Below are positions 1 to 64,000 of a DNA stretch of 64,000 bases, in pieces. Every line of letters starts with the position of its first letter. Within the stretch, counting starts at the first letter, position 1. Below the pieces are notes generated by a model that did not search any database, was not told the DNA's origin, and saw only the letters and a program-made list of their open reading frames with translations. Position numbers and translations under genes: made by a program. Source of the DNA: Candidatus Aenigmatarchaeota archaeon (GTDB taxonomy: Archaea; Aenigmatarchaeota; Aenigmatarchaeia; Aenigmatarchaeales; JACQIB01); contig JACQIB010000005.1 of the NCBI GenBank assembly GCA_016198755.1, positions 48,931-112,930 on the forward strand, read 5' to 3'.

Positions 1-222
1 CGGATTTCCCTGCCCCTTGTATACAGCTGTAAATTCTCCTGGAGAAACTGAAGCTATGCTTATTGCTGTTGAAATAAAATTCTGGGCCTGTATAGGCTCT
101 GCATATAACTGCAGAATTGCTGCGTTGGAAGCCACACCATCCGGACCAAATACTGTCCACAAGATAACTACAACCAGAACAACTTCTGTAACAATATTGA
201 AGTATACTCCTGAGCTTGCCAT
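1..222 (-). CDS. partial small protein with hydrophobic N-terminal helix (continues past left edge)
   Basis: ATG at 222-220 opens a stop-free minus frame running to nt 1 (MASSGVYFNIVTEVVLVVVILWTVFGPDG...). It is absent from the ORF track because it has no stop in the window. It lies 3 nt after the stop of the 226..576 gene on the same strand. The + ORF 17..229 is its antisense shadow. Confidence 0.4.
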   Translation of the reverse strand, partial: MASSGVYFNIVTEVVLVVVILWTVFGPDGVASNAAILQLYAEPIQAQNFISTAISIASVSPGEFTAVYKGQGNP

Positions 223-225
223 ACA

Positions 226-576
226 CTAAGATTCTGCACGTGAGAACAAAAGGCTTTTGGTTGCTCCCCCCAGCATGCTGAAAATAACCATTATAGCTGG
301 CCCAAGCAAAAGAGAGAGGAAGTCTGAGGTTGGAAGGAAAATAAAAGGTAAAAATTCAGACAAAATAGGCAGGGAAAAATAAACAATAAGGAAGAGAATG
401 CCTCCGAAAATAGAGGCTATAAAAGCGCTGAAAATATTTTTTGTAAAAGTTGGGCCGCGAGCTCCCAAAAATCCAGTTGCTGCACCTGCAATAATAAAGT
501 TCCATGGATAAATAAAAAACCCTAGCAAAAAGCCCAAACCAGCTCCTGCTATAGTTCCATAAAAGATATTTTTCAT
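226..576 (-). CDS. small polytopic membrane protein, unknown function
   Basis: 116 aa, ATG start, about 4 Gly/Phe-rich hydrophobic segments. Its start overlaps the stop of the upstream 846-aa gene by 4 nt (translational coupling). Confidence 0.6.
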   Translation of the reverse strand: MKNIFYGTIAGAGLGFLLGFFIYPWNFIIAGAATGFLGARGPTFTKNIFSAFIASIFGGILFLIVYFSLPILSEFLPFIFLPTSDFLSLLLGPAIMVIFSMLGGATKSLLFSRAES

Positions 577-3098
577 TTTACTGCCTCTTTTTTAGTTGTA
601 GTTGTTTCTGAGGGAATAAGTGCTTCCCTCATTTTCTCTGGTGTAAGGCTTGAGAAAGTTTTTGACATATCCTTTGGCCAGCTTATTGTACCCTCCCAGA
701 AGGCTTGGATTAAGGTTGCAGGATCAGCCTCTGAAAACCCCGACTTAACAAGCGCTTTTGTAGCAGTGCTTTCCCCTCCTGTCAAAACCGCCTCCACAAC
801 TGTTATTATGTCACTGGTCCCCCAGATTTTCAGATACTCGCGAGCATAATCAACATCCACATAACAATAGTTTGAAGCTTTATCCCCCAAATCTGTTTTG
901 TCCATTGCAACAAAAACTGTTGGCTCACCCTCATAATCCTGAACTTTCCAGATTTTTGCAGTGCCCATACAGGGTCCAACCAAATGGAAGCGGGGATTGG
1001 GGGGGATTGACATTAGCGCAGCCTGTATTCCTGCAAACCTTTCTAACCCAAGCGGTCTCCAGCTGCGCACAAAAAACTTTTTAGAATCATTGTTAAGGTA
1101 AATAGGTTTCTCAAACCTCTGCCCATGTGCATACAAACATATAGAATTATCTGTGCAGGTCTCTTCTACAGTAGCCTGTGTTATTTCTCCTTTCCACCAC
1201 CAGCCGCGCACATTTGCAAACGCAGTTACATCCAGAGTCACTACTTTATTTACCTCCAGCTTACCAAACTGCATTGGTATTGTTACTGGGAGCGCATTTG
1301 TGTTCTGCTCTGCAAAACCTATGAACCGCATTCTTTCTACTGGAGCTGTGCCAACAACGTTCCCTGCATCATCTAAAATTTCCTGCTCCTTGAAAACATA
1401 ATTATCCAAATAATCCCCATAGTAAGCTTTTGACCATTCATAATTGTCAGATTTCATTGTATTTTGCGCCAGCTTGGTTATCCTGTTTATCTCCTCCTCT
1501 GTAGGTGCTGATGTCTTATACACAATTTTTACCTTCTGCCCAAGCGTTTGTTTTGAAATACGCTGCTGCACTTCAAAAACAAAATTCTCGTCCACCACTC
1601 TCGCAGGATCTTCCTCAAACATTTCCTTTATTATTTTGTATTGCAAAAGCTTTGAGTCACGCGGAATAAACGCTGATTGAGCAGTGTTTTCTGAAAGCTG
1701 TCGCAAGTATTTCTGGAAAACTGTATTATCTACATAACTCTCAGACTTGAAACCAAGCTTTTTGGCAACAGTTGCCTTAAGCCTTGTGTAGGGGTGGATA
1801 GCCTCCAGTTTTGCCCAATTTTCCGCAGTCATCCTGTCTCCAAGCGCATCCACAAGTCCATTCCTTTCCACATAATCCATATTATGCCTCTCCACAGCAT
1901 ACCCAAGACTGCTCAATGAAATTTTAAACTTTTCCCACTTCTGTATAAGTGGTTTGTATCCTTCCTTGAAAAATTGTGTCTGGGAAATTTCAAACTCACG
2001 TACAACACGCGCAGACGTCACATCCTTGTAATGGATAAGGTCTTTGTCTTTCCAATCTGTAGAAAACATTTTCCTGAGCCTTGCAGCCTCATTAGGCTCT
2101 GCAAAATCATTCAAATACGTTTCGAAAAGCTCTGTTGGAGTATATTGAAGGGTTCCGAAGCCTGCCGGAGGTATTGGATCCATTGTTTCGGCTATTTCAA
2201 TTATTTTTCCCCCCTCTTCTTTGAAGTGTATATACCTTACTGTTCCATCATTGTCTATAATCTGTAGTGGTATTTTCTTTTTTGATATTGGAATTTTCCC
2301 GTCATTTGTAAGTACTGAAAAAACCTTAATTCTCGACCCCTCTGGTATTTCTCCTGCAAGCTCTGCAGAGCCCAAATCAGCAATATACACAGAATCATCG
2401 AAAAAGCCTATTTTTGAAAGGGATCCCACTTCTGTTTTGCCTATCCTTTTGTAAGCTGTGGTTACAAGCATGTCTATTCCTCTCTCCTGCTTTTTTGCTA
2501 TTATTGATGGATCCAGATTCAAATCCTTCGAAAGAGCTTCACCCCCGCCGCGTGCATTCTTTTCAACAAATTCCACTCTTTCAGAATTTTTTATGGCTGC
2601 TCCAGCAGAGCGGAGGAATTGATTGGTTTTGTAACCAGCTTCCGCTGCTCCGCGTCCAATTATTTTCGAACCCCCAACCAGAAGTGCTTTTCCAGAGCGG
2701 AAAGCTCCCCAGAAAACTAACTGCCCGCCTGCTCCACCGCTCCATGGATAGCTCTCTTCCCACATTGCAGCACCACCTGAGAAAAATCCCTCCGGAAAGC
2801 GCTCATAATAAACCTGATACTGCGGAACAGAACCCCCCCAGAAAGCTCTCCAATATCCTTCAAGTCCATCAGTGTGTTCTTGGCAGAGCTTTACATCAGC
2901 TGTATCATAGTAAATAGGATCTGTTGGCTGGGAATCTCCATTCCAGTAAGGGAAATCTGGAGAGGAAACTCTATCTACTCCTCTGGAAAGCCCAAGAGCT
3001 GTCTGGTTTGCCAATCCTGTACATTCCACAGAACCGAAAACATTCATTAAAACAATAAACAAAGCAAACAAAAACAATATTCCAACAACAACCTTCAT
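573..3098 (-). CDS. large N-terminally anchored or secreted surface protein, unknown family
   Basis: Long ORF. The track start at 3113 is GTG. The ATG at 3098 gives MKVVVGILFLFALFIVLMNVFGS (signal/anchor helix) with GAGG 7 nt upstream. It has a Gly-rich segment (GGAAMWEESYPWSGGAGGQ). It is the last large gene of the pilus-like operon. Confidence 0.8.
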   Translation of the reverse strand: MKVVVGILFLFALFIVLMNVFGSVECTGLANQTALGLSRGVDRVSSPDFPYWNGDSQPTDPIYYDTADVKLCQEHTDGLEGYWRAFWGGSVPQYQVYYERFPEGFFSGGAAMWEESYPWSGGAGGQLVFWGAFRSGKALLVGGSKIIGRGAAEAGYKTNQFLRSAGAAIKNSERVEFVEKNARGGGEALSKDLNLDPSIIAKKQERGIDMLVTTAYKRIGKTEVGSLSKIGFFDDSVYIADLGSAELAGEIPEGSRIKVFSVLTNDGKIPISKKKIPLQIIDNDGTVRYIHFKEEGGKIIEIAETMDPIPPAGFGTLQYTPTELFETYLNDFAEPNEAARLRKMFSTDWKDKDLIHYKDVTSARVVREFEISQTQFFKEGYKPLIQKWEKFKISLSSLGYAVERHNMDYVERNGLVDALGDRMTAENWAKLEAIHPYTRLKATVAKKLGFKSESYVDNTVFQKYLRQLSENTAQSAFIPRDSKLLQYKIIKEMFEEDPARVVDENFVFEVQQRISKQTLGQKVKIVYKTSAPTEEEINRITKLAQNTMKSDNYEWSKAYYGDYLDNYVFKEQEILDDAGNVVGTAPVERMRFIGFAEQNTNALPVTIPMQFGKLEVNKVVTLDVTAFANVRGWWWKGEITQATVEETCTDNSICLYAHGQRFEKPIYLNNDSKKFFVRSWRPLGLERFAGIQAALMSIPPNPRFHLVGPCMGTAKIWKVQDYEGEPTVFVAMDKTDLGDKASNYCYVDVDYAREYLKIWGTSDIITVVEAVLTGGESTATKALVKSGFSEADPATLIQAFWEGTISWPKDMSKTFSSLTPEKMREALIPSETTTTKKEAVK

Positions 3099-3117
3099 TG
3101 CTTCCTCAGGCACTCTA

Positions 3118-3384
3118 TCACCCTGCGCAGCCGCAGGTTTTGTTTACCTGCTGCTCAGTATATCCAAGCCTGCTTTGCAAATCCCCAAAAGTATACTGCT
3201 CATTGCACTGTATGTTATAATTTTTACAGACAGGTGCAAACTTTGAACAGCAGGCTAAAAGGGCTCCATAGTCTCCGCCCTGTGATATAGGTAAGTATAC
3301 AAAAAAATAAAGTATTGCAGACAGTGCAACTATTAACACAAGCACTATTATAAGCGCTGTTGTTGTGTTTATTGGCATCTCCAT
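3118..3384 (-). CDS. prepilin-like small protein, Cys-rich C-terminus
   Basis: 88 aa: MEMPINTTTALIIVLVLIVALSAILYFFVY followed by a soluble part with 6 Cys. 4-nt gaps to both neighbours. Confidence 0.6.
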   Translation of the reverse strand: MEMPINTTTALIIVLVLIVALSAILYFFVYLPISQGGDYGALLACCSKFAPVCKNYNIQCNEQYTFGDLQSRLGYTEQQVNKTCGCAG

Positions 3385-3388
3385 GATA

Positions 3389-3754
3389 TCACTTCACAGC
3401 AATATTTGAGCTACATATCTGCCCGCAGTTTGCCTTGCACTCATTCCATGCTGCGGAATCTGTCTCCCCAAAGTCTGAGATAGATCTTCCTGTCCTGTCA
3501 GAGCAGAACTGGCGCAGCCCAGGCTTTGTTTTATCCCCAGGAACCTCTATAAACCTCTGATCTTCAAGTATTCCTGCAGAAACTTTACATCCAACCTGAG
3601 CCCATTTCCCGCAATAATTCACTTTATTCACATCATCCCCGGGTTTTTGGCCAAGCTGCAGGGCTATTACAGCAATTGCCCCTACTATAATAACTATCAC
3701 AGCAAAAATAACAAAGTTCTTAAGTGTGCTTGGTGCTTCAGAATCCCCTTTCAT
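3389..3754 (-). CDS. prepilin-like small protein, Cys-rich
   Basis: 121 aa. It starts MKGDSEAPSTLKNFVIFAVIVIIVGAIAVIAL, a short charged N-terminus followed by one hydrophobic helix. The soluble part has 6 Cys. Confidence 0.6.
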   Translation of the reverse strand: MKGDSEAPSTLKNFVIFAVIVIIVGAIAVIALQLGQKPGDDVNKVNYCGKWAQVGCKVSAGILEDQRFIEVPGDKTKPGLRQFCSDRTGRSISDFGETDSAAWNECKANCGQICSSNIAVK

Positions 3755-3786
3755 GGATTTAGGTAGTATTTGATAGGAGATAAACC

Positions 3787-3915
3787 TTACGCTGGGTTTA
3801 AATTTCCTAAATAAGGCAGAACAAACAGGGTTATTACAGCCACAAGCACTATTACAGCAGCTGACATTATCAGTATTTTTGCGAGCAGCATTATATCCCC
3901 CTTTCCTATTTTCAT
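3787..3915 (-). CDS. 42-aa single-helix micro-protein (not in ORF track)
   Basis: My translation: MKIGKGDIMLLAKILIMSAAVIVLVAVITLFVLPYLGNLNPA*. Its ATG overlaps the TGA of the upstream gene (ATGA). Confidence 0.4.
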   Translation of the reverse strand: MKIGKGDIMLLAKILIMSAAVIVLVAVITLFVLPYLGNLNPA

Positions 3916-4217
3916 GTGCTCACCCTTTTTGCCGGCTTGCAGTATGTGCCTTCACATACATTTCCCGCCGGACAGTCCTTTCCTGAAGCACAGCCGCACT
4001 GTTTTTCAGAAATTCCTTCACTCGCTCTTACTATACAAATGAACCCTTCTGGGTTGTCCTTACAGTTATCATTTGTTGAGCAAGCAGCTGTCAGAGTTGT
4101 ACTTGTGTTTCCATCTACAGGCCTGTTGTACAGATTCTGGGAAAAAGCTAAAACAACCATAATAAACACTAATATTCCACCAACAAGGAGTGCAGCTTGG
4201 TCAAAATCTCCCTTCAT
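3912..4217 (-). CDS. prepilin-like small protein, Cys-rich
   Basis: The track start at 4226 is GTG. The ATG at 4217 gives MKGDFDQAALLVGGILVFIMVVLAF with GGGTGA 6 nt upstream (SD-like). The C-terminal part has 8 Cys (CSTNDNCKDNPEGFIC...CGCASGKDCPAGNVCEGTYC). Confidence 0.6.
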   Translation of the reverse strand: MKGDFDQAALLVGGILVFIMVVLAFSQNLYNRPVDGNTSTTLTAACSTNDNCKDNPEGFICIVRASEGISEKQCGCASGKDCPAGNVCEGTYCKPAKRVST

Positions 4218-4222
4218 TTTAT

Positions 4223-6046
4223 TCACCCTGTTACTTTTACTGTGGCTGTGTTTATAATGTTGCCCTGTCCCGTAAGCCTTACAAATCTAAATGGATCTGC
4301 TATAAAGGTAGTATCTTTAGTGAAATTCTGCCCGCTTGTTCTGTACAGTTCTTTCCATGTTTTTCTATCAGTAGAAAACTCAACTTTAACTTCATCTCTG
4401 GAAGAGAAAGTTGCTTCTATACTGGCAGAGAGTTTTGTATATTCTTTTCTCAAATCAAACTCTATTTTATCTTTCCCGCAATCATCTCCCAAAGGAACCC
4501 CATTACCGCAGCTGTCTGTTCCGACAATTTCCCCATCCCCCTCTGCAGGCAGTATTACTATAGACCTATCCAAAGCCCCAGCCCTTTTTGCAAATACACC
4601 AGCCTGTATAAGCTTTGGGTCATCTAGGCTGCAGCGCTGAAAATCTGATGTCTTCCGATAAAAACGTTTCCCATCAAAACAGAATGGCTTTCCATCCCCC
4701 TGTCTCTCCTCTTTGAACTCTCCTGCAATGTCCCAATTGAAAATATATATTGTATAGGTTTTCCCTGCATCAAGAGTGGAGAGTGGAGATAACGCAGTTA
4801 TGTGATTTATACCTCCCTTCCCAAGAAACTGCGCAGCTTGTGTCCCTCCACTCTTATAAAATAAGTTTACATTAAGCTTGTTCCCGTTCTCATCTTCCCT
4901 TAGCTGGACCTGTTGGTATTCAGTTATGTTAGAAGCTGCTTTTCCTATACACTCTTCCTTGTTATTGCAGGTTCCAATATCAAAATCAAATCCTGATTTA
5001 TCCTGTATCAATCCTACAAAATCCTCTATAGAAATGCTGTTTGTTACAGAATAATCTGAAATCTCCGTTAGTCTGAGCTCAGGTATCAATGAGCCTGCTT
5101 CTTCTGTTCTCTTAAAGTTTTTCAGATAATAAGAAAGCTGGTCTGCAACAGCTCCGCTTGACAGTGAAGGCTCTGAAGAGTGCTTTGGTATGCGCAGAAA
5201 ATCTATATTGTATTTACAGCCTGAACCGCATTTCTTTTCCTTTGGATTCTCATATGGAACCCATTTAACAAGGTAAAGCATGGTATTGGAACTTGGATAA
5301 AGGGAGGGGGGGCTCTTTCCTTTTTCAAGTTTGTCTGAAACAAGATAAGAACTGTTTGTTATATCAGTCTGCCAGACTGTTATTTTGTCTTCCCCGCCAC
5401 AAAGAGAAGAACAGCTCTCACCCTGCAACGGGCTGGAAACAGAATCTGTTCCAAAGGTTTGTGAACCAACAGAAACGCAGTTGCTGTTCCCAAACTTTAA
5501 GGTTTCCAAAGAATTGTGCACAAAGCGGGAAAGTGTTCCGCAGATTTTCTGACCTGAAAATTCTCTGAGGGAAAGTTGTTTTGTAAGGCATTGTTCATCT
5601 AACAGCGGGGAACACGGAGAGCATGATTGAACAGTTAACTTATCCCTTTCTTTCTGGGATAAATCATTATAATAGACAGGCCTCTGCTTTTCAGAATTCC
5701 ATGGAACATCAAATGTACCCCAGCCTACAATACTGTCTTTGCTGAAAGGAAGGGAAGCACCATGTGGATAGTTGCCGTTGGAAACAAAATCAGATGATAT
5801 ATCCTTTGCTATTTTACATGAAATCTGTGAACTTGTAAGCGGCTGTCCATCCTCTGTTAAATTTATCTGAGGCACAACACCAAGCATATCCAGAAATTCA
5901 AAACCATTTGGAGTTTCAACCCCTGGTTTTGTAGGGAAAGGATTAAAATCCAAGTTAATTAGCTTCAAGAAAGATCCAAAGAGTAAAAGAGCTATAACTG
6001 CTGCAACAACAATAACAAGCAGTGTTATAGTACTAATCCTGTCCAT
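4223..6046 (-). CDS. surface protein, paralog 1 of a Cys-framework family; C-terminal beta-sandwich (F5/8-type-C/CBM-like) tip
   Basis: 607 aa with N-terminal helix MDRISTITLLVIVVAAVIALLLFG. It shares ordered motifs with the next two genes (SCKIAKDISSDF; CSPCSPLLDEQCL; GKTYTIYIFNWD). The C-terminus ends ...DPFRFVRLTGQG, reminiscent of discoidin-type domains (weak call). Confidence 0.85.
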   Translation of the reverse strand: MDRISTITLLVIVVAAVIALLLFGSFLKLINLDFNPFPTKPGVETPNGFEFLDMLGVVPQINLTEDGQPLTSSQISCKIAKDISSDFVSNGNYPHGASLPFSKDSIVGWGTFDVPWNSEKQRPVYYNDLSQKERDKLTVQSCSPCSPLLDEQCLTKQLSLREFSGQKICGTLSRFVHNSLETLKFGNSNCVSVGSQTFGTDSVSSPLQGESCSSLCGGEDKITVWQTDITNSSYLVSDKLEKGKSPPSLYPSSNTMLYLVKWVPYENPKEKKCGSGCKYNIDFLRIPKHSSEPSLSSGAVADQLSYYLKNFKRTEEAGSLIPELRLTEISDYSVTNSISIEDFVGLIQDKSGFDFDIGTCNNKEECIGKAASNITEYQQVQLREDENGNKLNVNLFYKSGGTQAAQFLGKGGINHITALSPLSTLDAGKTYTIYIFNWDIAGEFKEERQGDGKPFCFDGKRFYRKTSDFQRCSLDDPKLIQAGVFAKRAGALDRSIVILPAEGDGEIVGTDSCGNGVPLGDDCGKDKIEFDLRKEYTKLSASIEATFSSRDEVKVEFSTDRKTWKELYRTSGQNFTKDTTFIADPFRFVRLTGQGNIINTATVKVTG

Positions 6047-7395
6047 TAACCCACCTCAAATAGAGAAACAGAAACATCCCGCAGCTTGTTTTCTTTTATT
6101 ATTTTCCCTTTATCCTGCCAGTTCTCCCGTATACAGTCCCTCTTTGGCTTGCATTCGCTGTCACAAGAATTTGTATCTTTTGTGCAGGCACCGCAGGTTG
6201 GATTTCCGCCGCAAGCGCCAGTACAGTCAGTTGTTTCCCTTTCAGCTGTTATACCCCACTTCCTTATTATAACTCTATACTGTTTTCCAGCCTGCAAAGT
6301 CCCGCTGTCCGAAACAGTTGTGTACAAGTTAAGGTCGTTATAGTTTGGATCCTCATATGTACATACACCTGTGGTTTCCTTCTTGAAAAATCCTTCAGGC
6401 TTTACATTTATACAATCCTCCCCTGTACATGCTCTGTACTTTACGTCATATTTTGTTATTTCTTTTACTTTCTGTGCAAAAGCCAAGAAAGAAATATCTG
6501 CTGAGGGTGTAAAGTAAAAATCTTTCTTTTCCCTTATACCCTCTGTATAGGCGCCTGCAGTTTCAGATCTGGCTGCTGATTTGAGAACATTACCTACAGT
6601 CTCACCTAATTGATCTGCTTCAAAATTCCCAAGCTGTTCTGTTTTTGGGACGCGGGGAAAGTGGAGATTATATGTTTTGCTTGCGCTATCCCAGTAAAGA
6701 ACATAAGAATAGGGCCTTCCATCCTGCACAAGTGCAGATTCTGTATAGGAATCTGAGGTAACCTCACTCTCAGATGTAACATCAGCTTTCCAGTCCTTTA
6801 TCATATCCCCCCCAGGGCAGGTCTCTGAGCAAGCCTGACCAGAGCTGAAAGAAGCACAGTGATCGTTTCCGAACTTTACAAGATCCCCGTTCTGGCTTGA
6901 TATAAAGTTTCCGCAGAGTTTTATCTCAGAAACATTCAAAATTCCAAGATTCGCAGAAACACAGGCCTCATCAAAAACCGAAGGACAGGGAGCACAGATA
7001 GAATTTCTCAAAGTATTTTTCTGTTTTTCTGTGAGTGTCCAGTCTGAACTAAGGTTGAAAATCCCGCCTGAAACAATGCAGGTTCCAAGGAAACAGAATT
7101 CCCTCTGCCCCTTTGTCCCGTATTTTGAAATATCCAATGCAAGGTCCTTTGCTATTGAACATCCAACCTCTGAGGAGGCAAATGTTGGGGAGGAAGAGCT
7201 GATAGGTCTGTAAACCTCAAAAATACCGGGAAAGTCTGCACGCGGGAAAACTGGTAAGGTTGTCCTTGTTGTAACTATTGTTGTTGGAACATTGGGGGGG
7301 TGTAGAGAAAAATATGGAACTGCTATTGCTATTGTTATGCCAAGTGCAACAATGCCCATAACTACTGCGAACAGTTCCCATTTTGTTATTTCCAT
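6046..7395 (-). CDS. surface protein, paralog 2 of a Cys-framework family; Cys-knot-like C-terminus
   Basis: 449 aa with N-terminal helix MEITKWELFAVVMGIVALGITIAIAV. Motifs: GCSIAKDLALDIS; CAPCPSVFDEACV; GKQYRVIIRKWG. The C-terminus is TDCTGACGGNPTCGACTKDTNSCDSECKPKRDC. 1-nt stop/start overlap with paralog 1. Confidence 0.85.
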   Translation of the reverse strand: MEITKWELFAVVMGIVALGITIAIAVPYFSLHPPNVPTTIVTTRTTLPVFPRADFPGIFEVYRPISSSSPTFASSEVGCSIAKDLALDISKYGTKGQREFCFLGTCIVSGGIFNLSSDWTLTEKQKNTLRNSICAPCPSVFDEACVSANLGILNVSEIKLCGNFISSQNGDLVKFGNDHCASFSSGQACSETCPGGDMIKDWKADVTSESEVTSDSYTESALVQDGRPYSYVLYWDSASKTYNLHFPRVPKTEQLGNFEADQLGETVGNVLKSAARSETAGAYTEGIREKKDFYFTPSADISFLAFAQKVKEITKYDVKYRACTGEDCINVKPEGFFKKETTGVCTYEDPNYNDLNLYTTVSDSGTLQAGKQYRVIIRKWGITAERETTDCTGACGGNPTCGACTKDTNSCDSECKPKRDCIRENWQDKGKIIKENKLRDVSVSLFEVG

Positions 7396-7515
7396 TTACC
7401 CCCACCCGAAAAGCTTTGGGATATTAGCTCCGCCAAAGACAAGGAATAATGCTGCCACAAGCACTATTATAAAAAATACTATAATACTATAGCTCTCTGC
7501 CCAAACATTGCTCAT
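7396..7515 (-). CDS. 39-aa single-helix micro-protein (not in ORF track)
   Basis: My translation: MSNVWAESYSIIVFFIIVLVAALFLVFGGANIPKLFGWG*. It starts 2 nt after the stop of the 729-aa gene. Its TAA directly abuts the ATG of the 449-aa gene. Confidence 0.4.
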   Translation of the reverse strand: MSNVWAESYSIIVFFIIVLVAALFLVFGGANIPKLFGWG

Positions 7516-7517
7516 AA

Positions 7518-9707
7518 TTAAACCTCTTTTATTGTCATTGTACCTGAACGCTCATTATTCTGCTCATTAACTTCTGTGACAGAGTTTGCGCTGTCTGCGA
7601 TAACTTTTATTTCCTTTACACCAGCAGTATCAGGAGTCCACTGGAAACGCACCCCAAGTTTCTCCCTGCCTGAACCAGACTGCTGCAGAATATCTATAGT
7701 CTGTGTGCTTATTGTTTTGCTGTTCACAACAAGAGCAACTAAAAAGTTTGATACTGGAATGGAACCTCTGTTCTCTATAACAGCATCTATCTGAATCTGA
7801 GATCTTACAACACCGTTTGCTGGTATTGCAAAATCTGAAACTAAAATATCTGTGCCCTCAACTGAAAATGTTGCAGAGCCTTTATTGTTCTCCTCATTTG
7901 TTTCTTCAACCTCCTCTTTTGTGTCTGCGAAAACAACAACCCTGTCTGCGCCAAGTCCTGGGCTAAGTGTAACAGTCTGCCTGATTGAACCTTTTGCTGG
8001 TATATTTGGAGCCGTTATCTTTTTCGAGTCTGCGCCAGAAGAAACAGTAACCTCAAAGGCTGAAGTTTCAACATCCCCAATATTTGCAATATCGTATGTA
8101 ATAGTAACAGAGGGGTTGGGATTTGTTGGTGTGGCTGTTAGTTTCTGTGGTTCGAGAGAAATGGATTTTACAACAATATCAGGCCTTAATTGACCTAAAT
8201 CAACCAGAACAAGAGAATAGTCTATATAGCCCCCGAACTGCTTCCAGCTGTCTAATCCCTGCCCACCGCACCAACTGCCGCTTACTATACACATATCATC
8301 CTTTATGCAATAACCTTCATTTTTTTCAGATAGAACCGGTGTTCTTTCCCACTTGTTCAAAACAACATTATATCTGTGGTCTGCCCTTAGTAAAGTATTA
8401 GGTTCTACAGAAGTCTTTATTTTAAATGTTCTTAAGTCTTTATTCAGGTTTTTACAATTTACTAGGTCTGAAGCTGTGTAATGAGCAAGTGCTGCATTAG
8501 TATAATATTCCTTATATTTTTTCTCTATTATAGAAGTCGCATAACACATATTCCCTTGGCATTGCTCTGTCGGAGCTATTATATAATCGCCAACACCGCT
8601 CGCTTTTCTATCTCCACCAAAATCTATGTCGGGGGCAATCCTTATTTTTCCTATACGACTTGTGAAATCTTGTGTGAAACTATTTATGTTATACTCTGTG
8701 GCTGGAACAAATGTTGTGTTGTAAATTGTCCTGAATTCTGGTTTTGCAAAACCTGCTGCTGTTGACCTTACAGGAGTGGTTTTAAATGTATCTGCAAGAC
8801 TGAGAGCCACACCCTGCGGAGCTGTTCTTCCCTTTTCATCTCCAAGAGATATTTTGGGTATCTCATAGTGATAAGCTTTGTCGGATTTGTCCCAGTAAAG
8901 TGCCCATGAATACTGGGGAGTGCAGTCTCCTCCTTTGCACTCCGGTGGGAAAGCTGTATTTGAAAGCTTTGTATCATCCACCTCAAGCTCATCTCTTTTA
9001 TTTCCAAATTTGCTTGCCTGCGCTTTCGCATTTTTAACAGAGTCTGCTGCACCACATACTCCACAATCAAAACTCCACTCTGAAGAGCTGGAACATACTT
9101 TATTTCCAAACGCAAAGGAAGCAGCTCCGGGCACTGAAAGGCTGCTGCATAATGGAACTTCAGAAGCATTTAGATGGGAGAGAGCTGCTGTTATGCAAGC
9201 CTCATCAAAATGGGAAGGACAGGGAGTAAAAGAACCTGTATCAGAGCAGTATTCTTTTAGTTTTTTCAGCTGCTCTGCTGTTAAATCCTCTGCTTTCCAG
9301 GGATTACCAGTTGCAGGATTTTTCTCTATTATAAAACGCTCTGTTGCTATAAGTGCGAGGTCTGTGCCCTGTATTTTTTTCTGCTCATCCACAACCCTTG
9401 GGTTTACACCATGTGCAAGCAAATCAGCCTGCATTGCCCTTGCTATTTTGCAGGCTATTCTGGTTGATGTTTCAGGCTGGGAATCCTGAGTAGGGTCTGA
9501 TTTAGCTAAGGAACCAAAAGGTTCGCTTACGAAAACAGTAGCATCTCCGCCCCCGTTAGTACCGGGTTTATGGCCGCTGACAATATCCTGAATCCACTTG
9601 TTTATGTTTTGCATATTTGGAATAACAACAACAAGAAGGGCAGCAGCAAGCAGAATGACTAGAATAGCTATAATGGCTGCTGTTAAGGTATTAATTGCCC
9701 CTCTCAT
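7518..9707 (-). CDS. surface protein, paralog 3 of a Cys-framework family, with two C-terminal CARDB-like domains
   Basis: 729 aa. The N-terminus MRGAINTLTAAIIAILVILLAAALLVVVI resembles a class III (prepilin-type) signal. Family motifs: IACKIARAMQADL; TPCPSHFDEACI; DHRYNVVLNKWE. The C-terminus has two repeats with CARDB hallmarks (IANIGDVETSAFEV...ETNEENN and IENRGSIPVSNFLV...EVNEQNN). Confidence 0.85.
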   Translation of the reverse strand: MRGAINTLTAAIIAILVILLAAALLVVVIPNMQNINKWIQDIVSGHKPGTNGGGDATVFVSEPFGSLAKSDPTQDSQPETSTRIACKIARAMQADLLAHGVNPRVVDEQKKIQGTDLALIATERFIIEKNPATGNPWKAEDLTAEQLKKLKEYCSDTGSFTPCPSHFDEACITAALSHLNASEVPLCSSLSVPGAASFAFGNKVCSSSSEWSFDCGVCGAADSVKNAKAQASKFGNKRDELEVDDTKLSNTAFPPECKGGDCTPQYSWALYWDKSDKAYHYEIPKISLGDEKGRTAPQGVALSLADTFKTTPVRSTAAGFAKPEFRTIYNTTFVPATEYNINSFTQDFTSRIGKIRIAPDIDFGGDRKASGVGDYIIAPTEQCQGNMCYATSIIEKKYKEYYTNAALAHYTASDLVNCKNLNKDLRTFKIKTSVEPNTLLRADHRYNVVLNKWERTPVLSEKNEGYCIKDDMCIVSGSWCGGQGLDSWKQFGGYIDYSLVLVDLGQLRPDIVVKSISLEPQKLTATPTNPNPSVTITYDIANIGDVETSAFEVTVSSGADSKKITAPNIPAKGSIRQTVTLSPGLGADRVVVFADTKEEVEETNEENNKGSATFSVEGTDILVSDFAIPANGVVRSQIQIDAVIENRGSIPVSNFLVALVVNSKTISTQTIDILQQSGSGREKLGVRFQWTPDTAGVKEIKVIADSANSVTEVNEQNNERSGTMTIKEV

Positions 9708-9744
9708 GGATTAGAATTAGTATAACCTGATTTATAACCCTTTT

Positions 9745-9957
9745 CTATACAGGTATGGAAGCACAGGCTCCTGATCCAAACTGAAATTGTGGGCCAAGAG
9801 GCAGCCAGAATATAACAGGGCAGATTATGCTGCTTAGTATAGTTCTGTTGAAAATTATTAATATCACAGCTATTACAATAACTGTTATTGCAACATATAT
9901 CAGTATATCCGGGGATTTCTGCACAGCCTCTGTTTTTGCCTCATCTTCTTGCACCAT
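9745..9957 (-). CDS. small membrane protein (prepilin-like?)
   Basis: The track ORF 9745..9987 overlaps the upstream gene. The internal ATG at 9957 gives MVQEDEAKTEAVQKSPDILIYVAITVIVIAVILIIF..., an acidic head followed by a hydrophobic helix. Confidence 0.45.
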   Translation of the reverse strand: MVQEDEAKTEAVQKSPDILIYVAITVIVIAVILIIFNRTILSSIICPVIFWLPLGPQFQFGSGACASIPV

Positions 9958-9965
9958 TGAAACAC

Positions 9966-10178
9966 CTAAATTATAAGCCAGGCGCACTGGCTCTTTGCAT
10001 CAGAAAAGGGTGGGGGCTTTAAAATACCTTTCTCATGGGCCTGTATACATAATCCTCTAAAGGGCGGGGTTCCGCCAGTGGAAGAGAGAAAAAAGCCTAT
10101 GAAAAGAATGGAAGCTACAAGAGCTACCAAAATTAAAATAACCAGATTCGCACCAGACATCATTGGCCATGTAACCAT
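9966..10178 (-). CDS. prepilin-like small protein
   Basis: 70 aa: MVTWPMMSGANLVILILVALVASILFIGFFL, then a short soluble tail with 2 Cys. Its ATG directly abuts the stop of the upstream micro-ORF. Confidence 0.5.
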   Translation of the reverse strand: MVTWPMMSGANLVILILVALVASILFIGFFLSSTGGTPPFRGLCIQAHEKGILKPPPFSDAKSQCAWLII

Positions 10179-10328
10179 TTATCTCAACCTGCTCCCCCAT
10201 TTTAAAAACTCCCAGATTTTATTCATAGGAATGACCTGTGTTAGTATAATAATAGAAATAATAACAGCAAATACAACCAAGAGTATTACGAAAGCAGGCC
10301 TTGTTGCAAATTCTGATCTTGTCTGCAT
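10179..10328 (-). CDS. 49-aa prepilin-like micro-protein (not in ORF track)
   Basis: My translation: MQTRSEFATRPAFVILLVVFAVIISIIILTQVIPMNKIWEFLKWGSRLR*. It has a charged head plus one helix and is tightly packed between its neighbours. Confidence 0.4.
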   Translation of the reverse strand: MQTRSEFATRPAFVILLVVFAVIISIIILTQVIPMNKIWEFLKWGSRLR

Positions 10329-10329
10329 T

Positions 10330-10500
10330 TTAAACACCCAGAACAGCCCTTATAGGGTATAGCAGCCCTGAGGGGTTTGTTATTGTTGTTTTTTGGGAAA
10401 GTACAAAAGCCAAAATAAGTGCAACAATTATACCTAAAGCTGCCATAAGGAATATAAAATTCCATGCACCCTCATGCAAAGTTTCTATATCAAAAGCCAT
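10330..10500 (-). CDS. 56-aa single-helix micro-protein (not in ORF track)
   Basis: My translation: MAFDIETLHEGAWNFIFLMAALGIIVALILAFVLSQKTTITNPSGLLYPIRAVLGV*. Its ATG overlaps the TAA of the platform gene by 1 nt (TAATG). Confidence 0.4.
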   Translation of the reverse strand: MAFDIETLHEGAWNFIFLMAALGIIVALILAFVLSQKTTITNPSGLLYPIRAVLGV

Positions 10501-12803
10501 TATTTTCCACCTATTGGTACAAGCAGCGGTGCTATAGTGCTCCCAAATACAAGGGAACTTATGCCCCAGCTTACTATGTATACTATTATCCCGAATATTA
10601 ATGTTGTGCCCATTGTCTCCCTTAACCCTATCTCATCCTCTCCGTTCTGTAACCTGTTAAGGAAATAAGCTAACAAAGCAACAGTTTCAATCATATACAG
10701 TCCAACAACCATCTGGAAAGCGCCTGCGGTTATTGGCACTGAACAGCCCCCAGACCCTTGGCACCATGGAAGAACTAATAATTGCTGGGGAGCTGAAACC
10801 GATGCTCCAGTGTTAAGTATGTCATTATACTGAACTCCAAACTGGGTTAAAATCTGTATTATAACCATTGCCATTGTAACAGTTATTCCTGACACTAGAG
10901 GAGCCAAAAACACTGAAAGAAACTTCATACTGGAAATTGTATCCCCTAAAATCTCCTCCAAATCCTCTTTTAGAGTGTGCAAACCTTTCAGGTAGCGGGA
11001 AATTGTAACCATTGCAACAGAAGCTGTTTGCATCCCTTTCTTTCCTGCTTCAGCTATAACTGAAAGCACAGATCTTATCAGTGCTGATGGATAGTACCAG
11101 ACTGAACCAACATCCTTGTCAAACATTGCCCTTTCAAAAGTATATCCAAACTTTGTCATGTTTGCTGTGGTTGTTGTGAAAAGGTCTGCAACCTTCATTC
11201 CTTTTAAACCCTCCACTGACCTGCTCATTGCAGATTCTATTGGAACTCCTGTGCTTAACTGGTTTCCCAACTGGAACAAAGCTACGGAGAACTCCTCTTC
11301 TATCCTCCTTATATCCTGCCTTACTTTTGTTTTTTGATAGCTGTCTAAAATTCCATAAACAGCAGCTGACAATCCAAAGCTCAGTGGCAAAGCAAGAGAC
11401 AGGCTTGTTTCAACTCCAGTTGTAAGCAAAGCATACAAACCTAAAAGAAAGAGGGGAAGGAAAACTGCAAGTGCTACCGGCCAGACAGGCGTTTCTTTTC
11501 CGGATAAAAAGAATTTTCCAAGCCGTGGAACCCCTTTAGCTAAAGAAATATCTGGCTGGGAAAAGGTTGAGGGCTGGGCTTCCAGTGTTTTGTTTATTAT
11601 AATCCAGAGGAAAGCTGGGAGAGCTATATCGTACATTATAAACAGGTACTCGGGTTTTATTGATTTTGCCAAAAAAATTACAACTATTGGGAACAGAACC
11701 AGCCCCATTACCGGAAGCAGGATTCCCATAGCATGTATAAGCATTATTGGCATGCGCAGGTTTCCTATGAACCTTTTTGCGCGCTCTCTTGTGCCATCCA
11801 GAATAACTGAGAGTGTTTCATCAAAAAGCTCATCTCTCCTTTCAGCCTGCACTGCACTTCCCCTCAAAAGGTTCAAAGCTTCTGAAAAGGGTGGGTTTCT
11901 TTCCTTCCATCTCTCCAAATACTGCCCAAGAGCAGCATCAGCATTTGAATAAGTGCCTAAATTTATTCCCCATAAAAGTTTTTTCAAATCCCAGCTTAAC
12001 GGACCGCGCAGATTTTCTGAGGCAAACTTCAATGCCCCCTCTAAATTTGGGCTTCCTCTCATGTAAATAATCATGTATAAAACACAGAGTATGCTGTCAG
12101 AACCCATTTTCATTGTTAAAACTCTTGAACGTGAAGCAGGGTAAGTTAAAACAAAATACCATGCAAAAATTGAGGATAGGAAAAAAATAAAAAACCCAAG
12201 GAAATCGGGCTTCCCGTTTACACCCAAAAGAGCTCTTCCCTCCCAGCTATAGCTTATAGCCCTCTCATATCTTTTGTCCTGCAAAGCCTGTTTTGCGCTC
12301 TGTAGTGTCTGTTTTGCAAAATCCAGCTTTTCCTTTGTTCCTGCTGTGCTTCTTGTACTCTTAACAAGTTCATCAAAATCACCAACCATGATTACAGCGT
12401 TCTCTTTTGTAGGAGCCGGCTGTATAATATAGCCTGAAGCAAGATAGGCGAAGGAAAAAATCATTAAAATTAAAAGTGCTATAATGGACAGAGCATAAAC
12501 TCCGCGCGCACTTGTAACCATGTACGCATCATCTATATCCTTCTGCAGGCTTTTTTCTGTTTTTTCACTGGGCTTTATTCCCAGTACTTCAGCTCTCAGC
12601 GCTATGCGCTCAAAATAGGTCTGAGGCTTCTGCCTTACTTCCTTTAAAAAATCTGTATAATCCCTCGGTCTTGCAATAACTCTCTCTTTTTTTGGAACAG
12701 AAAGCTGCTCTCTGTCCATAAGCTTTCTGAGCTTGTCCATTCTATCCTTTTCAGCCATCTCCTTTTCTATTTTCTTTTTATCCTTTCCGTCGAAAAACCC
12801 CAT
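10500..12803 (-). CDS. polytopic membrane platform protein (FlaJ/TadC/PilC-like, T2SS-F type) - assignment by topology and context
   Basis: 767 aa. A cytoplasmic charged N-terminus (KKKIEKEMAEKDRMDKLRK) is followed by many TM segments interrupted by two soluble blocks. It sits first in the operon of prepilin-like genes and near the secretion ATPase. I could not verify a diagnostic motif by eye. Confidence 0.6.
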   Translation of the reverse strand: MGFFDGKDKKKIEKEMAEKDRMDKLRKLMDREQLSVPKKERVIARPRDYTDFLKEVRQKPQTYFERIALRAEVLGIKPSEKTEKSLQKDIDDAYMVTSARGVYALSIIALLILMIFSFAYLASGYIIQPAPTKENAVIMVGDFDELVKSTRSTAGTKEKLDFAKQTLQSAKQALQDKRYERAISYSWEGRALLGVNGKPDFLGFFIFFLSSIFAWYFVLTYPASRSRVLTMKMGSDSILCVLYMIIYMRGSPNLEGALKFASENLRGPLSWDLKKLLWGINLGTYSNADAALGQYLERWKERNPPFSEALNLLRGSAVQAERRDELFDETLSVILDGTRERAKRFIGNLRMPIMLIHAMGILLPVMGLVLFPIVVIFLAKSIKPEYLFIMYDIALPAFLWIIINKTLEAQPSTFSQPDISLAKGVPRLGKFFLSGKETPVWPVALAVFLPLFLLGLYALLTTGVETSLSLALPLSFGLSAAVYGILDSYQKTKVRQDIRRIEEEFSVALFQLGNQLSTGVPIESAMSRSVEGLKGMKVADLFTTTTANMTKFGYTFERAMFDKDVGSVWYYPSALIRSVLSVIAEAGKKGMQTASVAMVTISRYLKGLHTLKEDLEEILGDTISSMKFLSVFLAPLVSGITVTMAMVIIQILTQFGVQYNDILNTGASVSAPQQLLVLPWCQGSGGCSVPITAGAFQMVVGLYMIETVALLAYFLNRLQNGEDEIGLRETMGTTLIFGIIVYIVSWGISSLVFGSTIAPLLVPIGGK

Positions 12804-12921
12804 TCTATCTCCCAGTTTAGAATAGACTTTCCCAATATAAAAAAGCCCTAATTCACTTTCTGCCGTTGAGGCAACATTATTTATTCATGCAAATCCATTA
12901 TTTCCCAGGGAGCATGTTAAA

Positions 12922-14547
12922 ATGGGGCGCAAATCCAGCTTAACAACAGGTCAAAAGGCAAGCATAAGGCATTATGCTGAACAGGGTGAAGGACCTTCTG
13001 GTATCTCCTATTATACAGGCATTTCTCCGAGTAAGGTAAGTTATTATCTGAAATCACTTGAAAGAGAACAGGCTGGGAAAGGCAATGGAAATAGACAATA
13101 TAGAAATAGGAATGGACCTGCTCCGGTGGCTGAGACAGCTACAGAAGCTGGGAAACACGGACGCGGTCCAGGAAGAACAAGTAACTCTACAGTGTTTATG
13201 ATAGAGCAGATGGCTGCGCATGGCTATAATACTGAACAGATTTTAAATACACTGGGAGTCTCTGCTCATGTAGCAGAAAAATATTCTGATTTTGATGTTA
13301 GAGCCTATTTGGAAGCGAAAACTCCAACAGAAGCTGATGTGGAAAAGAAGGTAGATAGAAGGATATTGAGACAGGAAACAATAGAAAAAATAAAAGCCTT
13401 GGCAAGGGAGGGACGCACTATAGCCGGTATAGTGGAGGAAACTGGAGTGAGCAATAGATCTATATCCAAATATGCTGGCGCTGAACTGAATGAACGGTTG
13501 GGGGGAGAGAAGAGACAGGGAACAAGGCTGACTGCTGAAGAGAGGGAAACAATAATAGCTGCTATAGGAACAGGAAAATATTCTGGCCCATCTGAAGTTG
13601 GAAGTGAGTTTGATATTTCCTATCACACAGCAAATGCGCTCTGGAAATCAACGGGTAGAAAAGTAAGAGCTATTGGGGAAAAACCCGAAACAACCAGGGA
13701 GCGAGGCATTAGGCTGACAAAAGAGGAGGCAGCAACTATGGACATGGCTATATTGTCTGGAATATACACACACCCAGCAGATGTTGCAAGGGAGTTCCAT
13801 GTTTCTTACCAGACAGCGCGCATCCACTGGGAAACAGCTAGAGTAGCTGTTACAAAGCCAACTGTCTTGATAGAGCCTCCTAAACCAACGCCACCCAAAG
13901 ATTTGAAAATAGGGATTAGTGCTGCTAATGCTGAGCGGTTGGATACATTATGGGGACAGGGAATCAGGACAGTAAACGGGCTGCATGAGCGCACAGGGTT
14001 TAGTAGGCATATGGTTGGCAGGTATATGGAGGGGAGGGGATTGATATCAGAGAGGAGCAGGAGAGAAGAACAGATAACAAAAGATAACAGGCCTGCTATG
14101 CCACCAGTGATTCTGGAAGATCTTTCAGCTGCGATTATACTACATGCTGGGGAGAAGAAAATGGAAAAGGAAGCTGCAGAACAGACTGCGCAGCATGTTC
14201 TTAACTTTTTTGGCTACTCTAACAGGATTATAGATAATATACTGGAGCCTGAAGACAGGGACATTTTTTATATGTTAGAGGATGCTGGGATAGCTACAAC
14301 AGAAAGAGAGGAAACAACTTTATATGATGGGAGGGAATGGAGAATACACTATTGGGTGTTTAATCATGATAGGATAAAACAGATTTTGGCTCCTCTAAAA
14401 ACTGCAAAGAGAGAGAAAAGTCCTGAAGATGTGTATGAGGAGCTGGATGATGGGTTATGGCATGGTCATGGAGCAGAACCTGTTGAAGGGGTTCATGTTA
14501 CTAACGGGTTGGTAGCAGCTCAGGCTGGAGCAAGAGGCTCTGGTTAA
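12922..14547 (+). CDS. multi-HTH protein (about six helix-turn-helix-like modules plus a C-terminal globular domain)
   Basis: 541 aa. Repeated modules include GISYYTGISPSKVSYYLK, ILNTLGVSAHVAEKY, IVEETGVSNRSISKYAG, RLTAEERETIIAAIGTGKYSGPSEVGSEFDISYHTANALW, RLTKEEAATMDMAILSGIYTHPADVAREFHVSYQTARIHW and LHERTGFSRHMVGRYM. It lies on the opposite strand between the platform gene and the ATPase. Confidence 0.8.
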   Translation: MGRKSSLTTGQKASIRHYAEQGEGPSGISYYTGISPSKVSYYLKSLEREQAGKGNGNRQYRNRNGPAPVAETATEAGKHGRGPGRTSNSTVFMIEQMAAHGYNTEQILNTLGVSAHVAEKYSDFDVRAYLEAKTPTEADVEKKVDRRILRQETIEKIKALAREGRTIAGIVEETGVSNRSISKYAGAELNERLGGEKRQGTRLTAEERETIIAAIGTGKYSGPSEVGSEFDISYHTANALWKSTGRKVRAIGEKPETTRERGIRLTKEEAATMDMAILSGIYTHPADVAREFHVSYQTARIHWETARVAVTKPTVLIEPPKPTPPKDLKIGISAANAERLDTLWGQGIRTVNGLHERTGFSRHMVGRYMEGRGLISERSRREEQITKDNRPAMPPVILEDLSAAIILHAGEKKMEKEAAEQTAQHVLNFFGYSNRIIDNILEPEDRDIFYMLEDAGIATTEREETTLYDGREWRIHYWVFNHDRIKQILAPLKTAKREKSPEDVYEELDDGLWHGHGAEPVEGVHVTNGLVAAQAGARGSG

Positions 14548-16892
14548 GGAGCTTTCTTTGCCTGTTCTCTGAACCAGTTTTGCCATAAATTGAAAACCCT
14601 GTCAGCTTCTACAGAACCAACTTCCTGCCTTACTGTTTCTGAGAATCTGTGGAAAGCTTGGTTGCTTGCAACCACTGTAGGGGCTTCCAAAAGGGCTGGC
14701 TTTCCTGTGGCTCCTGCCACGCGCACAATCTCACTCAAAACTTTTGCCCTTAACTGTATATTGTCCCAGACAGAATCCCATCTGCCAGCCCATCCCGGCA
14801 CTCTTTTTGCTATATCGTTCAGTATTTGGCTTTCTCCTGTTAACAGAGTATCTGTTGGTTTTAAAGAATCTGAGCGGGAGTTATATTCTAACAGATTTAC
14901 AAATCCATGTTCTTCAGCAGGATCCTTTGTCCAGTGCTTTCTAACCTCAGTAACTTCTGTTACCCTTCTGAAACTTCTTAATCCATCAGCGCTGCGGATT
15001 TTGTTTGCAACAACAATTAAATCAGTGGCTTTAAAGCTTGTTGCAGGAACTCCTAAATCATTTACAACCCTGTCAAAAACCCCATAAGCGCTTTCCCCGT
15101 GTATAGTTCCGGCAACAACATTTGCTAAAGCTCCAATCCTCATTGCCTCGTACAGGGCTATTGCTTCTCTCGATCTTACCTCGCCAATAAACAGACAGGA
15201 ATCTCCCATTCTAAGAGCTGTTCTGATAGCCTCCTCAGCAGAAAGCTCAAGCTCAACTTTTGTTATAACACTTCTGGATTTCATTCTTTCAACATTATAG
15301 CTCAGCTTTCTCAGAGCCTCTATTGGAAGTTCATAAGTATCCTCAACTGTAATAATTCTGTAATAAGGGATAACCTGCAACATTAAGGAACCGAGTAGAG
15401 AAGTTTTTCCAGAGCCTCTGGTTCCTGCAACTAACAGTGTTCTCCCGTATGTTGTGAAAAACCAGAGCAAACCAGCTGTTAGTGGATCAAAGAAATGGTT
15501 TTGTATAAATAATGGAAATGTCCATGGTTCAAACCTGTGCCTTCTGAAAGCAAAAGCTAATCCTTCCGGTGAAACTCTTGGCCCAATAGCTGCTACTCTT
15601 GCAACACCTCCTGGAACAGATATTTCAGTGTCTAAAACAGGATTTGCCTCGTCTAATGGGCGGCCTGATAAAAGCTTAAATCTTGTTGACCATCTCTCCC
15701 CGTCCTCTTTTGTTGGAATAATATTTGTTTCACATTCATCAAATTCCTGATGTAGAATAAAAAGCGGTTGTTCACCCAATGGGCTGTTTATGTGTATATC
15801 CTGTATCTTTGAGTCTGCAAGCAAAAGCTCCAGTACCCCCAATCCTGTAGTATACCTAGTAAGTATTTGTGCTAACTCTTCAAGTTTTTCCTGTGAAAAG
15901 TTAAACCTGCGCAGGCTTGATATGTCCCTTAAAAGTTCTAGAGAAATAGAATGGAAAATATCCCTCATTTTCTCCTGATCTCTGACCTCAAACTCCTGCG
16001 GCTTTCTCTCCTCCAGAGCCTTCCTTGAATCATCCAGTACAGTATATTCTTCCTCACTCAAAACAAATTCGGGCGGAGTTATCTGGTAAATGGGCCTTAC
16101 TTTTCCAGGAACCTTAAAAATCTCAACTCTTGTTCCCCCGACATTATACTTGTCTATTATTTCCCCGCCTGCCGGAGGTTTTAACACAAACTTTGTAAGC
16201 ATAAAGTTAGGTCTTATTATTGGGTGGAACAGTTTTCTGTATACTGAACGATCCCCTATATGGTAGCCTGTTAAAAAGGGCTGGGCGTTTTTAATTAGGT
16301 CTGTTTTTCCCAAAATTGTTTTTATAGGCTCCAGAACAGCTGATAAATAATGTTCAAGCGCTTTTTTCTCCTTTTCATTTTCTGTTCTTTTCAAAATTAT
16401 TTTTATATGCCTTATTTCCCTTTCGATATCTAAATATCCTCCTATAGGATCCCCCCTCAACTGGACTGAAACAAGTGTATAAAGCCAGCTTTTCCATTTG
16501 TCGAAAAACTTGCCGGAAATGGATTTGTCCAGATTTTCATCTGATATAATTTTTTCCTCCATTACGATCCTGTTTATTGAAGCTGCAATCTGAACAAGCA
16601 TTTTTGTCTGCTCTGGACCATACTCATTTTCCCTCGTTTCTGCCATTACAACGCTTGTTACTTTTCTCTCTGAAAGCAGCTTATCTACTACCCGTGCCAT
16701 GCAAACATCAAAGTCTTCTATGCTGGAGCCAAACAATGCTCCGGAGCAGTTTATCTTCATCCTCCCATCCTTCAGTTCTGTTACCTCATAAACCAAGCCA
16801 AACTCCCCCCTTCTTTTATATATATAGGACAATAAAACTATATTTATCTTTACAGATAAAGGTTTTCCAAATGCCAGAAGTGAATCTTTCAA
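14544..16892 (-). CDS. type II/IV secretion-family assembly ATPase (FlaI/PilB/VirB11-like)
   Basis: Walker A is VAGTRGSGKTSLLGS. The Walker B/Asp-box region is ALRMGDSCLFIGEVRSREA, followed by the His-box-like VVAGTIHGES. The track start at 16892 is TTG and overlaps the divergent + gene. In-frame alternatives are TTG at 16796 and ATG at 16760, so the true start is uncertain. Confidence 0.9.
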   Translation of the reverse strand: MKDSLLAFGKPLSVKINIVLLSYIYKRRGEFGLVYEVTELKDGRMKINCSGALFGSSIEDFDVCMARVVDKLLSERKVTSVVMAETRENEYGPEQTKMLVQIAASINRIVMEEKIISDENLDKSISGKFFDKWKSWLYTLVSVQLRGDPIGGYLDIEREIRHIKIILKRTENEKEKKALEHYLSAVLEPIKTILGKTDLIKNAQPFLTGYHIGDRSVYRKLFHPIIRPNFMLTKFVLKPPAGGEIIDKYNVGGTRVEIFKVPGKVRPIYQITPPEFVLSEEEYTVLDDSRKALEERKPQEFEVRDQEKMRDIFHSISLELLRDISSLRRFNFSQEKLEELAQILTRYTTGLGVLELLLADSKIQDIHINSPLGEQPLFILHQEFDECETNIIPTKEDGERWSTRFKLLSGRPLDEANPVLDTEISVPGGVARVAAIGPRVSPEGLAFAFRRHRFEPWTFPLFIQNHFFDPLTAGLLWFFTTYGRTLLVAGTRGSGKTSLLGSLMLQVIPYYRIITVEDTYELPIEALRKLSYNVERMKSRSVITKVELELSAEEAIRTALRMGDSCLFIGEVRSREAIALYEAMRIGALANVVAGTIHGESAYGVFDRVVNDLGVPATSFKATDLIVVANKIRSADGLRSFRRVTEVTEVRKHWTKDPAEEHGFVNLLEYNSRSDSLKPTDTLLTGESQILNDIAKRVPGWAGRWDSVWDNIQLRAKVLSEIVRVAGATGKPALLEAPTVVASNQAFHRFSETVRQEVGSVEADRVFNLWQNWFREQAKKAP
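16814..16846. promoter_or_regulatory. putative bidirectional promoter (two TATA-like boxes)
   Basis: ttttatatatata (16814-16826) lies about 20-25 nt upstream of the in-frame TTG at 16796 of the ATPase on the minus strand. tatattta (16839-16846) lies 25-32 nt upstream of the ATG at 16871 on the plus strand. Confidence 0.35.
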
Positions 16893-17212
16893 CAGTGCTG
16901 AACGAGGCTTTTAGGAGGCTTAATGAAGCTTCCAGAAGATTGAGAGCTTCTGAAGAGAGGTATGATGTTCTTGAAACAAGGCTGGAAGGGCTGCAAAATA
17001 CAATGCTTAAAATCAGCGATGAGCTTTCAGGGAAGATAGAGAAAAGTTCAGGGGAACAGAAGGATTTTGAAGCAAGGTTAGTTAGGATAGAAGCAGATCT
17101 TACAAAAATTGGGCAGGCTATGGAAAAGAGCGCAAAATCCTCTGATTTGGAGGAGTTAAAGAATCTTGTGGAGCTTTATTCCCCGTTTAAAGAAAAGAGA
17201 AAGAGTGATTGA
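16871..17212 (+). CDS. small coiled-coil protein, unknown function
   Basis: The track ORF 16577..17212 is mostly antisense to the ATPase. The ATG at 16871 gives 113 aa (MPEVNLSTVLNEAFRRLNEASRRLRASEERYDVLETRLEGLQN...) with heptad-like E/K/L-rich composition. Confidence 0.6.
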   Translation: MPEVNLSTVLNEAFRRLNEASRRLRASEERYDVLETRLEGLQNTMLKISDELSGKIEKSSGEQKDFEARLVRIEADLTKIGQAMEKSAKSSDLEELKNLVELYSPFKEKRKSD

Positions 17213-17213
17213 A

Positions 17214-17861
17214 ATGGCAGAGAAAAGAGTTTTCATACCAATTGATCTGGCTAAAAAACTGGCTGGGGAAGGGAAAAATGAGGGGGATATTATTGAGGAA
17301 TTAAAGAAAAGGGGATTTACACCCTTCCAGATTGACAATGCTCTGAAAGCAGCGCTGAAAGATGCTGTTGTTCCAAAAAGGCCTTATGTTTCAACCTTAC
17401 CCCCGCCTCAGGAAAGTATTCCAATGGCTGAATCTGAAACACCTGTGAACGTTGCAGGCGTTGAAAAGCCTTCTGAAGGCTATCCTCCAGAGAAGATTTT
17501 AATTCCTGAAAAGCTCCAGCCATTAGCTCCACCTGGGGAAAGGCCTCCTGCAATGGACGAGACAAAGCCCAGCGCGGGCGAAGTAACAGTAGAGGAACTT
17601 GTAGAGTCTGTTGTTGAGGAGAGATGGCAGGGAATGGCTGAAAAAATCGGTGCTTTTTTGAACAAGGAAGAATCTATAGCTTCTGAGTTAAAGTCCCTTA
17701 GGGAAAAAATAGAGGATGTTTCATCAGCAGAAAAGGCAACAGATTCTACTCTTTCACAGCAGATAGACCAGTTTTCCTCAGACCATGGGAAACTAGAAAC
17801 CCGCCTAAAAGCTCTTGAAAAGGCTTTTAAAGAATTTGCAGAATGGTCAAGGAAGAAATAA
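17214..17861 (+). CDS. protein with small N-terminal helical domain, Pro-rich linker and C-terminal coiled coil
   Basis: The ATG at 17214 lies 1 nt after the previous stop. Sequence: MAEKRVFIPIDLAKKLAGEGKNEGDIIEELKKRGFTPFQIDNALKAALKD, then a P-rich stretch (PPPQESIP...PPGERPPAMDE), then a coiled coil (LKSLREKIEDVSSAEK...LKALEKAFKEF). Confidence 0.7.
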   Translation: MAEKRVFIPIDLAKKLAGEGKNEGDIIEELKKRGFTPFQIDNALKAALKDAVVPKRPYVSTLPPPQESIPMAESETPVNVAGVEKPSEGYPPEKILIPEKLQPLAPPGERPPAMDETKPSAGEVTVEELVESVVEERWQGMAEKIGAFLNKEESIASELKSLREKIEDVSSAEKATDSTLSQQIDQFSSDHGKLETRLKALEKAFKEFAEWSRKK

Positions 17862-18374
17862 CTACTGACGCTGCTGTGGGGGCCCTTCCTGTTTCTCCTT
17901 TCCTTCCATTACCATCCATATTATAGCAACTATTATTACAATGAAGAAGAATAATGTTACATTTGCCTGCCCAGAAATATCTATTTGAGGGAATCCAATA
18001 AGCTGTAGCCCGCCTGCTCCAACGAAAACAAGCACTGCTATTATCACAAGAGCTGCAGCAAAATATACTTCGTACTTTTTAATCAGCGTCCCGCCCTTTC
18101 CAATTCCAGCTATTTCTAAAAATACCAACAAAATGAGTATTCCCAATACAACCATTACAAGAGCTGAAGATAGTTTTGAAAGGAAGCTAATTATTTCTGT
18201 GGGAGCTGAAAAAATAACCAAAAACCCTACAACTATAGAGATTATTGCACGTGCAGCATTTGATTGCGGAAGCTTTACTTGATGTAAAACTCCGTAAACT
18301 ATTGCAAAGCTCAAAAGCCAGAGCAGTATCTCTGGAAACCCTAAATTTTGTAATGTTGATAAAAATTCAGCCAT
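17862..18374 (-). CDS. membrane protein, paralog 1 of a tandem triplet
   Basis: The ATG at 18374 (track start is GTG at 18383) has GGTGG upstream. Sequence: MAEFLSTLQNLGFPEILLWLLSFAIVYGVLHQVKLPQSNAARAIISIVVGFLVIFSAP.... 4-5 TM segments. Its stop abuts the stop of the convergent + gene with no gap. Confidence 0.75.
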   Translation of the reverse strand: MAEFLSTLQNLGFPEILLWLLSFAIVYGVLHQVKLPQSNAARAIISIVVGFLVIFSAPTEIISFLSKLSSALVMVVLGILILLVFLEIAGIGKGGTLIKKYEVYFAAALVIIAVLVFVGAGGLQLIGFPQIDISGQANVTLFFFIVIIVAIIWMVMEGKEKQEGPPQQRQ

Positions 18375-18386
18375 TTTTTCCACCTA

Positions 18387-18899
18387 TTATTTTTTATCCC
18401 CGCCTGGCATACCTTCTTTGTACATAAACCAGAAGGCAACCGCGATTATTATTGCGAAAATTACTATCGCAACAAGTGTATCAGATATTTCTGGAACAGA
18501 GATATTTATAACACTCAACCCGCCTGCTCCAATGAAAACAGAGAGAAGAATAAGCAAAATAATGCCTCCGAAGAACTTTGGATGTGCCATGAAAATATGG
18601 GTTCCGCCTGTTTTAACCTGTCCTATCTCAAGGAAGATTACAGCAACTAACAGTCCAACAGCAATCAATACTCCAGCTACCACAAGGTTCTGGAGGAAAG
18701 CTACAGCTGGGGAAGCTGCTGATGCTAAAAGAACAAGGAAAGCAGCTGAAAGTGCAATTACCCCTTTTGCAGTGTTTGACTGGGGTATTTTTGCATGGTG
18801 TAACATCCCATAAACAACAGCTAAAGTAAGCAGCCAGAGTAAAACCAAAGGGGCTCCAGCATCCCTCAAAATCACAATCATATCTTCAATTCCTGCCAT
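18387..18899 (-). CDS. membrane protein, paralog 2 of a tandem triplet
   Basis: ATG at 18899. MAGIEDMIVILRDAGAPLVLLWLLTLAVVYGMLHHAKIPQSNTAKGVIALSAAFLVLLASA... is colinear with paralog 1. Confidence 0.75.
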   Translation of the reverse strand: MAGIEDMIVILRDAGAPLVLLWLLTLAVVYGMLHHAKIPQSNTAKGVIALSAAFLVLLASAASPAVAFLQNLVVAGVLIAVGLLVAVIFLEIGQVKTGGTHIFMAHPKFFGGIILLILLSVFIGAGGLSVINISVPEISDTLVAIVIFAIIIAVAFWFMYKEGMPGGDKK

Positions 18900-18937
18900 T
18901 TTAACCAATCCTATTTTGCCTCCTATTTATTTAAAGC

Positions 18938-19414
18938 TCAGCCTGCCTGCTTGGGATCGTACTTATAGGCTATCCAAAAGATGAAAAATATTAAGACCAG
19001 CCCTATAATAAAGGCCAAGTTCTGCGAACCTATACTGGGTATGTTTGGAACAGCTGTTATTCCAACCATAAGGAAAGCAATGAAAGCCAACCCTACAACA
19101 ATGAGGGTGAAAGGCTCAACCTTTTCTTTCCCAGTCTTATCCTTTCCTATCCCCAAAGCTTTTGCAAGGAAAATTATAAAGAAAAATACAACAAAAAACC
19201 ATGCTAAACCCGGTAGGATTTGAAAGAAGGTTGTTGTAAAAGCACTGTTAGTAGCAGCAAAGAGAGCTATTCCCAAAGCTACAACAGCATTAACAGGCTT
19301 GCTTTTTAAAACTCCAGCAGTCTGCAGAATCCCGAAAACAATTGCAAAAACAAGGACAAAAGGCAGGTAAAAGGTTTGGTCTAATAAATTAAATGGTAAG
19401 CTGAATTCTGCCAT
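18938..19414 (-). CDS. membrane protein, paralog 3 of a tandem triplet
   Basis: ATG at 19414. MAEFSLPFNLLDQTFYLPFVLVFAIVFGILQTAGVLKSKPVNAVVALGIALFAATNSA... is a more diverged copy. Confidence 0.7.
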   Translation of the reverse strand: MAEFSLPFNLLDQTFYLPFVLVFAIVFGILQTAGVLKSKPVNAVVALGIALFAATNSAFTTTFFQILPGLAWFFVVFFFIIFLAKALGIGKDKTGKEKVEPFTLIVVGLAFIAFLMVGITAVPNIPSIGSQNLAFIIGLVLIFFIFWIAYKYDPKQAG

Positions 19415-19422
19415 ATAAACCA

Positions 19423-20055
19423 CTAAACAAATTCCTTTGACCTTTCTAGTTCGCGTATCTTAGCTTCTAAATCAGCTTTCCTGAGCCTCCATGCATTTCT
19501 GGACTCTTCTAATGCCCTTCTCTCATCTCCGGCTTTAGTGGCCGAATAGGCTATATTCAACTCTCTCATCTTCTCATCACATACAATTATATCACTCTTC
19601 AGCCTGTCAATAACCTTTCCCTGCTCCCTTCTAGACCATATTTTTCCACCCGCTTTTTCCAGCAACATGCCTCTGGCCGCAGTTGTTGAAGGGTGTAATA
19701 TCTTAGGTAGCATAAAAATAACCAAGCTGGTTCCAACAGTTACGAGCATCCAGAACTGGGCTGCCGAAGCTATAAATGCGTACCAACCATTCCAGATAAC
19801 AAAAATGTAAAATGCAAAAGACATTAAGAGTCCCAGACCTTTATGACCGGTTCCTATTCTACTATATACTATAAAGAGCCACAAAACTATGACTATATGT
19901 GGGAAGAAAAGCAAATTCAATAAATCTGATGTCATATCTCCGGTTGGCTGAATCTTTAGAATCCCGAAAATTAACTCTGCAATATTGACTTGAGACAGGT
20001 CTGGAATGTTAATATTGGGGAGTGTTCCGGCCCCTATCTGAAAGAGTGGAAACAT
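19423..20055 (-). CDS. membrane protein with cytoplasmic C-terminal coiled coil
   Basis: 210 aa with about 3 TM segments (FFPHIVIVLWLFIVY, GLLMSFAFYIFVIW, FWMLVTVGTSLVIFML), then ...RRALEESRNAWRLRKADLEAKIRELERSKEFV. Confidence 0.75.
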   Translation of the reverse strand: MFPLFQIGAGTLPNINIPDLSQVNIAELIFGILKIQPTGDMTSDLLNLLFFPHIVIVLWLFIVYSRIGTGHKGLGLLMSFAFYIFVIWNGWYAFIASAAQFWMLVTVGTSLVIFMLPKILHPSTTAARGMLLEKAGGKIWSRREQGKVIDRLKSDIIVCDEKMRELNIAYSATKAGDERRALEESRNAWRLRKADLEAKIRELERSKEFV

Positions 20056-20085
20056 AAGAATTATTCATGAGCTATACTTATAAGC

Positions 20086-21528
20086 TTACTCTTTCTTTTC
20101 ATCATCAACTGGTGTTGATGTAACCTCTATTGGCTTATCTTCTGCTTTATCTGGAAGAATATATGTGAAAGAATCTGCGGCACCCTTTCCACCCTGAACT
20201 TTTGTCTTGCCCCTGAAAAATTTCCCAATTGGAAGAGAACCAGGTTTTAGCAACTCGGCTCTTTTCTGTATATAGGCAACAACAGTGGCATCTGTAAGCT
20301 CCCCGGCTTTTCTCGCCTCGTCCACATCCCTTCTTGCCTGATCAAGTGTTAATCTCAACCCTGCAACATCGCGACCAACTTCATCTAACATACCCTGCTT
20401 TACAGTAGCATCATTTTCTGCAGCCTCTGCCCTCTTTCTCAGCTCTTCAACCCCTATTAACAGGGTTTCCCTGTCTGAAGGTGCTGCCTGAGCTTGCTGT
20501 ACTATTTTATCTGCCTCTGCTTTCACTCTTTCTGCTGCAGCTGCCCTTTCCTCTGCAGTTTTCATGGCAGCCTCTAAAACTTCCCTCCTCCGCTGCATAT
20601 CACCCTCCTGATCAACAATTCTTGCTTCCCTCAGATTGAGCGCATCTGCTATTGCTTTGTATTTTACAGAATTTTCATCTTCAACAGCCTTGAGACCAGC
20701 CTTTTCTTTCTCCAACGCCAGCCTTTGCTGTTCTATGTCTTTTTCTTTCCTGCTAACCATATCAAGTTCAGCTGCAAGAGCAGCAGTTCCAAGCTGCCTC
20801 TCCTTTTCTCTATCTTGATATGCTGTCTCTTCTGTCCTTAGCTTGTCATCCCTTTCTTTCAAACTATCTTCAAGCTCTCTGTATTGAACCCAGCGCTGCC
20901 CCAGTTCCTTTGAACTTGCATCTATATCTGTTCTCTTGGCTTCTAGAGCTCTTGAAGTAGACTCAAATGTTTCTTTTGCCTGCTTAAGTTCTTCTTTCTC
21001 CTTATCAATCCTAGCTCTTTCTTCATCTATTTGTGCCTTTTCCCCAGCCAGTTCATTGTCTTTCTCTTTCATGCGCGCTGAGGTCTCTGTATTAAACCTT
21101 ATGTGCTCCTGAAGTTCTGACATTTGTGAATCATACCTGACTTCCCTTCCTGTTAGATTTTCCTCCCTTGCTCTCAAATCCCTCTCAACACTTCTCAGAT
21201 GATTCTGGGCTGCCTTTATCTCATCTTCTCTGGCTTTAACTCCATACCTGCTGTTCTTTAGAACATCTGCTTCCTCTCTGAGTGCAGCAGCATATTCCCT
21301 CAAAAACCAGGTTGTTGCATCCCTTTCTAAATTATTTCTTGTTTCTTGGGTACCTATGGGATCTGCAGTCCTGTAGTGAGAAATAATATCAGCAAACTGC
21401 CTATATGCCTTATCACTTAAGCCCTCTACTTCCGGAAGTCCAAATTTTGATGTTATATGAGTGTAAAGGCTTTGAGCTGCTTTTATGTCCTTTTCTGCTC
21501 CGGCTGCCCTTGGATCATCATTTATCAT
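20086..21528 (-). CDS. long coiled-coil protein with about 85-aa N-terminal globular module
   Basis: 480 aa. Residues ~100-400 are continuous E/K/R/A-rich heptad-like sequence. The N-terminal module (AAQSLYTHITSKFGLPE...ERDATTWFLREY) resembles that of the next gene. Confidence 0.8.
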   Translation of the reverse strand: MINDDPRAAGAEKDIKAAQSLYTHITSKFGLPEVEGLSDKAYRQFADIISHYRTADPIGTQETRNNLERDATTWFLREYAAALREEADVLKNSRYGVKAREDEIKAAQNHLRSVERDLRAREENLTGREVRYDSQMSELQEHIRFNTETSARMKEKDNELAGEKAQIDEERARIDKEKEELKQAKETFESTSRALEAKRTDIDASSKELGQRWVQYRELEDSLKERDDKLRTEETAYQDREKERQLGTAALAAELDMVSRKEKDIEQQRLALEKEKAGLKAVEDENSVKYKAIADALNLREARIVDQEGDMQRRREVLEAAMKTAEERAAAAERVKAEADKIVQQAQAAPSDRETLLIGVEELRKRAEAAENDATVKQGMLDEVGRDVAGLRLTLDQARRDVDEARKAGELTDATVVAYIQKRAELLKPGSLPIGKFFRGKTKVQGGKGAADSFTYILPDKAEDKPIEVTSTPVDDEKKE

Positions 21529-21551
21529 ATTTTATCACTGAATATTAAAAC

Positions 21552-23150
21552 TTAAATACTACCCCATCTTGCATATGGATCATCATCTGTTGGATTAATC
21601 TCTCCTGGTGTTCCACCGTTTCTTTTATGAGGCACTACAGCTGGTTCTACTTCCAACGCTGGCTCCTGTTCTAAAGGCGGAGCTGATGGTGGCTCAGCGA
21701 AAGATACTGGTGGATATGGAACCGATCTTGGTCTAAATGGAACTGGTCCTGGTCTCCATGCTGGAGGTGGCTGTATAGGCCGTGAACCCTCTTCTACTTG
21801 TCCAAATGAAGCAGGCAATGGCTCCTCTCTTCCAGCTCGTTCCCCTTCTCCATATGCCCATGGTGGAGGTGGTGGAACAGGAGATTGTACTGGTTCATCA
21901 TACTGAGATGGTGAATATGGTGGTGGCTCTCGAGGAGGAGCGAGTAATGGAATTGACTGTACTGGAGATTTTGGAGTCTCCGGAGGCGGAGGAATTGGTG
22001 ATTTGCGTCGTGATAAATAGTATCCTAAACCAGCTCTCATTCTCCCTGCCCCGACTCCCATTTTATATAGGCCATCACTTGCATACCTTCTAGCAGACCT
22101 TCTTGCTGATTTTGCAGGTTTATTTGCTTCTTTTACACTATTCGCTAAGCTCTTTATCCCATCTAAAGTGTCAATCTCTTTGTTAGCCCATTCTTTTATG
22201 CGTTCCAATCTATTATTGTCTCCATAAAAAATAACACGATATCCAGGAGGAGAATTTTTGGAGATATCCATCGGAACTTTTCCTTTGAGACTCGAAATTG
22301 TTGTTACTGCCCTTTCATCAATTGCAGTGCTATTACGTATCAGGTGATTTACTGCAGCCTCTACTTGGGCTTTGCTGCCGTAAAATCTTCCTCTCATAAC
22401 TCTGCCTGTTTTAAGAGGCTTTGTAAGATCTGTTTTTTTCATTAAATATTCAGCAGCTCCGGATTTTGGTATTAGAATAGCTGACCCGTCACTTCCGTAG
22501 TATGCGTTTGCTTCCCTACCTGGTTGAAATTCATAAGTAACTTTTTCTTTCTTAGGCTTTTGTGTTTTTCCAGGTTTAATTACTATAACAACCTCATCAT
22601 CCGCATTTCCGGATTGAGGAATACTGTTACCTGACTCCCGTATATTAAATACCCCACCAATTGGAGTATAAGGCGATTCCCCTCTGAACCAACTTCTTGG
22701 TTTTCCGGTAGTAACTGGTGCTTGTCCGAAAGAAGATGGAACTGTTATGGGCGGAACTCCAGTAACCGGTTCATCTGAACCAGATGCACCGCTGGGTGAA
22801 AGATACCCAGGTCCTTTAACATCCGGAGTAGAAGAAGGTGGTGACGCTGTAGAACTTCCCCCAGCCCTCGATTTGGCTGGATTATAAAAAGTATCCATAA
22901 ACCAGTTGTATGCTGCATCAGCCTCTTCCCTTGAAATTTCTTTGAATCTTCCAGGATCTCCCATTACACGTGTGTCGACCCTTCTTACAGTAGATGATAA
23001 TACAGCTAAAACGTCTTTCTCAGGTATTCCGTATTCTTTAACATCGCTCTCAAGAACTCCTGCCCTCCTTAATATGGATTTGTATAGAGTTCTGGCTCCC
23101 TGCATATCTGGACTTTCTGGAGGCGGTGTTGGTTTTTTGAATATTCCCAT
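21552..23150 (-). CDS. modular protein: shared N-terminal module, central module, Pro-rich C-terminus
   Basis: 532 aa. The N-terminus has GARTLYKSILRRAGVLE...EADAAYNWFMDTFY. The centre has PKSGAAEYLMKKTD...SLKGKVPMD. The C-terminal ~130 aa are about one third Pro (PPPPETPKSP...PPPPPWAYGE...PPPAWRPGPVPFRP). Confidence 0.8.
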   Translation of the reverse strand: MGIFKKPTPPPESPDMQGARTLYKSILRRAGVLESDVKEYGIPEKDVLAVLSSTVRRVDTRVMGDPGRFKEISREEADAAYNWFMDTFYNPAKSRAGGSSTASPPSSTPDVKGPGYLSPSGASGSDEPVTGVPPITVPSSFGQAPVTTGKPRSWFRGESPYTPIGGVFNIRESGNSIPQSGNADDEVVIVIKPGKTQKPKKEKVTYEFQPGREANAYYGSDGSAILIPKSGAAEYLMKKTDLTKPLKTGRVMRGRFYGSKAQVEAAVNHLIRNSTAIDERAVTTISSLKGKVPMDISKNSPPGYRVIFYGDNNRLERIKEWANKEIDTLDGIKSLANSVKEANKPAKSARRSARRYASDGLYKMGVGAGRMRAGLGYYLSRRKSPIPPPPETPKSPVQSIPLLAPPREPPPYSPSQYDEPVQSPVPPPPPWAYGEGERAGREEPLPASFGQVEEGSRPIQPPPAWRPGPVPFRPRSVPYPPVSFAEPPSAPPLEQEPALEVEPAVVPHKRNGGTPGEINPTDDDPYARWGSI

Positions 23151-23181
23151 ATTTTATCACTGAATAGTAAACCTTAAATAC

Positions 23182-24369
23182 CTATGGTTTCCCTCCTTCG
23201 TCATTATAAATAGTTTCCCAGTCAATTTCTGGTTTGGCATTCTTTTGAGGTGCGGACTTTTTTCTCCTGCCAAACAAAGTCCACTTTCTTTTGGGAGGTC
23301 CTTCTACTACTGTTATGCCTGATTGAGGAACTGGAACTGATACGGGATTAGAAGGTATTGTAGGTCCTACAAGAGCTGTTAAACAACTTTGATAAAATTG
23401 TTCTGTCGGTCCCCTCAATTCAACATTATCACCCATACCAGCTAGGTCTCCTTTTGCCTTCAAAAGAGCATTCATAATATTTCTTTGTTTATCAGTTACC
23501 CACAAAACAGCAGACTCCCCATCCCCATCTAAAGGAACTACACCTTTTATTTTAGAAACCATAACTGAACCGGGTTTGTCTAAACTATATCTACCTTTCC
23601 TGAGTGTATCCAAAACACCGTCTGCATCTGTTTGTGTCATATTAATTAATCTTAATTGTTTTCCGGTATTTTGCCTTCTTAGATATTCCACTGCACCAGG
23701 TGTTAAATAAAGTTTAACTTCACCACCATCAAACCTTCTTATTTTTATTCCCGGCAGGCCTTCAGGAACCTCTTCATTATAGCCTACTCCGCCTTCTCCT
23801 GCAGATTCAACTCTTATTTGAATTGTTTTTACATTACTTTCTGCTCCATGTGAAGATGTTTCTGAACCTCCTTTAGTATCCTCATGAAATTCAGATGGAA
23901 GATTGTCGATCATGACAGTGTTCCAGTAAGCAGCAAATGATTTTGCATCTTCTCCACTAACCTCGTAATTGCCATTTCCAACATCTTTTACTGTTAATTT
24001 GAATCTCTTACCTAAACCTTCGCTATCAAAAACCTCTTTTCTTATCTTATCTAGATAGAATACACTTGAATCAGTACGTTGTTTACTGCCCGGGAGCTCT
24101 GCTACACTTTGTCCAGTATCTTCGTAAACAGGATCAAGATCAGAATTAGTTGCCTTTTTCCATGCATCTCTTATTCTTTCAGCATCTTGACCTTCTACTA
24201 AGTATCCAGTATTATCCTTTGTGGGGGTTATTGTAATATCTAGGATTCTATCCCAAGCTCTTCTTTTGATTTCTGTAAGATATGTTGCGTTTATAACATA
24301 CCCCTTTACATTCCTGTTTTCTGGACTCTGAGCTTTTGGTTCTTTAGAATCTTCTGCTGCACCTTCCAT
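23182..24369 (-). CDS. modular protein with internal duplication and the central module shared with the 532-aa protein
   Basis: 395 aa. Internal repeat: YLTEIKRRAWDRILDITITPTKDNTGYLVEGQDAERIRDAWKKA versus YLDKIRKEVFDSEGLGKRFKLTVKDVGNGNYEVSGEDAKSFAAYWNTV. Later TPGAVEYLRRQNTGK...KIKGVVPLD matches the neighbouring protein. Confidence 0.8.
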   Translation of the reverse strand: MEGAAEDSKEPKAQSPENRNVKGYVINATYLTEIKRRAWDRILDITITPTKDNTGYLVEGQDAERIRDAWKKATNSDLDPVYEDTGQSVAELPGSKQRTDSSVFYLDKIRKEVFDSEGLGKRFKLTVKDVGNGNYEVSGEDAKSFAAYWNTVMIDNLPSEFHEDTKGGSETSSHGAESNVKTIQIRVESAGEGGVGYNEEVPEGLPGIKIRRFDGGEVKLYLTPGAVEYLRRQNTGKQLRLINMTQTDADGVLDTLRKGRYSLDKPGSVMVSKIKGVVPLDGDGESAVLWVTDKQRNIMNALLKAKGDLAGMGDNVELRGPTEQFYQSCLTALVGPTIPSNPVSVPVPQSGITVVEGPPKRKWTLFGRRKKSAPQKNAKPEIDWETIYNDEGGKP

Positions 24370-24372
24370 ATT

Positions 24373-25068
24373 TTATCCCCCAAATCTTTTTGCACGTGCA
24401 TCAGTGTCACTCAGTATTCTTTCTATTCTCCTATCAAGAGCTACGTCTACACTTGCACCTGCATATGCAACCATTCCCCTGTAAAGTGGACTCTGAGCTA
24501 TCTTTAATCCTTCCATTACACCGGCGAATGTAGCGCCATCATATCCCCTATATTCTACTTGTGCATTTCCAACAATTACATTATGTGGTGTTCCAGGAGG
24601 AAATGCCTGATAAAAGCCTATACCTTCCTGTAATCCAGCAATACGCTTACCTGCATCCTCTTTTACTCTAATTAGAGCTTGTTTCTTTACTTCTTTTAAT
24701 GTATCTGGTTTTTCTATGTTTCTACTCGCTATAAGTGCCGCATCAGATGATGCAGTCAACTCAGACGCAGGCTTAATTCCCTGTGTAGTAGCTGTATAAA
24801 TTGCATCTGCTTTCTGATAACCTCCACCGAAAGCTATGCCTCTAAAAAAGCGGTATACATCTCTCAAACCTATTACACCTAGCAATGGTCCAATTCCAAG
24901 ATCCTCCCAATCCATCCTTTCTGCAATTGTTAATGTTGCATCGGGCTGCCTCTCCTTTCTTCCTCCGGCAGTTAACACTGTCTGCTCTGCTCCTAGAATT
25001 ACATCTATAGGATCATTCTTATCGGGAGGAAGTGACTCCGGTACAAGAACTGTTGTTGTTGGTGCCAT
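24373..25068 (-). CDS. hypothetical protein
   Basis: 231 aa with clean ATG and AGTGATAAAAT upstream. Its stop is embedded in the GGGGGATAAAATATG start region of the next gene. No motif recognised. Confidence 0.7.
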   Translation of the reverse strand: MAPTTTVLVPESLPPDKNDPIDVILGAEQTVLTAGGRKERQPDATLTIAERMDWEDLGIGPLLGVIGLRDVYRFFRGIAFGGGYQKADAIYTATTQGIKPASELTASSDAALIASRNIEKPDTLKEVKKQALIRVKEDAGKRIAGLQEGIGFYQAFPPGTPHNVIVGNAQVEYRGYDGATFAGVMEGLKIAQSPLYRGMVAYAGASVDVALDRRIERILSDTDARAKRFGG

Positions 25069-25164
25069 ATTTTATCACTCATTATTTGGCAGCAAAACAA
25101 TAAATCCTGAGTGTGAAATTGTTTTACTACCTAATAGTAGTATGTATTAACTAGTATATAAAGC

Positions 25165-26367
25165 CTACTGTTCGGGTGTTCCACCATTTCCCTTTTGCAA
25201 CTCTTCCATCATTCTGCGCCTTATTTTGCTTAGTTCCACATCATCTGAATCAGATGGCTCTACTGGAGGGCTGGATTTTACTTTCTCTGCTACTCTCGCG
25301 GTTTCTGAGTCCGGAGACCTTTCACCAAAACCTAAATCCGCCAATACTCTCTTTTTGTTTTCATCGTCTTGAGATGGCTCAACAGGAACACCACTTTTTA
25401 TTTCTTCTAAAACTCTATCTGTTTCTGGATCCATAGCCCTTCCGCTTGGTACTCCAGTACCCTGGCCTGCTTCTGGTTTATCATTCCGCACAGGTGGAAC
25501 ATATCCTGGAACTGGTTTATCAGAAGGCGGCTCGTATGTTGTAGAGACATGAGCTCCTGCAGCATAATCACCTAAACCTGGAGTTTTAGCAGGTTCATCA
25601 CTCTCAAACTCTGCTCCACAACATCCGCACCTAGCATCAGCAGCGCCAACATCTGCACCACACGATGGGCACTCGAAAGCTTCTAATTTTTCGTCTTCTC
25701 CTTTTGGAGAATCTTCTCCATCTCCGCGATCAAGTCTTGTGAGTCTTGGACTACCGAAACCTTTATCCTTGGAGATTTTTAACCTGTCTAAAGCAACCCC
25801 TACAAGCATCTGGGCTTTTCTTAGATTATTTTCATAATGCAGATCTCCACTGCCCTTCCTCTCTGCTGCCTGTAAATGAAGCATTGCTGCAGTCACATCA
25901 GCCCCTACCTTCTCTGCAGCTTCTATATACCCCCTAACTCTTTCCATCTTAGGATCTAAAATAAGAACGCGACTTGACCTGTATGGAGGTGCGGGTGGAA
26001 CTGGCGCCCTTCTTGGCGGTGATGGAGCAGGTCGGGAAGATGAAGGATTAGGATTATGACCTGCCGGAGGAGTTGGAATTCTCCTTGGAGGTTCATAACC
26101 AGAAGATTCTACTGTAGCTGGAGGAAGCGTTATAGGAAGTGCAGTGGGTTTCCTGCTTATTGCTATAGTCAGCCTATCCTGAATATCTTCTATTCTTGAA
26201 TCAACTCCAAATTTGCCTTTATAGGGAGTTAAAGCATTCAGAGCAAGTTGGTAAGCTTGTGCAGCTGAACCATAATCATGTAACCTTGCTAATCTGTCTC
26301 CTGCTCTTACGTAAGCATCTGCTCCAGCAACTTCCTTTCTCTTTTTAGTAATAAGGAGTAATTTCAT
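25165..26367 (-). CDS. protein with TPR-like N-terminus, Pro-rich linker, 4-Cys zinc ribbon and tandem acidic C-terminal repeats
   Basis: 400 aa. Features: AYVRAGDRLARLHDYGSAAQAYQLALNAL; PPAGHNPNPSSSRPAPSPPRRAPVPPAPP; CPSCGADVGAADARCGCCGAEF; repeat ETDRVLEEIKSGVPVEPSQDDE / ETARVAEKVKSSPPVEPSDSDD. Confidence 0.8.
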   Translation of the reverse strand: MKLLLITKKRKEVAGADAYVRAGDRLARLHDYGSAAQAYQLALNALTPYKGKFGVDSRIEDIQDRLTIAISRKPTALPITLPPATVESSGYEPPRRIPTPPAGHNPNPSSSRPAPSPPRRAPVPPAPPYRSSRVLILDPKMERVRGYIEAAEKVGADVTAAMLHLQAAERKGSGDLHYENNLRKAQMLVGVALDRLKISKDKGFGSPRLTRLDRGDGEDSPKGEDEKLEAFECPSCGADVGAADARCGCCGAEFESDEPAKTPGLGDYAAGAHVSTTYEPPSDKPVPGYVPPVRNDKPEAGQGTGVPSGRAMDPETDRVLEEIKSGVPVEPSQDDENKKRVLADLGFGERSPDSETARVAEKVKSSPPVEPSDSDDVELSKIRRRMMEELQKGNGGTPEQ

Positions 26368-26400
26368 TCTTATTACTGTATGGTAGTTAATATTTAAAGC

Positions 26401-26652
26401 TTACTGTTCTGGGCGCTGGAAGACTCCAAGCTGTGTGCAAATCTCCAGTATAGCCCAAGCCCAGATTACTGCCTCAAAGGCTCTAACTAAGTCACCGGAG
26501 CCTAGAAAGTGCTTTGAGTCGGAAATATAGGCTTTCATGTTTTCCATCATTTCTTCTCCTTTTTCGTCTGAGAGTTGTATTTGGTCTATAAATGGCTCTA
26601 TTTTATCCAGCCACTTTTCAACTTCTTTCTCTGTCAGTTTCAACTTGTCCAT
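26401..26652 (-). CDS. small helical protein, possibly DUF357 family
   Basis: 83 aa. ...AYISDSKHFLGSGDLVRAFEAVIWAWAILEICTQLG fits my recollection of the DUF357 pattern. Not verified. Confidence 0.4.
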   Translation of the reverse strand: MDKLKLTEKEVEKWLDKIEPFIDQIQLSDEKGEEMMENMKAYISDSKHFLGSGDLVRAFEAVIWAWAILEICTQLGVFQRPEQ

Positions 26653-26703
26653 TCTATCTCCCCGGTCTGTTTCTTGCGCTGCAAAATTTGGAGCTGGCTG
26701 TAT

Positions 26704-27477
26704 TTATTGGCTGCGGGTGGCCTTGAGTTTTTCCAATATAGATTTTTTGACAGACTTGAACTCCGGCACCATTGGTATAAGTGGGTCTAGTTCAGAGTTC
26801 CAGATAGCCTCTTTAAGGTTCAGGTGCTTTTCAAATTTACCTGGGCTCCAGCTTTCCCTATAATATTCCAGTTTTTTATCTGTCAATTCCTTATCAAAGG
26901 AAACTCCTTTCTCAAGCAGGAACCAAAGATCATAAACATCCCTGGCTTTTGTTCGGCTCATTATAGCCCTGACCTTTTCAGCCAGTATTTCCCTTTCGTC
27001 CATTACTAGGACATCAAACTCCGGTAGTTCCTCAATAAATCTCCCAACGGTTTTAATTAGTGGTTTCAAGGTTACATTTTCCCTAAAGCTAAAGTCTATG
27101 ATAAAATTGCAAATGCTGTGCCTTACACCAAGATATAACGGTCCAGTTATTCTAAGAATAATTTTTAAACCGTTTTCATACTCCTTTGTCTCAATTTCGT
27201 ACTCTATACCAAATCTTTTCAGTCCAGACTCTAATTTTTTAGTGTCTACCTTGCCTACGCATGTAAAATCCAAATCTTCTGAAAACCTGTTCAGACCATA
27301 GCATTTTTTTAAGGCAGTGCCACCCTTAAAAATAAGGGTGTTTCCATACTCTTGGTAGAGAATAAACAATATTATATTCTGGATATAGTCCTTTTCTGCT
27401 TGGCCTAGATTTTTTAGACCTGCAACTTTTGCATAGTTTTTTAATTCTTCCTTTTGTATCATATCTTTAGCCTCCAT
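26704..27477 (-). CDS. abiEii: nucleotidyltransferase toxin, AbiEii/DUF1814 family
   Basis: 257 aa. LIFKGGTALKKCYGLNRFSEDLDFT is the characteristic NTase motif. 19-nt overlap with the upstream AbiEi-like gene. Confidence 0.8.
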   Translation of the reverse strand: MEAKDMIQKEELKNYAKVAGLKNLGQAEKDYIQNIILFILYQEYGNTLIFKGGTALKKCYGLNRFSEDLDFTCVGKVDTKKLESGLKRFGIEYEIETKEYENGLKIILRITGPLYLGVRHSICNFIIDFSFRENVTLKPLIKTVGRFIEELPEFDVLVMDEREILAEKVRAIMSRTKARDVYDLWFLLEKGVSFDKELTDKKLEYYRESWSPGKFEKHLNLKEAIWNSELDPLIPMVPEFKSVKKSILEKLKATRSQ

Positions 27478-28145
27478 TTACTATATGTTTTTTCCCATTT
27501 CTTTGAGAATGGATTTAAAACGACATAGTTTTTGTCTAAGATAAAGTTGTGAGATATATCCACGCTCTTAATAGTTTCCAGTAAATAACCGACTCGCTTA
27601 ATAACATTGTTATTGCCTGTGATCTGGAGGTATTTAACAACTTTATCCTCATCTATTTTTGCGTTCTCAAATATTTTTATTATTTCGTCAAAATTTCCAC
27701 ATTCCTTTGGTCTCAGAAAACAGTCTATTAAAAGCTTTTCATCCTCTGCAATAAAAATATCCCCCTCGTCCGTTCTTATTTTTTTATAGCCAAAAACTGG
27801 CTTAATGGAAACAAATTTTATATCGTACCCTTCAAACTTTATTGGGACGGCTCTTCTTGTGGTCGCGACCTGAACAGTGTTAAGAATCTGTTCTGTGTAA
27901 CCAAGAAAGTAGGATGCTGACCAGAACGAGATATAGGAAGGATAAACTATGTTGCTAGCTATCAAGAAAATGCTGTCCTTTGTGGTGTAAGCGTTTCTTT
28001 TTATCTTTTTTACTAACCCTCTTTGTTTTAACCTGTTCAAAATCAACTTTGCATATATTCCCTTACAATACCCAATACGCTCTATATCTTGTATCTTAAA
28101 GACCGCTTTAGCTCTAAGCTTATCTAAAAGTTCTATCGCTTTCAT
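27459..28145 (-). CDS. abiEi: AbiEi-family antitoxin / transcriptional regulator (N-terminal wHTH)
   Basis: 228 aa. Motifs: ...LILNRLKQRGLVKKIKRNAYT...YPSYISFWSASYFLGYTEQ...IFIAEDEKLLIDCF. It precedes and overlaps the AbiEii gene. Palindromic operators lie in its promoter. Confidence 0.7.
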   Translation of the reverse strand: MKAIELLDKLRAKAVFKIQDIERIGYCKGIYAKLILNRLKQRGLVKKIKRNAYTTKDSIFLIASNIVYPSYISFWSASYFLGYTEQILNTVQVATTRRAVPIKFEGYDIKFVSIKPVFGYKKIRTDEGDIFIAEDEKLLIDCFLRPKECGNFDEIIKIFENAKIDEDKVVKYLQITGNNNVIKRVGYLLETIKSVDISHNFILDKNYVVLNPFSKKWEKTYSKWRLKI

Positions 28146-28176
28146 ATTATATTGTTTCTTGTTTTATGTATATAAA

Positions 28177-28261
28177 GTTATCATTTTTGATAACTATCAC
28201 TATACTTTATAGGAAAATATCTTATTTCAATTCTATATAATGATCAAATTTGATAACTATC
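28177..28261. promoter_or_regulatory. putative AbiEi operator pair overlapping the promoter
   Basis: Inverted repeat gttatcatttttgataac (28177-28194) and palindrome atcaaatttgat (28243-28254). Both are followed by the direct repeat tttgataactatc (28186-28198 and 28249-28261). A TATA-like tttatata on the minus strand (28169-28176) lies about 25-30 nt upstream of the ATG at 28145. Confidence 0.45.
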
Positions 28262-28286
28262 TGGCAATTTTTTAGGAACTGCAGAC

Positions 28287-29012
28287 CTATTTGCTGTAAG
28301 TTTCCAGAGCTTCCTTTTCCTTAAAGTGGAGCTTTCCTGGCAAAATTAGAACTGCAGGGTATGGGAACCTTTTCTCCAGCAGTTCTTTTACAGGCGCGTA
28401 AACTATAGTTTGCTCTGGGGTTCCTAAAGCTGCTGCAGCAACAAATTTTTCTGCTGGCTTTGTTATTTTGGCTTTTAACAAAAACTTTAAAGCATCCACA
28501 GGGCCCATGTATAGGTTTACTTCAGAGTCTAAGTCTAAAAGCAATAGTGTATGTAAACCGAGCTTTTTGTTGCCTTCTATTGTTTCTTTCACAGCAGTTA
28601 GTTGGCCTGTAAATGGAATAGTAGCTGTGCGTCCGAACTTGTAGAGTTGGAGACCTGTTTCAGCTATTACAGAAAAAATGCTTACAGAATGGAAAACCTT
28701 ACAGGGAACAGACTGCTTTTTGCACTCAAGCAAAAGCTCCATATGGGTTGTGGCTGATAGAGGGTCTCCGATTATCAGAACAGCAATATTTTTCTCCTTT
28801 GCTCTTTCAACTAGCAAGACAGAATCATCCTCCAAACCCTTCCTTTTAAGCAAAACAGGTTTTTTCCCCATTGCCTTTTCTATATCAGCTGCAGAACCTT
28901 TCCAGAGGGAAGTATATTGTTCTATATACAGCTCATCAGCTGCTTTTCCAGCTTCTATTCCACCAACTGTTAAGTCTGCTGGGGAAAGGCCTATTCCAAT
29001 AAGGTAGAGCAT
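28287..29012 (-). CDS. dph5: diphthine synthase
   Basis: 241 aa. It starts MLYLIGIGLSPADLTVGGIEA..., has the length of a tetrapyrrole-methylase-fold protein, and includes ...LIIGDPLSATTH. Confidence 0.85.
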   Translation of the reverse strand: MLYLIGIGLSPADLTVGGIEAGKAADELYIEQYTSLWKGSAADIEKAMGKKPVLLKRKGLEDDSVLLVERAKEKNIAVLIIGDPLSATTHMELLLECKKQSVPCKVFHSVSIFSVIAETGLQLYKFGRTATIPFTGQLTAVKETIEGNKKLGLHTLLLLDLDSEVNLYMGPVDALKFLLKAKITKPAEKFVAAAALGTPEQTIVYAPVKELLEKRFPYPAVLILPGKLHFKEKEALETYSK

Positions 29013-29041
29013 ATGGGAAATTAGTATGTAAAGTTTATAAC

Positions 29042-29614
29042 CTATAACAGGGCCAGCACCCTTTTCCTTAAAATTGCTGGGTATGATTTCAGATAGTCAT
29101 TAAGCTTTTCCCTGTCTATGCGCTTTCTGAACTCCCTTATTGTTTCCTTATCCAGATATTGGTTGAAATAGACAAAATCTATAAGTGTTTTTTCTATGTC
29201 AGAAACTGGAAAATAAAAATCCCCCTGTTTTATCATTTCAAAGCCAAACAGGTATTTTGGTTTTATCCTATGCAGGAAAACCTTGTTTTCAAAAACCATT
29301 ACTTTTCTGTGTTTAACCTTCTGGGCGGTAACTATAATTGTTACTGTTTCCTGCTCCCATAGATTATGTATGCTAAGTGCCTCATTCAAACCTAGATAAG
29401 CTGGTCTGTAGCAAAACACAGCAAGTGTTGGATCATCTTGGAGGGAATAAAACCCTTTTTTAATTCTATTTAACTCCCCCCTCTTTATCATGTTATTTAC
29501 TAGCAGATAACTATAATTTTTGTTCCTTACATCTATGTTTATGTCCCCGAGTGTGGCTACTGGAGTTTTTTTCAGAAATTCCCTTATTTGCTTTATGTAT
29601 TTTATTCTGCCCAT
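29042..29614 (-). CDS. abiEi: AbiEi-like antitoxin (second copy)
   Basis: 190 aa, colinear with the 27459..28145 product: RGELNRIKKGFYS / RGLVKKIKRNAYT; RPAYLGLNEALSIHNLWEQ / YPSYISFWSASYFLGYTEQ; SDIEKTLIDFVYF / EDEKLLIDCF. Confidence 0.65.
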   Translation of the reverse strand: MGRIKYIKQIREFLKKTPVATLGDINIDVRNKNYSYLLVNNMIKRGELNRIKKGFYSLQDDPTLAVFCYRPAYLGLNEALSIHNLWEQETVTIIVTAQKVKHRKVMVFENKVFLHRIKPKYLFGFEMIKQGDFYFPVSDIEKTLIDFVYFNQYLDKETIREFRKRIDREKLNDYLKSYPAILRKRVLALL

Positions 29615-30249
29615 CTTTTAATACCCTCCAACATCTCGGACATTCTGGGAGTGACGCCAGAGAAAACCAACTGCTCCAAGTTTTCCGGGTCCACGGGCTC
29701 TTTGAACCCCTTTATAAATTCCTTAAGGGAAGATTTCAGATTTCCGCCATTTGTAATCCTTAAAAGGAAATATATATCATAGAGATCCCTTATTTTTCTT
29801 CTCTCCTTATAGGTTGCCAGTTTTTCTTTTAACAGCTCTTCTGGGGAGAGCATATTTATGTTGAGAAACGTCCCGTCTGAGAGCTCAAAAGGTTTTGTTA
29901 CAAAGGTCTTTTTATTCTGAAAAACTGCTTCAAACCTTAGTATAATGCTGGAATAGGAAAATTTTGAGTATATTGAACGGTGCTTTTCTCTAAATTTTAT
30001 AGTTCCAAACCCCTTGTTCTCAAGGCTTTTTTGGAATTTAATTAAATCCTCAGAATTGCTTAAATCCTCAGGAAGGTAAACGTCTATATCCTCTGAAAAT
30101 CTATTGCTTCCATAACATCTCCATATTGCAGTGCCTCCGTGCAGGACAGCTTTTGGAATAATTCTAAAAAGCTCAGAAACCATGATATCCTGAGCTAGAG
30201 CCAGCTCTTTTTGTCCCCGTTTTCTCAGCCTGCTCATAAGCGGCAACAT
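29602..30249 (-). CDS. abiEii: AbiEii/DUF1814-like nucleotidyltransferase (second copy, short)
   Basis: 215 aa. VLHGGTAIWRCYGSNRFSEDIDVYL matches the NTase motif. Here it lies upstream of, and overlaps by 13 nt, its AbiEi-like partner. Confidence 0.75.
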   Translation of the reverse strand: MLPLMSRLRKRGQKELALAQDIMVSELFRIIPKAVLHGGTAIWRCYGSNRFSEDIDVYLPEDLSNSEDLIKFQKSLENKGFGTIKFREKHRSIYSKFSYSSIILRFEAVFQNKKTFVTKPFELSDGTFLNINMLSPEELLKEKLATYKERRKIRDLYDIYFLLRITNGGNLKSSLKEFIKGFKEPVDPENLEQLVFSGVTPRMSEMLEGIKRWAE

Positions 30250-30381
30250 ATTATATATTGTGCCATCCTTATATATAAATATATGTTTGGCTTAATGTAC
30301 TTGGTTATACAGCTTCCTTCTTTTGATTAAGAAAAGCTTATACATACCCATAGCTTACACTGAATCGTATTAGGTGGTTAG

Positions 30382-31110
30382 ATGAGGCTGGCTTTTGATG
30401 TTATTGGGGGGAAGGAGGGGGCTGTTGCTGTTATTGAGGGGACTGATAAAACTGCAGCAAAAGAGATAATGGAAAGGCATAAAAACGTACAGGCTGTTTT
30501 CGGGAAAGTTGGGGAGAGAAGGGGAGAATACAGACTATATAAGCTTAAACTACTGGCTGGTAAACCCAGTGAAGTTGTACACAGGGAAAGCGGGCTTTTG
30601 TTTAAGCTGGATCCTAGGAAAGTTTACTTTTCCCCGCGCGAAAGTACTGAGAGGCAGCGCTGTGCTGAGCTTGTTGGAAAAAAAGAAAATATTCTTGTAT
30701 TGTTTGCAGGTGCAGGACCGCTGGCTATTGCTATTGCGAAAAAGCAGCCCTATGCAAAGGTTGTGGCTGTGGAAAAGAATCCTGCTGCTGTTAAATACGC
30801 GCAGGAAAATGTGAAACTTAACAGAACAATGAATGTTTCTGTTTTGAAAGCTGATGCTGCAAAGTTTAAGAGTAAAGAGAAATTTGACAGAATTTTCATG
30901 CCTTTGCCTGAGGGAGCAACGGGGTTTTTGCCTGTTGTCAAAAAGTTAGTTAAGCCAAAAGGCATAGTGTATCTGTATACACTCTCGCATGAGAAAACTC
31001 TGTTTAGGGATGTTAAGGGACTGGATAGCTGGAAAATTGTTGGACAACAGAGAGTTCTTCCTTACGCACCCAGAGTTTGGAAGGTTAGGATTGATTTGAG
31101 ACCAATATAA
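30382..31110 (+). CDS. trm5: Met-10+/Trm5-type SAM-dependent tRNA methyltransferase
   Basis: 242 aa. Motifs: FDVIGG...; YRLYKLKLLAG; KVYFSPRESTERQR; SAM motif VLFAGAGPLAIAIAK...VVAVEKNPAAVKYAQENVKLN. GGTGG lies 5 nt before the ATG. Trm5 versus Taw2 cannot be resolved by eye. Confidence 0.7.
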   Translation: MRLAFDVIGGKEGAVAVIEGTDKTAAKEIMERHKNVQAVFGKVGERRGEYRLYKLKLLAGKPSEVVHRESGLLFKLDPRKVYFSPRESTERQRCAELVGKKENILVLFAGAGPLAIAIAKKQPYAKVVAVEKNPAAVKYAQENVKLNRTMNVSVLKADAAKFKSKEKFDRIFMPLPEGATGFLPVVKKLVKPKGIVYLYTLSHEKTLFRDVKGLDSWKIVGQQRVLPYAPRVWKVRIDLRPI

Positions 31111-31238
31111 TATTTTGTATTGTTTATCTTATATAATAAATAAGATTTGTAATACGAAAGATTTATTTATATTTAGACGGCAATGTCTATAGACAAAAAT
31201 GTCTAAAGTATAAAAACTAGCTCGAACATAGAAGATTT

Positions 31239-31964
31239 ATGAAAATAGAGGCTGTTAGCGAGAAGGGGTTTATTGACATGCCAAAACTCCTCTCCCCATT
31301 TGTAAGGAAAGAGATAAATGGGCAGTATGTATGTGTTCCAAAAATAACTGAGGAATTTAAGTGGGTTTTTACAAAGGAGTGTATGGCTACTGAAAAGCTG
31401 GATGGAACAAATGTAAGTATTGTTGTAAGAGGGGGGAAGATTATTGCTGTCTATAACAGGCTTAATCCAATTGACCTGTTTGCAAAGGGGAATAAGAGAT
31501 TTGCTGAGGGTATTTTGGAGGCTGTTGAACGAGGGTATATTGACCTGAAAAAGCTGAATGGGCAATACTTTGGGGAACTGATAGGACCACAGGTAAATGG
31601 GAACCCCTATGGTTTGGAGAAACACTTATGGATGTCGTTTGAGCAAATAAAAGAGCATTTGGGATTTAAGTTCTGGGGGGAGTTTGTGGAAGAATTAAAT
31701 GGGTTAACAGATGAGGAGGTGTATAAGAAGGTAAGTGAAGTGTTTAAAGGGTTGTGGAGCCTTTATAAAAGAAAGAGGGGGGTAAAGGGGGAGGTAAACG
31801 AGTATACAAAGTTCGGGGGGCTGGCTGCTGAGGGGATTGTTTTCTACAGGAGGGGGGCGGAGATAAAGCTTGCGAAGGTGGAGAACAGGATAACTACTTT
31901 AGAGCTCTGTAAATTGAGGAGGGATATGTTTGATTGGTTTAAGGGGGAGGGGCATGCACAGTAG
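31239..31964 (+). CDS. ATP-dependent RNA-ligase-like nucleotidyltransferase
   Basis: 241 aa. Motif I lysine in ATEKLDGTNVSI, motif IV-like AAEGIVFYR, motif V-like LCKLRRD. Short, Rnl-type architecture. Confidence 0.6.
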   Translation: MKIEAVSEKGFIDMPKLLSPFVRKEINGQYVCVPKITEEFKWVFTKECMATEKLDGTNVSIVVRGGKIIAVYNRLNPIDLFAKGNKRFAEGILEAVERGYIDLKKLNGQYFGELIGPQVNGNPYGLEKHLWMSFEQIKEHLGFKFWGEFVEELNGLTDEEVYKKVSEVFKGLWSLYKRKRGVKGEVNEYTKFGGLAAEGIVFYRRGAEIKLAKVENRITTLELCKLRRDMFDWFKGEGHAQ

Positions 31965-31975
31965 CTCATCTATAT

Positions 31976-32803
31976 CTATGATAAGGCTATCTTGAAAGAA
32001 TAGTGCCAAACATGCGGGGCATACGGTTTTATTCTGCGGTCTGTTATTTTTGCCCTGAACCCATGAGTTTGGCAGATTTTTTCTATTTTCTTTTTTGTCT
32101 TTTCCAAATCTTTCTCATGTATTTTTTTATGGAAGTGTATTATACAGCGCCTTTTGGCCATGTTGAGAGCTGCTGGCAAAAACTGCTCTGTATTATGCAA
32201 ATAGCCCATTATAATCCTGTCTGCCTTTTTTTCCAGAACTTTCGAAAAGTGCCTGCAGTCGCCCTCAAAAACTTCAATATTTTTTATTTTGTTAAGCAGA
32301 ATATTCTTTCTTAGGTATTTTACAGAAAGTGGGTTTAGTTCTATTGAATAGACTTTTGAAACTGGAGTGGTTTTTGCTATTGGAAGGGACCAGTATCCAA
32401 TTCCTGCAAACATATCCAGAACAGTTTCCTTCCTCTTTATTTCCCTGCAAATAATTTCCTTTTCCCCTTTGTTCCGTTCAGAGAACATTAACAACTCTGG
32501 GGGGAAGCTGTAAAGGACATTTAGTTCAGTGTGCACTATTTCTCTCTGCTTTTTCCCTGCCAGCAGCTCTGTTTTAGGCAGCCTGTAAACTCCATGTGAA
32601 CCTTTTAACATATAAACAGCTTTCACATAAGGATATATCTTCAGTATAGCTTTTCCTACCAGTTTTCTTTTCTTTAACAATATAGAATTTAGGTGCAGGA
32701 AAATTACGTTTCCCATCATAAGATAACTGTGTGGTAGGAGAGCCGTTTCTTTTTCAGAAAGCTTTGGCTTTAGAGTTTCTGAAAGAAGAGTGTAGAAGCT
32801 CAT
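31976..32803 (-). CDS. Met-10+/Trm5/Taw2-type SAM-dependent methyltransferase (second paralog)
   Basis: 275 aa. Motifs: YRLPKTELLAG; LDMFAGIGYWSLPIAK...VYSIELNPLSVKYLRKNILLN; ADRIIMG. Confidence 0.7.
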   Translation of the reverse strand: MSFYTLLSETLKPKLSEKETALLPHSYLMMGNVIFLHLNSILLKKRKLVGKAILKIYPYVKAVYMLKGSHGVYRLPKTELLAGKKQREIVHTELNVLYSFPPELLMFSERNKGEKEIICREIKRKETVLDMFAGIGYWSLPIAKTTPVSKVYSIELNPLSVKYLRKNILLNKIKNIEVFEGDCRHFSKVLEKKADRIIMGYLHNTEQFLPAALNMAKRRCIIHFHKKIHEKDLEKTKKKIEKICQTHGFRAKITDRRIKPYAPHVWHYSFKIALS

Positions 32804-32845
32804 TTCAAATCATTTGGTTGCAGAGGCTTTAAACCTTTTGTTCAA

Positions 32846-33862
32846 TTATCTGCGAGGCCTGCGTCTGGATCTCTCTGCAGTTTCCATGTCACGATGTACA
32901 GCTTCGGCTATTCTCTCATGCATGGGTCGTTGTGTCACAACAACTGGATCTCGTTCTCTAGCTGTTGCCAAAAATAATGATGACTCAGACAAAGGTTTTT
33001 TATTTCCAGTTGGATACGCAAGTTTGTTTTCTTCGTAAGCTACAGCACGCTGGAATGCTTTTCCATTGTTCCCTAAAGTAAACAGCCAAGCTTCCGTTGG
33101 AGTAAGCTCGTTTTCGCAATATCCATTCCATATTCCATAATCAAGTAATGGCAAAATTCTTCGTAAATGTTCCTCTGGACTGTTGCCTGGGGGATCTAAC
33201 TTCATTTCAGTTTCCATTTCCTTTATTTTTCCTGTCCTAAACTCCAAAGCCTGATTTTTTCCTGTCATACTGGAATAGAGTGATGTTTTCCAATGATAGC
33301 CTCCAAAAACACCTCTCACAGGCTTCAATATAGTCCATATTTCAGAGTTGTCATCTGATTCCAGCATTCTGCCGACAGTCAGATGATGTTCCCTATCTTT
33401 ATTAGCTGAATTATATGCCTGAGCATAAGGAACTCTTTTTTGAGCGGGTTTAAGTGGGTTTGGCATAACGTTCATATATATAGTCATTGATGGCTCCCTG
33501 CTTTCAACGTCTCTGTCAGAAATGCTCTTCTCATATTCTCTCAAAAGATATATTCTAACCGGGCTTCGCCTGCACGGTTTCTTCCACTTTTCTACAACAG
33601 CGAGTGGATCGGGATCTGCTGTTTTATCAGGAACTAACATGGGCATTAGAAAGCGGTCTACACCAAGAGAAGCTGCTAATTGCACAGGAACGTCAGAAGA
33701 AACATGAATATAGATATTGGTATCCGAAGGGCTTAGTACCAGACCATATGGCGGACTTACACCTAAACTTATTCTTCTGTTATCTTGGCTGTCATATATA
33801 ACATGATTTCCATTAGAATCTTTTTCCCCGATTTTTCTTACAGTTAATTCTGGCATGTCCAT
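32846..33862 (-). CDS. hypothetical protein
   Basis: 338 aa, clean ATG, basic C-terminus (RSRRRPRR). No motif recognised. Confidence 0.65.
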   Translation of the reverse strand: MDMPELTVRKIGEKDSNGNHVIYDSQDNRRISLGVSPPYGLVLSPSDTNIYIHVSSDVPVQLAASLGVDRFLMPMLVPDKTADPDPLAVVEKWKKPCRRSPVRIYLLREYEKSISDRDVESREPSMTIYMNVMPNPLKPAQKRVPYAQAYNSANKDREHHLTVGRMLESDDNSEIWTILKPVRGVFGGYHWKTSLYSSMTGKNQALEFRTGKIKEMETEMKLDPPGNSPEEHLRRILPLLDYGIWNGYCENELTPTEAWLFTLGNNGKAFQRAVAYEENKLAYPTGNKKPLSESSLFLATARERDPVVVTQRPMHERIAEAVHRDMETAERSRRRPRR

Positions 33863-33887
33863 ACTTTTCTTACATACAAGAAGTTAT

Positions 33888-34136
33888 TTAAGCATTGGTT
33901 TTTTTGGTGCTATATTTTTTCCAGCGCGCTATCATCCTTTTTCTTTTAATCCAGTCTTTCAAAATATAGAAGTGCTCCACATATTCTTCTATAAAACTAA
34001 ACAAAATAGCCAGTATTGCTATTATTGCTAAAACTTCAAAGGAGAGTTTTCCACCAGAGACAAAAACAGCTATTATATCCTCTATCAAACCAACAAAAAA
34101 GAAGAGCACAAAAAGCTCTATTTTTTTCAATTCCAT
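33888..34136 (-). CDS. small membrane protein
   Basis: 82 aa with two hydrophobic helices and a basic tail (KRKRMIARWKKYSTKK). Confidence 0.5.
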   Translation of the reverse strand: MELKKIELFVLFFFVGLIEDIIAVFVSGGKLSFEVLAIIAILAILFSFIEEYVEHFYILKDWIKRKRMIARWKKYSTKKTNA

Positions 34137-34166
34137 ATGTAAATTAGGATTTGCAGCTTTAAAAGT

Positions 34167-35945
34167 TTACTGCTTACTTTCCACAGGAACCGGGCATGCA
34201 TGGTCTGCGCATTCAACGCAAACAGCTTTGTTTTCAACCTGCAAAACTTCTGCATCCCTTGAGCCAGATCTGTAAACTGTTATTCCCTTGCATCCGGTTT
34301 TCCATGCCTGAATATAGGCTGCTGCAACATCTTCTTTCGTGGCTGTAAATGAAAAATTTATTGTCTTTGAGACTGAATTATCACACCAGCGCTGGAAAGC
34401 AGACTGCATTTTCACGTGCCACTCCACAGATATTTGAGCTGAGATAACAAAAGTCTTTTTCAGTTCATCCGGAAGGTTTGCAGGACAGGAACCTGTCTTG
34501 ACCATTTCTTTTAACAGTTCAGGACTCCACAAACCAGCTGCTTTTAACTTTTCTTCGAAAACAGGGTTAACCTCATACAAAGTTTCACCATCCAGAACAT
34601 TTCTTTTGAAAGCTAATGCAAATGTAGGTTCTATTCCACTGCTACAACCTGCAATAATGCTTATTGTTCCTGTGGGAGCAATTGTAGTTACAGTGCTGTT
34701 TCTGATTGATGGTCCGCCTGAGTAAATACTTGCACGGAAAGCTGGGAATGAACCGCGCTCTTCTGCCAAAACAATAGAAGCTTTCTTTGCTTCAGTTTGT
34801 ACAAACTGCATTATTTGTTCCCCAGTTAAGACGGCTGCTTCAGAGTTATAGGGAATTCCCATTTTGAAAAGTAAATCAGCAAAGCCCATTACACCCAAAC
34901 CAATTTTTCGCGTAGTTTTGGTCATATCCTCTACTGATGGAAGCGGGTGTTTGCTCACACTTATTATATTGTCTAAAAAGTGAACCGCAGACCAGATTGT
35001 TTTTCTCAGTTTATCCCAGTCTACTCCATTTGAGAAATGGTTCGATATATTTATTGAACCCAAATTGCAGGACTCATACGGTAAAAGCGGGAGTTCGCCA
35101 CAAGGATTAGTTGCAATCATTTGACCTAAAGCAGGTGTTGGATTGTATTTGTTTACAATATCCAAAAATATTGCTCCCGGCTCCCCGTTTTTCCAAGCAC
35201 CCTCAATAATCTCGTTAAAAAGCTCGTGCGCAGGAATTGTTTTCACAATTTTTCCATCATGCGGATCTGTCAGATCCCAGCCTTTCCCGCTTTCAACAGC
35301 CTCCATAAAAGCATCTGTTATTCCAACGGAAATATTGAAATTTGTTATTTCATTTTCCTTTTCTTTGCAGTGGATAAACTCCAAAATATCCGGATGGTCG
35401 CAGTTCATTATTCCCATATTAGCTCCCCCTCGGGCTAAACCCTGCCTCACAGCTTTCAGAGCCGCAGAGTATATTTTAAGGAAAATAACTGGACCCGCTG
35501 CAACATCAGCAGTGTTCCTGACTGTTGCGCCTTTGTGCCTTATTTTGGAAAAGTTAAATCCTGTCCCGCCTCCGGCCTTCTGTATTTTAACTGCATCTTT
35601 CAGCGTGGAAAAAATACTGTCCATATTATCCTCTAAGGGAAGAACAAAACAAGCTGAGAGCATTCCAATATCTGTACCAGCGTTAAGGAGAGTGGGGGAA
35701 TTGGGAATAAAGTCCAAAGAACTGATAAGGTTGTAAAATTCCTGCTCCATTTTATCAATTTTAGCATTCTCGTTGTTAAGCAGATCCCCGGCTGCAATTG
35801 CCTTTGCAACTCTCCTGAACAACTCTTCAGGATTCTCCTTTGTACCGTCAGCTTTTGTGCGCAGGTATCTTTTATTCAGAACAGCCAGAGCATTCTCAGT
35901 AAGGGAAGGCATTTGTAGGGATTCTCGTGGGGGTTTATTAAGCAT
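34167..35945 (-). CDS. nrdJ: class II (adenosylcobalamin-dependent) ribonucleotide reductase
   Basis: N-terminus LTENALAVLNKRYL; active-site TNPCGELPLLPYESCNLGSINIS; C-terminal Cys cluster CVECADHAC. The track start at 35963 is TTG. In-frame ATGs lie at 35945 and 35912. No intein. Confidence 0.9.
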   Translation of the reverse strand: MLNKPPRESLQMPSLTENALAVLNKRYLRTKADGTKENPEELFRRVAKAIAAGDLLNNENAKIDKMEQEFYNLISSLDFIPNSPTLLNAGTDIGMLSACFVLPLEDNMDSIFSTLKDAVKIQKAGGGTGFNFSKIRHKGATVRNTADVAAGPVIFLKIYSAALKAVRQGLARGGANMGIMNCDHPDILEFIHCKEKENEITNFNISVGITDAFMEAVESGKGWDLTDPHDGKIVKTIPAHELFNEIIEGAWKNGEPGAIFLDIVNKYNPTPALGQMIATNPCGELPLLPYESCNLGSINISNHFSNGVDWDKLRKTIWSAVHFLDNIISVSKHPLPSVEDMTKTTRKIGLGVMGFADLLFKMGIPYNSEAAVLTGEQIMQFVQTEAKKASIVLAEERGSFPAFRASIYSGGPSIRNSTVTTIAPTGTISIIAGCSSGIEPTFALAFKRNVLDGETLYEVNPVFEEKLKAAGLWSPELLKEMVKTGSCPANLPDELKKTFVISAQISVEWHVKMQSAFQRWCDNSVSKTINFSFTATKEDVAAAYIQAWKTGCKGITVYRSGSRDAEVLQVENKAVCVECADHACPVPVESKQ

Positions 35946-36006
35946 TTCTGTGCTGGGAAGCAACTATGCAGGTTTCTATTTATAGGAAAAAAACACAACT
36001 TCTTTC

Positions 36007-36618
36007 ATGGAAATAACATTCAAAGGAAGGGAAATAATTTTCAACAAGGAGATGAATTTCCTGGACAAGCTGGTGGTGGAATTCTGCGGGATTTTGGAAG
36101 CTGCCGGCATAGAGTATGTTATTGTTTCGGGCTATGTTTCTATTTTATTTGGAAGGACTAGGACAACAGAAGATGTTGATATGTTTATTGAAAAGGTTTC
36201 CAAGGAGAAACTTGCGGGGGTTTTGGATGTGCTGGAAAAAAAGGGTTTTTGGGTAATAAATTCGGGTTCTGTTGATGATGCATTTGAAATTTTGAGCGAT
36301 AATATAGCCATACGGATTGCTAAAGCTGAAAAAACTCTGCCGAACTTCGAAGTAAAATTTGCAAAGAAAGACACAGATTTCTATTCCATGAAAAAAAGGC
36401 TGGCTGTAAATCTGCCTGATGGGAAAATATATATTTCACCAATAGAAATGCATATAGCATACAAGCTCTATTTGGGAAGTGAAAAGGATATGGAAGATGC
36501 TTATCATGTCTATAAATTATTGAAAAACAATATTGATATAGGAGAGCTTAAGAGGTTGATAAATATGTTGGGGGTTGAAAAACAGGCAAGGAGGGAGCTG
36601 GCTGGTTTGTATGTTTAA
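36007..36618 (+). CDS. putative minimal nucleotidyltransferase-fold protein
   Basis: 203 aa. YVIVSGYVSILFGRTRTTEDVDMFIE resembles the G-x-S...D-x-D NTase signature. Weak, by eye only. Confidence 0.4.
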   Translation: MEITFKGREIIFNKEMNFLDKLVVEFCGILEAAGIEYVIVSGYVSILFGRTRTTEDVDMFIEKVSKEKLAGVLDVLEKKGFWVINSGSVDDAFEILSDNIAIRIAKAEKTLPNFEVKFAKKDTDFYSMKKRLAVNLPDGKIYISPIEMHIAYKLYLGSEKDMEDAYHVYKLLKNNIDIGELKRLINMLGVEKQARRELAGLYV

Positions 36619-36769
36619 TCTCGAAGAGCTTGAAAAAGACAGGAAAATTAACAGGCTGGAGAGAAGAAAATTCATTGATCTCTGGATTGATTTTATGGAA
36701 AAAAACCCTAATTATATATGGAGCAGGCAGCATGCAGATTTTGTGGATATGGTCTACGGGAAGAAATGA
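36611..36769 (+). CDS. small hypothetical protein (52 aa)
   Basis: The ATG at 36611 overlaps the end of the preceding gene by 8 nt. MFNLEELEKDRKINRLERRKFIDLWIDFMEKNPNYIWSRQHADFVDMVYGKK. Could be a partner of the NTase-like gene. Confidence 0.3.
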   Translation: MFNLEELEKDRKINRLERRKFIDLWIDFMEKNPNYIWSRQHADFVDMVYGKK

Positions 36770-36830
36770 TATGATTAGAGAAGAACTTGAAATTTTGGAG
36801 TAATGTGAATCGGGGATTTGGAAGGTTTAA

Positions 36831-37346
36831 ATGCGCTTTCTCCAAGTATGTTGGATGCCAATAACTCCTTTCCACTGGTCTGTTCTGGCTTTAGGTTTTC
36901 TAGTCTTCAACAGCCTGTATCTGCCTGCTTTAGCAATCTCCTCTGTTATAATGGATATAGAACCTGCTTACTATATGTTTATTTCTCCAAGAGCAGATGG
37001 ACTGCTGCATGGATTTTTTCACACCTATATTGGAGTTACAATAATTGGATTGCTTGTTGGGTTTGTTCTTGTAAGGTTTAGGAAAAATGTAGATAGAATA
37101 ATGGGTTTTCTAAAAATTCCTCAGCAAAGCATAAGCAACAGGCTTGTTTATGTCTCCTCATTGCTGGCAGCTTTCTCACATGTTTTTCTGGATTCTTTCA
37201 TGCACTCGGATATGAAGCCTTTCTATCCGCTGCAGCAGAATCCTTTTTTGGGTTTGGTGAGTACTTTTGATATTTACCTTTTAACAGGAATTGTGCTGCT
37301 TTCTGTTCCTGTTCTTTATTTGATTAAGGTTGTGAGAAAGGCTTAG
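36831..37346 (+). CDS. membrane-bound metal-dependent hydrolase-like protein (DUF457/YdjM-like)
   Basis: Polytopic protein with His-rich motifs (PITPFHW, LLHGFFHTYIG, FSHVFLDSFMHSD). The alternative ATG at 36855 (MPITPFH...) may be the true start. Confidence 0.45.
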   Translation: MRFLQVCWMPITPFHWSVLALGFLVFNSLYLPALAISSVIMDIEPAYYMFISPRADGLLHGFFHTYIGVTIIGLLVGFVLVRFRKNVDRIMGFLKIPQQSISNRLVYVSSLLAAFSHVFLDSFMHSDMKPFYPLQQNPFLGLVSTFDIYLLTGIVLLSVPVLYLIKVVRKA

Positions 37347-37432
37347 TGAAAGCTATAATAAAGGCATTAGAATAATGCTTCTGACTCTGTGTAAAACTAA
37401 GCAAATCTACAAGCACTGACTAAGGAAGAGCT

Positions 37433-37717
37433 TTACTGCAAAATTTTCATTGCAGTTGTTAATGCTCCTATCAGGGCAGATACCAAGCCTATGGCACCGA
37501 AAATTGCAGAGCCAACTGAAAGGCTTGCTGCATAACCTGCCACAGAACTGAATCCACCTAATGCCTCGAATGCTGCAGCAAGCAGGAAGAAAACCCCACC
37601 TACAGCAATCCAGGCAAATCCTTTCTCAGCTCTTGCCCTAACCTTTGCAAATTCTGCCAGAGCTGGCGCCAAAATCAGCGAAATGCTGAATGCCACCAGC
37701 GAAAACTCTAGGGCCAT
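37433..37717 (-). CDS. small membrane protein
   Basis: 94 aa with 3 Ala/Gly-rich hydrophobic helices. Confidence 0.5.
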   Translation of the reverse strand: MALEFSLVAFSISLILAPALAEFAKVRARAEKGFAWIAVGGVFFLLAAAFEALGGFSSVAGYAASLSVGSAIFGAIGLVSALIGALTTAMKILQ

Positions 37718-37759
37718 GCTTTTCTATATGGGAGAACCAGTTAATAAGCGTTTCTTTGC

Positions 37760-38704
37760 CTAAAATCTCCTTATCTCCAGAGCTGCCTCATCAACTTTCC
37801 TTATGTATTTTTCTCTGTTTCCTGTAAAATCGACAAGCGTATATCTACTGACCTCATTGAATGGTTCTATAACCTGCTCAGCCATGAGCTGTTTTATATT
37901 GCCTTCTTCCATGCTTGTACTTGGGTCTGCCAAGCAATCTCTGACTAATTTTAAGCGTTCTCTGGTTACCTGCGCACTCCCCATCAGAGTTGCAATATAG
38001 TTCCAGTCTATATGATTTGATCTGTATGCAATGAGGTTTGCAACATCAGAAACGTCCTTTATCCATGTTTTAGGCGCTCCATTTTCATCCTTTATCCTCT
38101 GCATATTCGTGAGCTTAAATGCTATAAAGTCATTTACCCCCTGAAACCTGACATGCTGCCCGCCGATATTGGCTGTGCTGGCATGGCTTTCTAGTCCAGC
38201 TAATGCAACAGCTGGATCAGGAAATATCCCTCTGTTAAAATAACCTTTTGTATAAAAACCCGGATCTATAACATCCACAGCAAGCTCTGCTGGCAACTCT
38301 GTATTGCCATCTATAGGCTGCTTAAGCTGCACTGTTCCAACACGAATCTTCCTCTGACGTGGCCTGTCTTTGCCTGCTGCATCCTTTGTATATTTAGAAC
38401 TCCGCTGTTCATAGGTTGGACCTAGCCTTGAAACAACTCCTTCGTCCGTAAGTGTTGAATAAAAATCTACATCCCCAACATATCTCAGTCTTTTCCTGTG
38501 AGTTAGCCATTCGGGAGTGGGGTTTATAACCCTGCCAGCAGAAACAGCACTGCCGGAGAGCGCATCAAGCATATTCAGCTCATAAGCACAGCCCCCAGTT
38601 ACTATTCCTCCTCCCAGTATTCTTGAAACATCAGACTCAACTCCCAGCCTTACTTCAAAAGGTATAAACTGTTCGCTCAGGGATTTCGGTTCCATTTCTG
38701 ACAT
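37760..38704 (-). CDS. hypothetical protein, possibly a distant AbiEii-like nucleotidyltransferase
   Basis: 314 aa. IVTGGCAYELNMLDA...RLRYVGDVDFY loosely parallels KGGTALKKCYG...RFSEDLDFT of AbiEii. Speculative. Confidence 0.6.
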   Translation of the reverse strand: MSEMEPKSLSEQFIPFEVRLGVESDVSRILGGGIVTGGCAYELNMLDALSGSAVSAGRVINPTPEWLTHRKRLRYVGDVDFYSTLTDEGVVSRLGPTYEQRSSKYTKDAAGKDRPRQRKIRVGTVQLKQPIDGNTELPAELAVDVIDPGFYTKGYFNRGIFPDPAVALAGLESHASTANIGGQHVRFQGVNDFIAFKLTNMQRIKDENGAPKTWIKDVSDVANLIAYRSNHIDWNYIATLMGSAQVTRERLKLVRDCLADPSTSMEEGNIKQLMAEQVIEPFNEVSRYTLVDFTGNREKYIRKVDEAALEIRRF

Positions 38705-38852
38705 AATAATTATTGGGGAGAAAAGCTTAAATCAGACCCTGATAGTAACAGAGGTTTTATGCACCTCTAATAAACCAACACTGCAATGCGACTTCAATCA
38801 TTAATGTGCTGCAAATTACGCCGTAAAGGTATAAAAAGATGTTCTTTGTATG

Positions 38853-39434
38853 CTATTTTATTTTACTCTCTACAGACCTTAGTGCATCAGAAAACTCTCT
38901 CTGAGCCTGCTCTACCGATCCCGTGTTCTGGATAACATGCAATTGCAATCCTGCGGCATTTGAATAATACTCTGCTGCACGCCTTTCCATATGCAGTTCG
39001 TACTCTACTACAGCTAGGTCTTTAGATCTCCTTTCTCCAGCATCACTGTGGTCTGCCACCCTCCTTGCAAGCACTTGTTCTGGTGCTGCCTCAACCAAAA
39101 GATAACCTGTGATATGGTTCTTGGCTAACCAGTCGGGTATTCCCATCTCCCAACTACGTGGCATAGTACCGTCCATTATTAGAATTGTGTAATGGGAATC
39201 TACAATCACCTTTCGATTTGCCCTAGCAATTGCCTTAAAGGTTTCATCCCCAACCCTTGCCCGCTCGTCATAAGGCAATCTATTGAGCATATCATTAGTA
39301 ATACCATACTGGTTTGCATACCTAACCATCTCCTTGCTGACCGATACAACATCCCGCCCCAGCAAGTCCGCACCTTTTATTATGGTGCTTTTTCCAACAG
39401 CGTGCACTCCTCCAATCCAGACAGCATCAACCAT
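38853..39434 (-). CDS. adkA: archaeal-type adenylate-kinase-like P-loop kinase
   Basis: 193 aa. P-loop GGVHAVGKST. Colinear with my recollection of archaeal AdkA (VDSHYTI...GIPDWL...LLVEAAPEQVLARR...VIQNTGSVEQA). Confidence 0.55.
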   Translation of the reverse strand: MVDAVWIGGVHAVGKSTIIKGADLLGRDVVSVSKEMVRYANQYGITNDMLNRLPYDERARVGDETFKAIARANRKVIVDSHYTILIMDGTMPRSWEMGIPDWLAKNHITGYLLVEAAPEQVLARRVADHSDAGERRSKDLAVVEYELHMERRAAEYYSNAAGLQLHVIQNTGSVEQAQREFSDALRSVESKIK

Positions 39435-39471
39435 TTTATCTATATAATAATAAAAAACAAATCTATTTAAA

Positions 39472-40041
39472 TCATCCTCTGAAAGTCTGGGATTGGAAAC
39501 TGTAGAGTTTTATTGGATTTGTTTTCCAGCCGTCTGGAGGCAGGTTTACTTTCTTTGCTAAATTTTCTAAAAATTCTTCAGTTGTCCACTTGTTTTGGAT
39601 AGGAGTGGATGGAAGGAAAATTCCTCCTAAAGATTTATGCTGCATTATTAGCCCATCTGTGGCAATCCTGATTTGTTTAATATAATCATGCGGATCTTTT
39701 GCAAGCAAAAGGTCAGGTTCTGTCAAAATAGAAAGTTCTATTGTTAGCATTGGAAGGTCCTGCAACTCAAGCTGCGGGTAAGTTTTGTCCTGAGAAGCTG
39801 AAATAACAGCATCTGTTGAGGTTTTTATCAAAGAATCTGTTGGGAACGGTATTCCCTTAGAACCTCTTAACTGTTTTTCCAGCCCAATTTTTTTGTAAAG
39901 CTTTACATAAACCCCGTGCTTTTCCTTTAGCTCTGGGGATAGAACACGCGGGAAGTCTATTACCCTTCTGTGCCTTAAGTAAAGCTCAAGAGCCTGCCTG
40001 CAAAACCCAGTCAAAAACCTGCCTGTTTCTTCTGAAACCAT
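39472..40041 (-). CDS. AMMECR1-domain-like protein (degenerate)
   Basis: 189 aa. HGVYVKLYK...QLRGSKGIPFP parallels the FVTL...LRGCIG core, but the Cys is replaced. Followed by ...TIELSILTEPD. Confidence 0.5.
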   Translation of the reverse strand: MVSEETGRFLTGFCRQALELYLRHRRVIDFPRVLSPELKEKHGVYVKLYKKIGLEKQLRGSKGIPFPTDSLIKTSTDAVISASQDKTYPQLELQDLPMLTIELSILTEPDLLLAKDPHDYIKQIRIATDGLIMQHKSLGGIFLPSTPIQNKWTTEEFLENLAKKVNLPPDGWKTNPIKLYSFQSQTFRG

Positions 40042-40085
40042 GTTAATCTATTGTTTTACAAGAATAAAAGGGTTTGAAAATTAGG

Positions 40086-40838
40086 CTAGGTGCGTGTCAA
40101 AGCCAATCTGGAATGTGTTGGCCTGTAATGTGTAAGAATAGATAAAGCATCATCATAAACAATAACAGGCTCACCGCTCTCTAAACTAATTCTTGGGGAA
40201 GCCCAGCCATCATCGCCGAAAGTTAAGCTTCTTATTGATGGAAATATCTCAAGTTCCTCCTCTATGTTTTCTGCTGTTACATCGCCCTTTAAAACTATTA
40301 TTCCCTCCCTTGTTTTCACACTAGCAACGCCTCTTATTCCCATAGTTCTTGTTATGTCAACAACAGTTGGCACAACCTCACCGGTTTTTGAAACAGTTAT
40401 TGTTGGCTTTTTAGCTACTATTCCTGAACTGTGCACGAGAGGGCCATATAAATGCTCAGGAGCTTCCCCGTAGTTTCTTCCGGACTTACTTTCTTTCAAC
40501 AGTACCTTTCCAAATTCATCAGAATCCTGCAAACCAACCAAGCTAGCTTCCCATGTTTGCCCCCTGTATCTTGGTATTTGTAAGTGGGAAATAAGATAAA
40601 CTGCCTGAGCCCATTCTACTCTGACTGTTCTATCAGGGCCAGCAAACATTTCTTTCAGGTAGGCTGGCGTTGATTCCTTTAACATTAAGGGAGATCCTAA
40701 GCACCTCCCATTAGGCAGTCTGGTATAGTTGCCAGTTGTTACAGAACCAGAATATCCCCAACCATAGCCGCGCTCCATTGGTGGAAGAGATATTTGTCCA
40801 GTAAACCTGTTTAGAAGTGCAACATTTGTTTTGGGCAT
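40086..40838 (-). CDS. hypothetical protein
   Basis: The track start at 40952 is GTG with a low-complexity leader. The ATG at 40838 gives MPKTNVALLNRF.... No motif recognised. Confidence 0.6.
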   Translation of the reverse strand: MPKTNVALLNRFTGQISLPPMERGYGWGYSGSVTTGNYTRLPNGRCLGSPLMLKESTPAYLKEMFAGPDRTVRVEWAQAVYLISHLQIPRYRGQTWEASLVGLQDSDEFGKVLLKESKSGRNYGEAPEHLYGPLVHSSGIVAKKPTITVSKTGEVVPTVVDITRTMGIRGVASVKTREGIIVLKGDVTAENIEEELEIFPSIRSLTFGDDGWASPRISLESGEPVIVYDDALSILTHYRPTHSRLALTRT

Positions 40839-40961
40839 TAGAGATAAAGTGCAGAAAAGAGATTTAAGCTTGCAGAGACCGCTGCAAGCGCCGAATGGAA
40901 AAGAAGAAGAAAAAACACGAAAAAATTCGGTTTTTTGGGTCTCGGAAAGCACTTGGCTCCC

Positions 40962-41342
40962 TTACCCAATCTTCACTGAGCCTGCTCTCCATATTGACTC
41001 AATAGCCACTATAACTGCAGCTGGTGCTGCAAGTGCTGCAAGATTGCCCACGATATCACCCAAGTAACCCCCAACTGATGGGAAGTCCTTTAGGGAGAAC
41101 TTGGCTGCTCCTGCAAGCAACAGAGCTATTGTTGCCAATAGGAAGGTCTCGGATTCATCCTTGGATACTGAACCCCAGCCGAGAGCTGCTAATAGCCCTA
41201 CAACTGTTCCCAGTACTACCAAGGCGCTTCCTGCCCAGGGAAGGGTTGCGGAACCGACTACTCCTGCTACTACTGAGATTATTACTCCCAGTATGAACAG
41301 ATAGCCGCTTACCTTTACCCAGTCACCTGTTTTTCCTGCCAT
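40962..41342 (-). CDS. small membrane protein
   Basis: 126 aa with 4 Gly/Ala/Val-rich TM helices. Confidence 0.6.
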   Translation of the reverse strand: MAGKTGDWVKVSGYLFILGVIISVVAGVVGSATLPWAGSALVVLGTVVGLLAALGWGSVSKDESETFLLATIALLLAGAAKFSLKDFPSVGGYLGDIVGNLAALAAPAAVIVAIESIWRAGSVKIG

Positions 41343-41431
41343 TGGTTTTCACCTTTACTTCTATTGGAAAGGGGTATACTTAAAGCTAACCCTAGCAAAA
41401 GCCGTATTATATTAGGTTTATATACCCCCTT

Positions 41432-41455
41432 AAAATACGGTAAATGCCGTATTTT
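41432..41455. repeat. perfect 9-bp inverted repeat (hairpin) in an intergenic region
   Basis: aaaatacgg-taaatg-ccgtatttt, with a third ccgtatt copy at 41402-41408. It lies just downstream of the 41480..41878 gene (minus strand). It could be a terminator or an operator. Confidence 0.5.
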
Positions 41456-41479
41456 CTAAGAATTTCCTTTATAAAGTGG

Positions 41480-41878
41480 CTATCGAGCCGGATTTGAACT
41501 TGGAAAGAATACCTTTCTATATTGCTCTATCTCCTCTGGTGTCGCAGGAGTAGGATCTGTGCACAATTCTTGCAGCTCATGATGCCTTAATAGCCGTTCG
41601 TCTCCGTCAATAAAACATCCTAAAGTAGTTCCTTTTTCCAGAGTAGCTGGAATATGAACAACAAGTTTTTCCTCTCCTGAAAATTGGGAGAATCCTCGTG
41701 GCCTGACACCCATCTCAAGCAATTCTAAAACATTTACAAAGGGATTTGGATTGGCAAAGAGTTTTGGATCGGTATCTGGATGAGCTGATGCTGCTTCCCA
41801 TGTTACATAGCTCACTGCATATGCTGCTGCATGACCCTGTTCAGTGGGTATATGTACCCTGGCTGGATACTGCAGCAT
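41480..41878 (-). CDS. hypothetical protein
   Basis: 132 aa, ATG start. No motif recognised. MLQYPARV... faintly echoes VYPARV of the 204-aa neighbour. Confidence 0.55.
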   Translation of the reverse strand: MLQYPARVHIPTEQGHAAAYAVSYVTWEAASAHPDTDPKLFANPNPFVNVLELLEMGVRPRGFSQFSGEEKLVVHIPATLEKGTTLGCFIDGDERLLRHHELQELCTDPTPATPEEIEQYRKVFFPSSNPAR

Positions 41879-41970
41879 TTACTTTAGATGATACCGCATC
41901 CGACAGTGGTGCATCTGATATTACCATATTGAAAATGAGGAAACAAATCTATTTAAAGTGAACTTTTGTG

Positions 41971-42504
41971 CTATAGAACCCTTCTTACAGCAGCATTAAA
42001 GTCAAACCTTAATTCTTTTGCTATGTCAGCGGCTCTCTGTTTTAGAGAATTTGAGTTAATTTCACCCATGGATGGAGGACGTTCTCCATATCCTAAAAAG
42101 AAAAACATCTTTTTCTGGGTGGGAAATACTAAAATATCCTCTTCTGGTATGCCTGCGCCATGTTGAGAATACTGCAACTTTGCCATGAACAACTCAGCAT
42201 TTATCCCTGTGGGGAACTCTGTGCTGGGAAAGGCCCTGCCTGCATTAGGCACAACAATATGTGTTAGTCCATTTACCTCCCTTGCCCAAGCCATGCCAGC
42301 AGCAGCCCTCCTTGTTATCTCATCTTGCAAAGCAACATAATTTCCAACAGTGCCTGAAATAACATAATCTGTAGAGAGCCTGCGTGGCCATATTCTATAT
42401 CCATTATAATGTTTTACATGCTCCAGCGGGAGAAATCCGCGCAGACAAATCGAAGAACCTTCACTATCAAAACCGGCGTTATTCTCTGTAATATATGTTG
42501 GCAT
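41971..42504 (-). CDS. hypothetical protein, paralog of 42545..43159
   Basis: 177 aa. FLPLEHVKHYNGYRIWPRRLSTDYVISG aligns with FVPLRKYAGDRLIWPAGLSADTVYPA. GYGERPPSMGE aligns with YRGKPPSTGK. Confidence 0.65.
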   Translation of the reverse strand: MPTYITENNAGFDSEGSSICLRGFLPLEHVKHYNGYRIWPRRLSTDYVISGTVGNYVALQDEITRRAAAGMAWAREVNGLTHIVVPNAGRAFPSTEFPTGINAELFMAKLQYSQHGAGIPEEDILVFPTQKKMFFFLGYGERPPSMGEINSNSLKQRAADIAKELRFDFNAAVRRVL

Positions 42505-42544
42505 ATAGAAAAGGGAGAAAGAAAGCTATTTAAATAGATATTTT

Positions 42545-43159
42545 TTAATCTTCTGTTTCCCAGAACTCCTGCCTTCCAGCTACCGGAAACCAATGATCTG
42601 GAACAGAACTAACAACTTTGCTCTCTAAAGTTTGGCGCTGTTTGCCTGTAGAAGGGGGTTTTCCCCTGTATTGCAACCTATAGTACATCATACCCGCCAG
42701 AAACCTAAACATAACAGACTCGGTTCCTATCCATGGATGCCTGTCTTCGGGGAGAATATACCACAGAGTTGCTCCAACAAGCTTAGCTCTCTCCGTTACT
42801 AAAGGCTCTTCGCGGAATGATCTACAGCCAGGAAATATTGCCTCAGTATTCCCATGATTCTTTGCCATTGTTATTGGATCAGCAGAGGTGCCCAAAGAGT
42901 TTCTTAGACTTTCCATTACAACAGTATCTTCACCTTTAAAAACATACGACATATTTACTCGGGCTGGATAAACAGTATCTGCGCTCAAGCCAGCAGGCCA
43001 TATCAATCTATCCCCAGCATATTTTCTCAGTGGGACAAATCTTTCCACCACTGGATTGGAAACAGGATTATATCCTGGATTAAGAGTTCTATAAAAAGTT
43101 CTTTCTTCATCCTCAGCAACGCGAGTCGGCTCTAAACCCAGCAAAGACATTACTCCCAT
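42545..43159 (-). CDS. hypothetical protein, paralog of 41971..42504
   Basis: 204 aa. See the alignment notes for the neighbouring gene. Confidence 0.65.
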   Translation of the reverse strand: MGVMSLLGLEPTRVAEDEERTFYRTLNPGYNPVSNPVVERFVPLRKYAGDRLIWPAGLSADTVYPARVNMSYVFKGEDTVVMESLRNSLGTSADPITMAKNHGNTEAIFPGCRSFREEPLVTERAKLVGATLWYILPEDRHPWIGTESVMFRFLAGMMYYRLQYRGKPPSTGKQRQTLESKVVSSVPDHWFPVAGRQEFWETED

Positions 43160-43213
43160 TCAAAGGACTGTACAAAACAAACCTTTTAAACCTTTGCTTT
43201 TGGAAGAGAAAAG

Positions 43214-43304
43214 TGGTAGCGGAGGCTTGATTTGAACAAGCGACCTTCGGGTGTTTCAAGTTTTTTATGAGCCCGACGAGCACTCCAGGCTGCTCCACTC
43301 CGCT
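43214..43304 (-). tRNA. tRNA-Met (CAU), initiator-type, with putative 13-nt intron after position 37 and encoded CCA
   Basis: Hand-folded from the minus strand. Acceptor AGCGGAG/CUCCGCU (A1:U72). D arm GAGC-AGCCUGGAGU-GCUC. Anticodon stem UCGGG/CCCGA (three G:C pairs next to the loop). Loop CUCAUA[AAAAACUUGAAAC]A. T arm GCUUG-UUCAAAU-CAAGC. Ends ACCA. A TATA-like cttaaatag lies about 30 nt upstream. Confidence 0.8.
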
Positions 43305-43577
43305 GTTCCTCTCTTTAGCCCCATTCTATTTAAGCCTTTCCGCGCGATTGTTCGGAAAAATACTGTGAAAAACATACCTTTCTAAATAGGTTTTTTCCCA
43401 AGTCAGATTTGGTGAGAAAATGGGATGTAATTCAAGGCAGCTGAAAAGCAGGATTGAAAGGAATTTGAGGGAAAGGTGGAACAACAGACCACGCTACCCA
43501 ACAAACCAGCCTGCAAGTTATGGACTACGGTCTGGGGATTCTCTGTATAAAGAAAAAGGGTTATAATAGACAGGAAT

Positions 43578-43907
43578 TTAAGAAACCTTTTCAGGTATTC
43601 CCTCTGATAGGTCAAAAACCTTCCAGTCTTTATAATTAAGTTTAACTGCGAGCAAAGCTTTTGCACCGCAGCTTTCAGCTGCTTTTTTAAGCTGGTTTAG
43701 CTGTTCCAGATGTTCGCGGCTATAGAAAGTTTTCTTTCTACTTTTTACCTCAATCAAATGTGTTACACCGCTGCGCACAGCAATTAAATCGCATATTGCT
43801 GTATCCCCAACTCCTGATCCAGCCACCCTGTGAACTAAAAACCCCTTTGAGCTTAAATGTTCCAGAAACTCCCTCTCCCTGCGCGAGCCTTTGCTATTCT
43901 GTGCCAT
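43578..43907 (-). CDS. hjc: Holliday junction resolvase Hjc
   Basis: GSRREREFLEHLSSKGFLVHRVAGSG...DLIAVRSG..HLIEVKSRKK matches the E...D...EVK nuclease motif. ATG at 43907 (the track start at 43940 is further upstream). Confidence 0.8.
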   Translation of the reverse strand: MAQNSKGSRREREFLEHLSSKGFLVHRVAGSGVGDTAICDLIAVRSGVTHLIEVKSRKKTFYSREHLEQLNQLKKAAESCGAKALLAVKLNYKDWKVFDLSEGIPEKVS

Positions 43908-44040
43908 AATCAAACCTCTCTGGTTTGAGTACGCAAACATATAACGTGTTTGCTGTAATCAAAACCTCTGTGTTTTGGGTATGTTAAACCCATGGGGGTT
44001 TCCCATGGTAAATAAATAGATTGCAACCTATAAAAGTCCC

Positions 44041-44964
44041 ATGCCTGGATTCAAGGATTTCAGTGGAAGGAAAGAAACAATTTCTTCAATGCTTCGTTTT
44101 GTTCAGGGCTGGAGAAAAGGAAAGGGATTCCTGATTTATGGGCCTTCTGGAACAGGTAAAAGCTCACTTGTAAGAACTTTAGCATATGAAACCGGAAGGG
44201 AATTAATAGAATGCACTGCAGCTGACTCCAGAGCTGCAGAAATGCTTGAAAAAACCATTGGATCTGCTTCAAAACAGAAGAGTTTGGTTGGAAAGGATAA
44301 AATAATTTTAGTAGACGAAGTGGATGCTCTTGCAGCGGGAGAGGGTGGAGCTATAATAGCAAAAATAATAAAAACCAGCTCTTATCCTGTTTTTCTTACA
44401 GCAAACAAACCCTTCCTTCCAAAGCTCTCACAGATAAGGGAGTGCTGTAATCTGCTGGAAGTCAGAGGACTTTCAAAAGCTGAGATTGAGAAGGAACTGA
44501 TAGGAAAGGGTATTGATAAGGGAAGGGCAGGGGAAATTGCTGCTGCAGCAGCTGGAGATTATAGGGCTGCACTATTGGGTATAGAAGGTACTGATGGAAA
44601 GGATTTGGAAAAAACTGTTTTTGAGCTTCTTGGAGCTGTTTTCTACTCTAATCCAAAGGATGCTAAAGCAGCGCTGGAAAACCCTGCAGTAGATGGGGGG
44701 GAACTTATCAGGTGGATAGAAGAGAACTTGCCCAGTGTTTATTCCGGAAAAGAGCTGGAAAAGGCTTTTGATTTGCTTAGCAAAGCTGATCTGGCAAAAG
44801 GAAAAAGAGCTAAAATTTACCTTAGTCTTTTGTCTTCTTTAAAGGGAAAAAAGAGCTTTTTCAAGTATCCTAAATGGATACAAAAACCTGATGTGGAAAA
44901 CCTGCCTCACTGTTCTGCTAGAAAATCTGCTGTAGAAAAGAGCTTCATTAAAGGAAAACTTTAA
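44041..44964 (+). CDS. rfcL: AAA+ ATPase, replication factor C large-subunit-like (short)
   Basis: 307 aa. ...MLRFVQGWRKGKGFLIYGPSGTGKSSLVRTLAYETGRELIECTAADSR (Walker A). Walker B IILVDEVDAL. Sensor LTANKP. The C-terminal region is much shorter than in typical archaeal RFC-L. Confidence 0.55.
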   Translation: MPGFKDFSGRKETISSMLRFVQGWRKGKGFLIYGPSGTGKSSLVRTLAYETGRELIECTAADSRAAEMLEKTIGSASKQKSLVGKDKIILVDEVDALAAGEGGAIIAKIIKTSSYPVFLTANKPFLPKLSQIRECCNLLEVRGLSKAEIEKELIGKGIDKGRAGEIAAAAAGDYRAALLGIEGTDGKDLEKTVFELLGAVFYSNPKDAKAALENPAVDGGELIRWIEENLPSVYSGKELEKAFDLLSKADLAKGKRAKIYLSLLSSLKGKKSFFKYPKWIQKPDVENLPHCSARKSAVEKSFIKGKL

Positions 44965-45368
44965 ATTTCCCTTACAGCAGAGCGCGCACCGCATGCCTGG
45001 CATTTTAACTGCAAAATCCTGTTCTGCATTATAAGGTCTGTGTCAGGCCTTTTGCATTCTTTGCAAATAACAAATTCTGTTTTATAACTTTCAATTTTCT
45101 GCTGCAAAATCCTTGCTGACAGTTTTGTCTGGAATGTACAGCGATCCTCGTCTATCGATCCTGGGGAAGCAAGCTCTTTGCTCAGAAACTTTAACAAATG
45201 CTTTGGCTCGCGTCTGAGAGATTTTGCTATCGGGGAAAAATTCTTTACTATTGTTGAGGTTCCTTGGAACAACAATTCAGGTTCAGGAACTTCGAGCCTT
45301 TCTGTTCCTTTCTCAGTTTTAGGCAGCTTTTCAAAAGCCGAATGCAGCATTTCCTCATAGGTTTTCAT
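44961..45368 (-). CDS. eif2b: translation initiation factor aIF2 subunit beta
   Basis: ATG at 45368: MKTYEEMLHSAFEKLPK...ERLEVPEPE...IVKNFSPIAKSLRREPKHLLKFLSKELA.... C4 zinc ribbon CKECKRPDT...CQACG. Confidence 0.85.
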   Translation of the reverse strand: MKTYEEMLHSAFEKLPKTEKGTERLEVPEPELLFQGTSTIVKNFSPIAKSLRREPKHLLKFLSKELASPGSIDEDRCTFQTKLSARILQQKIESYKTEFVICKECKRPDTDLIMQNRILQLKCQACGARSAVREI

Positions 45369-45441
45369 ACTGCCTCTTTCTCTCTTAGGGCTTAAATAGG
45401 TTTTGCTAGGGTTATGTTTATTCAAGACCGTAGTCAGGAAC

Positions 45442-45963
45442 TTAAATGGAGTGGTGAAGATCAGGATTAAAGCCCCTTGACTGGCTCTTTAGAATTCTCA
45501 TCCCAGTCTCTTTTGCAGCAGATTCAAAGGCATCCCTTTCTAGAAATCTATGGGGAGATTGGAAAACCCCGTAACCGCGTCCCCTGAGATAAACATCAAG
45601 CCAACAGCGGGGAGTGTTTTTTGTGTAAAGCAGGTGAGCTGAGTGCATTCCCATGTTTACACCATCGCTTAACTCTAAACCCTCCTCCAGCCTTCCAATT
45701 CCATATGCAACAATTACCAGTTCATTCCCATCTTCCATTGGAGCTACTGTCCTTGCATATGTTTTCTCCCTGATGGTTTCACAGAAGCCAGTATCCCAGA
45801 AATCAGCAGGCAGAGTTGAAATGCTCCTTGGTTTTGGAAAGCCAAAAGAATAGGCTACATTAGCATAACATGGATAAACCCCGTTAACAGGCATATAAGC
45901 CATTACTTTAGCAGGAGTTGACACTGTACCAAAACCAGGATCACTTGTTAATAAGCCTCTCAT
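45442..45963 (-). CDS. hypothetical protein
   Basis: 173 aa, ATG start. No motif recognised. Confidence 0.6.
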   Translation of the reverse strand: MRGLLTSDPGFGTVSTPAKVMAYMPVNGVYPCYANVAYSFGFPKPRSISTLPADFWDTGFCETIREKTYARTVAPMEDGNELVIVAYGIGRLEEGLELSDGVNMGMHSAHLLYTKNTPRCWLDVYLRGRGYGVFQSPHRFLERDAFESAAKETGMRILKSQSRGFNPDLHHSI

Positions 45964-45995
45964 AAGCTATTTGGTGAAAGAAAGCTTTATAAAAG

Positions 45996-46745
45996 CTATA
46001 TTTTCTTCAGGAAACCTGCGCGGGGCTCAAAGCAGATGCCATCCTCTAAAAGAGCTGATATTGCAGAATCTACAGCAGGCTCTGGAAAGGCAAGAGACTT
46101 TGCCACAGCTGAATATTCAGCCCCGCTTCCCTTATCTAGGCTTTCTATAGCAACCAGAACTTTGTCCTTTACTTCAGTTTCCTTCAGAACATTTTCCTCT
46201 GTTTTTTGCTCTATAAGCTCCTGAGCTTCATGTATAGCTTCCACATCATCAGCCTGTACTCCCTGTGCTCCGGCTAAAACTTTCAATTCAGCCAAATCTG
46301 CAGCTTGTTTCTGCAGCTGGTGCACAATGGAAATTTTCTTGCGCTGATCCTGCAAAAGTTTTTTAAGCTCCAAAACCCTTAAAGTTTCAAAATTTGAGGT
46401 AACACCGCGTATTATTTCAGGTGCAAGATACACTTCCCCGTTATATTCCCTAACCTTCCCTGTAACATCCACTAAATCTCCGGATTTAAACCCTTCAAGC
46501 ATTTTTATATTAACAAAAACCTTGCACCTTAATGTATCAGAGCCATCATCCAATGTTATAGAACCATAGTTGCCGTCTTCTGAAACAAATTTATCCACAA
46601 TCAAACCAAGAGTCCTGATTCTGCTCATTCTCCTTCCTAGGGATGTTATTATATAGCTGCTTTCAAACCCTGATTTTTTAACAAACTTTCCTTTTACAAT
46701 CTCCTCAATCCCTGCTTTCTTTGCTGTAAGTCTTTTCTTCTCCAT
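45996..46745 (-). CDS. OB-fold plus C-terminal winged-helix protein (RPA2/RPA32-like)
   Basis: ATG at 46745 (the track start at 46754 is TTG). The OB-like core is IRTLGLIVDKFVSEDGNYGSITLDDGSDTLRCKVF...GDLVDVTGKVREYNGEVYLAPE, followed by an acidic linker. The C-terminus ...LLEDGICFEPRAGFLKKI mirrors the C-terminus of MCM. Confidence 0.55.
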   Translation of the reverse strand: MEKKRLTAKKAGIEEIVKGKFVKKSGFESSYIITSLGRRMSRIRTLGLIVDKFVSEDGNYGSITLDDGSDTLRCKVFVNIKMLEGFKSGDLVDVTGKVREYNGEVYLAPEIIRGVTSNFETLRVLELKKLLQDQRKKISIVHQLQKQAADLAELKVLAGAQGVQADDVEAIHEAQELIEQKTEENVLKETEVKDKVLVAIESLDKGSGAEYSAVAKSLAFPEPAVDSAISALLEDGICFEPRAGFLKKI

Positions 46746-46786
46746 CTGCACCAACCCTCATTTTTCTGTTAAAAGTATTTATAGGG

Positions 46787-48790
46787 CTAAATTTTCTGCA
46801 CAAAACCTGTGCGCGGCTCGAAAATCATACCCTCCCTCTTAAGCCTCTGTAAAAGTTCCTCGAAATCCTTCTCGTTTATACCTTCATCCTCTGCTGCAGC
46901 AAGCAGCTCTTCTTTTGGAATCTGCTTTCCTAAACTCTTTTCAAGCTTTCCAATCAAATCCAGTATCATTGTTATCTTTGTCCTTTGGGAAGCCGGTGTT
47001 CCTCCTTCCAGCTTATCCACATCAAGCTTTCCTGTCTCATAATCATATCCAAGCTGTTTTATTGATTCCTGCATCACATTTATTGCTCTTTCAGCATCCT
47101 GAACTTCAACTGTTGGAGATAGCCTTATTTTAGCTGAAGCTTCTGAAAGCCTGATTAATGCTTCGTTCTGCCTGAGTGTTATTGCTACTGTGTTTGAGCC
47201 TGAGTATAGACTTCTCATTGTCAGATAAAACTGCTTTAACCTCTCAGCTGCTTCGCGTGTCATTATTGGATGGGCATTTTTCCTGCAATAAGCTATGTAT
47301 TTTCTCAAAAACTCTGGCTTGATTAGAGGTTCTACTTTTTCTGGTGCAAGCCTTGTTTCCAGAATATGCGCAGCTAACTTTTCATCCTTTACTGGATCTG
47401 GAATATCTCTCAGGGCAAACTTTAGGTCAAACCTGCTTAACAGAGTATCTGGTATTGTTAATTGTTCAGCTATAGATTTGTATGGATCAAATCTGGAAAA
47501 TTTTGGATTTGCACCAGCCAATACAGAAACCTGAGCTGGGAGCGTTGCAACTATAGAGGCTTTTGCTATGCTCACAGTCTGCTGTTCTAAAGCCTCGTGC
47601 ATAGCAACCTGATCCTCAACTGAAATTTTGTCAAACTCATCTATTGCCATTATTCCCTTATTTGCCAGAACCATTGCGCCTGCTTCCAGCACCCAGCCTC
47701 CCATTAACTCCTCATCTTTGACTACAGTCGCGGTCAGACCAGCGCCAGTTGCACCCCTTCCTGAAACATACTTGCCGCGCGGGATTATTGAGGAAGTGAG
47801 CTTTAGCAATTGGGATTTTGCCACTCCCGGATCTCCTAAAAGCAAAACGTGAATATCGCCCCTGATTTTTGTACCATCAGGGAACTTATGCCTGACACCC
47901 CCGAAAAGTTGCAATATTATAGCATCCTTAATCTCACCCAGACCGTATATCGAGGGAGCAAGAGACTCGCGCAGCTTTTTATAAATCTCCGGATCTGCTG
48001 CAAACTCCATTATCTTTTCCTCATCCTGAGCTGTTGTGTTTACCTCTTCCCACTCTACATCAGTTGATTCAATGGAATTTGTTTCTATGAACATCTCCAT
48101 TTGAGTTTTCATTCTTCCCTTTATCATCCTATGCAGCTCTTTTACAATCCCTACAATCTTCAGCCTGTTGCCAGGGTCTGTTTTCCTCTGCATATCAGGA
48201 GTTGTCAGATCCTCTTTCATGGAAATATTTACTTCACCTGGCCTTTCCCCGCTTGCTGTTTCATAAGGCTCCTCCAAAGTTATAACACGGGAATCATACA
48301 GCTTCCTGTCCACCATATCAAACCTTGCTTTTATTCCGCATTCAGGACAGGCTACTGGGCCGTTTAACATCCTTTCCTTCTGCTCAACACCAAATTTTGC
48401 AGTACATTCAGGGCACTGGAAAATAGCTATTGAAATTTCCGGCCTGACCTCAGAAGCTCTCCTTACTGTACCTTCTACAGCAATAAATTTCCCTATATGT
48501 TCTGAACGTAAGCTGCGTATCCTTATTGTTGCTGATTCCGGCAAATTAATGAACCTGACTTTAAACCCTTCTGTTCCTTCAGGAACATCAAGCTCGCGCA
48601 GGGCAAAGTTTACAATGGGCAGGAGCCTTTCTGGTTCGTTTAAAAGCTTGTCAGCCAGTTCAGGATCAAATTTATCCAGATTTGAAAAATCAACTGCAAT
48701 AGATTTTTTTCCTTCCCTTGTAGCTGTCAGTAAATCCTGCTCATAAAACTGCCTTAAAAATTCCTCAAATCTTTCCTGTTCATTATCCAT
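46787..48790 (-). CDS. mcm: minichromosome maintenance (MCM) replicative helicase
   Basis: Zn finger CPECTAKF...CPECG. Walker A GDPGVAKSQLL. Walker B AIDEFDK. Arg finger LLSRFDL. C-terminal wH ...REGMIFEPRTGFVQKI. ATG at 48790 (MDNEQERFEEFLRQFY) with GGTGGG upstream. The track extension to 48922 is unlikely. No intein. Confidence 0.92.
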   Translation of the reverse strand: MDNEQERFEEFLRQFYEQDLLTATREGKKSIAVDFSNLDKFDPELADKLLNEPERLLPIVNFALRELDVPEGTEGFKVRFINLPESATIRIRSLRSEHIGKFIAVEGTVRRASEVRPEISIAIFQCPECTAKFGVEQKERMLNGPVACPECGIKARFDMVDRKLYDSRVITLEEPYETASGERPGEVNISMKEDLTTPDMQRKTDPGNRLKIVGIVKELHRMIKGRMKTQMEMFIETNSIESTDVEWEEVNTTAQDEEKIMEFAADPEIYKKLRESLAPSIYGLGEIKDAIILQLFGGVRHKFPDGTKIRGDIHVLLLGDPGVAKSQLLKLTSSIIPRGKYVSGRGATGAGLTATVVKDEELMGGWVLEAGAMVLANKGIMAIDEFDKISVEDQVAMHEALEQQTVSIAKASIVATLPAQVSVLAGANPKFSRFDPYKSIAEQLTIPDTLLSRFDLKFALRDIPDPVKDEKLAAHILETRLAPEKVEPLIKPEFLRKYIAYCRKNAHPIMTREAAERLKQFYLTMRSLYSGSNTVAITLRQNEALIRLSEASAKIRLSPTVEVQDAERAINVMQESIKQLGYDYETGKLDVDKLEGGTPASQRTKITMILDLIGKLEKSLGKQIPKEELLAAAEDEGINEKDFEELLQRLKREGMIFEPRTGFVQKI

Positions 48791-48987
48791 TTTCCCACCC
48801 AAAAAGAGTTGGAGAGAATAGAATTTCCAAAGGTTAAATAGCTGAATGGAACTGAGAAAAAGTGAATCCATGGGAAATTTTTTCTTTAACCTAAGCTTCC
48901 AGTGGGCAGGTAAACTGCTCAACAGAAAAGTTCTTAAACCTACCTACGGGAAAGAAAGTATTAATTCTAGATTTGAGAATTTATTCC

Positions 48988-49395
48988 ATGGCTGTGGGGG
49001 CTGCAGAAGGGGTAAGAGAGGTGGTGGATGTTGATTTTTTAGCTGTTGCTATAGAACAACCAGTACTATTGGCTCTTATGCTAGATCTTAATGGCCGGAG
49101 ACCGATGGATAGGGGTGCTTATGGAACTGCTTTCACATCAAGATACAACAAAGAGCATCAACCCCCTACTACACAACAATACGTGGATGGTGTAATAGGA
49201 ATTCTGGTTGAGAGAGGTATTGTTGGAACAACTCCAACAATTGATGGAGAAGATGTTTATGTCAATAAAGGACAACAGGCTCTGTTCGCTGTGCTTGGAA
49301 AATACAAAGTTGAAAGTGGTTGTGTTATTACAAAACCCAATGGACATTCAACACCGAGAAGCCAGCTACCTATTTTTGAACAAAAACAAACTTAG
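48988..49395 (+). CDS. hypothetical protein (possible wHTH)
   Basis: ATG at 48988: MAVGAAEGVREVVDVDFLAVAIEQPVLLALMLDLNGRRPMDRG.... Its last codons lie inside repeat copy A. Confidence 0.5.
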   Translation: MAVGAAEGVREVVDVDFLAVAIEQPVLLALMLDLNGRRPMDRGAYGTAFTSRYNKEHQPPTTQQYVDGVIGILVERGIVGTTPTIDGEDVYVNKGQQALFAVLGKYKVESGCVITKPNGHSTPRSQLPIFEQKQT

Positions 49396-49448
49396 CTCTG
49401 TATTATTTTTTTATTAAGATTCTTCAGCCTCTTATCTACCTTTACAAC
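49372..49448. repeat. copy A: duplicate of the tbp 3-prime end plus its downstream flank
   Basis: atttttgaacaaaaacaaacttagctctgtattatttttttattaagattcttcagcctcttatctacctttacaac is nearly identical to 50048-50121 (a few substitutions, a 2-nt indel and a 1-nt indel). Confidence 0.85.
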
Positions 49449-49464
49449 GACCCGTCTTATATGC

Positions 49465-49731
49465 TTAATTCCTTCTGAGCTTTTTGTATACTACGCTCCT
49501 ATGATCTACTAACCTAACAAATATTTCCCTTTTTGATTCCTCTATATCCAATATAACCCTATAGTCACCAACCCTTAGCTTATACCCGTTGTCTCCGGCT
49601 AAACGGGAAACGAAGATATGTGGGCTTTCTTTTAGAGACTCTATTTTAAGAAATATTCTTCTCGCAAGAATATGCTCCAATTTTCTCATTTGTTCCAGAG
49701 ATTTCGGATCCCACAATATTTTATATGCCAC
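49465..49731 (-). CDS. relE: RelE/ParE-family toxin
   Basis: 88 aa. MAYKILWDPKSLEQMRKL...GYKLRVGDYRVILDIEESKREIFVRLVDHRSVVYKK is the typical RelE/ParE C-terminal pattern. Confidence 0.75.
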   Translation of the reverse strand: MAYKILWDPKSLEQMRKLEHILARRIFLKIESLKESPHIFVSRLAGDNGYKLRVGDYRVILDIEESKREIFVRLVDHRSVVYKKLRRN

Positions 49732-49753
49732 AAGAATATTGCTGTCCGCTCCC

Positions 49754-49951
49754 TTATAAGAATTCCCTTCTGACAGCTTCGTGTTCTGTAAATTCGCTCT
49801 TCTCTCTCCTTCTGGACTCCGCTAATAGCCTTTTGGCGTGGCCTGACAACTCTATTTCATCTTCTATTACCATTCTAAGCTCCTCAACATTCTCCTTTAA
49901 CGACAGTATATCCTTGTGCATGTGCTCTAAAGATAGCTGTTGGGTTTTCAT
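49754..49951 (-). CDS. putative cognate antitoxin
   Basis: ATG at 49951: MKTQQLSLEHMHKDILSLKENVEELRMVIEDEIELSGHAKRLLAESRRREKSEFTEHEAVRREFL. It lies 22 nt upstream of the toxin. The call rests on position and size. Confidence 0.55.
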   Translation of the reverse strand: MKTQQLSLEHMHKDILSLKENVEELRMVIEDEIELSGHAKRLLAESRRREKSEFTEHEAVRREFL

Positions 49952-49995
49952 AATAAAGAGTTGTTTTTTATAACTTATAAGGCTTTGCCTGTTCA

Positions 49996-50034
49996 AAGGT
50001 TCTTCGGCCTTTTATCTACCTTTACAACAGCGCG
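49996..50034. repeat. copy B: partial, slightly decayed duplicate of the tbp 3-prime coding end
   Basis: aaggttcttcggccttttatctacctttacaacagcgcg versus 50089-50127 aaggttcttcagcctcttatctacctttacaacagcgcg (2 mismatches). Weaker similarity continues to about 50048. Confidence 0.8.
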
Positions 50035-50047
50035 CTCAGATACCCGC

Positions 50048-50127
50048 ATTTTAACAAGAACAAACTTAGCTCTGTATTATTTTTTATTAAGGTTCTTCAG
50101 CCTCTTATCTACCTTTACAACAGCGCG
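50048..50127. repeat. copy C: the resident tbp 3-prime end and downstream flank (master copy of repeats A and B)
   Basis: It contains the tbp stop (50077-50079) and the last 14 codons plus part of a 15th (...AVVKVDKRLKNLNKK*). Confidence 0.85.
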
Positions 50128-50619
50128 TTCAACATCGGCTATGCTTCTGCCTCCAGTGCAAATAACTTTTCCTGAACCAAACAACAAAAAGGTCACTTTA
50201 GGATCGTCCATTCTGTAAACCAATCCTGGGAATTGTTCAGGCTCGTATTCTGTGTTTTCTAAAGTGAAAGCAATATCATCTAAATTTAATTCCCCTTCAA
50301 TTTTTGCAGAAGCAACAATATTTTCCAGCCTTACAGTATAGTTGGAAGGTATCCTTATGCCAAGTTTTCTCATTTTTCCAACTATTTTAGCTATGACTTC
50401 CTTTGATTCCTTTGGACTTTTTGCACCTGTACATACAATCTTTCCTGAAGAAAAAATCAAAGCTGCTGCTTTCGGCTCTTTCATTCTCAAAACCACTCCA
50501 GGAAACTGTTCAGGCTCGTACTCTATCCCTTCCAGTCCAGCCACAACCTTTTCAAGCTTTACTTCAGTATTCAAGTTAGCAGAAGCCACAACGTTCTCAA
50601 TTTTTATTCTATAGGCCAT
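50077..50619 (-). CDS. tbp: TATA-box binding protein
   Basis: ATG at 50619: MAYRIKIENVVASANL.... Two direct TBP repeats (ENVVASANL...EPEQFPGVVLRM...SGKIVCTGAKS and ENIVASAKI...EPEQFPGLVYRM...SGKVICTGGRS). The track extension to 50745 is unlikely. Confidence 0.92.
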   Translation of the reverse strand: MAYRIKIENVVASANLNTEVKLEKVVAGLEGIEYEPEQFPGVVLRMKEPKAAALIFSSGKIVCTGAKSPKESKEVIAKIVGKMRKLGIRIPSNYTVRLENIVASAKIEGELNLDDIAFTLENTEYEPEQFPGLVYRMDDPKVTFLLFGSGKVICTGGRSIADVERAVVKVDKRLKNLNKK

Positions 50620-50641
50620 TTTAGAACCCCTTTCAAGCTTA

Positions 50642-50674
50642 GGGTATTTATAAAGGAGGGGGTATTTAAATACC
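50642..50674. promoter_or_regulatory. divergent promoter with two TATA boxes (tbp / dph6)
   Basis: gggtatttataaagg (50642-50656) lies about 26 nt from the tbp ATG on the minus strand. The palindrome ggtatttaaatacc (50661-50674) lies about 35 nt upstream of the dph6 ATG at 50705. Confidence 0.45.
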
Positions 50675-50704
50675 TTTTTAAAGGCCTGCAGCGCAGGTTT
50701 TCGA

Positions 50705-51391
50705 ATGAAATGCGCAGCTTTGTTTTCGGGAGGAAAGGACAGCACACGGGCAATTTACTTGGCACAGAAAGCTGGGCACGATGTGGTTGTTTTGTTAACA
50801 GTTTTCAGTCAAAACGAGGAAAGCTATATGTTCCATACATGCAACATTGAGCTGAGCAAATTGCAAGCTCAGGCTATGAAACTGCCGCAGCTTGTTGCAG
50901 AAACTGAGGGAAAAAAGGAGGAAGAACTGGAGGATTTGGAAAAACTAATTGCAGAAGCCAAAAATAAGTTTGGTATAGAGGGTGTAGTTTGCGGGGGTTT
51001 GGCTTCTGTTTACCAAGGGAGCAGGATTGAAAAGATTTGCAAGGGATTGAAACTGGAAATGTTAGCTCCTTTGTGGTGTATCCCTGCTGAGGAACACTTG
51101 AAAGGATTATTGAGAGAAGGGTTTAAGGTTATTTTTACTGGAGTTTTTGCTGATGGGTTGGGAAAAGAGTGGTTAGGAAGGGAACTGGATGAGAAAGCTG
51201 TGCAGGAGCTTTTGGAACTGGAAAAAAAGAAGGGAGTTAGCCCAGTTGGGGAGGGGGGAGAATTTGAGTCTGCTGTTCTGGATTGCCCTCTTTTTAAAGG
51301 GAAAATAAAAATTGTTGAATCTGAACCCAAATGGGAAGGTTTATCTGGAAAATTACTGATTAAGAAAACATATCTTATTTCTAAGCCTTAA
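50705..51391 (+). CDS. dph6: diphthine-ammonia ligase-type ATP pyrophosphatase (Dph6/MJ0570 family)
   Basis: 228 aa. PP-loop MKCAALFSGGKDS, ...YMFHT.N..L...QA.A..LP, GGEFES near the C-terminus. Confidence 0.75.
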   Translation: MKCAALFSGGKDSTRAIYLAQKAGHDVVVLLTVFSQNEESYMFHTCNIELSKLQAQAMKLPQLVAETEGKKEEELEDLEKLIAEAKNKFGIEGVVCGGLASVYQGSRIEKICKGLKLEMLAPLWCIPAEEHLKGLLREGFKVIFTGVFADGLGKEWLGRELDEKAVQELLELEKKKGVSPVGEGGEFESAVLDCPLFKGKIKIVESEPKWEGLSGKLLIKKTYLISKP

Positions 51392-52415
51392 GACTTCCGT
51401 TTGCATAGTAAGGATAGAGTTTAGGGTCCCATCTAACGCTCCCCGGATAACATACATCAGCTGTCTCAACCGTGGCCATTATTGTTTGTACATGGATTAT
51501 TGAACGGTGGTTTTCAGAAATCTTTCCGGCTTCATTCTCCCTTCTCAGCTCCTCATCCTCAAGCTCCCTTATTTCAGCTGATTGTCTACCTCTTGCTGCA
51601 GCCAGAGTTTCGAAGTATCTGTTATTAGCCTGCCTGTTCCTCCTTCCATACCACCAGATTTTCACTGGACCTGATAGGACAAATGTGGCTGCTGAAGAAA
51701 GGAATGGAACCAATACTTTAACCACTTCTGCATCTGGCATTCCAGCAAACAAGCCAATACCCAATGCCCCTGCTGTTGCAAGATTCTTTACTTGTCCCTT
51801 TAGCTCTCCAACCTCTATTTTAGTTTTCTGTATATTATCTATTTCAATCTTCCATCTATTTTCCATTGCTGTAATATCATCTTCATAATCCCTTTCAACT
51901 CTTCTTACTCTCTCTGTATATGTGGTTTCTATATCTGCAAGCTCAGCCCTGAGCCTGCCCCTCGCAGAAGCCAGCCTTGCCCCAGCATTTCTTGCATGGG
52001 TTACATATGTGGTCATATACCTGACATTCAACAAATCTATATCATCCACTGTATCATCTGTAACTTTTCCAGCAAGCTTTTCCAGCCAATCAACTTCATT
52101 TTTAGCTTGCTCTATTCTGGCAGGTCTGGTTTTCCCGTCAGCTTTTTCATCCAAAAGCGTTGCATAATGGTTTGAATAATCTACAACCTCAAATGGTCCG
52201 GGAACAGGATCTCTTGGAAAATACTTCAAATCAACCTGTATTCCAAACCTTTCCGCAAACAAATGTTGCCAGCTTGCATACCTGTTAAGATTCAGGTCTT
52301 CAAGCCTGTATAGGTCTGTTGGAGAAACGCTTAGTGGAGCCACATGCCTTGGCCTAACACTGTTATCTGTTACCCTCCTTCCAGCTGTACCGCCAGCTAA
52401 CATTGTTCCTATCAT
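51381..52415 (-). CDS. hypothetical protein with central coiled coil and a hydrophobic hairpin
   Basis: 344 aa. Motifs: RLRAELADIETTYTERVRRVERDYEDDITAMENRWKIEIDNIQ; hydrophobic ATAGALGIGLFAG...VLVPFLSSAATFVLSGPV. Its 3-prime end overlaps the convergent dph6 by 11 nt. Confidence 0.65.
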   Translation of the reverse strand: MIGTMLAGGTAGRRVTDNSVRPRHVAPLSVSPTDLYRLEDLNLNRYASWQHLFAERFGIQVDLKYFPRDPVPGPFEVVDYSNHYATLLDEKADGKTRPARIEQAKNEVDWLEKLAGKVTDDTVDDIDLLNVRYMTTYVTHARNAGARLASARGRLRAELADIETTYTERVRRVERDYEDDITAMENRWKIEIDNIQKTKIEVGELKGQVKNLATAGALGIGLFAGMPDAEVVKVLVPFLSSAATFVLSGPVKIWWYGRRNRQANNRYFETLAAARGRQSAEIRELEDEELRRENEAGKISENHRSIIHVQTIMATVETADVCYPGSVRWDPKLYPYYANGSLKA

Positions 52416-52448
52416 AATAGGGCTTGGATAGAAATCTTTTTATACCCA

Positions 52449-53231
52449 TTATAAGAGGGCATCCTTTAGTGCCGTACTGCACTCACAGGAACGCTCAGCA
52501 GGCAGGGCTTCTATTGCTGAAAACAGGAGTTTGCGTGCATTTTCAACATTTGCAGACATTGTTTTTAAAATCTCCTGTATGCTTACATGAGAATCCTTCC
52601 AGCAGTCATAATCTGTTACAAGAGAAATGTTTGAATAGCATATTTCTGCTTCTCTTGCTAAAACAGCCTCAGGAACCAGAGTCATGCCAACCACATCAAC
52701 CCCCCATTTCCTGAACAAATTGCTCTCAGCTTTAGTTGAAAAGCGGGGACCCTGAATGCAGATGTAGGTTCCTGCTGGCTTTATTGGCAGATTTAATTTT
52801 TGGCCGGCAGCTATAATAAGGGAGCGAAGCTGGGGACAAAAAGGCTCTGCAACAGAGATATGGCAGGTTTTGCTGCCTTCATAAAAGCTGGAAGAGCGGC
52901 CCGCGGTGCGGTCAATAAACTGGTCCAGCAAAACAATGTCTCCGGGCTTTAGCTCTTCCTTTAAGCTTCCGCAGGAACTGGCTGCAAGTATCCTTTTTAT
53001 TCCCAACTCTTTTAAGGCCCAGATATTTGCCCTGTAATTAACTAAGTGCGCAGGATACTGGTGTCCTCTCCCATGCCTTGATAAGAAAGCAATTTTCATA
53101 CCATTAAAAGTTCCTATAATAATATTGTCTGAAGGCTTCCCATATGGGGTGTGTACTTTTACCTCCTCTATATTCTTCAGCTCTTCCGCGCTGTAAAGTC
53201 CCGAACCCCCGATAATTGCTATCTCAGGCAT
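52449..53231 (-). CDS. mtnP: S-methyl-5-prime-thioadenosine phosphorylase (PNP family)
   Basis: ATG at 53231: MPEIAIIGGSGLY...HTPYGKPSD...AFLSRHGRGHQYPAHLVNYRANIWALKELG...MTLVPEAVLAREAE. Confidence 0.85.
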   Translation of the reverse strand: MPEIAIIGGSGLYSAEELKNIEEVKVHTPYGKPSDNIIIGTFNGMKIAFLSRHGRGHQYPAHLVNYRANIWALKELGIKRILAASSCGSLKEELKPGDIVLLDQFIDRTAGRSSSFYEGSKTCHISVAEPFCPQLRSLIIAAGQKLNLPIKPAGTYICIQGPRFSTKAESNLFRKWGVDVVGMTLVPEAVLAREAEICYSNISLVTDYDCWKDSHVSIQEILKTMSANVENARKLLFSAIEALPAERSCECSTALKDALL

Positions 53232-53274
53232 AGGGTATTTATGTGAATAGACAAAAATATAAACCTGTGATAAA

Positions 53275-53730
53275 ATGACAATAGACAAGCCTTTATACGA
53301 GCTCAAGCCCAGCAGGATATCTTTTGTTACAAATTACTTTCTTTCTGCTGTTCTTGTTAGTATTGTTGGAGCTGTAAAAGCCCTTGGATTGTACATAAAT
53401 GAAGTTGGAATTGCTGCTGCGGGGGGATTGGTTTTAATTCTTTTGGTTATTCCTGAAATTGCAAGGGTTAGGCATCTGTATAAAATTACACCTTCGCAGG
53501 TTGTTCAGGAAGTGGGAATTTTAAAAAAGCAGAGGGATAGCATTTTTCTCAATAATATTGCAGATTTGAATTCTGACCAGAACTTTTCCCAGAGGTTGCT
53601 TATGTTTGGGGATATAAAGATTGGATCTTCCTCTGGGGCTGAGAAGATTGTTTTAAAGGGCATTAGAAACCCAAGGGAAATTGTTATAGAGCTTGAAAGG
53701 CTAATGCACGAATACGGGAAAGATAAGTAG
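53275..53730 (+). CDS. membrane protein with bacterial-PH (bPH_2/YdbT-like) domain
   Basis: 151 aa with two N-terminal TM helices, then YKITPSQVVQEVGILKKQRDSIFLNNIADLNSDQNFSQRLLMFGDIKIGSS. GTGATAAAATG start context. Confidence 0.55.
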   Translation: MTIDKPLYELKPSRISFVTNYFLSAVLVSIVGAVKALGLYINEVGIAAAGGLVLILLVIPEIARVRHLYKITPSQVVQEVGILKKQRDSIFLNNIADLNSDQNFSQRLLMFGDIKIGSSSGAEKIVLKGIRNPREIVIELERLMHEYGKDK

Positions 53731-53731
53731 T

Positions 53732-54727
53732 TTATTCTTCAAGTCTTGGGAGTGAAGATAACTCTTTTTTCAAAGATTCAATTGTTTCAGAGCTGTTTGG
53801 GTTTATTCCCAAATCCAGAGCAAGATAAACGCTTATCAGGTCTGCCATGTACAATAATGAAAAGATTTTACAGAGAAGGCTTTCCCCAAGAGCCCAAAGC
53901 TCTGTATTGGTTTTAAATGCCAGCCTTTTTGTTAATTCAATTCTCTGCCCAACCCTGTCATCCTCCTGAGGGTCGCGCAGCAAAACAGCTATTGTTTCCT
54001 TCGCTCTCGGATCAACAGGCCATGCCATTATCTCGTTGTGATTCATTTCTGGAAACTCTGACCAATAAGAAAGTGTTCTGCAATCTTCTTGTAACCTGTT
54101 GGAAAACCTGCGGGCTATTGATGTATATGGACCTGCACCGAAAATAATCGGAAACTTCCCTCTCAATAGAACTGCAACGCCTTTTGCACCGTTATCCACC
54201 GAAACATAACCCAGCTCAGGTTTCATGCTGTTTAACAAATTAACTGTCTCAATTACGTTATTCTCCATATCTAAAAACCCTGAAACATGGAGTGTTTTCA
54301 GCATTGGGAAAAATAGGGTTGCAACTGCAGCACGCGGCTGGGGTGCTTTTGGAATCTTAATAAAAACTGCTCCTGAGCTTGCACAGAGTTCTTCCAGCTT
54401 TCCTCCAGTCCCAATACCCACAACAATTGCACCGCGCTCGAGTGCTTTTTTAGTTGCTGTTAAAGTTTCTTCTGTATTTCCTGAATGGGAAACTGAAAAG
54501 AAAAGGGTCTCGCTGGAAACAAAGGCTGGTATTGAATAGGAACGGTTTACAAAAACCGGTATCGGGAGAGTTTCCAGCAATAAGGATTGTAAGATATCCC
54601 CGCCTATTGAGCTGGCACCCATGCCGGCAACAACAATATTTTTTGGCTTCTGCACAGTAGGTACAGGCAAAGACCAGGCTGCATAAATCTGGTTTGGCAT
54701 CGACAATGTATAGTTTAGGAAATCCAT
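53732..54727 (-). CDS. bifunctional phosphoglucose/phosphomannose isomerase (SIS family)
   Basis: ATG at 54727: MDFLNYTLSMPNQI.... SIS motif VVAGMGASSIGGDIL, ...SHSGNTEETL. The track start at 54772 would overlap the upstream gene by 41 nt. Confidence 0.75.
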   Translation of the reverse strand: MDFLNYTLSMPNQIYAAWSLPVPTVQKPKNIVVAGMGASSIGGDILQSLLLETLPIPVFVNRSYSIPAFVSSETLFFSVSHSGNTEETLTATKKALERGAIVVGIGTGGKLEELCASSGAVFIKIPKAPQPRAAVATLFFPMLKTLHVSGFLDMENNVIETVNLLNSMKPELGYVSVDNGAKGVAVLLRGKFPIIFGAGPYTSIARRFSNRLQEDCRTLSYWSEFPEMNHNEIMAWPVDPRAKETIAVLLRDPQEDDRVGQRIELTKRLAFKTNTELWALGESLLCKIFSLLYMADLISVYLALDLGINPNSSETIESLKKELSSLPRLEE

Positions 54728-54731
54728 ACCT

Positions 54732-55481
54732 TCATTTCCCAAGATTCTTCCCTCTTTCTCCCGTATATTCATACTCAGAACTCTCTAATCTTTTTGCAAA
54801 GGGCTTCTCTTCTGTCAGCTCCTCAATAACATGAGCTGAAATCCCTGCTGTGCGGGGGATAACAAAAAAGGCTTTTGCTACCCTCCAATGGAACCCCATT
54901 TCAGAAATTATTGCTGCTATTGCTCCGTCTACATTCAAACACAACTTTTTTCCCTGGGATTTTTCAAGTTCTTTCTCTAGTTCAAGAGCAAAGTTGCAGT
55001 AGCTCCCGAAAATCCCAAGTTCTTTTGCAAGCTTGAAAAGTTTATGAGTTCTTGGATCTGTTGTATAAACTTTATGTCCATAGCCTGGAAGCCTTTCTTT
55101 CTTGGCTGAAAAGGCAGAAACAACATCCCCAGCTGTTTTACCAAGGTTCTCCTGCAGTACCTTGGCACAGCCTTCACCAGCACCCCCGTGATGTTCTCCT
55201 ATTGCAAGTATTCCGGCTGCCAAGCCCTGCACAAAACTTCCGGAACCGGAAGCTGCTGTCCTTGCAGACATTATTGAAGGAGTTCCTATACTATGTTCAG
55301 CAACAGAAACCAAAATTGAATCAACCATTTTCCCTTCCTCAGCTGTTGGAAGCTTTCCCCTCAGCAGTAAATAAACCATTTCAGCATAACTTATTTTTCC
55401 TACAAGCTCTTCCAGAGAGTAGCCACGAACAGATGTTCCCTCGTCCGTAGAGTCTGAAATTTTCGTTTTCCACTTTACCAT
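54732..55481 (-). CDS. short citrate-synthase-family protein (citryl-CoA lyase-like)
   Basis: 249 aa. EHHGGAGEG and the citrate-synthase signature LPGYGHKVYTTDPRT. It lacks the large N-terminal part of canonical citrate synthase. It directly follows the SCS-like alpha gene. Confidence 0.7.
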   Translation of the reverse strand: MVKWKTKISDSTDEGTSVRGYSLEELVGKISYAEMVYLLLRGKLPTAEEGKMVDSILVSVAEHSIGTPSIMSARTAASGSGSFVQGLAAGILAIGEHHGGAGEGCAKVLQENLGKTAGDVVSAFSAKKERLPGYGHKVYTTDPRTHKLFKLAKELGIFGSYCNFALELEKELEKSQGKKLCLNVDGAIAAIISEMGFHWRVAKAFFVIPRTAGISAHVIEELTEEKPFAKRLESSEYEYTGERGKNLGK

Positions 55482-56381
55482 TTAAATCGCCCCCTTTATC
55501 AGTTCCCCTAACTTATCATGGGTTTCAGCTATTAAAACACCTGCTTCTCTCAGAGCTTTTATTTTCTCTGTTGGGCTCCCTCTCCCATTTTCTATCAATG
55601 CACCGGCATGCCCAAACTGAGTTCCATGCGGGAGTTTTTCAGCAAAAACACCTGCAATAAAGGCTGCTATAGGTTTTGTAAACTCTTTCTTTTTTATTGC
55701 TTCAGCAATCTTATCCTCGTAAGTTCCCCCAGGCTCACCGAAAATTACAACGCCCTTTGTTTCAGGATCCTTCTCAAACATTCTTAACAGATCCACAAAA
55801 TCTGTTCCCAAAATTACATCCCCGCCTATTCCAATTACTGTGCTCTGTCCTAAGCCAGCAGAGCGCACAACCCAGGCTGTTTCATTTGTCATTCCACCAC
55901 TCTTTGATATTACTCCAATAGGGCCCGGTGTGTAAATTTTATCAGTATCGTCCTTTATCCCTCCCAGAACTCCAATCTTGCACTGCTTTGGACTAACTAT
56001 TCCAATAGAAGAGGGTCCAATAATCCTTGCACCATATATATTCGCATACCTTATCATCTGCACAGTATCCTGTATTGCAACCCCTTCTGTTATCAGATTT
56101 ACAAGCTTAATCCCGTTGGAAACAGCTTCTATAACAGCTTCCTTCGCAGCTGCAGGCGGAACATAAACAGCTGTGCAGTTTATTTCAGGGTGGTTTTTCA
56201 AAGCTTCATGTACAGAATTATAAACAGGAACTCCTTCTGTGGTCTGTCCTCCCTTTCCAGGTGTTACCCCAGCAACAACTTTAGTTCCATATTCGAGCAT
56301 TGTGCGGAGGGCTACCTGCCCAGTCCTTCCAGTAATGCCTTGTATCAAAACCCTTGTATCTTTGTTTACCAGAATGCTCAT
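55482..56381 (-). CDS. succinyl-CoA-synthetase alpha-like subunit (CoA-binding; SucD/CcsB/AclB-type)
   Basis: 299 aa. [21 protein letters not shown]...GVTPGKGG. Phosphohistidine loop GHAGALI. Confidence 0.85.
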
Positions 56382-57547
56382 TTTAACCTCTCCATTATTG
56401 TTTTTGCTGTCGAAGTCATTGAAACTTCAGAACCATGCACTTCCAAATCCAGCCCTAATTCCTTTCCAACATCTCTTAAAAGCTGTAGTCCTTCCCTCTC
56501 ATAAGGTCCAGAGCGGCGCACAACAATTGGATATTTTGGCTTCACTTCTCTCAGCGCTTCAACAACGCCCTGCATTGTCTGGTCCACTCTTGTAAAATTT
56601 GCAATCGCCCCTACAATCCATAATCCTTTCAAACAAGGCTGGCCCAGAATAGCTTTTGTTAGAGCATATACTTTTTCTTTCGGCGGATCTCCTGAAAACT
56701 CAGCATAATTCGCCGGATTCCCACCAGCCAGAATCAAAGCATCCATAGCAGCCATGCTTCCTCCGCCTCCGGCAGCAAGAAAACCAATATCCCCCCCAAG
56801 TTCAATAAACTTTACAGAACCTCTATAGTCTGCTTCATCAACCTGCTTAACAGAAAGCTCCCTGTCTGTTAGTTCCCTTCCAACACCTATCATTCTGGGT
56901 GGGTAAACCCTGTCTTTGTGTTTGTAGCCAGCATCATTATCCAGTTCAATTAAGGCTCCAACAGCCACCAGCTCCCCCTCTTCAGTCAGGGACAATGGAT
57001 TTATTTCAAGCAGCCTGCAATCCTCCTCCAGAAAGACAGAATAAAGACGCAATGCAAACTCCGATATTTTAGGTATTAATTCTGAAGGAAACCCTGCATC
57101 CACAGCAGCATCCCTTGCCTGCCACTCTTTTAACCCTAACAACTGATCTATTGGCTTCTTTACCAAATTTCCTTTTGCAAGCTCGACAACATCCACTCCC
57201 CCGCGCGTGCTTAATAGGAGAACAGGCAGCTGGGAATCTGTATCATATAGGAAACTAATGTAAAATTCTTCCTTGGTTTTTGTTTTTCTTTCAAGCAAAA
57301 CAGATTTTACTTTTTCTTTCAGCACAAGAGAACCCAGCAAACTGTTTGTAAAGTTAACTGCCTCAGCAGAGTTGGAAAAGGCCTTGATAGCCCCAGCCTT
57401 CCCGCGCCCGCCTGAAAGAACCTGAGCTTTAACAACAACATCATCAAATGGCATTTCTGAAACTGCTGAAGTAGAGAGAATACCTATGGGAACTTTAATC
57501 CCGTGCTTTCTCAGCAGCTGTTTACTTTCAAACTCGTATAGTCTCAT
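56378..57547 (-). CDS. succinyl-CoA-synthetase beta-like subunit (ATP-grasp; SucC/CcsA-type)
   Basis: 389 aa. [20 protein letters not shown]...[18 protein letters not shown]. 4-nt overlaps with both neighbours. Confidence 0.85.
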
Positions 57548-59493
57548 TCAACCACCACTAACGCAGGCAGTTCATTCAAGCTGCGTATCCAGAAGTCAGG
57601 GCTTCCCTCTTTGTTTTTACCTATCAAAGCTGTTTTTGCACCAAAAGCATGCGCATCTTTCAAATCCCTTTCCCAGCTGTTTCCAACCACAAGAACGCGC
57701 TCTGGGTTTGTTTTCATCTGAGAAAGGATAATTTTAATATACTCTGGGGAAGGTTTCATTGTGCCCGTTTTCTCCGGAGTTATTATTGTTTCAAACATAT
57801 GGAAAACCCTGCTGTTGAAAGCAGAGTTAATCTTCTTCTTTAATTCAGGTAAAAACTCATCGCTTGCTATACAGATATCGCATGAATCTGAGAGTATATC
57901 CAAAACATTTTCCACACCCTTCTCAACCTCCAAATCAGCACCAACCTGCTTCCAGAACTGCTCCAACCCCTTTTCTATAGTTCCTCCATTGACTTTTGTT
58001 CCCAGCTTTTCTAATGTAAGGTTAATTGCATGCTCCCTTCTCCTTTTCTCTGGTTCTTTAGAGTCTTTTAGGCTGGAAACAACTGTTTTCCATGTTCCTT
58101 CTATCAAAGCTTCTGGCAAACCTGTGCTTTTGGAAAGTATAATAAACAAATTCTCGTAAGCCTTGTCAGCATGTATTTTATATAATGTTCCGTCAGCATC
58201 AAAAACAACTGTATCAAACTTTTTTGCAGGTATTTCCCTTTTCTTTTTAATTCCGTTAAACTCTGAGTAATAAGTTGTATAGGATTCTATATTTTCCTTA
58301 ACGAGAGTCATTGGACCTATAACAGTATTACAGCCCACTAAAACCCCTGGCATTATGTTAACTCCGGTCCCAACTTTAACATTATGCGCAAGCACACAGC
58401 CAAAATAACTCAGGCCAGTCCCAACTCTTTTCTCTCTTACTGTAGACTTTATTTCTCCCCTGTCTATCCTCCTGTTTGCTGTTGTAAAGCCTGTTCCTAT
58501 CTTGCAATTTCTTCCGAAGACAGAATTGCCAAAATAACCATTGTGTACATGACAACCTTCCTGAAAAATGCTTCCTGTAACTTCGGCATGAGCACCAACC
58601 ATTGTATTGTTTTCCAGATTAGAATATCCTCTTACCAGTGTTCCGTTTCCAACAACACAATTCTCTCCTATATAACATGGACCCTTTATAATAGCGTTCT
58701 CATAAATTATAGCACCCTCGCCAATCCAGACATCTCCTATAATTTTTGCCCCTTCCTCTATTTTTGCTGTTTCCGCAATCTTCTGCCCACTCAATCTATA
58801 ATTCATCAAAAGCCTGCAACAAGTCAGCATATCCCACGAATACTTTAGGGAAGGGAGTTGCTGCTCTGTTATTATAACACTGCAATCTTTTTCCTTTCCC
58901 ATTAGGTTTAGAGCTTCTTCAAATGAATATTCCTGTGCGGGAACTTTTTTGTGGAAAGAAAAGAAGTTTTTTGGCAAAAGGTAAATGCCGCATACCATTA
59001 CATCTGAAGGAGCTTTGCCGTCTTCAGGTTTTTCTATTGTTTCAATAAACTTGTCTCCATTTAACTTGAAAAACCCTCCTCTTGATAAGTCCACAGAATG
59101 CTTACCAACGAAAACTGCAGCTGCGCCTGTTTCCTTCTTCTTTTCAACCATTTGCTTTACCAAAGAACCGCAGGTAAAGTGGTTTGCATTAAGTACAAAG
59201 AAGTCCCCGTCTATCAGGGATTCAGCCTGCATTAGGGCATCTCCCATTCCCTTTGGTTCTTTTTGCACAACAAACTGCAAATCAAAAGAGAATTTCTTTC
59301 CTGCAAATTCTTTCTCAGCCCCCCTCTCAGGACCCTGAACAACAACAACTTTATTTAACCCAGCTTCTTCCAGTTCTATCAATGTCCATTCCAAAAGGCT
59401 GCGGCCCATTATTTTGAATAAAGCTTTCTTATGCTTCTCAGAAAGCGGCCAGAATCTTTTTGATTCACCTGCGGATAAAACAACTGCCTGCAT
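57544..59493 (-). CDS. fusion protein: sugar-1-P nucleotidyltransferase + left-handed beta-helix acyltransferase (GlmU-like) + C-terminal HAD hydrolase
   Basis: ATG at 59493: MQAVVLSAGESKRFWPL (NTP-transferase). Hexapeptide repeats (IGENCVVGNGTLV, VGAHAEVTGS, IGTGFTT, VGTGVNIMPGVLVG). HAD motifs FDADGTLY ... VVGNSWERDL. Confidence 0.75.
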   Translation of the reverse strand: MQAVVLSAGESKRFWPLSEKHKKALFKIMGRSLLEWTLIELEEAGLNKVVVVQGPERGAEKEFAGKKFSFDLQFVVQKEPKGMGDALMQAESLIDGDFFVLNANHFTCGSLVKQMVEKKKETGAAAVFVGKHSVDLSRGGFFKLNGDKFIETIEKPEDGKAPSDVMVCGIYLLPKNFFSFHKKVPAQEYSFEEALNLMGKEKDCSVIITEQQLPSLKYSWDMLTCCRLLMNYRLSGQKIAETAKIEEGAKIIGDVWIGEGAIIYENAIIKGPCYIGENCVVGNGTLVRGYSNLENNTMVGAHAEVTGSIFQEGCHVHNGYFGNSVFGRNCKIGTGFTTANRRIDRGEIKSTVREKRVGTGLSYFGCVLAHNVKVGTGVNIMPGVLVGCNTVIGPMTLVKENIESYTTYYSEFNGIKKKREIPAKKFDTVVFDADGTLYKIHADKAYENLFIILSKSTGLPEALIEGTWKTVVSSLKDSKEPEKRRREHAINLTLEKLGTKVNGGTIEKGLEQFWKQVGADLEVEKGVENVLDILSDSCDICIASDEFLPELKKKINSAFNSRVFHMFETIITPEKTGTMKPSPEYIKIILSQMKTNPERVLVVGNSWERDLKDAHAFGAKTALIGKNKEGSPDFWIRSLNELPALVVVE

Positions 59494-59494
59494 T

Positions 59495-60463
59495 CTAATC
59501 ACCAATTACCTCCAGTAAGGCTGCTGCTGTTTCCGCAGGTTTGTGTTTTATTATATGCGGCCAGTCTTTCATTCCGCCCCCCCTAACCCTGTCTTTCTTT
59601 TGGGCCTCGCCCAGTGGAGTTTTGTCCACCAAATCCTTAACGATAATTTTTATTCCATCTACATTATCTATAGTAACTAGGTCCATTCCAGAATTTTTGT
59701 AAAATTCCAGCACATCATCTGAAGGAGTGCCATTGTTTGCAATAACAACATCGGGTTTTCTGCCTGCATACTTCTCAATCTCAGCACAGTGCATAGATAA
59801 TGTAAAACCGGATCTGGAGGTAATGTTTGCTACGTATATGATCTTTTTGCCTTTCAGAGATTCTTTTACTCCTTCAGACAGAAGTATGGGTATTGTGCTT
59901 GTGGAAAGGCCGCCAGGAGCCAGCACAACAAAATCAGCATTTTTTATACTTTCTATCACAGCTTCTGTTGCCTTTGCAGAAGGATCTAAAAAAAGCCTGT
60001 CTACTCTGCTGCTATTATCCCTTGTTCCAATCTCCTGCTCCCCTTTCAGTATTTTCCCATCACCAAGCTCAGCAACAATATCTGTTTTTTCCTCTGAAAC
60101 GGGCAAAACCTGACCACGTGCGCCAGAGAGCTTGCCCAGTTTTTCCAGTGCAGCTGTAAGGGAGCCCTCTGTTTTTATTTTTGAAACAAGCATAAGGTTA
60201 CCTAAAGAAACACCTTTCATCTCACTCTCTGTAAACCTGTAGGATAAAAGCTTTGTAACAGGATTTTCAGGATCTGCTAAAGCAGCCAAACAGCTGCGTG
60301 CATCACCTATTCCTATAATTCCAAACTGCTCCCTTAAAATTCCTGAATGTCCACCGTTGTCTGTTACAGTAACAACAGCTGTTAAATTATGGGGAGTGTT
60401 GCGCAGCCCGCGTAAGAGATGAGCAAGACCGGAGCCGCCACCGAAGAGAACGATTTTCTTCAT
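59495..60463 (-). CDS. CofD/YvcK-family (UPF0052) protein
   Basis: ATG at 60463: MKKIVLFGGGSGLAHLLRGL...VVTVTDNGGHSGILR...GDARSCLAALA. Confidence 0.7.
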   Translation of the reverse strand: MKKIVLFGGGSGLAHLLRGLRNTPHNLTAVVTVTDNGGHSGILREQFGIIGIGDARSCLAALADPENPVTKLLSYRFTESEMKGVSLGNLMLVSKIKTEGSLTAALEKLGKLSGARGQVLPVSEEKTDIVAELGDGKILKGEQEIGTRDNSSRVDRLFLDPSAKATEAVIESIKNADFVVLAPGGLSTSTIPILLSEGVKESLKGKKIIYVANITSRSGFTLSMHCAEIEKYAGRKPDVVIANNGTPSDDVLEFYKNSGMDLVTIDNVDGIKIIVKDLVDKTPLGEAQKKDRVRGGGMKDWPHIIKHKPAETAAALLEVIGD

Positions 60464-60468
60464 TATAA

Positions 60469-61170
60469 TCACTCCTCCATTAGCTTTCCAGCCAGCTTCA
60501 CATCAGCATCCAAAAACTCTTCAATGCTATCAAAGTCCATCCAACCGCTGGAAACCTTAAAGGTTTTTACATACTGCTTTGCAGCAAGCTTGTTAACAGC
60601 TTCCACTAAAGACAATTCACCTCCATCTATTGGAACAATGCTTTCTATCTCTTCAAAAATATTTGATTCAAACCTGTAGAGGGCTGTGTTTATCAGGTTT
60701 GTTGGGGGGTTTGCAGGCTTTTCTATTATTGCTTTCAGTTTATCCCCCTCCGTTATAACAACTCCATATTCATGTGGATTTGAAACCTCTGTAACACCAA
60801 CAGCTGTCCCAGTTTCTGCAAGAGCTCTCCCTACATCAGCTGTTGAATAAAGGGAATCACCCATAAGGACAATGAACGGCTCGCGCCCGACAAACTTTTC
60901 AGCTGCTGCAACAGCATGCGCTGTTCCTCTTAGCTCACCCTGTTCTATCAGTGTTATGCCAGAAAAGTTTTCTTTCTTCAAAAATTCCATTATCTTTTCC
61001 TTCTTATACCCAACAACAATGCCAATCTCATCATTCCCTGATTTTTTCAAAGCAGTGACAAGATACCAAAGAAGCGGCTTCTGGCCTATATTTATCAAAA
61101 CCTTTGGTATGCTTTCTGTCAGCGGGGCTGCCCTTCTGCCCATCCCTGCTGCCAAAATAACTGCTTTCAT
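60469..61170 (-). CDS. sugar-phosphate nucleotidyltransferase
   Basis: 233 aa. MKAVILAAGMGRRAAPLTESIPKVLINIGQKPLL...GTAHAV. Confidence 0.8.
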   Translation of the reverse strand: MKAVILAAGMGRRAAPLTESIPKVLINIGQKPLLWYLVTALKKSGNDEIGIVVGYKKEKIMEFLKKENFSGITLIEQGELRGTAHAVAAAEKFVGREPFIVLMGDSLYSTADVGRALAETGTAVGVTEVSNPHEYGVVITEGDKLKAIIEKPANPPTNLINTALYRFESNIFEEIESIVPIDGGELSLVEAVNKLAAKQYVKTFKVSSGWMDFDSIEEFLDADVKLAGKLMEE

Positions 61171-61811
61171 TTCATACCCTCCAATGCTTTTCCTTTATTC
61201 AGAAACTCTGTTAGCGATACGAAGACTTCATCAGCTGCAGATAAACCAGAAACATAAGACTTGTTTGGTATCGCAACACAATACAAACCTGCGTTCTTCG
61301 CATCTCTCACTCCCTTTGCAGAGTCTTCAAGTACAAAGCAGTCTTCAGGCTTTAATTTCATTTTAATTACAGCATTTCTATACGCCGCAGTCTTTGTGCC
61401 AAAATCTTCTGAGGAATTTATTATAGGGAAGTATACATCCAGACCTGTGCCCTTTAGTATTTTTGCTATTATGCCCTTTGAACTATTGGAAACCAAAGCC
61501 AATTTTAATCCATTCTTCTGGAGTATCAATAACAACTGTTTATACGCTTTTTTAGTCTTTATTTTTGCAGGTATGGCATCCAGAACAAGTCTATTATATC
61601 GAGATACTATAGCCTCGTCTGAAAGCATTATTTTGTAATCGTTCCTGTATACTTCTATATTTTCAGTAGCGCTATTCCCTATAAACTTTTTATAATCATC
61701 CAACGTTAAATTAAATCCAAGGGTTTTTAAAAATGCCTTCTTGCCTAGCCAGTGGAATTCCTCTGTATCTGCAATAACTCCATCCATATCGGAAATAAAT
61801 CCTTTGAACAT
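61167..61811 (-). CDS. HAD-superfamily hydrolase (beta-phosphoglucomutase-like subfamily)
   Basis: 214 aa. Motif I FISDMDGVIADTE. ...VSNSSK.... Motif IV-like LEDSAKGVRDAKNAG. Confidence 0.7.
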   Translation of the reverse strand: MFKGFISDMDGVIADTEEFHWLGKKAFLKTLGFNLTLDDYKKFIGNSATENIEVYRNDYKIMLSDEAIVSRYNRLVLDAIPAKIKTKKAYKQLLLILQKNGLKLALVSNSSKGIIAKILKGTGLDVYFPIINSSEDFGTKTAAYRNAVIKMKLKPEDCFVLEDSAKGVRDAKNAGLYCVAIPNKSYVSGLSAADEVFVSLTEFLNKGKALEGMK

Positions 61812-61812
61812 T

Positions 61813-64000
61813 TTATTTCACCGTCACCGATTTGGCTAAATTTCTTGGAAAGTCAGGATTGCATCCTCTCATTATGGCAAGGTGGTAGGCGAGAACCTGC
61901 ATTGGTATTATCTGGCAGATGGAATTGAAAACTCCCGCATCCCATACTCTTATCCAGTGGTCAAACACCTCGTTGTTCTTGGGTCCGACTCCGATTATAA
62001 TTGCTCCACGGGCTTTCAGCTCTGTTGCATTGCTTATAATATCTTTTTCTGTGTCCTCTGAAACAAAAACAATACATGGAGTTCCTTTGTCTATCAATGC
62101 TATTGTTCCATGTTTCAGCTCCCCCCCAGGATAGGCTTCTGCATGTATATAGGATATCTCTTTTATTTTCAGCGCTGCTTCCATTGCTGTTGTATACTGC
62201 AAACCTCTCCCAATCAGATAGATATGCTCTTTGTCCTTTAGCAGCTCTGCAACCTTTTTTGTATGCTCCCTTGCAGCTCCTGAGGTTAAGTGGTATAAAA
62301 TGTAGATAAGGTTCTGAAGTTTTTCTTTCCCGTCATCATATTTGCCTGCAACAGCATATGCCAAAAGGGTTAGCAGAGCAACCTGTGCAGTAAAGGCTTT
62401 GGTGGAAACAACTGAGATTTCTGGACCAGCGTTTGTCATAAGGTAATGGTCTGCCTCCCTCATTATAGTAGATCCCATAACATTTACAATGGCTACAGTT
62501 TCTGCTCCCCTCTCCTTTGCAGCCTTTATTGGAAGGAGGGTATCCATTGTTTCCCCTGACTGGGAAACTGCTATAACAAGAGTTTTCTCATTTATGAAGT
62601 CGGCATAGTTCATGAACTCTGAGCCTGTTATTGTTACTGTATTCATCTTTGCAACTTTTGCGAAAATATAGTTAGCATGCCTGCATGCATAGGAAGCTGT
62701 GCCGCATGCCACAAAAACAACATTCTCAGCTTTTCTTATCAGCTTTGCAATATTCTCAACTTTTTGCCTGTTTTGAAGTAAAGAACGCTTAACTGTATCC
62801 ACTTGTTCTAGAATTTCCTTTATTGTAAAGTGATCGAAATTGCCTTTTTTTGCCTGTTCGGGAGACCAGTCTATTATATCCGGCTTCCTATCTACAACTT
62901 CTGCTGTCAGAAGATTTTCCAGCTTAACTCCGCTCTTGTCTATTATTGCCAGTTCATTATCCCTGAAAAATAAAACCTTCTTTGTATGGTCTAAAAAAGC
63001 AGGTATATCAGAAGCTATAAAATATTCCTTCTCCCCTACACCTATAACAAGCGGGGAGTCCCTGCGCGCAGCCAGAAGCATTGGATAATCCTTATGGACA
63101 GCCAAAATAGCATAGGCTCCGTCTATTGTTTTTACTGTTTCCTTGAAAGCTTTTAGGAAATCCATTCCCATATCCATAAAGTACTGGACTGCGAGGGGGA
63201 TGGTTTCCGTGTCTGTCTGGCTGGCAAATTTGTATCCTTTTGACTGGAGAAAATTGCGCAGCTCCTGGTAATTCTCAACTATCCCGTTATGTATAACAGC
63301 AATTTTTCCGTCATTTGAAAGGTGTGGGTGGGCATTTTCTTTCGTTACGCCTCCATGAGTTGCCCACCTAGAGTTGTGACTTATTAAACCATCTGCAACA
63401 AAATTTTCTGTCCCTGGAACTTGTAAGTCATAGACATAAGGAACATCGCTGACAAATTTTCTTATTTCAGTTATTTTTTGAAAAACAACATCGCTATTCA
63501 AATATCTACCAAGATCTGACGAGACTTCTATATTTCCTTTTGCCTGCATCAAGCTTAATAATTGAAGAGCTGATGTTTTTGTTATAAAGGCTTTTCCGTA
63601 AAGCGCTTTGCCCTTTATAGCATATTTCTGGTACATTTCTGCTTTTGTAAGCGGGATGGATTTGTAAGAATGTGAGTGTCCCTTGATCATTTTAGAAAGT
63701 ATACGCTCAGCTTTTTGTAGCTTTTCCGTGCTTGTAAAGCCAATGTTTTTTAAGAATCCCTCTACATCATCCGCTGTGTTTATGTTTAGTCCATATACTG
63801 GACCCCATACTCTTTCATATTTACTGAAGGAAGACAATATTCCGAATCTTAACAAAAGGAGCTTTAGAGCCTTTATTAAATTTTCATTATTCATTCTAAT
63901 CATAATTTGCCTGGATTTTGTGTTGCAGGCTGACTCTGCGTCAAACAATCCGCGTATAAAACCTCTTAACTCTTCATCTGGTGTTCTGCCAATGAGTGGG
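61813..64000 (-). CDS. glmS: glutamine-fructose-6-phosphate aminotransferase, interrupted by an intein (5-prime part beyond the right edge)
   Basis: The C-extein starts SRWATHGGVTKENAHPH... It has two SIS domains and the terminal ...NLAKSVTVK. The minus frame stays open to nt 64000 (PLIGRTPDEELRGFIRGLFDAES...), so the track start at 63948 (TTG) is internal. Confidence 0.9.
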   Translation of the reverse strand, partial: PLIGRTPDEELRGFIRGLFDAESACNTKSRQIMIRMNNENLIKALKLLLLRFGILSSFSKYERVWGPVYGLNINTADDVEGFLKNIGFTSTEKLQKAERILSKMIKGHSHSYKSIPLTKAEMYQKYAIKGKALYGKAFITKTSALQLLSLMQAKGNIEVSSDLGRYLNSDVVFQKITEIRKFVSDVPYVYDLQVPGTENFVADGLISHNSRWATHGGVTKENAHPHLSNDGKIAVIHNGIVENYQELRNFLQSKGYKFASQTDTETIPLAVQYFMDMGMDFLKAFKETVKTIDGAYAILAVHKDYPMLLAARRDSPLVIGVGEKEYFIASDIPAFLDHTKKVLFFRDNELAIIDKSGVKLENLLTAEVVDRKPDIIDWSPEQAKKGNFDHFTIKEILEQVDTVKRSLLQNRQKVENIAKLIRKAENVVFVACGTASYACRHANYIFAKVAKMNTVTITGSEFMNYADFINEKTLVIAVSQSGETMDTLLPIKAAKERGAETVAIVNVMGSTIMREADHYLMTNAGPEISVVSTKAFTAQVALLTLLAYAVAGKYDDGKEKLQNLIYILYHLTSGAAREHTKKVAELLKDKEHIYLIGRGLQYTTAMEAALKIKEISYIHAEAYPGGELKHGTIALIDKGTPCIVFVSEDTEKDIISNATELKARGAIIIGVGPKNNEVFDHWIRVWDAGVFNSICQIIPMQVLAYHLAIMRGCNPDFPRNLAKSVTVK
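63373..64000 (-). mobile_element. intein with LAGLIDADG homing-endonuclease domain (C-terminal about 209 aa visible)
   Basis: LAGLIDADG-type block GFIRGLFDAES. The C-terminal splice junction is ...VADGLISHN|SRWATHG (His-Asn then +1 Ser), inserted in the conserved GlmS (G)H(T)RWATHG motif. The last intein codon is at 63373-63375. Confidence 0.8.

What the first reader, a model, noticed from the sequence alone, without database searches (positions are those of the whole stretch)
49372..50127. RelE-type TA cassette bracketed by duplicated copies of the tbp 3-prime end: scar of site-specific insertion
The last ~40 nt of tbp plus ~35 nt of its downstream flank (copy C, 50048-50121) recur almost perfectly at 49372-49448 (copy A). 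A third, partial and slightly decayed copy (B, 49996-50034, weaker to ~50048) directly abuts copy C.

Between A and B lie only the RelE-like toxin and its small upstream partner. The ~600-nt cassette is thus flanked by direct repeats derived from an essential gene's 3-prime end. This is what integrative elements do at tRNA genes, where the att site regenerates the target's 3-prime end.

Copy A also supplies the last codons and the stop of the convergent gene 48988..49395 (...IFEQKQT*). Three copies imply at least two insertion or recombination events. No integrase is present, so this may be a remnant or a minimal mobilisable module. I am not aware of tbp being described as an integration target.
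Basis: partly seen in the sequence, partly recalled or inferred. Interest (0 to 1): 0.6.

Follow-up and report, generated by a model that had tools for sequence, protein, structure and literature searches.

The report
Toxin-antitoxin insertion scar beside tbp
A small RelE-type toxin-antitoxin gene pair was inserted between the converging ends of the TATA-binding-protein gene and an orphan gene in a tiny DPANN archaeal genome. The host junction was copied on both sides, so both neighbours kept their ends, and no recombinase gene is found in the genome.

Summary
Copies A (49363-49455), B (49996-50036) and C (50037-50129) are real, occur only at this locus, and are identical in nine independent assemblies. 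A related metagenome contig (L044) has the same gene order with one junction copy and no toxin-antitoxin (TA) pair, so an empty site exists.

The repeats are host sequence: the last 16 codons of tbp plus the last 10 codons of the convergent orphan gene. The boundaries fit two simple events. First, a 93-nt tandem duplication of the junction, with its novel joint at B|C sharing 2 nt (CA). Second, insertion of a 547-nt self-promoted RelBE cassette into the distal copy, with a 33-nt target duplication (49416-49448 / 49996-50028).

No tyrosine or serine recombinase, TnpB, Cas1 or reverse transcriptase is found in the 89%-complete genome. The cassette has no terminal inverted repeats and no att-like copy elsewhere.

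At least five other small toxin cassettes in this genome (two RelBE, HicBA, two HEPN-MNT; a Fic gene differs) are also bracketed by locus-specific direct repeats of 20-59 nt. Integrase-type "att" integration is therefore possible but unsupported. I favour duplication-generating illegitimate insertion, filtered by selection in a very compact genome.

The parts
50077..50619 (-). tbp (TATA-binding protein, 180 aa), single copy in the genome; its last 16 codons and stop lie inside copy C
   Evidence: Pfam PF00352, E = 2e-62; one match in the own genome
50037..50129 (.). Copy C (unit 2 of the 93-nt tandem duplication). 50077-50129 is the functional tbp 3' end (t). 50037-50076 is h', a dead copy of the orphan gene's last 10 codons with an in-frame TAA; on the minus strand it holds the T-rich stretch after the tbp stop.
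49996..50036 (.). Copy B, the right-hand remnant of unit 1: 33 nt matching the tbp end plus 8 nt (AGCGCGCT) that continue the tbp reading frame. On the minus strand it reads RAVVKVDKRPKNL*. The B|C joint at 50036|50037 shares a 2-nt microhomology (CA).
   Evidence: 95% identity to L044 5575-5615
49449..49995 (-). Inserted 547-nt RelBE cassette. It contains BRE/TATA-like sequence (49952-49995: GCAAAGCCTTATAAGTTATAAAAAA), the antitoxin, a 22-nt gap, the toxin, and 16 nt after the toxin stop.
   Evidence: Absent from the syntenic contig L044. GC 0.38 against 0.41 for the window. The promoter is read from the sequence and is inferred.
49754..49951 (-). Putative antitoxin, 65 aa. The C-terminal half (IEDEIELS...RR..K.EF) resembles partners of homologous archaeal RelE genes. 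There is no Pfam hit.
   Evidence: 32% identity to the antitoxin-position ORF at L062 2620-2838
49465..49731 (-). RelE-type toxin, 88 aa, GTG start. It aligns from residue 1 with E. coli RelE; the KLR...YR and HRSVVY motifs are conserved.
   Evidence: PF05016 at 30.8 bits; PDB 2KHE 3.9e-7 and RelE 4V7J/4FXE 1.5e-5 to 8e-5
49363..49455 (.). Copy A, the left part of unit 1. 49363-49402 (h) is the functional last 10 codons, stop and spacer of the orphan gene. 49403-49448 is a non-coding copy of the tbp end, which carries the T7 run (49406-49412) just after the orphan gene's stop. 49416-49448 is the 33-nt repeat paired with B.
   Evidence: A/B alignment score 51; the genome null maximum is 29
48988..49395 (+). 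Orphan 135-aa gene convergent on tbp. Only one homologue cluster exists in 5.8 billion proteins (63% identity, in L044). It is absent from 41 genomes of the order, where mcm directly follows tbp.
46787..48793 (-). mcm, the ancestral downstream neighbour of tbp. In 24 of 29 relatives' loci it starts at most about 230 nt after the tbp stop.

Best explanation
Shown:
- A horizontally acquired, self-promoted RelE/antitoxin cassette (547 nt) sits between the overlapping 3' ends of two convergent genes, tbp and an orphan gene. The host is a DPANN (Aenigmatarchaeota-like) archaeon.
- The host junction is present 2.5 times around the cassette.
- A related lineage has the same locus with a single junction and no cassette.

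Inferred mechanism:
- No dedicated integrase was involved.
- The boundaries fit two illegitimate, duplication-generating events, or one replicative event with several template switches.
- Event 1 is a 93-nt tandem duplication of the junction. The unit runs from codon -10 of the orphan gene to codon -17 of tbp. Its novel joint is B|C, with 2-nt microhomology. This gave each gene a private 3' end and T-rich terminator and created a non-coding landing pad.
- Event 2 is insertion of the cassette into the distal tbp-end copy with a 33-nt target duplication (A-t and B).
- In a genome this compact, each gene's terminator lies inside the other gene's last codons. Only insertions that duplicate the target leave both neighbours intact, so selection enriches such events.
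- The addictive TA pair then resists loss by recombination between the repeats.
- The RelBE operon now ends at the duplicated tbp terminator.
For: - Empty site: L044 is fully syntenic (mcm, orphan gene, tbp, dph6, 346-aa gene, PNP, bPH_2). Its two stop codons are 19 nt apart. 66 nt of L044 (5542-5607) are matched twice in the window, and 41 nt a third time.
- Boundary geometry. B keeps 8 further nt of tbp reading frame on its tbp side, and A lacks them. A continues into the natural downstream sequence. This is the pattern of a target duplication around 49449-49995. B|C is a head-to-tail joint of the same unit.
- The repeats contain lineage-specific spacer sequence (AACAAACTTAGCTCTGTA) that differs from L044, so they were copied from this host.
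- No PF00589, PF00239, PF07282, PF01867 or PF00078 hit in the genome, with positive controls working.
- No terminal inverted repeats and no shared cassette ends. No structured-RNA signal: z about 0 and no Rfam hit.
- The same pattern occurs at other toxin cassettes of this genome, each with different local sequence:
  - RelBE at C2:49100-49623: 26-35 nt repeat covering the last codons and stop of a class-II aaRS-like gene, score 32, 0 of 5000 null positions reach it.
  - RelBE at C5:173865-174352: 24 nt, score 25, null 0.26%.
  - HicBA at C3:3537-3990: 59 nt, made of the promoter plus the first 8 codons of the next gene.
  - HEPN-MNT at C5:137138-138161: 29 nt.
  - HEPN-MNT at C2:111985-112979: 20 nt.

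- The tbp-mcm spacer was invaded independently in another family member: two genes in G004.
Against: - No donor sequence is known. The best RelE relatives are only about 54% identical, so junction microhomology with a donor cannot be tested. The only testable joint (B|C) shares just 2 nt.
- One synonymous site groups A with C (AAG) and B with L044 (AAA). That contradicts the simple order 'tandem duplication first, then 33-nt duplication' unless there was homoplasy or A/C gene conversion.
- A/C identity is uneven: 7 of 22 mismatches in the orphan-gene tail against 0 of 18 in the adjacent spacer. That also calls for gene conversion, uneven selection or a foreign allele.
- RelE cassettes in 10 related genomes show no flanking repeats (scores 11-21). 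The pattern is so far specific to this genome.
- The genome is 89% complete. A recombinase could sit in the missing part or on an unbinned virus or plasmid.
Confidence: 0.55

Rival explanations
1. Integrase-mediated site-specific integration. A small element, or the remnant of a larger one, carrying an attP that mimics the tbp 3' end integrated once or twice in tandem. This left attL, attR and a middle att. The integrase was lost or acts in trans from a virus or plasmid, making the cassette a cis-mobilisable element.
For: - Direct repeats of 33-93 nt at the 3'-distal part of a protein gene, regenerating that gene's end, with an empty site in a relative.
- Archaeal integrated elements do use the 3' ends of protein genes, have att sites up to 69 bp, and integrate in tandem at one site (PMC6563490).
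- Uneven A/C identity could reflect donor against recipient alleles outside a recombination core.
- A Fic-gene cassette elsewhere in the genome is bracketed by a 34-nt, 97% repeat taken from the end of a multi-copy RNA-like element, which looks like classical att use.
Against: - No integrase in the cassette or in the genome.
- No second copy of the repeat in the genome or in 2.9 million viral contigs.
- The repeat includes host-lineage-specific spacer sequence.
- Five or more cassettes with unrelated repeats of different length would need as many specific recombinases, all lost while both att sites survived.
- No conserved cassette termini.
Confidence: 0.25
2. Campbell-type homologous integration. 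A circularised DNA fragment from a related strain carried the TA pair next to its own copy of the orphan-gene/tbp junction. It recombined by a single crossover within the conserved roughly 65-nt core, duplicating the junction. B|C would then be the circle-closure joint.
For: - The dead copy of the orphan-gene tail (h' in C) is as far from A's tail as from L044's (7 of 24 each). The core is nearly identical, as expected if h' came from a third lineage and the crossover occurred in the core (direct reading).
- B shares the AAA codon with L044.
Against: - The 18-nt spacer next to the core is identical in A and C but very different in L044, so the supposed donor would have to be both very close and 30% diverged within 40 nt.
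- No such donor lineage exists among 15 billion proteins. The tbp and orphan-protein clusters are singletons.
- It still needs an earlier unexplained insertion in the donor.
Confidence: 0.12
3. Not an insertion. The repeats are a functional terminator or regulatory repeat, or an assembly artefact. The TA pair would be ancestral and lost in the relative.
For: - The repeats contain the T-runs that probably terminate tbp, the orphan gene and the RelBE operon (read from the sequence).
- Loss of the TA pair by A x C recombination would also leave a single copy, as seen in L044.
Against: - Nine independent assemblies are identical.
- 24 of 29 loci from relatives in the order have mcm directly after tbp, with neither the orphan gene nor a TA pair.
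- No relative shows triplicated repeats without a TA pair.
- No fold or Rfam signal.
- Even if L044 lost the cassette, the cassette must first have been inserted with the repeats.
Confidence: 0.05

Closest known systems
Archaeal integrated mobile elements that target the 3'-distal region of protein-coding genes (e.g. thaumarchaeal iMGEs, Krupovic et al. 2019, PMC6563490; crenarchaeal att sites of 29-69 bp)
   Same: Direct repeats flank the insert. The target gene's 3' end is regenerated. An empty site is seen in a relative. More than two repeat copies can arise at one site.
   Different: The insert is only 547 nt and carries just a TA pair. There is no integrase in the element or the genome. 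The repeats are copied from this host's own lineage-specific junction. Other cassettes in the genome have unrelated repeats of variable length.
Bare chromosomal type II TA insertions in bacteria (mazEF in relA-mazG, yafNO in dinB-yafP, ccdO157 in folA-apaH), as reviewed by Fraikin et al. 2020 (PMC7167474)
   Same: A two-gene TA module sits alone between housekeeping genes. It is absent from relatives whose flanking genes are undisturbed. The site is also used by other inserts.
   Different: Here the insertion left long target duplications (33 and 93 nt). The review mentions no direct repeats and states that the integration mechanism of TA systems is unelucidated. The host is a DPANN archaeon.
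E. coli RelBE and archaeal RelBE type II toxin-antitoxin systems (PDB 4FXE, 4V7J, 2KHE)
   Same: The toxin aligns over its full length with RelE and conserves the C-terminal Arg and Tyr positions. A small antitoxin gene lies upstream with its own promoter.
   Different: The antitoxin has no recognisable DNA-binding domain (no DUF7557 or RHH hit) and is about 15 residues shorter than partners of the nearest RelE homologues.
Integron gene cassettes carrying TA pairs (Vibrio superintegrons; integrons reported in Archaea). Recalled from memory, not checked in papers here.
   Same: Promoter-bearing or promoterless cassettes of about 0.5 kb, often TA pairs, lacking their own recombinase.
   Different: No attC-like imperfect palindrome, no IntI, no cassette array. 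The flanking repeats are host coding sequence.
Microhomology-mediated template switching or tandem-duplication junction capture (FoSTeS/MMBIR-type rearrangements). Established concept, recalled from memory.
   Same: Variable-length duplication of local sequence around an inserted foreign segment. Complex multi-copy outcome. Short microhomology at the novel joint.
   Different: Not documented for TA acquisition in archaea. Only one joint could be examined, and its microhomology is just 2 nt.

Membership tests
RelE/ParE-superfamily type II toxin | Match to the family profile above the curated threshold | tested here: met
   PF05016 at 30.8 bits against a cut-off of 23, residues 5-79
RelE/ParE-superfamily type II toxin | Full-length similarity to structurally solved RelE, with conserved C-terminal basic and Tyr residues | tested here: met
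   2KHE 3.9e-7; E. coli RelE 4V7J/4FXE 1.5e-5 to 8e-5 over residues 1-83. KLRVGDYR aligns with KLRSSGYR, and HRSVVY with (E)RSEVY. The catalytic role of these residues is from prior knowledge.
RelE/ParE-superfamily type II toxin | Ribosome-dependent mRNA cleavage, neutralised by the partner protein | not testable with these tools
   Needs expression and toxicity-rescue assays
Type II TA operon (RelBE-like) | Small antitoxin gene immediately upstream, homologous to partners of related toxins | tested here: inconclusive
   A 65-aa ORF ends 22 nt before the toxin start. Its C-terminal half aligns with partners of RelE homologues (32% identity). There is no Pfam or NCBIfam hit, while those partners hit DUF7557.
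Integrase-mediated integrative element (att-flanked iMGE) | Direct repeats (attL/attR) at the borders, with the target gene end regenerated | tested here: met
   A/C and A/B repeats
Integrase-mediated integrative element (att-flanked iMGE) | Empty site in a related genome | tested here: met
   L044
Integrase-mediated integrative element (att-flanked iMGE) | Tyrosine or serine recombinase encoded in the element or elsewhere in the genome | tested here: not met
   Only two ORFs lie between the repeats. No PF00589 or PF00239 hit in the genome, with controls positive. The genome is 89% complete.
Integrase-mediated integrative element (att-flanked iMGE) | The att sequence travels with the element (an attP copy on a virus, plasmid or other locus) | tested here: not met
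   No further copy in the genome or in viral contigs. The repeat contains host-lineage-specific spacer.
Integron gene cassette | attC imperfect inverted repeat at the cassette end, plus IntI | tested here: not met
   No inverted repeat at the cassette ends. Fold z-scores about 0. No PF00589 hit.
Insertion sequence, MITE or transposon | Terminal inverted repeats, a fixed short target duplication, multiple copies, a transposase | tested here: not met
   The inverted-repeat test is null (p 0.37-0.77). Duplications of 20-93 nt differ between cassettes. The repeat and cassette are single-copy. No TnpB or Cas1.
Duplication-generating illegitimate insertion (template switching or junction capture) | Flanking repeats are copies of local host sequence, contiguous with the natural flanks | tested here: met
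   B continues 8 nt into the tbp frame. A continues into the natural downstream sequence. The spacer is lineage-specific.
Duplication-generating illegitimate insertion (template switching or junction capture) | Microhomology at novel joints | tested here: inconclusive
   The B|C joint shares CA (2 nt). The cassette joints cannot be judged without the donor sequence.

The most novel reading that the evidence does not exclude
Bare toxin-antitoxin and toxin-like cassettes (RelBE, HicBA, HEPN-MNT) may enter this DPANN genome by one shared route. That route would use no cassette-encoded recombinase, and none is encoded in the genome. It would duplicate 20-93 nt of the target, so the interrupted gene end, promoter or terminator is regenerated. 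If so, this genome shows a footprint of how 'naked' TA modules integrate into chromosomes, a step the field describes as unelucidated. The tbp locus, with its empty site, is the clearest example.
Probability: 0.3. Interest if true: 0.7.

Novelty: new variant of a known kind. Interest (0 to 1): 0.45.

Why it matters
TA modules are among the most mobile prokaryotic genes, yet how a two-gene cassette without a recombinase lands in a chromosome is not known (Fraikin et al. 2020, PMC7167474). This locus offers three things together:
- a clean before-and-after comparison (L044 against the window);
- nucleotide-resolved boundaries;
- several sister cases in the same 0.89-Mb genome.

Together they point to long, variable target duplications instead of a specific att site. 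The locus also shows how an ultra-compact genome, where convergent genes share terminator sequence, can accept foreign DNA next to an essential gene (tbp) without damaging it. If the pattern holds in other compact genomes, it gives a searchable signature for recent TA acquisition and a testable insertion mechanism.

Tried and rejected
1. Dispersed repeat. Rejected: there are only three copies, all at this locus.
2. A partial tbp copy in relative G027 as a sign of an element targeting tbp. Rejected: it is a 91-aa single-repeat TBP in a second dph6-tbp-mcm locus, not an element.
3. A donor of the cassette. None found: the best RelE hits are about 54% identical, and the repeat pattern is absent from viral contigs.
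4. Strain variants lacking the cassette.
5. More lineages of the genus. The TBP and orphan-protein 90% clusters are singletons.
6. Empty sites for the other cassettes. Relatives are too distant and the neighbouring genes are not syntenic. The one close metagenome contig starts inside the downstream gene.
7. Generality across the order. Eleven evaluable RelE cassettes in relatives show no boundary repeats.
8. Conserved cassette ends or inverted repeats. None.
9. Structured RNA or an Rfam family in the repeat. None.
10. The large repeated blocks at the ends of contigs C2 and C5 are paralogous surface-protein genes, not insertion sequences.
11. Excess of synonymous differences between repeat copies as a sign of a foreign allele. 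It does not discriminate, because changes in the still-functional copy are filtered by selection.
12. One search was wasted: by mistake I searched a 40-aa fragment instead of the full aaRS, using up the last homologue search.
Full report
**Context**

The window is contig C3:48931-112930 of a 0.89-Mb, six-contig, 89%-complete genome. Its nearest TBP relatives in public genomes are MAGs labelled Candidatus Aenigmatarchaeota (80% identity). The organism is therefore a DPANN archaeon. That label is an inference from relatives.

**Observation**

The three repeats are real.
- A 49363-49455 and C 50037-50129 share a core of 94.7% identity over 75 columns (49374-49448 / 50049-50121). The E-value is 8e-27 against the whole genome.
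- B (49996-50036, extendable to 50038) matches the tbp-end part of C at 93% over 43 nt (E = 4.8e-7).
- There is no other copy in the genome or in viral contigs.

The tbp gene (50077-50619, minus; PF00352, 2e-62) ends inside C. The convergent orphan ORF 48988-49395 ends inside A.

Between A and B lie only two genes.
- An 88-aa RelE-type toxin (49465-49731). It hits PF05016 at 30.8 bits, and it aligns from residue 1 with E. coli RelE and with 2KHE, with KLRVGDYR and HRSVVY conserved.
- A 65-aa upstream ORF (49754-49951). Its C-terminal half resembles the partners of homologous archaeal RelE genes.

Eight contigs from five runs are 100% identical to the window over 2 kb. This is not an assembly artefact, and the arrangement is fixed in the sampled population.

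**What the repeat unit is**

The unit is the shared junction of two convergent genes.
- h is 40 nt: the last 10 codons, the stop and the spacer of the orphan gene.
- t is 53 nt: the tbp stop plus its last 16-17 codons.

Each gene's T-rich putative terminator lies inside the other gene's end. The T6-7 run after the orphan gene's stop is the Lys-Lys codons of tbp. The TTTGTTYTTGTT after the tbp stop lies in the orphan gene's tail. This is read from the sequence, and terminator function is inferred.

**Empty site**

The orphan protein has a single homologue cluster in 5.8 billion proteins (63% identity). Its contig L044 (36 kb) is fully syntenic: mcm, orphan gene, tbp, dph6, a 346-aa gene, PNP and bPH_2. 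It has no TA pair, and the two stop codons are 19 nt apart.

The blastn comparison gives three matches.

| L044 | Window | Identity |
|---|---|---|
| 4853-5607 | 48702-49448 | 82% |
| 5542-6187 | 50056-50700 | 91% |
| 5575-5615 | 49996-50036 | 95% |

So 66 nt of the single L044 junction occur twice in the window, and 41 nt occur a third time.

**Deeper ancestry**

- In 24 of 29 loci from relatives in the order, mcm follows tbp directly.
- The orphan gene is absent from all 41 other genomes of the order that were searched.
- The orphan gene was therefore an earlier insertion into the tbp-mcm spacer.
- Another family member (G004) has two unrelated genes at the same place. The site is permissive.

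**Anatomy of the scar**

Read in the tbp direction, the order is: tbp body, t(C), h'(C), B, cassette, t(A), h(A), orphan gene.
- B carries 8 further nt of tbp reading frame (AGCGCGCT) on its tbp side. A does not: its 7 equivalent nt match 4 of 7.
- A runs on into the natural downstream sequence.
- That is the geometry of a 33-nt target duplication (49416-49448 / 49996-50028; 3 mismatches) around a 547-nt insert (49449-49995).
- The B|C joint (50036|50037) joins the end of the unit to its start and shares CA. That is the geometry of a 93-nt tandem duplication.
- The simplest history is a tandem duplication followed by cassette insertion into the distal, non-coding copy. A single replicative event with three template switches would give the same product.
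- h'(C) now carries an in-frame TAA. B would encode ...KRPKNL*.
- The insert carries BRE/TATA-like sequence 20-35 nt upstream of the antitoxin ATG (inferred).

**Points that do not fit neatly**

- A/C identity is uneven: 7 of 22 mismatches in the orphan-gene tail, 0 of 18 in the adjacent spacer, and 1 mismatch plus 1 indel in t.
- The tails of A, C and L044 are equidistant (7 of 24 each).
- At one synonymous tbp site, A and C share G while B and L044 share A.
- These points suggest A/C gene conversion, uneven selection or a foreign allele. They keep the Campbell-type and att models alive.

**Recombinases**

The genome has no hit to PF00589, PF00239, PF07282, PF01867 or PF00078, and the controls were positive. 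The large repeats at contig ends are surface-protein paralogues. The cassette has no inverted-repeat ends. The repeat has no fold or Rfam signal.

**A wider pattern in the same genome**

The genome has six PF05016 toxins. I aligned a 90-nt window upstream of each antitoxin with a 90-nt window at each toxin stop. I compared the scores with 5000 random genome positions of the same geometry, where a score of 25 or more occurs at 0.26%, 32 or more at 0 of 5000, and the maximum is 29.

| Cassette | Score | Flanking repeat |
|---|---|---|
| tbp RelBE | 51 | 33 nt (A/B) |
| RelBE at C2:49100-49623 | 32 | 26-35 nt: last codons and stop of a class-II aaRS-like gene, plus the TATA region of the next gene |
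| RelBE at C5:173865-174352 | 25 | 24 nt, starting at the upstream gene's stop |
| Fourth RelBE | 21 | weak |
| Two further RelBE | 13 each | none |

An unbiased scan for local direct repeats found more bracketed toxin cassettes.
- HicBA (C3:3537-3990): 59 nt at 80%, made of the promoter plus the first 8 codons (MRFLGANY) of the next gene.
- HEPN-MNT (C5:137138-138161): 29 nt.
- HEPN-MNT (C2:111985-112979): 20 nt.
- A Fic gene (C3:245780-246724): 34 nt at 97%, taken from the end of a multi-copy element of about 75 nt.

Except for the Fic case, the repeats are unrelated local sequence that regenerates the interrupted neighbour. RelE cassettes in ten related genomes show nothing comparable (scores 11-21). 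I could not obtain empty sites for these other cassettes.

**Interpretation**

- That this is an insertion with duplication of the host junction is shown.
- That it was integrase-independent is inferred. The grounds are the missing recombinases, the host-specific repeat sequence, the absence of cassette ends, and the variable, locus-specific repeats at sister cassettes.
- I favour duplication-generating illegitimate recombination or template switching. Selection in a genome with almost no spare intergenic DNA would retain only insertions that regenerate both neighbours. TA addiction would oppose loss by repeat recombination.
- Integrase action in trans (about 25%) and Campbell-type integration of a related strain's fragment (about 12%) remain possible.

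**Comparison with known systems**

- Archaeal integrated elements do target the 3' ends of protein genes, with att sites up to 69 bp and tandem integrations (PMC6563490). Those elements encode integrases.
- Bare chromosomal TA insertions between housekeeping genes are known in bacteria. Their integration mechanism is stated to be unelucidated (PMC7167474).
- This case is a new variant: a bare TA cassette with long target duplications, next to an essential archaeal gene, with an empty-site comparison.

**Limits**

- There is only one comparison lineage.
- No donor sequence is known.
- One homologue search was wasted.

Noticed in passing
Own genome outside the window: C2:49039-49064 / 49618-49643 (RelBE); C5:173821-173843 / 174354-174377 (RelBE); C3:3454-3512 / 4044-4102 (HicBA); C5:137106-137134 / 138202-138230 (HEPN-MNT); C2:111999-112018 / 113046-113065 (HEPN-MNT): Five further small toxin cassettes are bracketed by direct repeats of 20-59 nt made of local target sequence (a gene's 3' end, or a promoter plus first codons). 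This is far more than expected from a genome-wide null. No empty sites could be obtained.
   Followed up: partly
Own genome C3:245722-245755 / 246786-246819 (L121): A 314-aa Fic/DOC-family gene is bracketed by a 34-nt, 97% repeat. The repeat is the end of a roughly 73-81-nt element present at four or more loci (C1:47766, C1:68570, C2:223165, C3:246784; 92-95% identity). Neither ARAGORN nor Rfam recognises the element. It ends in ...GGCGCCA and might be an unusual or split tRNA-like gene. A TGTAGTCACC motif recurs three times around the Fic gene.
   Followed up: partly
L039 (G027:C3) 8870-9145, minus: A relative carries a second dph6-tbp-mcm locus. Its 'TBP' is a 91-aa single-repeat protein (half a normal TBP), followed by a 1588-aa MCM with two large insertions that look like inteins.
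   Followed up: no
L057 (G004:C35) 1400-3504: In another member of the family, two unrelated genes (258 and 432 aa) lie between tbp and mcm. This is an independent insertion at the same spacer.
   Followed up: no
window 48988-49395: The orphan 135-aa protein has one homologue cluster worldwide (180 aa as called, 63% identity). It has no Pfam or NCBIfam hit. Its sequence looks winged-helix-like by eye, which was not tested.
   Followed up: partly
Own genome C5:30139-32863 (L053 139-2863): The 23S rRNA match covers model positions 1423-2973 in 2.7 kb, implying about 1.2 kb of insertions. Three copies of a 50-nt repeat lie at L053 1601, 1734 and 2882.
   Followed up: no
Own genome C2:216039-216099 / 219766-219826 (L054): A 61-nt, 100% identical repeat lies upstream of two consecutive genes, one encoding a 1170-aa Asn-rich surface protein. 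It is probably a duplicated promoter or leader.
   Followed up: no
window 49689-49731: Gene callers in several public assemblies start the toxin at an internal ATG (74 aa). The GTG start at 49731 (88 aa, MAYKILWDP...) is supported by alignment from residue 1 with solved RelE proteins.
   Followed up: yes
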